Program-made: the position numbers and the translations under genes
Notes under the pieces: generated by a model
Databases searched by the model: none
What the model was told of the DNA's origin: nothing
What the model saw: the letters and a program-made list of their open reading frames with translations, nothing else
Part shown: piece by piece, positions 1-64,000 of the stretch
How positions within the stretch are numbered: the first letter of the stretch is position 1
Layout of the letters: every line of letters starts with the position of its first letter
DNA from: Octopus vulgaris
Lineage: Eukaryota
Assembly (NCBI GenBank): GCA_951406725.2
Contig: OX597840.1
Location: 24,986,001-25,050,000 of the forward strand
Direction: 5' to 3'
DNA: 64,000 nucleotides

Positions 1-331
1 GATAGATAGATAGATAGATAGACAAAATGTCAGGTCGTTCTTGAGTGCACTTGAGTGTTACTGGTTAACATGTAACCCAGTACAACTTGTCGTATAGTCG
101 AATGATCGGAGACTAAACCGGCAACCCTGCCAAGGTTGCTTGGTGAGGCAGTGATATATTCGGACACCCTGTCGGACGAAAAACACAACTCGTCAAAGGG
201 CGGTGGAACTCTTGAGAGCCAATGCCAACCCTGTTGTGTGTATAAATGTATAGGTGTGTGTGCGAGAGTGTATGTATATATATTGTGTGCGTCTGGTTGT
301 GGATGGGTGTATGTATATAAATTTTAACCAT

Positions 332-509
332 AGGCGCAGGAGTGGCTGTGTGGTAAGTAGCTTGCTTCCGAACCACATGGTTCCGGGTTCAGTCCCATTG
401 CGTGACACCTTGGGCGAGTGTCTTCTACTATAGCCTCAGGCCAACCAAAGCCTTGTAAGTGGATTTGGTAGACGGAAACTGAAAGAAGTCTGCCGTGTGT
501 ATGTATATA

Positions 510-581
<72 letters not shown>

Positions 582-769
582 TGTGAACATCGCTTGACAA
601 CCGATGCTGGTGTGTTTGCGTTCCCGTAACCTAGCGGTTCGGCAAAAGAGACCGATAGAATAAGTACTAGGCTTACAAAGAATAAGTCCTGGGGTCGATT
701 TGCTCGACTAAAGGCAGTGCTCCAGCATGGCCCGCAGTCAAATGACTGAAATAAGTACAAGAGTAAAAG
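332..769 (+). mobile_element. tRNA-derived SINE, family A (CORE-like segment, internal TG/TA microsatellite, GAGTAAAA-type tail)
   Basis: Head GGCGCAGGAGTGGCTGTGTGGTAAG...GGTTCAGTCCC with Pol III A/B-box-like motifs and a CACCTTGGGC(A/G)AGTG segment; more than 10 full or partial copies in the window. Confidence 0.9.
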
Positions 770-1030
770 CGTATAAACTTGTTTTACTTCGGAAACTTTT
801 GCTTTAAAAATTGTATCTTATTTAATTTTATCTTGTATTTCTTATTTTTATATATAATCCCAATAGATTAGGATTAAAGACCCCAGAATTATTTAATAAC
901 TTACCAAAACATCTGAGAGATCTACATGGAGTAGGGGGCAGATGTTTTCAAGAAACGATTTGACCTCCTGCTATCAAAACTCCCAGAAGAACCAATACCA
1001 AGGCAGGAAACCCAAAAGAGGGCAGCAGTG

Positions 1031-1112
<82 letters not shown>

Positions 1113-1220
1113 CTTTCACTTCTTTTCTTTCTCTTTCTCTCTCTCTCACTCTCTCTCTCTCTCGCCCTCTATCTCTCTATCTATCTATCTATATCTATCT
1201 TTCTCTATCTCTCTCTCGCG

Positions 1221-1261
<41 letters not shown>

Positions 1262-1371
1262 AAAGCCAAATCACATAAGACTTGTCAATTAAAAAGTTGC
1301 TCACGCAGGTAGTGCTCCAGCGTGGTCACATCCTTAGGGCACAAAGATATAAAAGAAGAATACACCATATA

Positions 1372-1780
1372 GGCGCAGGAGTGGCTGTGTGGTAAGTAGC
1401 TTGCTAACCAACCACATGGTTCCGGGTTCAGTCCCACTGCGTGGCATCTTGGGCAAGTGTCTTCTGTTATAGCCCCGGGCCGACCAATGCCTTGTGAGTG
1501 AATTTGGTAGACGGAAACTGAAAGAAGCCTGTCGTATATATGTATGTATGTGTATGTGTGTGTGAGTATGTGTTTGAGTGTCTGTGTTTGTCCCCCTAGC
1601 ATTGCTTGGCAACCGATGCTGGTGTGTTTACGTCCCCGTAACTTAGCGGTTCGGCAAAAAAGAGACCGATAGAATAAGTACTGGGCTTACAAAAGAATAA
1701 GTACCGGGGTCGATTTGCTAGACTAAAGGCGGTGCTCCAGCATGGCCGCAGTCAAATGACTGAAACAAGTAAAAGATAAA
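1372..1780 (+). mobile_element. SINE family A, full length, 25-bp target site duplication
   Basis: ATATAAAAGAAGAATACACCATATA occurs at 1347-1371 and 1781-1805. Confidence 0.92.
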
Positions 1781-1901
1781 ATATAAAAGAAGAATACACC
1801 ATATATAGCTATTATTTAATTTCTGGTTGTATTGCATATCATAATTTGATAATTCTGATATAACATTGATAATCTAGTCCCTGATTCTTGGGTCTTCTTA
1901 T

Positions 1902-2014
1902 CCTTTTCTACTCTTGGCACAAGGCCCGAAATTTTGTGGGAGGAGGCCAGTCGATTAGATCGACCCCAGTACGCAACTGGTAATTAATTTATCGACCCCG
2001 AAAGGATAAAAAGC
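1902..2014 (-). mobile_element. SINE family B, 3' fragment (alternative tail)
   Basis: Contains ATCGACCCCAGTAC..AACTGGTA..ATCGACCCCGAAAGGAT, shared with the family B copies. Confidence 0.75.
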
Positions 2015-2016
2015 AA

Positions 2017-2240
2017 CGAGGCTCTGCTGAAAAGTTCCTGACTTTGGGTAAAAGAAAATAGAGGAGGATCACTTAATTATGATTTTATTCAACATATTCC
2101 CCTCCTCTCAGATTCACACATTTATTGCAGGGGTCATACAGTTTTCCTAAGCCCTGTAAAAGAACTTGGAAGATTGGGCTTCCAACCAAGCCTTTCACGA
2201 CACTCTTAAATACAAGAACTTTCCAGAAACCCTTGTAAAT
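2017..2240 (+). mobile_element. Probable Tc1/mariner-type non-autonomous element end fragment
   Basis: Starts CGAGG..TGCTGAAAAGTTCC, resembling mariner TIRs; the partner TIR was not found. Confidence 0.4.
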
Positions 2241-2243
2241 ATT

Positions 2244-2642
2244 CTCTCTTTTACTCTTGTACTTGTTACAGTCATTTGACTGCGGCCATGCTGCAGCAAC
2301 GCCTTTTAGTCGAGCAAATCTACCCCGGGACTTATTCTTTGTAAGCCCAGTACTTATTCTATCGGTCTCTTTTGCCGAACCGCTAAGTGACGGGGACGTA
2401 AACACACCAGCATCGGTTGTCAAGCAATGCTAGGGGGAAAAACACAGACACACACACATACATACATATATATATATACATATATACGACAGGCTTCTTT
2501 CAGTTTCCGTCTACCAAATCCACTCACAAGGCATTAGTCGGCCCGAGGCTATAGCAGAAGACACTTGCGCAAGATGCCACGCAGTGGCACTGAACCCGGA
2601 ACCATGTGGTTGGTAAGCAAGCTACTTACCACACAGCCACTC
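2244..2642 (-). mobile_element. SINE family A
   Basis: Reverse complement of the 332-769 consensus. Confidence 0.9.
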
Positions 2643-2762
2643 AACTCACTTTGATATTTATCATTGTTTGATTTCACTTTTTCAATATCAGCGACAGTGG
2701 ACGCTGGAAAAAGTATAAGTATTTGTGAAGGAAATCTAATTCTCGGCGACAACTATGATTGT

Positions 2763-2807
2763 CACACGCTGACGAGAGGTCAATACCTCGAAACTCGAGT
2801 CCGTGTG
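2763..2807 (+). ncRNA. Type I minimal hammerhead ribozyme
   Basis: cacacg CTGACGA gaggt caat acctc GAAA ctcgag TC cgtgtg: 6-bp stem I, 5-bp stem II, palindromic stem III, GUC site. Confidence 0.93.
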
Positions 2808-3115
2808 TATCATAAGTTGAAGACGGGAAGGATGACTTCCCTTTGCAAATACTGACAGGACACAGATAGTGTGTCTATGGCCAGCTGGAGGAGTGTGTCC
2901 TCCTGGGGCTAAAAACTACAGTAGCATCCACCCTTAGGGGTTAGCCATATTGAAATGGCAAAAATACGTCACGATGTGTTACCGCTACTGTATATAACTC
3001 ACATTGATATTTATCATTGTTTGATTTCACTTTTTCAATATCAGCGACAGTGGACGCTGGAAAAAGTATAAGTATTTGTGAAGGAAATCTAATTCTCGGC
3101 GACAACTATGATTGT

Positions 3116-3160
3116 CACACGCTGACGAGAGGTCAATACCTCGAAACTCGAGTCCGTGTG
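3116..3160 (+). ncRNA. Type I minimal hammerhead ribozyme (second unit)
   Basis: Identical to 2763-2807. Confidence 0.93.
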
Positions 3161-3321
3161 TATCATAAGTTGAAGACGGGAAGGATGACTTCCCTTTGCA
3201 AATACCGACAGGACACAGATAGTGTGTCTATGGCCAGCTGGAGGAGTGTGTCCTCCTGGGGCTAAAAACTACAGTAGCATCCACCCTTAGGGGTTAGCCA
3301 TATTGAAATGGCAAAAATACG

Positions 3322-3359
<38 letters not shown>

Positions 3360-3381
3360 ATGTTACATTACTCGGTAGTCA

Positions 3382-3444
3382 AGATAAAACTCTGAGTTTC
3401 AGATGCCGAAGTGGAAATCCACAACACCATCTCTTCGGTTATCT
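3382..3444 (-). ncRNA. Hammerhead-like motif, U4C variant (left arm)
   Basis: Reverse complement of 3600-3662. Confidence 0.65.
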
Positions 3445-3599
3445 GGCCATCTGAAAAGACGCTATGAAAAAATACCGTTAAATAAAGGGAAATTGACGAA
3501 AAATGCGAGCGATGTATAAGTACGCAGGCAAGCAGAGTTATAACAGAGTAATTTTCCTTTATTTATCGGTATTTTTTCATAGCGTCTTTTCAGATGGCC

Positions 3600-3662
3600 A
3601 GATAACCGAAGAGATGGTGTTGTGGATTTCCACTTCGGCATCTGAAACTCAGAGTTTTATCT
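3600..3662 (+). ncRNA. Hammerhead-like motif, U4C variant (right arm)
   Basis: agataa CCGAAGA gatg...catct GAAA ctcagag TT ttatct: 6-bp stem I, GUU site. Confidence 0.65.
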
Positions 3663-3758
3663 TGACTACCGAGTAATGTAACATATTGTATAGATAAATT
3701 TCCTCTACTTACATAATATTGAGGTCTCTTTCTTTCTTTTGTTATCTTACCGTTTTAT

Positions 3759-4080
<322 letters not shown>

Positions 4081-4096
4081 AGAATATATATATATG

Positions 4097-4132
<36 letters not shown>

Positions 4133-4156
4133 TTCTCTCTATCTATATATATATAG

Positions 4157-4188
<32 letters not shown>

Positions 4189-4376
4189 CATACATAAATA
4201 CACGCATACACATACGCACACAAGCCAACACGGTTATGTATTAAAAGCGTTATTTAATCTTGTGGAATAGTTTTGTTTTGTGAGAAAAAATATGAGCGAA
4301 AAGAAAAGGACGAGAAAAGAAAAGAAGTCCATAAAAATAAAACGTGTTTTGTTGAATGAGAGAGAAAGAGGGAGAG

Positions 4377-4433
<57 letters not shown>

Positions 4434-4559
4434 AGATGAGGTGGGAGGTTGTAGCGTAAAGGGAAAAGTGGTCTTACCAGTCGTGTTGGTTTGTCTCATT
4501 CGGAGCGGACACCGAAAAGACGAAAAAGACCTGTGGGAAAGGACTTGCAGAAGAGCATT

Positions 4560-4646
4560 ACAAACAACAACAACAACAACAACGATGATGATGATGATGA
4601 TGATGATGATAATAAAAATAATCCTTTCTTCTAAATAATAATAATG

Positions 4647-4695
<49 letters not shown>

Positions 4696-4717
4696 CAACA
4701 ATAATAATAACAATAAC

Positions 4718-4761
<44 letters not shown>

Positions 4762-4840
4762 CAACAATAATAATAACAATAACGATAATAATAATAATAA
4801 TAACAATAATAATAACAACAACAATAATAATAACAATAAC

Positions 4841-4885
<45 letters not shown>

Positions 4886-4938
4886 CCTTTCTTCTAAATA
4901 ATAATAATAATAACAATAATAATAATAACAATAATAAC

Positions 4939-5012
<74 letters not shown>

Positions 5013-5040
5013 TGATGATGATAATAATAATAATAATAAA
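4560..5040. repeat. (AAT)n/(AAC)n microsatellite
   Basis: Directly visible. Confidence 0.95.
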
Positions 5041-5228
5041 AATCTCGAGAAGTACGTTGGATAAATAGGGGCTGCAGTAAAGGTTGAGCACTTCCAGAAA
5101 ACAGCACGGTTTGGAACCGTTCGAATACTCCGGAAGGTGCTCGAAAAATAAGAGGTGTTACCTTAGTTCACTGGTAGTGAACAGCTGACACTGTAGTATA
5201 TCTCCAGCGTCAGAAGCTTTGCAAAGGC

Positions 5229-5229
<1 letters not shown>
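5041..5229 (+). mobile_element. Dong/R4-like non-LTR retrotransposon 3' fragment in (AAT)n
   Basis: 5041-5151 translates NLEKYVG*IGAAVKVEHFQKTARFGTVRILRKVLEK*, matching the QK..LLGT..ILRKVL C-terminus of R4/Dong proteins; flanked by AAT tracts. Confidence 0.75.
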
Positions 5230-5284
<55 letters not shown>

Positions 5285-5307
5285 GAAGAAGAAGAAGAAG
5301 AAGAAGC

Positions 5308-5855
5308 ACCCGGATGCAGTACCAGGCTGTGGCTCTCATGGCTTCTGATCTTAACTGATTGGAAGTGTTATCATGTACATTGTTTTGTCTTGGTATAAAA
5401 GATGGGCTACAGCAAATATTCTGCTCAATACCACAGATTTACTTGTCAGTTGTTTGACCTTAATCAGTTGAGCATGTCCCTTAGTGGCTGACGATATGTG
5501 CATCTCTGATCACGAGCAGAAGTAGTGGGGGAGCATCATGGCCATGTGTTGAGAGGGATTCTTTGGGGTTTGAATAATTCACCTCTGGAAACATGGATGG
5601 TTCTTTCAACATCCTGAAACAATCGTTATTCGGGGACTTTTTGAGCGGGATGGGCTACTTCACCAGAAGAAAATTCTAACTGGGCACCACCTGCAAGGTT
5701 GTGTGCTGTTTATCTTGACATGAGATCATGTCGTGCACATATGGTTGTGATGCATGTGCCTGGTGTACCCTTATCAGACAGGTAGTCACGATGGTTATAT
5801 TGGGCCTATATTATTGTACCCACTGTCAATTTGATGGTATGCCTCTACTCTCTCA

Positions 5856-5858
<3 letters not shown>
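5308..5858 (+). mobile_element. Unclassified insert ending in (AAT)n, possibly a retroelement 3' UTR
   Basis: Complex ~550-bp island with sharp borders between microsatellites; no ORF. Confidence 0.35.
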
Positions 5859-5920
<62 letters not shown>

Positions 5921-5939
5921 CAACAACAATAATAATAAT

Positions 5940-6146
5940 CCTTTCTACATAAGCACGAGGCTTAAAATTTTGGGGGAGGGAGCTAATCGATTTCGTCGAC
6001 CCCAGTACTCAACTGGTATTTATTTCATCGACCCTGAAAGGATGAAAGGCAAAGTCGACCTCGGCGGAATTTGAACTCAGAACGTAATGGGCAGACGAAA
6101 TACGGTTACGCATATTTCGCCCGGCGGTGCTAACCATTCTGCCAGC
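5940..6146 (-). mobile_element. SINE family B (alternative tail)
   Basis: Shares the head and core with 3856-4080. Confidence 0.82.
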
Positions 6147-6204
6147 AACGACAACAATAACAACAACAAATAAGAATAACGAAAATAGCAATACAACGAC
6201 AGAA

Positions 6205-6362
<158 letters not shown>

Positions 6363-6638
6363 TACTACTACTATTACAACTACTACTATTACTAATACTA
6401 CAAAAGACAGTCATTACTCATGTGTCTAAGATTATGAATAACAGTGTTGTAATGTCGTATTTCTCGCTGAAAAACACCCAACATCTGACCCCTGACCCCC
6501 ACCCACCCACACACTACCACCACCACCGCCACTGTCACCACCACCACCACCACCAGTACCACCACCAGTACCACCACCACCGCCACCGCCACCACTTCCA
6601 CAACCACCATCACCTCCAACATCGCCACCACCAAAACC

Positions 6639-6670
<32 letters not shown>

Positions 6671-6793
6671 CATCACCAACACCATTGTCGCCGCCACTAC
6701 AACCTCCACCACCACAACCACCACCACCTGTACCACCGCCGCCGCCACTAGCATAACCAGAACCGTTTTCGTTTCCTTTTATACATGCGTGTG

Positions 6794-6829
<36 letters not shown>

Positions 6830-7059
6830 GGTAGGTGTGTATATGCGTGTGATTTTGTTTCTTTGTGTGTGTGTGAATATATGTGAATGTGTGTCAATGA
6901 GTGAGTGCCTTTGTGTGTGCGCGGATGACATTGCATGTCATTTGTATATATACACAAAAACACACACACACACAATGTATATAATATACACCCTTTCAGT
7001 TATGAATGTGTGGGTATACATACATATAAACGGACTTAAAGGATGCATGTATATATATG

Positions 7060-7156
<97 letters not shown>

Positions 7157-7301
7157 TACAAACAAACATACATATTAGATATATACATACATATAGACAT
7201 ACACATACAGATATATATATATATACCTATACGCTCACACATATATATAAACATCTATACAGACACACATACACATGCACACACACACTCACATATATAT
7301 T

Positions 7302-7348
<47 letters not shown>

Positions 7349-8168
7349 TTATATATACATACATATACGCAGATATATATAGATATGCATATATATATAA
7401 CATTAACGTAACATATACCTACATACAAACATACATACAAACATACAATCGTACATGCATACATACTTACATACATGCATGCATACATACATACATACAC
7501 ACACATACACACATACACACATACATACATACACACACATACATACATACATACACACACACATACATACATACATACATACATACACACATACATACAT
7601 ACATACATACACACACATACATATATACATACATACATACAGACACATACATATATACATACATACATACACACACATACACACACACATACATACATAC
7701 GTACATACATACATACTCACATACATACATACATACATGCATACATACATACATACATGCATACATACATACATGCACACATACATACATACATACACAC
7801 ATACATACATACACACACACATACATACATACATACTCACATACATACATACATACATGCATACATGCATACATACATACATACATACACACATACACAT
7901 ACACACATACACACATACATACATACATACATACATATACATACATACATACATACAAACATACATACACACACATACATACATACATACATACACACAT
8001 ACATACATACATACATTCACATACATACATACACATACATACAAACATACATACACACATACATACACACACACACACATACACACATACATACATACAT
8101 ACATACATACATACACACATACATACATACATACACACATACATACATATATACCTACACACACACAT

Positions 8169-8199
<31 letters not shown>

Positions 8200-8224
8200 T
8201 ACATACATACATACATACATACAC

Positions 8225-8257
<33 letters not shown>

Positions 8258-8274
8258 CCTACACACACACACAT

Positions 8275-8305
<31 letters not shown>

Positions 8306-8345
8306 TACACACACATACACACATACATACGTACACACACACATT
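7060..8345. repeat. (TA)n and (TACA)n compound microsatellite
   Basis: Directly visible; source of the HTYI/MYVC pseudo-ORFs. Confidence 0.95.
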
Positions 8346-9041
8346 CAAACGGAGGGAATTTACTGGGGAATTCCATCTACTTTTTAAAATACCTTACTTG
8401 AATCCGTCCGTGAAAATCTCTTCTCGTTGTGAATGACCCAAATTCTGGGTTCGCATATCAGCGTCTTAAGTAAGATTTAAAGGGAGGAAATGAAAGGAAG
8501 CAAATATCGAGGCCCTTGCTGCTGCTCTTCGCCGTTGTTGTGTGCCTGGGACGAAGAAGGGGACGTGACGAATAACTGGCTTCCATTTTCGGGACCCTTG
8601 CTAAAAGGATTACTTACAATGATATACATAAACAATGTATTTACAAAGGGGTGCATTCATCCAGAAATGTATTATCGATTAATGCGTATGTGTGTGTGTA
8701 AGTGTGTGTGAGTGCGTGCGTGTGTGTGTAAGTGTGTGTGTGCGTGTGTGTGTGTGTGTTTGTGAGTGTTTCTTTGTTTGTGTCTAAATACGTTTGTTGA
8801 TATATACTTACTTATATACATTCGTATACATAGATAAATGCACGCATACACACTCACACATAGTCACACACTTATATATGCATATATATATGTATATATA
8901 TATATACATATATATATGTATATATATATACATATATATATACTTATATATACATATATATACATACATATACACATATATGCATACACATTTATATATA
9001 GGTACATATATATATATATATACATATACACACATATATAT

Positions 9042-9072
<31 letters not shown>

Positions 9073-9082
9073 CATATATATG

Positions 9083-9136
<54 letters not shown>

Positions 9137-9416
9137 CTCATATGTATATATATATATGCATATATGCGCGCGTAAGTAAATATGACTATTCATATGTATA
9201 TATGTATATATATATATATGTGTGTGTATATGCATATATTTACATGTACGTACACGTATCTCTCGACGTGTATATGTATGTGTGTATGTGTGTGTATGTG
9301 TGTGTGTGTGAAAATATACATAGGTTTGTGTACATAAATACACATGCATGGAAATATACATATACATATACATACACACACATATATATATATATATACA
9401 TATATACATTTAAATA

Positions 9417-9453
<37 letters not shown>

Positions 9454-9762
9454 GTGTGTGTTTGTATATATGTGTATGTAGGTGCATACGTGTGTGTGTG
9501 TGTGTCACTCATACACATATGTGTGGGTGTCTGTGAGTGCGTGCTATGTGTAATGCTGTCGATGTGTGAGGGATAACTAACATCTATGGAACCGTAACTA
9601 ATGGTTTATATTTCTGATTACAACATAAACACATACAACCACATATATACACACACATATTCAGTTACACGCACACAAATACCGTGGACGCACATATTTA
9701 TGTACGAATAGAGAGAGACACACACACACATATCCATGCACACATACATACACACGTATATG

Positions 9763-9820
<58 letters not shown>

Positions 9821-9822
<2 letters not shown>

Positions 9823-10103
9823 AATATGAGAGAGAATCCACTATGTGGACGCTCTTACGCTAGATATAGATCCGCAAAGGGACTCAACCACTAAGAGTTG
9901 TTCTTAAGAAAAAATTGAGAACAATTCTTAGTGGTTGAGTCCCTTGCGGATCTATCTCTAGCGTAGAGCGTCCACATAGTGGATTCTCTCTCATAGTTGT
10001 GCATTAATAATATTTACTGAATCTGTCTTTTATGCGCTAGGCCACTTGGCGTTTAAATTGATGTTATTAAATTAATATCCTATTTTTTCACCCTCATTTT
10101 GAC

Positions 10104-10110
<7 letters not shown>
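9821..10110. mobile_element. (TA)n-nested fold-back element
   Basis: Inverted arms ~9821-9904 / 9918-9999 with a right-hand extension. Confidence 0.65.
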
Positions 10111-10157
<47 letters not shown>

Positions 10158-10169
10158 TACATACATACA

Positions 10170-10358
10170 GAAGAAAGAGTGAGAGAAAGTTGTGGCGAAA
10201 GAGTACAGCAGGGATCACCACCATCCTCTGCCAGAGCCTCGTGGAGCTTTTAGGTGTTTTCGCTCAATAAACACTCACAACGCCCGGCCTGGGAATCGAA
10301 ACCACGATCCTACGACCGCGAGTCCGCTGCCCAAACCACTGGACCATTGCGCCTCCAC
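10170..10358 (-). mobile_element. SINE family C, 5' half (tRNA-Arg-like head)
   Basis: Reverse complement GGAGGCGCAATGGTCCAGTGGTT...GGTTTCGATTCCC; matches 37872. Confidence 0.85.
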
Positions 10359-11200
10359 ACATACACACACACACACACACATACACTCACACACATACAT
10401 ACATACACACATACACACATACATACATAAATACATACATACATACATACATACATACATGCATGCATGCATGCATACATACATACATACATGCATACAT
10501 ACATACATACATGCATACATACATACATACATACATACATACATACATGCATACATACATACATACATACATACATAAATACATACTCACATACATACAT
10601 ACATACATACATAAATACATACTCACATACATACATACATACATACATACATACATACATACATACATGCATACATACATACATACATACATACATACAT
10701 ACATAAATACATACTCACATACATACATACATACATACATACATACATACATAAATACATACATACATACATACATACATACATACATACATACATACAT
10801 ACATACATACATACATGCATGCATGCATGCATGCATACATACATACATACACATACACACATACATACATACATACATACATACATACATACATACATAC
10901 ATACATGCATGCATACATACATACATACATACACACATACATACATACATACATACATACATACATACATACATACATACATACACATACATACATACAT
11001 ACATACATACATACATGCATGCATGCATACATACATACATACATGCATGCATACATACATGCATACATACATACATACATACATACATACATACATACAT
11101 ACATACATACATGCATGCATACATACATGCATACATACATACATAAATAAATACATACATACATACATACATATATACATACATACATACATACATACAT
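10359..11200. repeat. (CATA)n microsatellite
   Basis: Directly visible. Confidence 0.95.
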
Positions 11201-11898
11201 ATGCTCAGTTTCTGCCGGCTAACTTCACTCACATGGCATTTGACGGATCGGGGCTATAGTACAAGGCCCTGGCTTAAGGTGCCACGTTGTGGGACCGAAC
11301 ACAAAACCACGTGATTACAAAACATGCTTCTTAACCGTAACCACACAGCTACGAACGTTGTTGACTTAATGAACGATATTTTTTCTAGAAGGATTATATC
11401 TGAAACCAACCAGAATCTCAAGAGTATAACTAAGATACAATGGAGGGAGAATTTTCAGAATATTAGAGCTGAAGAAAGAAAAAAAAAAGATCATTCTTTA
11501 GCTGTTAATGTAAAATCAATAATCATCTTTGTTGAATATGGTTAACTGTACGATTGTTGCAGAGAATAGGGCATAACGAGATAGGGGTAAAAAATAAATT
11601 ATAGATAATTTTGATAAAAGTTTAAAAGTTGAAACCCAAAAAAATATGGTGGAAAATTTTGTAGAATTACGCGTATGTGTGTCTTTTTTTTATGTAAGAG
11701 TATATTTGTATGTGTGTGTGTATGTGTGTGTGTGTGTGTGGAATTTTTCAGTGATCAATATCTTAGATTTATATCAATAGGAAGGAATATATATGTACAG
11801 ACATTGAAAAATCGATATGCACTATTAAGAGTGTGTGTGTATTGAATATATATATATATATATACATACATACATACACATACACACTTATAAATACA

Positions 11899-11987
<89 letters not shown>

Positions 11988-12113
11988 CGACATAGATATA
12001 TGTATGGATTTTCATTTAGATATGTATCAAACACCGCTGCATGGAATCTAAATATTATAGCACCAAACATCATGATATTATACTTCCCTATCAAAATATA
12101 CGAGAGAAAATAG

Positions 12114-12163
<50 letters not shown>

Positions 12164-12375
12164 TGTGTGTGTGTGTGTATTTATATATTTCAAAAGAATT
12201 TTAATAAAAGAAGGTGAAAGAACAAGCTTTATTCCGAATTACAGAAGTCTTGCTGTATGGTAACATGTGATAGCCGATAACTGTGAAGGGGCTTTGGAAA
12301 CCATGCTATCAGGTTATTACTTAGATAATACTAAATATCTATCTCTCTTTCTTTTTTCCTCTCATTCCACCTCCT

Positions 12376-12438
<63 letters not shown>

Positions 12439-12650
12439 AGTGTCTCAGAATTACATATCTATTTCAATGAAATTAGGTGAATTATAAAAAAGCTGACAGA
12501 ATTTTATGTTTATTACTTAATTATGATACCAAAACAAATGGATTTATAAAATCTTATGTCAAAAGTTTACTGAGAATTTTCCAACATCTGCTAAGAATCC
12601 TTGCGTTGCATAAGGAAAGACCGTGTCCCTACAAGTAATGTATATATATA

Positions 12651-12832
12651 GGGAGAGTTTACGAAAAAAAAACAAAAGACGAAGACAGGTGGTGTACAAA
12701 ACAAACAGATGTATAACGCTCAGGAATAGAAAAAGTCTTTTACGTTTCGAGCCTACGCTCTTCTACAGAAAGGGACACAGAAAAAACAAGGAGAGAAATA
12801 AGGAGAAAAATGTGTGTAGTGGCTAACGATCT

Positions 12833-12836
<4 letters not shown>
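12651..12836 (-). mobile_element. (TA)n-nested HHR element, copy 1 (HHR-like motif at 12737-12772)
   Basis: Minus strand reads cttt CTGTAGA a gagc gtag gctc GAAA cg TA aaag. Confidence 0.7.
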
Positions 12837-12882
<46 letters not shown>

Positions 12883-12884
<2 letters not shown>

Positions 12885-13042
12885 AAGAGTTCACAAAAGA
12901 AACAAAAGACGAAGACAGGTGGTGTACAAAACAAACAGATGTATTAGTATAGTGCTCAGGAATAGAAAAAATCTTTTACGTTTTGAGCCTACGCTCTTCT
13001 ACAGAAAGGGACACAGAAAAAACAAGGAGAGAAACAAGCAGA

Positions 13043-13045
<3 letters not shown>
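12883..13045 (-). mobile_element. Same element, copy 2 (GAAA mutated to AAAA)
   Basis: Direct repeat of 12651-12836. Confidence 0.7.
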
Positions 13046-13117
<72 letters not shown>

Positions 13118-13118
<1 letters not shown>

Positions 13119-13190
13119 GGGTGATGAAGATAGATCAAGTTTATGGGTGACAGACATATCTTGAAAAATCTGAAACCTGCGCAGGTCCCA
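13118..13190 (+). ncRNA. Hammerhead-like motif (C3G) in a TA-flanked insert at 13117-13381
   Basis: tgg GTGATGA agat...atct GAAA cctgcgcagg TC cca; palindromic stem III. Confidence 0.6.
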
Positions 13191-13378
13191 CATTATCCTT
13201 TTCCAGGTATTTCATCTTTCAGGTGTTCTCCCTGGAGGTAAGACAATTTTTTCTAGTTTGTTGCACACACGCATTTTTGCTAGTACATACGCGGTGAAGC
13301 TATACATTAGCGTCGTATTATTACGTTCGCTATTTCCAGTAAATATCGGTACTTCGTTGTGCCATACATTTACTTCTT

Positions 13379-13433
<55 letters not shown>

Positions 13434-13437
<4 letters not shown>

Positions 13438-13660
13438 AGAGTTTATGAAAAAAACAACAAAAGACAAAGACAGGTGGTGTACAAAACAAACAGATGTATT
13501 AGTATAACGCTCAGGAATAGAAAAAAGTCTTTTACGTTTCGAGCCTACGCTCTTCTACAGAAAGGGACACAGAATGAAACAAGGAGAGATATAAGGAGAG
13601 AAAAAAAATGTGTGTAGTGGCTAACGATCTATCATTGCGACTGACTCGGACAGAAGGTAC
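13434..13660 (-). mobile_element. Same element as 12651, copy 3 (HHR-like motif at 13529-13564)
   Basis: Direct repeat, extending slightly further. Confidence 0.7.
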
Positions 13661-13868
13661 TGAGATTAGATTAGCAACAAGAGATGTTAGGCTGTTGTGG
13701 ACATGCTTCAAAGCAGTTGCTTTATATAATCCTTAACGGATGAGGGATTTGAATTTGTAAACAGAAGAAGAAAAAATGTACTCGATAACTGTTGGAAAGT
13801 ATCTTTGTTTATTTGGCCTTTTGGCCTCCTTCGATCGTTACTCCGAATTTCACTTCATTTCTCATTAC

Positions 13869-13996
<128 letters not shown>

Positions 13997-14087
13997 ATTT
14001 ATCTGTCTGTCTGTCTATCTATTTATCTATCTATCATTATGTATTTGTGTTTGTCTATGTATGTATGTATATGTATATGTATGTATG

Positions 14088-14146
<59 letters not shown>

Positions 14147-14319
14147 TACGCATACATACACATATACACACATATTGATATGCATGTGTACATAAGCATA
14201 TACATACATATATAAATATCTATATATATATATATATTTATTTACGTATACATGTGTACGTACACTAACACGTGCGTACATTCATGCGTATATGTGTGTA
14301 TATGTGTGTGAGTAGTATC

Positions 14320-14360
<41 letters not shown>

Positions 14361-15227
14361 GCGTGTGTGTGAGTGTGTGTATGTGTGTATGTGTGTGTGT
14401 GTGTGTCACGATGTGTCTACATGACACCTTGTCTTTGGTTATAACTCCGAAGGACTCACACACCCTACCTGTCTAACAAGATTTGCCTTAAATATTTTAT
14501 TCCAAAGAGAATATATATATTTTTTTTAGTTCAATAGATTTCATCTTATTTTATCGTTTTCTATTTGTTTTTTTTTTTTGTTTTTTGTTTTTTTTTGTCT
14601 TCCGCGACACAATGCCAATTTAGTTCATAGAATTCTACATTCTAAAACCTTTGAAGCATGCATTAAAAGGAGCTGTGTTTCGGTCTGAATCAATGGTGAA
14701 ATCATAAGGCGTGTGAAGGACAAACTATTTCACCCACAAAGCCACGCACAATGGCGACCGTCTTTGTGTGTGACGCTATTTCAGCCATAATACTTTATGG
14801 AATTTTGTATTTGCTGAATAATGGCTGCTGTTCGTATGAGAAAATTATTGTAGCTTTTTTGTTGATCTATTGAAGTGGATTTCATTGAGAAAATATAAAG
14901 AGGAAGAAATGGAGATAGACGGATAGAGAGAGAGAGAAAGATAGAGAAACAGAAAGAGACGGGGGTGGGGTGGGGTGGATAGGGAAGAAAGGAAAAAGAA
15001 TTGAAGTAATAAATAATGAAAATAATAATTTTATAGATATCTATATTCACACACATATATTTGTGTGAGTATGTATATGTACATGCATTCACATATACAT
15101 ATATACATACATACATACATATATATATATATATATGCATATATATATATATGTATATATATGTATATCTATGTATGTATATATATATATGTATATATAT
15201 ATATGTATGTATATATATATATATATG

Positions 15228-15425
<198 letters not shown>

Positions 15426-15894
15426 TATGTGTATGTGTTCATGTGTGTGTATGTGGTGTGTGTGTGTTTGCTAGCGTGAAGTGGACTCGATTCAGCTGAT
15501 TGACGACAATGATCTGGTGACTGTTGATTTTAAGTACAGTTTTATGAAGTGAACTTGGGCGAGTTCGAATACGTGCAGATACCGTAGAGGGAGTGGGGAG
15601 AGGGGGAGGAGGAGGAAAGAATGTGACATTTCGAAAAAAAGAACTCTTTATATCGGAAAGAAGGGGACAGGTGTATATATATATATATATATATATTATA
15701 GGTGCAAGCTTGACTATGTGGTAGGAAACTTGCTTTCCCAACCGCATGGTTCCGGTTTCAGTCCCACAGTGTGGCTTCTTGGGCAAGTATATTTTACTAT
15801 AGGCTCGGACCGACCAAAACCTTGTCAGTGGATTTGGTAGAGGGAAACTGAAAGAAAGCCCATCATACATATATATATATATATGTACGATGGG

Positions 15895-15951
<57 letters not shown>

Positions 15952-16089
15952 AGAGAGATAGATAGATAGATACATACATACATACATATATACATACATA
16001 CATATAGACAGACAGATAGACAGACAGACAGACAGACAGATAGATAGCTAGCTAGATAGATAGATAAATGGAGATATATATATGTATAC

Positions 16090-16133
<44 letters not shown>

Positions 16134-16136
<3 letters not shown>

Positions 16137-16332
16137 GGTCCCGGGTTGAGTCAGGGTTAACCACAGTAAATAAGGTACTCAATACATAGCAGAGTAAATT
16201 AATTTATTATATAGAAGGAGCTTCTACAGGACTAGAACTGTTTCATTCAAAAGAAATCATCAGGAAGCGATGATTTCTGATGATTTCTTTTGAATGAAAC
16301 AGTTCTAGTCCTGTAGAAACTCCTTCTATATA

Positions 16333-16340
<8 letters not shown>
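16134..16340. mobile_element. (TA)n-nested fold-back HHR element
   Basis: Inverted arms ~16202-16263 / 16278-16339 with a left extension. Confidence 0.75.
16220..16268 (-). ncRNA. Type I hammerhead ribozyme
   Basis: gcttc CTGATGA t ttc tttt gaa t GAAA cag ttctagtc ctg TA gaagc: 5-bp stem I, GUA site. Confidence 0.85.
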
Positions 16341-16378
<38 letters not shown>

Positions 16379-16737
16379 TTATATACATATTTAAATACAT
16401 GTACAGAGAGAGATTAATAGATATATGTACTTATATATATATATACTCTTTATATATATATATCTGAAACAAAAAAGTCCCACGGGACGTGACTCGGTGA
16501 GTTTCGAACCCGCTGTACCTTCAACTGTGAAAGGAAGCAGAAAACGGATCAGTGAACGTTGCTCTTCTTTGAGGAAAAGAGGAAGCGTAACAACGATGAC
16601 CACATTTGATGTTTCAATGTCAAACTTGTAACCCGTCGACTGGAGAGAAAGGCCATGTCTAGCGAGGCAAACACAAAAAAATGTTGCCGCCAAAAGAAAT
16701 ATTCCTGAGTGCATTTTGAATAAATACTGTCTCACTC

Positions 16738-17168
16738 ATGTATGTATGTATGTATGTATGTATGTATGTATGTATGTATGTATGTATGTATGTATGTATG
16801 TATGTATGTATGTATGTATGTATGTATGTATGTATGTGTGTATGTGTGTTTGTATGTATGTATGTGTGTATGTGTGTACGTATGTATGTGTGTATGTATG
16901 TATTTGTATGTGTATGTATGTGTATGTGTGTATGTATGTATGTATGTGTGTATGTGAGTATGTATGTGTGTATGTGTGTATGTATGTATGTGTGTGTATA
17001 TATGTGTGTATGTATGTGTGTTTCTATGTATGTATGTATGTTTGTATGTGTGTATGTGTGTGTGTATGTATGTGTGTATGTGTGTATGTATGTGTGTATG
17101 TGTATATGTATGTGTGTATGTGTGTATGTATGTGTATATGTGTGTATGTATGTGTATGTGTATATGAT

Positions 17169-17199
<31 letters not shown>

Positions 17200-17550
17200 A
17201 TGTATGTATGTGTATGTGTATGTATGTATGTATGTATGTATATATGTATGTGTGTATGTATGTATGTATGTGTGTGTATGCATGTATGTATGTATGTATG
17301 TGTGTATGTATGTATGTATGTGTGTGTGTATGTATGTATGTATGTATGTATGTATGTATGTATGTATATATGTATGTGTGTATGTATGTATGTATGTATG
17401 TATGTATGTATGTATGTATGTATGTATGTGTGTGTATGCATGTATATATGTATGTATGTGTATGTATGTATGTATGTATGTGTATATGTATGTATGCATG
17501 TGTGTGTGTATATGTATGCATGTATGTATGTGTATTTATGTACGTATGTG
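16738..17550. repeat. (TATG)n microsatellite
   Basis: Directly visible. Confidence 0.95.
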
Positions 17551-17686
17551 CGCGTATATATTTCTATCTGTAGGTGTGTTTATGTATTTATATCTGTAGG
17601 CGTATAAAAATATATTTGTAGTTATATAATTTTAGTTTGTCATATCATTATATAGGATGTAAATAGCAAAATAACTTCATATAATC

Positions 17687-17793
17687 TAAACCTGAAGATT
17701 GACAATATAATCGTTATAATATGGTATTGTATTTCGAGACCTTCTATTTCAGCAATATCGAGGAATATATCGTCATGAAACGCGCGTAGTCTA
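17687..17793 (+). ncRNA. Type I hammerhead with a long stem II insertion, in an AT-rich element at ~17595-18071
   Basis: taaac CTGAAGA t tgac...gtca t GAAA cgcgcg TA gtcta. Confidence 0.72.
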
Positions 17794-18068
17794 TATAATG
17801 TAATGTATATAATTGAGAATAAGAATTATAGGTATTAATTTTGATAATTTTTTAATATTTAGTCCTATATTTAATATTTAATATTTATTTTAATATCGAT
17901 CTATCGTGGATAATGTCGTTCAATGATGATTGAGATTGCTTGAGGTTTATTCTGTCTCTTAAACCTATATATTTATACGTATATAATACAGTGAGTAATT
18001 TATTTCAGTACCACTAAATTGAACTTTCCCCCGCAGACTCGGAAATAACTTCCCTAATATTAATATTA

Positions 18069-18103
<35 letters not shown>

Positions 18104-18296
18104 GTGTGTGTGTGTTTACACTTATGTATATGTATATATATATATATATGCAGGTACAAACATACATACTTGTATATAGGTATGTGTGTACATGTGTCTG
18201 CATGTGTATGTATATATGTATATATGTACATGTACATACTTAGATATATATATGCATATATATATAAATATACATACACGCGTGTATATACATACG

Positions 18297-18348
<52 letters not shown>

Positions 18349-18621
18349 TATATATATATATATATGCACACACACGTGAATATATATGTGTGTGTACATA
18401 CACACTCACATGCACACACGCGCTCGCGCATGCGCACGCACGGAATATGCTTCCGTTGATTGCAATGTGGCAACAAATGGCTGCTTCTGTTGAAAGACGA
18501 CCATATGCCGTCATCTCTGATTTATTGCTTCAATTCAATTCCAGCCCCACCTCATCATCAAACCACAAAATTACCACCCTTAACTAAAAAAAAACCCCAA
18601 AAAACAAAAAACAATTATATG

Positions 18622-18658
<37 letters not shown>

Positions 18659-19233
18659 ACACATACACACACATGCATACACATACAGAGGCATATATAC
18701 ACGGAGATATTCTGCGACACGTACATACATACGTCCGTACCATACACTGCTTTCATGGCGAAACATGTTTTTTTTTCTGTAGTAGAAGCTTGATCGTAAA
18801 TCCGTGTGCCGAGGCGTGTGTATTATAAACCGTGCAAAGTCTCCAGAAGGATTAACGTGTCTTGTTAATCTACAATGATTCATAATCTGATTCCAATGAA
18901 AGGAAACACAAAAAAAGGAAAAAAATACATATAAATTAAAATATAAAAAAATGCAACAAAATATATTTTAATAAAAAATTAAATTAAAATATTAATAAAG
19001 TCTACACTACACGTGTGTGTATTTATATGTTGGGGTGTGTATATATATATATATTGCGTGTATATATATATATATATATAATTTTCTTATTCTATATATA
19101 TATATATACATACACACGCACACACATATGCATAGAGAGATATACACACACGTAAACACACATATATAATACACACACATATACACACATATATACAGAT
19201 ACATATATAATACATAATACATACACACACGTC

Positions 19234-19267
<34 letters not shown>

Positions 19268-19272
19268 TATAC

Positions 19273-19328
<56 letters not shown>

Positions 19329-19562
19329 GCTCACGTATATATTGTTATCCTTGCTTCTGTCATTAGTCGTTTTGACGGATTTAGTTGATCAAATCGACCC
19401 TGGCACTTATAATGATTTTTTAAGATTGCAACTTATTCCATCGGGTCGCTTTTGGTGAACCGCTAAGTTACTAGGACGTAAGCAAGCGAGAGGTGTTTCC
19501 TAGTAATTAATGTACAAAGGCAGACACGCGAGCGCCCAGACGTAGACATAACCGTATTTTTG

Positions 19563-19659
<97 letters not shown>

Positions 19660-19694
19660 CATATGTATACATACACATATATATATATGTATGT

Positions 19695-20127
19695 ATATGG
19701 CGATAACAATTAATTTCCAGTAACGCTGCCGTAATCTCTTTTAGAGAGACTTAGTAATTTTAATATTTCTATTATTGAAAACAAGTGGATGTATTCCACC
19801 GAAACTAGGTAAATAAAACCTTCGAACAGAGACGATCAGTGGCGACACCTGCTGGGTCGACTACGCTACATTGACAAAGGGCAAATACCCTGAAACGCGT
19901 CTGTAGCTATCTGACTGGCAGTGTGAAGCGGCTGACCTCCCTTGTTCGAAGGTTATAATGGACACAATTTGTGTGTCAAATAGCTATCTTAAGGCGATGG
20001 CCTCATGGAGCTAATCAGCGACAGCTTTTAGTCTTATATCTATAAGACTGCCATATTAATATGGCGATAACAATTAATTTCCAGTAACGCTGCCGTAATC
20101 TCTTTTAGAGAGACTTAGTAATTTTAA

Positions 20128-20136
<9 letters not shown>
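19695..20136 (+). mobile_element. Retrozyme-like element: 364-bp unit plus a 78-bp terminal redundancy, in (TA)n
   Basis: Direct repeat 19695-19772 / 20059-20136; internal HHR and several hairpins. Confidence 0.8.
19865..19907 (+). ncRNA. Type I minimal hammerhead, U3-A8 covariant core
   Basis: gctaca TTGACAA aggg caaata ccct GAAA cgcg TC tgtagc. Confidence 0.85.
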
Positions 20137-20186
<50 letters not shown>

Positions 20187-20191
<5 letters not shown>

Positions 20192-20317
20192 AAATTAGAG
20201 ATAAATTAAAAGTGGTTTTATCTCTAATTTAATTTATATTTATACTGTAAAATTAGATTTAATCCTAAATCTAATTTTTCCCTGTAAGTTTGGATCTACT
20301 CCCTAATATTATTATTA
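20187..20317 (+). mobile_element. Truncated fold-back relative of the 23915 element
   Basis: Shares AGTGGTTTT.TCTCTAATT...GATTTAATCCTAAATCT...CCCTAATATT with 24138-24250. Confidence 0.65.
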
Positions 20318-20318
20318 T

Positions 20319-20354
<36 letters not shown>

Positions 20355-20590
20355 GATGGGCTTCTGCACAATTTCCGTTCATCGTATTCGCTTAGAAGTC
20401 TTTGGTCAGCCCGGGGCTATAGTAGAAGACACCTTCTTAGTTTTGCCTCCATATGTGTGTCTGTGTTGGTATGTGTGCGCATGCGTATGTCTGTGTGTGT
20501 ATGTGTGTGTGTGTGAAGTACATGTGTTATACGTATGGGATTTTATTTTTAAATATATCGATTTAGATGTATCCGTTAGTGTATGTATCT

Positions 20591-20932
20591 AAAAAGACCC
20601 CCTTCGTTCATGAATAACCATGAGACTGCACTTCGAAAGTTCCCTTCCAAGGCACAAGTCCGGGCAACGTTGTTTATGGAAGACCAGCAGTCGCCCATTC
20701 ATAGTAGCCTCTCCTTTCCACTTCACTGATGTTATCTGAGGGAAAGACAAAGGGGTCGATACAGCTTGGCCGTCAGTGACGTCGCAACTCATTTATACAG
20801 CTGAATAAACCAGAGCAACTTGAAATTAAATACCTCGCTCAAGAACACGACACACAACCCAGTCCGGAAATCGAACACGCTACCCTCATGATTGTAAACC
20901 CGACGCTCTAACCATTGAGCCATGCACCTCCA
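20591..20932 (-). mobile_element. tRNA-derived SINE, family D (diverged)
   Basis: Minus strand TGGAGGTGCATGGCTCAATGGTTAGAGCG...GTTCGATTTCC followed by a CORE-like TTCTTGAGCGAGG segment. Confidence 0.7.
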
Positions 20933-20975
20933 CAATATGTGTGTAAAATTTATTGATATACTGCGTTCATTTATA

Positions 20976-21605
20976 CTAGTGGGATCTGTGAATATTTCAC
21001 AGAATTAACGGTAAAGTTATTGAGTTATTTCTGAAAACTTTACCCGACAAACCTGAAAGCGTAGCCAGTGGGTTGTGTCTGTATCAAAGATTGTCACTCA
21101 CCTACTTTTCATTGAAAAGTGAACGAAACCGGAATACGATGATTACTTAATGCACTTTATATATAAAGTTTACATACCTTATGCACAATTTTTATAGACT
21201 TAACGCACAGAACTTTCCCTCTTTCTCTCACTCACTCTTCACATTACCCTCTTTTTCTTTCTCCGTTTTCTTTCGCTCTTTGCCTTTCCCTTCAACTAAT
21301 CTCATGAAAGCGTTACAGACGGGCTAAGTAACGGAGGAAAAAAAACTTAGTTGAAAATATTATACATTTCACTCACCACCACCACCACCAACAACAACAA
21401 CAACTCTCCTTCCCCTTTCCACTTCTCTCTTCTCCAGCATCTCCCCTCCCTTCCCTTCCACATCCCCGCCCTTCAACCTCTCCCTCTTCTTACCCCACCT
21501 ACCATCCATCTCCTCACCTCCTCTCCCCCTCACCCCTTCAACTAAGCACGTAGAAGCGTTACGGACGGGCTAAGTAACGGAGGAACAAGCAGATTTATAA
21601 TAAGA
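20976..21605 (-). mobile_element. Non-autonomous Helitron
   Basis: Minus strand begins A|TC TTATTATAAA and ends with hairpin CTGTGAA/TTCACAG then CTAG|T; internal direct repeat at 21310-21340 / 21555-21585. Confidence 0.75.
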
Positions 21606-22231
21606 TGTAAATAGAACTAAAAAGTAGTAAGGGGGGGGGCTAACTCAAATGTACCAATGACATAGATTAGAATAATTCAGATGGGATTGTTCTATATGTC
21701 GTACATAAAATAATTTTACAATTATTTGAAAGTTCTTTTTGCTCACAGAACGAAAAAGAACCATGTGGCTAAAAGAAAACGTTCATTTTAAGAAGCTAAA
21801 ATAAATTTAGTCAGTTAACTTAGGGAGAGGAAATATGATGTTTGTTTACAAACAAGGGATAACTATGGACATGTTTCTTTTTATTATAACTCATCAGTGG
21901 ATAAATTTTTACAAATACAGAAAATACGAATATTTTTTTGTGCCACAGTAAAATGCAAATAAAATGCATAATTATAAATAACTTTAGCCAAGGGAAATAA
22001 TTCCAATAGGCTAATGACATGAATTGGAATAATCAAGTGGTAAGTAACTTGCTTACCAGCCACATGGTTCCGGGTTCAGTTCCATTGCGTGGCACTTTGG
22101 GCAAGTGTCTTCTGCTATAGCCCCGGGCCAACCAATGCCTTGTGAGTGGATTTGGTAGACGGAAACTGAAAAAAAGGCTCCAAAGAATATAGAGAATATA
22201 TTGACGAAACAAGACGCTTGCAGTCTAGTCA

Positions 22232-22617
22232 TCTCTCTATATATAAACGGTAATTTGTCTGTGTGCGTGTCTGTGTGTCTGTCAGGTTGTACCCTCACCC
22301 TGACCACGGATTTCAACCGATTCTGATGAAACTTGACACACACATAGCCCAATGTCATAATTCAAAACTAACGCAGCGAAAATTTTGAAAAGTTCCCCCA
22401 GTTCTGAAAAAAATCGATAAATTCGACATGGGGTCGAGAATCAGAAACACAAACCACAGACTGTCTAGGGGACGCAACTCGACCTTTTTTAACTCTCAAA
22501 AAAAAATTTACCATCATTTTTTTTCCATTTTTTTGCTATTTTTTGGCTATAACTCTCTAAAAATGCTTTATAGTTATTTCCCTTACAAACCTGAGCAACG
22601 CCGGGCGATACTGCTAG
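22232..22617 (+). mobile_element. Non-autonomous Helitron
   Basis: A|TC start, subterminal GC-rich hairpin, CTAG|T end; second copy at 58192. Confidence 0.88.
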
Positions 22618-23136
22618 TTTGAAGATAAAAATAGCATGTCTAATAATTAAAAAAGCTACGAGGGTGTATGGCTTTGCATAGTCTTTGTTTTTGGCATCAA
22701 GAAAATGGACCTTGGGAGGTTCTTTAGAGTAGGTATTTAGTATTTTTGGAAGGAATTGATGTTGGGGGAAAAATCTTTCATCATCAAATTAAAGGGATTA
22801 GATTCCAAGACTTCAACGTCCTTCATTTGGTAGGTATGTGATGGGGGTAGTTTCAAATTTTGAATCCTTACTTGCCTGCGAATATCCGGTAATCTCTTCC
22901 TCTCAAAAGAAGCCTCTCCAATGCCCGGTACTGGTTATGCCTTCCGTTCTTTTCAAGACCTACCACGCAGAACATCCTGCATGATATTCACTCGTATATT
23001 CTCCAGAAAATAAAGGGGTTGGGTAGTGAAATCGAAGCTTTGGCACCTTCAAACGGTTATTCACGGTTTATACACAGGAGTGAAAAAGATGACTGCTGGA
23101 AGTGCACTCAATACACCACGCAGAGTATATATTTGA

Positions 23137-23552
23137 AGGCGGCGAGCTGGGCGAAACGTTAGCACGCCGGGCGAAATGTGTAGCCGTATTTCGTCTGTCG
23201 TTACGTTCTGAGTTCAAATTCTGCCGAGGTCGACTTTGCCTTTCATCCTTTCGGGGTCGATAAATTAAGTACCAGTTACGCACTGGGGTCGATGTAATCG
23301 ACTTAATACCTATGTCTGTCCTTGTTTGTTCCCTCTTTGTTTAGCTCCTTGTGGGTAGTAAAGAAATAGGTATTTCGTCTGCCGTTACGTTCTGAGTTCA
23401 AATTCTGCCGAGGTCGACTTTGCCTTTCATCCTTTCGGGGTCGATAAATTAAGTACCAGTTACGCACTGGGGTTGATGTAATCGACTTAATACCTATGCC
23501 TGTCCTTGTTTGTCCCCTCTGTGTTTAGCCCCTGGTGGGTAGTAAAGAAATA
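23137..23552 (+). mobile_element. SINE family B with a tandem headless second unit (184 bp)
   Basis: GTATTTCGTCTG occurs at 23186 and again at 23370. Confidence 0.88.
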
Positions 23553-23826
23553 TATATTTAAAGGGAAAATATTTAGTGATTGACGGATCTGCTATACGGA
23601 ATTCCACCAGTTTGATCAGTCAGAAAATGTAAGGAAATGAATAACGCTCTGTTAGCAGAGCAATAGAGGAGTCGATTCACATTGGTCAAGGAAGATCTTT
23701 TGGTCAATGTGCAACACAACCAAGGCAACTAACATGTACACGGAGAAAACTTCGTCCACAGTTGTGGTCATCAAAGGTAGATGCCTACGACACGCATAAA
23801 TCCCGATCTCTCTCTCTCTCTCTTTC

Positions 23827-23889
<63 letters not shown>

Positions 23890-23914
23890 ATATAAAATGT
23901 ATATATATATATAT

Positions 23915-24250
23915 ATATAATATTAATTAGAGACAAAACCACTATTTTGCAAAACAAACAAGGAAAGACTTAATCAATACATAAAATTTTAATAAAAAGT
24001 AAAAAACCCGCCACTACAATTGTTTCTTGTCCTGATCGACAATCTTCAGGACAAGAAACAATTGTAGTGGCGGGTTTTTTACTTTTTATTAAAATTTTAT
24101 GTATTGATTAAGTCTTTCCTTGTTTGTTTTGCAAAATAGTGGTTTTGTCTCTAATTAATATTATATAATATTTTACTATAAAATTGGATTTAATCCTAAA
24201 TCTGATTTTTTTCCTGTAATTTTGGATTTATTCCCTAATATTTATTATTA
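23915..24250. mobile_element. (TA)n-nested fold-back HHR element
   Basis: Near-perfect arms 23915-24035 / 24046-24166; minus 24011-24050 reads c CTGAAGA ttgtc gatcag gacaa GAAA caattg TA gtgg, with the 5' strand of stem I lost at the axis. Confidence 0.8.
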
Positions 24251-24495
24251 TATATATATATATATATATACACATAACATAATAGGTGTATTTTTTCTTG
24301 TTTTAGTCATTTGACTGCGGCCATACCGGAGCACCATCATGAAGGGCTCTTTAGTCAAACAAATCAATCCCAGGACATTTTTTAAGCTTGTTACTCATTC
24401 TATCGGTCTCTTGTGCCGAACCGCTAAGTCGCGAGGACGTGAACACACTAAAACTGGTGAGGTGAGGGGCGAACACAGACACAAAGACACGCGCA

Positions 24496-24585
<90 letters not shown>

Positions 24586-24841
24586 TAAGAAAATGGAGGA
24601 ACAGATTCATTTCAATCATCGACTTACAGATATTACCAATTCATATTATTTATTAACTACTTCAATAGGAACATCCAAATCCAACAAAATAAAACAATAT
24701 ACATCAATAAGTAAGATAATACCAAAAAGTAATACACATAAAATGGATCTTACAGCTGTTTTAGCCTGTAGATAAAGGTATCTCATTCTGCCTCTATTAG
24801 TCAGATGTATTGAGGTAATATGCAGTTAAAAATGAGTTACT

Positions 24842-24874
<33 letters not shown>

Positions 24875-24890
24875 TTATGTATATATATAT

Positions 24891-24983
<93 letters not shown>

Positions 24984-25057
24984 TGAAGGTTCTGAGACGG
25001 TATAAAGATAGCGTATTTCCAGTGCATTACTTAACCCGAGCTTTAAGTTATCTACAC

Positions 25058-25392
25058 CAGGGGTTCTCAACCATTTTTTTGTCTGTTGAACCCCTTTGGT
25101 TACTATTTTATTCTGGTGGATTCCCATAGTCATTCGATGTTTAAAACCTAGTCTTACAGAAACTTCTTTCAAAATTCCCATTTTACTTTTTACACATTAA
25201 CTTGTGAAGGTTGAACTTTGTAAAGTGTTGGAGAGAGAAACCCGGTTGTTTCTTTTCAATATACACCAATGCATGCTATCTAAAGCAAAATGTTTTCAAG
25301 GACCCCTTTAATTACTATTGTGGATCTTCAATTTACCGTTTTGCCGTGTGGATTCCACAAAATATTATAGGGACCCCGATTGAGAACCACTG
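25058..25392. mobile_element. hAT (Charlie-like) MITE
   Basis: TIRs CAGGGGTTCTCAA / TTGAGAACCACTG; imperfect 8-bp TSD ATCTACAC / ACCTGCAC. Confidence 0.75.
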
Positions 25393-25466
25393 ACCTGCAC
25401 TGACTGATTCGAGAATAATATAGAAATTCTTCAGGTGTACAAAATCCACGATTCACAACGTTAATA

Positions 25467-25697
25467 CCTATTTCTTTATTACCCTCAAGGGGCTAAACAC
25501 AGAGGGGACAAACAAGGACAGACATAGGTATTAAGTCGATTACATCGACCCCCAGTGTGTAACTGGTACTTAATTTATCGACCCCGATAAGATGAAAGGC
25601 AAAGTCGACCTCGGCGGAATTTGAACTCACAACGTAACGCAGACGAAATACCGCTAAGCATTTCATCCGGCGTGCTAACGGTTCTGCCAGCTCGCCG
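25467..25697 (-). mobile_element. SINE family B
   Basis: Full head and tail. Confidence 0.88.
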
Positions 25698-25805
25698 TTG
25701 TGTGGGTTTAACGATGAGTAAAATAGAATGAAAATAAGAAGACGAGGAAAGACTTCAACACATCTTTAAAGATGTGTCGAAGTCTTTCTTTCTCTTCTTA
25801 TTTGG

Positions 25806-25872
<67 letters not shown>

Positions 25873-26079
25873 GACACAAGCACACGTCAATGCAATGACA
25901 CACCTACACATATGTATTCTGTACAAAAGTTGTTGTTTCGCAAATAAATGAGAGCGGGAGAACTCAATACAGATCATAAAGTATATGATTTAACTATAGG
26001 AAATTCCTTTCTCGCGACTCGAGTTTCACGTGTACGGGCGTATATGCACGCATGCGTGCACACATGTGCATATTTGTAC

Positions 26080-26110
<31 letters not shown>

Positions 26111-26150
26111 TATACATATATACATATATACATATATATATATATATATG

Positions 26151-26183
<33 letters not shown>

Positions 26184-26218
26184 GCGTGTGTATATATAAA
26201 TGTATATATGTATATATA

Positions 26219-26267
<49 letters not shown>

Positions 26268-26332
26268 GCATGTATATATATGCATATATATGCATGTATA
26301 TATATATATGTGTGTGTGTATATATATGTATA

Positions 26333-26418
<86 letters not shown>

Positions 26419-26688
26419 CATAATAATACATATAAATAATGATGATGTATATTCGGAGCTCTGTGGTAGATCAAAACATTAGTACCAAGATGATATTGTT
26501 ACCGACGTTTCGTATTTCCTACTCTCATTTTCAATGATTTATTAACCGCAATACTTGGGCAAAAAATACTTTTAATTTAGCAGTCAGCGGTGAGAAGATA
26601 TTCCCATATTTCCACCCACCCCACCTCCACCTTTCTCTCCATCCCACACCATCTTTCTCACTCCTTAGCAATACATGCATATGTATGC

Positions 26689-26768
<80 letters not shown>

Positions 26769-27020
26769 ATATGTATATAAAAACATATATATACATATAT
26801 ATAGATATATACGGAGAGAGACAGATTTATATATGCATATATATATATATATTTATATATATGTATATGTATATAAAAACATATATATATACATATATAT
26901 AGAGAGAGATATAGGGAGAGAGAGATTTATATATGCATATATATATATATATGTATGTATGTATATATATGCATATATATATATGTATATATATATATGT
27001 GTATATGTATATATTTATTT

Positions 27021-27079
<59 letters not shown>

Positions 27080-27392
27080 ATATATATATACACATATACA
27101 GATGAGTGTGTGTGTGTGTGTGTGTGTATGTGTGCAGGTAGAGTGTGTGTGTCTCATCATATGCTAATATGAACGACGTCGGTTTTGTAGGACTTCTCGC
27201 CCGTTTGGGCGTATCTACGACAGCGCAGAAGTGTAACGAGTGTTTCTGTTCTACACTTGGATTGGGTGTGAATTGCTTGTTTGTTGATACAAGAGAAATC
27301 CAAAGAAGCCAGACACCCCATTACACGAATATACATACTTACACACGCTATATAAATATACATACATGCATATATAATATATATATACAAGC

Positions 27393-27469
<77 letters not shown>

Positions 27470-27594
27470 CTTATATATGCACATGTAATACAATCTCGAC
27501 GCATATATAATTTGTGTAATATACTTAATGTAGTTATATACACTTGTCCATGCTTGCGCGCGCACACACACACACACACGCATACACACGTACA

Positions 27595-27693
<99 letters not shown>

Positions 27694-27702
27694 TTATATA
27701 TT

Positions 27703-27733
<31 letters not shown>

Positions 27734-27746
27734 TTATATATTTATA

Positions 27747-27807
<61 letters not shown>

Positions 27808-28124
27808 TTTTATTAATATTCATCAAAAGCAATAGAGCAGCGTATATAAATATAAATTTACAGATACCTTTATGTGTGTGTATATATATATGTGTGTGTA
27901 TGCGTGCACACACATATATATACACTGAGAGAGAGAGAGAGAGAGAGAAACATATATGCATAAAATTTGTAATTCATTAAATATGCATTTGTCTGTATCT
28001 AGATATCTCTCTCTAAATGTATACGCACACACACACACAAACACACACACACACACACACACATACACACACACGTGCGTCTTTTATCTTTAAGGAATTT
28101 CTGTCGTTCGAATTTAAGTCGAAC

Positions 28125-64000: not shown

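Follow-up and report, generated by a model that had tools for sequence, protein, structure and literature searches.

What kind of element is the short tandem repeat at positions 2643-3325 of this stretch of Octopus vulgaris DNA, and how did it come to lie there? The stretch as a whole (the window, 64,000 nucleotides) is animal-type DNA rich in microsatellites and SINE-like repeats. The repeat within it carries the sequence-level features of metazoan non-LTR retrozymes, with cleavage and circular RNA predicted. We favour, at a probability of about 0.6, the reading that the locus is a young copy of a non-autonomous, non-coding non-LTR retrozyme that passes through a circle and is mobilised in trans by the RT/GIY-YIG protein of a Penelope-like element (PLE).

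Two units with hammerheads and a conserved fold

Two near-identical 353-bp units do lie head to tail at this site, as the first-pass annotation had claimed. The period is 353, with 2 mismatches in the 330 positions compared, at 2650/3003 (T/A) and 2853/3206 (T/C) only, and copy 2 lacks the final 23 nt of the unit. The features that the argument needs are these:

2643-3325, + strand: whole insertion, 683 bp or 1.93 units, with no target-site duplication and no junction microhomology found
2643-2995, + strand: copy 1, 353 bp, identical to a closed contig (383 nt) in run X6 and, over the parts covered, to contigs from runs X17 and X7
2996-3325, + strand: copy 2, 330 bp, differing from copy 1 at 3003 and 3206 and stopping at the family's common 3' end
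2802-3154, + strand: predicted 353-nt monomer, from cut to cut
2763-2807, + strand: type I hammerhead 1, with helix I of 6 bp, helix II of 4-5 bp, helix III of 2 bp and a palindromic 4-nt loop; predicted GUC cut after 2801
3116-3160, + strand: type I hammerhead 2, identical to hammerhead 1; predicted cut after 3154
2793-2800, + strand: self-complementary stem III strand, candidate for double-hammerhead pairing with 3146-3153
2718-2853, + strand: predicted rod-like stack of helices around the hammerhead; the 14-bp helix 2718-2731/2840-2853 closes it
2917-2992, + strand: predicted four-way junction, with a 9-bp closing stem (2917-2925/2984-2992) and hairpins 2930-2941, 2944-2959 and 2963-2980
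3326-3355, no strand: (TA)15 run directly after the 3' end
2240-2642, - strand: SINE-like repeat, a flank outside the element, with 19 BLAST hits in the window (itself included) and its 5' end about 9 nt short at the junction

With 1.93 copies present, a single cut-to-cut monomer would be releasable from this locus. The unit is non-coding (longest ATG-started frame 38 codons; GC 42%), and no further copy of it was found elsewhere within the 64-kb window. No LTR layout was found at 2643-3325 and no tRNA gene in 2200-4100. An autonomous PLE was considered and rejected, as no RT or GIY-YIG frame lies within or beside 2643-3325. An internal Pol III promoter, which is recognised by its A and B boxes, is not supported: there is no A box, B-box-like words occur only with a mismatch, and a T5 run lies at 2678. 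No promoter for + strand transcription of the tandem copies was found.

The perfect hammerhead core claimed for each unit is present, with CTGACGA at 2769 and 3122 and GAAAC...GTC ending at the predicted cut sites 2801 and 3154. The Rfam model Hammerhead_1 (RF00163) aligns with both from end to end, in 45 of 45 positions and with every core base. The score is 32.2 bits (E 5e-6), short of the model's gathering threshold of 34; applied at that threshold, the model has 0 matches across the whole window. The unit has hammerheads on the + strand and none on the - strand. A viroid-like replicating RNA was rejected on this single polarity and on the existence of integrated DNA copies. The stem III strand is the self-complementary element that had been pointed out, a perfect 8-nt palindrome with a self-duplex energy of -10.7 kcal/mol, and dimeric cleavage through it is plausible on this modelling. 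The fold of the tandem gives stem III pairing between copies 1 and 2 a probability of about 1e-4, a value that is uninformative since this pairing crosses helix I, beyond the program's model. One X7 contig has a different palindrome at the helix III loop, a hint from sequence that self-complementarity matters.

Core-like motifs occur elsewhere. The one at 24049 on the minus strand is part of a long AT-rich DNA palindrome between TA runs (~23940-24270), whose centre mimics a hammerhead core by chance, and a second lies at 55448 on the plus strand. An exact 18-20-nt pattern gave 0 matches in metagenome and genome contigs and 1 in viral contigs (L001), a lone 19-nt match that we judge to be chance. 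A degenerate core pattern gave 4, 2 and 0 matches in the contig collections, none similar to the unit at E 0.01. Two of these metagenome contigs, unrelated to the unit, share an identical hammerhead-like core with a paired helix II (L002 181-215 and L005 242-276, both on the minus strand).

The unit is hairpin-dense, as had been noted, with 63% of its bases predicted to pair, and more stable than shuffled controls. The linear monomer folds at z = -5.35 and the circular monomer at -116.9 kcal/mol (z = -6.8), with 0 of 100 shuffles as stable in either case; the minus strand gives z = -4.3. The 13-bp helix 2719-2731/2840-2852 exists, with 2 G-U pairs and a mean pair probability of 0.93, and reaches 14 bp with the pair 2718-2853. 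We consider the junction at 2917-2992 a candidate recognition and priming module, on the strength of its modelled shape.

A divergent relative of the unit bears on this fold. One X17 contig (record 10) is about 89% identical and has 19 substitutions in 2700-2875. With canonical hammerhead pairing imposed on 2760-2808, 3 pairs are altered on both sides against 0.60 expected (P = 0.015, 100,000 draws of random positions), and controls with slid partners give 0, 0, 1, 0, 0 and 0. Position 2754 pairs about equally with 2814 or 2815, both of them changed; the 2814 register alone preserves its pair, and that register was picked after the letters were seen. By hand count of the 40 substitution rows listed, out of 47 in all, 18 are unpaired, 8 make up four two-sided changes (2692/2703, 2732/2838, 2754/2814, 2776/2789), 8 are one-sided with the pair kept, and 6 break a pair. 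The breaks are thus 6 of the 22 listed at paired positions, and 4 of them are at helix ends. The core-region changes listed for the divergent contig fall at tolerated positions: N7, the helix II loop, a compensated helix II pair, and the cut-site base (C to A). Judged by sequence comparison, the RNA fold is conserved in the family.

A young copy from a family with a common 3' end

The unit belongs to a family. Twenty of 24 runs listed (14 studies, 12 organism codes) hold 78-92% of its sampled words; none of the twenty is on record as RNA, and the run types are guesses. The common word share of 0.81 is probably due to the word query, which included the two private changes of copy 2. Contigs of four holder runs (X1, X6, X7 and X17) were aligned to 2618-3020; the 16 others are known by word share alone, which is no evidence of an identical copy. 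In X1 (organism A), a guessed DNA run that may be the window's own source, 4,576 of 40.6 million contigs align to the stretch. This figure is no copy number. By identity, 1,107 of these contigs are at 99% or above, 1,402 at 95-99%, 1,445 at 90-95% and 622 below, and they include several subfamilies. In X6 (organism E) a closed contig of 383 nt, which is 353 nt plus a 30-nt overlap, matches copy 1 with 0 differences. Both X17 (organism I) and X7 (organism A) give 0-difference pieces and the 2995->2643 joint, which is present in three of the four runs aligned. Tandem DNA, multimeric RNA and a circle would each yield such a closed contig equally well. Contigs reveal neither the ends nor the strand of an RNA, and no peaks of begins or ends are seen in them. 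The SINE flank at 2618-2631 is not covered by X7 or X17 contigs.

These results refute a duplication confined to a single locus, the case that the first-pass annotation had set against its own reading: 4,576 X1 contigs lie on the stretch, and copy 1 equals the closed X6 contig. Its claim of a young, retrozyme-like element stands, and the element is multi-copy. Copy 1 is the family's common sequence and the insertion is 2 of 683 bases off it, so the insertion is young.

In X1, summed depth at 2912-2939 exceeds that at 2702-2785 about sevenfold, depth again being no copy number. This excess fits either 5' truncation or a 3' module common to subfamilies. The ~89% subfamily accounts for roughly one fifth of X7 and X17 depth and for less than 1% at several diagnostic X1 sites, which is a hint, contig depth being a poor measure.

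The 3' end of the insertion is common to other members of the family. The copy ends at 3325, which is unit site 2972 (3325-353), directly before (TA)15. Among the loose ends listed for X1, 22 contigs depart behind 2972, and the sequence that follows is AT-rich, long (median 108 nt) and mixed, with an agreement of 0.49. The remaining five rows listed for X1 are short (11-26 nt), with agreement of 0.71-0.85, as divergent subfamilies would give. By eye, the loose ends of X17 and X7 at 2972 resemble the continuation of other subfamilies and not flanks, so part of the 22 X1 contigs may be of that kind as well. Neither junction of the present insertion appears among the contig pieces listed. Site 2972 is unpaired in the predicted fold, in the loop of the junction's third hairpin and 171 nt past the cut. 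It is a candidate priming base for reverse transcription, by analogy with a published PLE discussed below. A fixed internal 3' end at an AT-rich or microsatellite target is a trait of PLE-mobilised elements, and it is seen in the 22 X1 contigs and in the insertion's own end. A 3' end common to the family, placed in a hairpin loop, together with the TA target, points to Penelope-type mobilisation. What is new here is this common 3' end in a hairpin loop, running into AT-rich DNA.

The (TA)15 run is the probable target site. At the left junction, the ~9 nt missing from the SINE-like repeat are kept in 8 of 9 other copies with the same anchor, and 1 of 9 enters a TA run there; a deletion at the target is possible on this comparison. 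The right flank is a TA run. A target-site duplication of more than 4 bp is described as an optional feature of metazoan retrozymes (PMC7229834).

To the right of (TA)15 lies a MITE-like palindrome (3352-3692) with near-perfect arms of about 145 bp and a single copy in the window. Two further traces of mobile elements were seen: a remnant of a mariner (Mos1-type) transposase HTH at 38923-39396 on the minus strand (Pfam HTH_48, E 6e-22), and a short frame at 60847-61119 on the plus strand, which has no Pfam match and which we take to resemble the 3' end of a CR1-type LINE ORF.

The tandem could instead have arisen as a satellite or a local duplication at the DNA level, with an incidental, decaying hammerhead. 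The window does contain further short tandem duplications, in which a second SINE-like repeat runs head to tail at 23186-23559 and 33795-34356 (184 bp x2.0 and 190 bp x3.0), and Li et al. 2026 (10.64898/2026.07.22.740005) propose local amplification of arrays. However, the repeat here begins and ends abruptly against unrelated flanks, and its common 3' end with mixed AT-rich flanks, its compensatory changes and its strong folding are at odds with such an origin. Of all the readings considered, we give this one the least credence.

Routes of copying and spread

The window itself holds one possible trace of a PLE. At 54606-55100 on the minus strand is the end of an ORF broken by one stop and one frameshift; it contains a CxxxxCxxC motif and GIY-YIG-like words and lies before (TAAA)n and TA runs. 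On these sequence features it looks like the 3' end of a PLE. Pfam and PDB gave no match for the GIY-YIG-like frame, and an Atlas search gave a lead only, a cluster at rank 17 (0.94) in which 17% of members have GIY-YIG. No partner PLE with sequence in common with the unit was found, and this remnant likewise is no demonstrated partner. The repeat annotation of Octopus vulgaris reports 31 recently active PLE families, and its available text has 0 occurrences of ribozyme or retrozyme (PMC13282606).

There is a biochemical precedent for the route we favour. The purified PLE protein of an anole cuts AT-rich DNA and begins reverse transcription inside an RNA stem-loop, and genomic copies end at those starts (PMC11167929). 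TA microsatellites have been reported as PLE targets (PMC8557442). In our preferred reading, the + strand of tandem copies would first be transcribed. Second, the hammerheads would cut the multimers into 353-nt monomers, probably aided by palindromic stem III pairing or by a protein. Third, a host RtcB-type ligase would close the monomers into circles, as RtcB did for axolotl and mussel monomers (PMC7229834). Fourth, the PLE protein would nick AT-rich DNA and prime internally at the third-hairpin loop, 171 nt past the cut; the common end and the AT-rich flanks are seen, and the enzyme is our supposition. Finally, copying would have run 683 nt across two intact cut sites, halting 159 nt upstream of the first. 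That geometry is seen and is as expected for 1.9 turns round a circle, with the circular template presumed.

The copy spans two intact cut sites from the common end, so its template was presumably a circle or an uncut multimer and not an end-primed linear monomer. The choice between these two is the main alternative to be weighed. The locus may have been copied from an uncut multimeric transcript, primed internally: the same PLE-mobilised repeat, with a hammerhead that rarely cuts and no circle accumulating. In the hammerhead's predicted lowest-energy fold, at -14.5 kcal/mol, the core is paired with itself, whereas the active layout comes out at -8.7 to -10.2 kcal/mol. This preference of 4-6 kcal/mol concerns secondary structure only, tertiary contacts being outside the model. 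The anole PLE uses uncut RNA as its main substrate, its hammerhead mutants were still inserted, and its hammerhead needs protein (PMC11167929); since it inserts from uncut RNA, crossing two cut sites needs no circle. Moreover, Li et al. 2026 found no in vitro cleavage in 8 of 9 Xenopus (frog) dimers. Against this, neither copy has a flaw in its core, those core-region changes that are listed for the divergent contig are at tolerated positions, and coral, mussel and axolotl elements of the same layout all gave circles in the available account of them (PMC7229834). Copying from uncut RNA is in our view unlikely, yet serious enough to be kept beside the preferred route through a circle.

A second alternative concerns what the unit is. 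It may be the pseudo-LTR of an autonomous PLE, the locus being a 5'-truncated tandem of it and no independent retrozyme. The fixed 3' end and the AT-rich target are both characteristic of PLEs, and 24 of the 57 retrozyme families of Xenopus have terminal matches to known elements (PLEs in 21 of 22; Li et al. 2026). Contigs of X17 and X6 that have the unit's 3' module depart behind 2959 into other, unexplained sequence, which may be another subfamily or an autonomous partner. Yet the unit closes on itself without an ORF in X6, its 353 joint recurs in three of the four runs, and no coding frame lies in or beside the insertion. PLE hammerheads, in addition, are mostly minimal variants with a longer helix II and a shorter helix I (PMC4209133). 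We therefore regard this reading as rather improbable, and hold to an independent, non-autonomous retrozyme.

The sequence of copy 1 is present, base for base, in runs under three organism codes (A, E and I). Could the unit be a horizontally spreading, viroid-like 353-nt circle that exploits Penelope enzymes by means of a cloverleaf-like module for priming? If the coded organisms were distant animals and the copies integrated, the retrozyme circle would be an RNA that moves between species. We think this very unlikely. In X17, a run of 1,091 million letters, only 5 contigs match the stretch; their depth is 6-27, and they include the divergent subfamily also present in X7. So few contigs, such low depth and an X7-like subfamily form the pattern of trace admixture. 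As the source of the identical unit, horizontal spread is less likely than admixture or sister species, and the organism codes may stand for sister species or synonymous names. A literature search found no account of horizontal transfer of retrozymes.

Comparison with known systems

The retrozyme is a kind of element already known from mussels, corals and salamanders, and as a retrozyme the octopus unit is ordinary. Metazoan non-LTR retrozymes, as described by Cervera and de la Pena 2020 (PMC7229834), are non-coding head-to-tail repeats of 150-450 bp with GC below 50%; the present unit, at 353 bp and 42%, is likewise. The class has no LTR, PBS or PPT. They have one type I hammerhead per unit, a short helix III with a palindromic loop and a strongly self-paired circle, all of which are predicted here. 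The reported sizes are 350-390 nt in mussel, 331/353 nt in axolotl and 220-245 nt in coral (PMC7229834), and 353 nt fits the mussel range, the published families having been compared by description and not by sequence.

Three differences stand out. The mussel, axolotl and coral elements have RNA data, whereas the present unit is known from its sequence and predicted folds. The published circles are mostly predicted with a free hammerhead, while the predicted fold here hides the core (PMC7229834). A fixed hairpin-loop 3' end with a TA target is seen here, and the available part of that paper has no such description for its retrozymes. No literature on octopus or cephalopod hammerheads or retrozymes was found, although the supplement of PMC7229834, which was outside the search, may list one.

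The hammerhead geometry, with helix I of 6 bp, helix II of 4 bp, helix III of 1-2 bp and a palindromic loop, is canonical for metazoans as defined in PMC4209133, and does not fit the minimal PLE type described there. Li, Clavereau and Pollet 2026 (10.64898/2026.07.22.740005), whose survey takes in 31 vertebrates, 3 insects and 1 coral, define an active retrozyme as a tandem with complete type I hammerheads in two consecutive units, which is the layout of this locus. They describe retrozymes as non-autonomous PLE derivatives, and the same octopus genome has the PLE remnant noted above. Most likely, the unit works like a non-autonomous PLE.

The closest parallel in mechanism is PAc, the Poseidon PLE of Anolis carolinensis (Frangieh et al. 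2024, PMC11167929), with its internal stem-loop start downstream of the hammerhead and its AT-rich target; the present locus is similar in both. PAc is autonomous, with a hammerhead that overlaps the start of its ORF, whereas there is no ORF here. Its start site is ~85-92 nt past the cut (subtracted from the published numbers), against 171 nt here, and its genomic ends are two, where one common end is seen here.

Which enzyme copies retrozymes, and whether its template is a circle, are questions stated as open in the available texts of both retrozyme studies (PMC7229834; Li et al. 2026). The value of this locus is as a test case. It offers a young, near-consensus copy, a candidate priming base at 2972 and a candidate (TA)n target, to which the published in vitro assay of the anole PLE is directly applicable.
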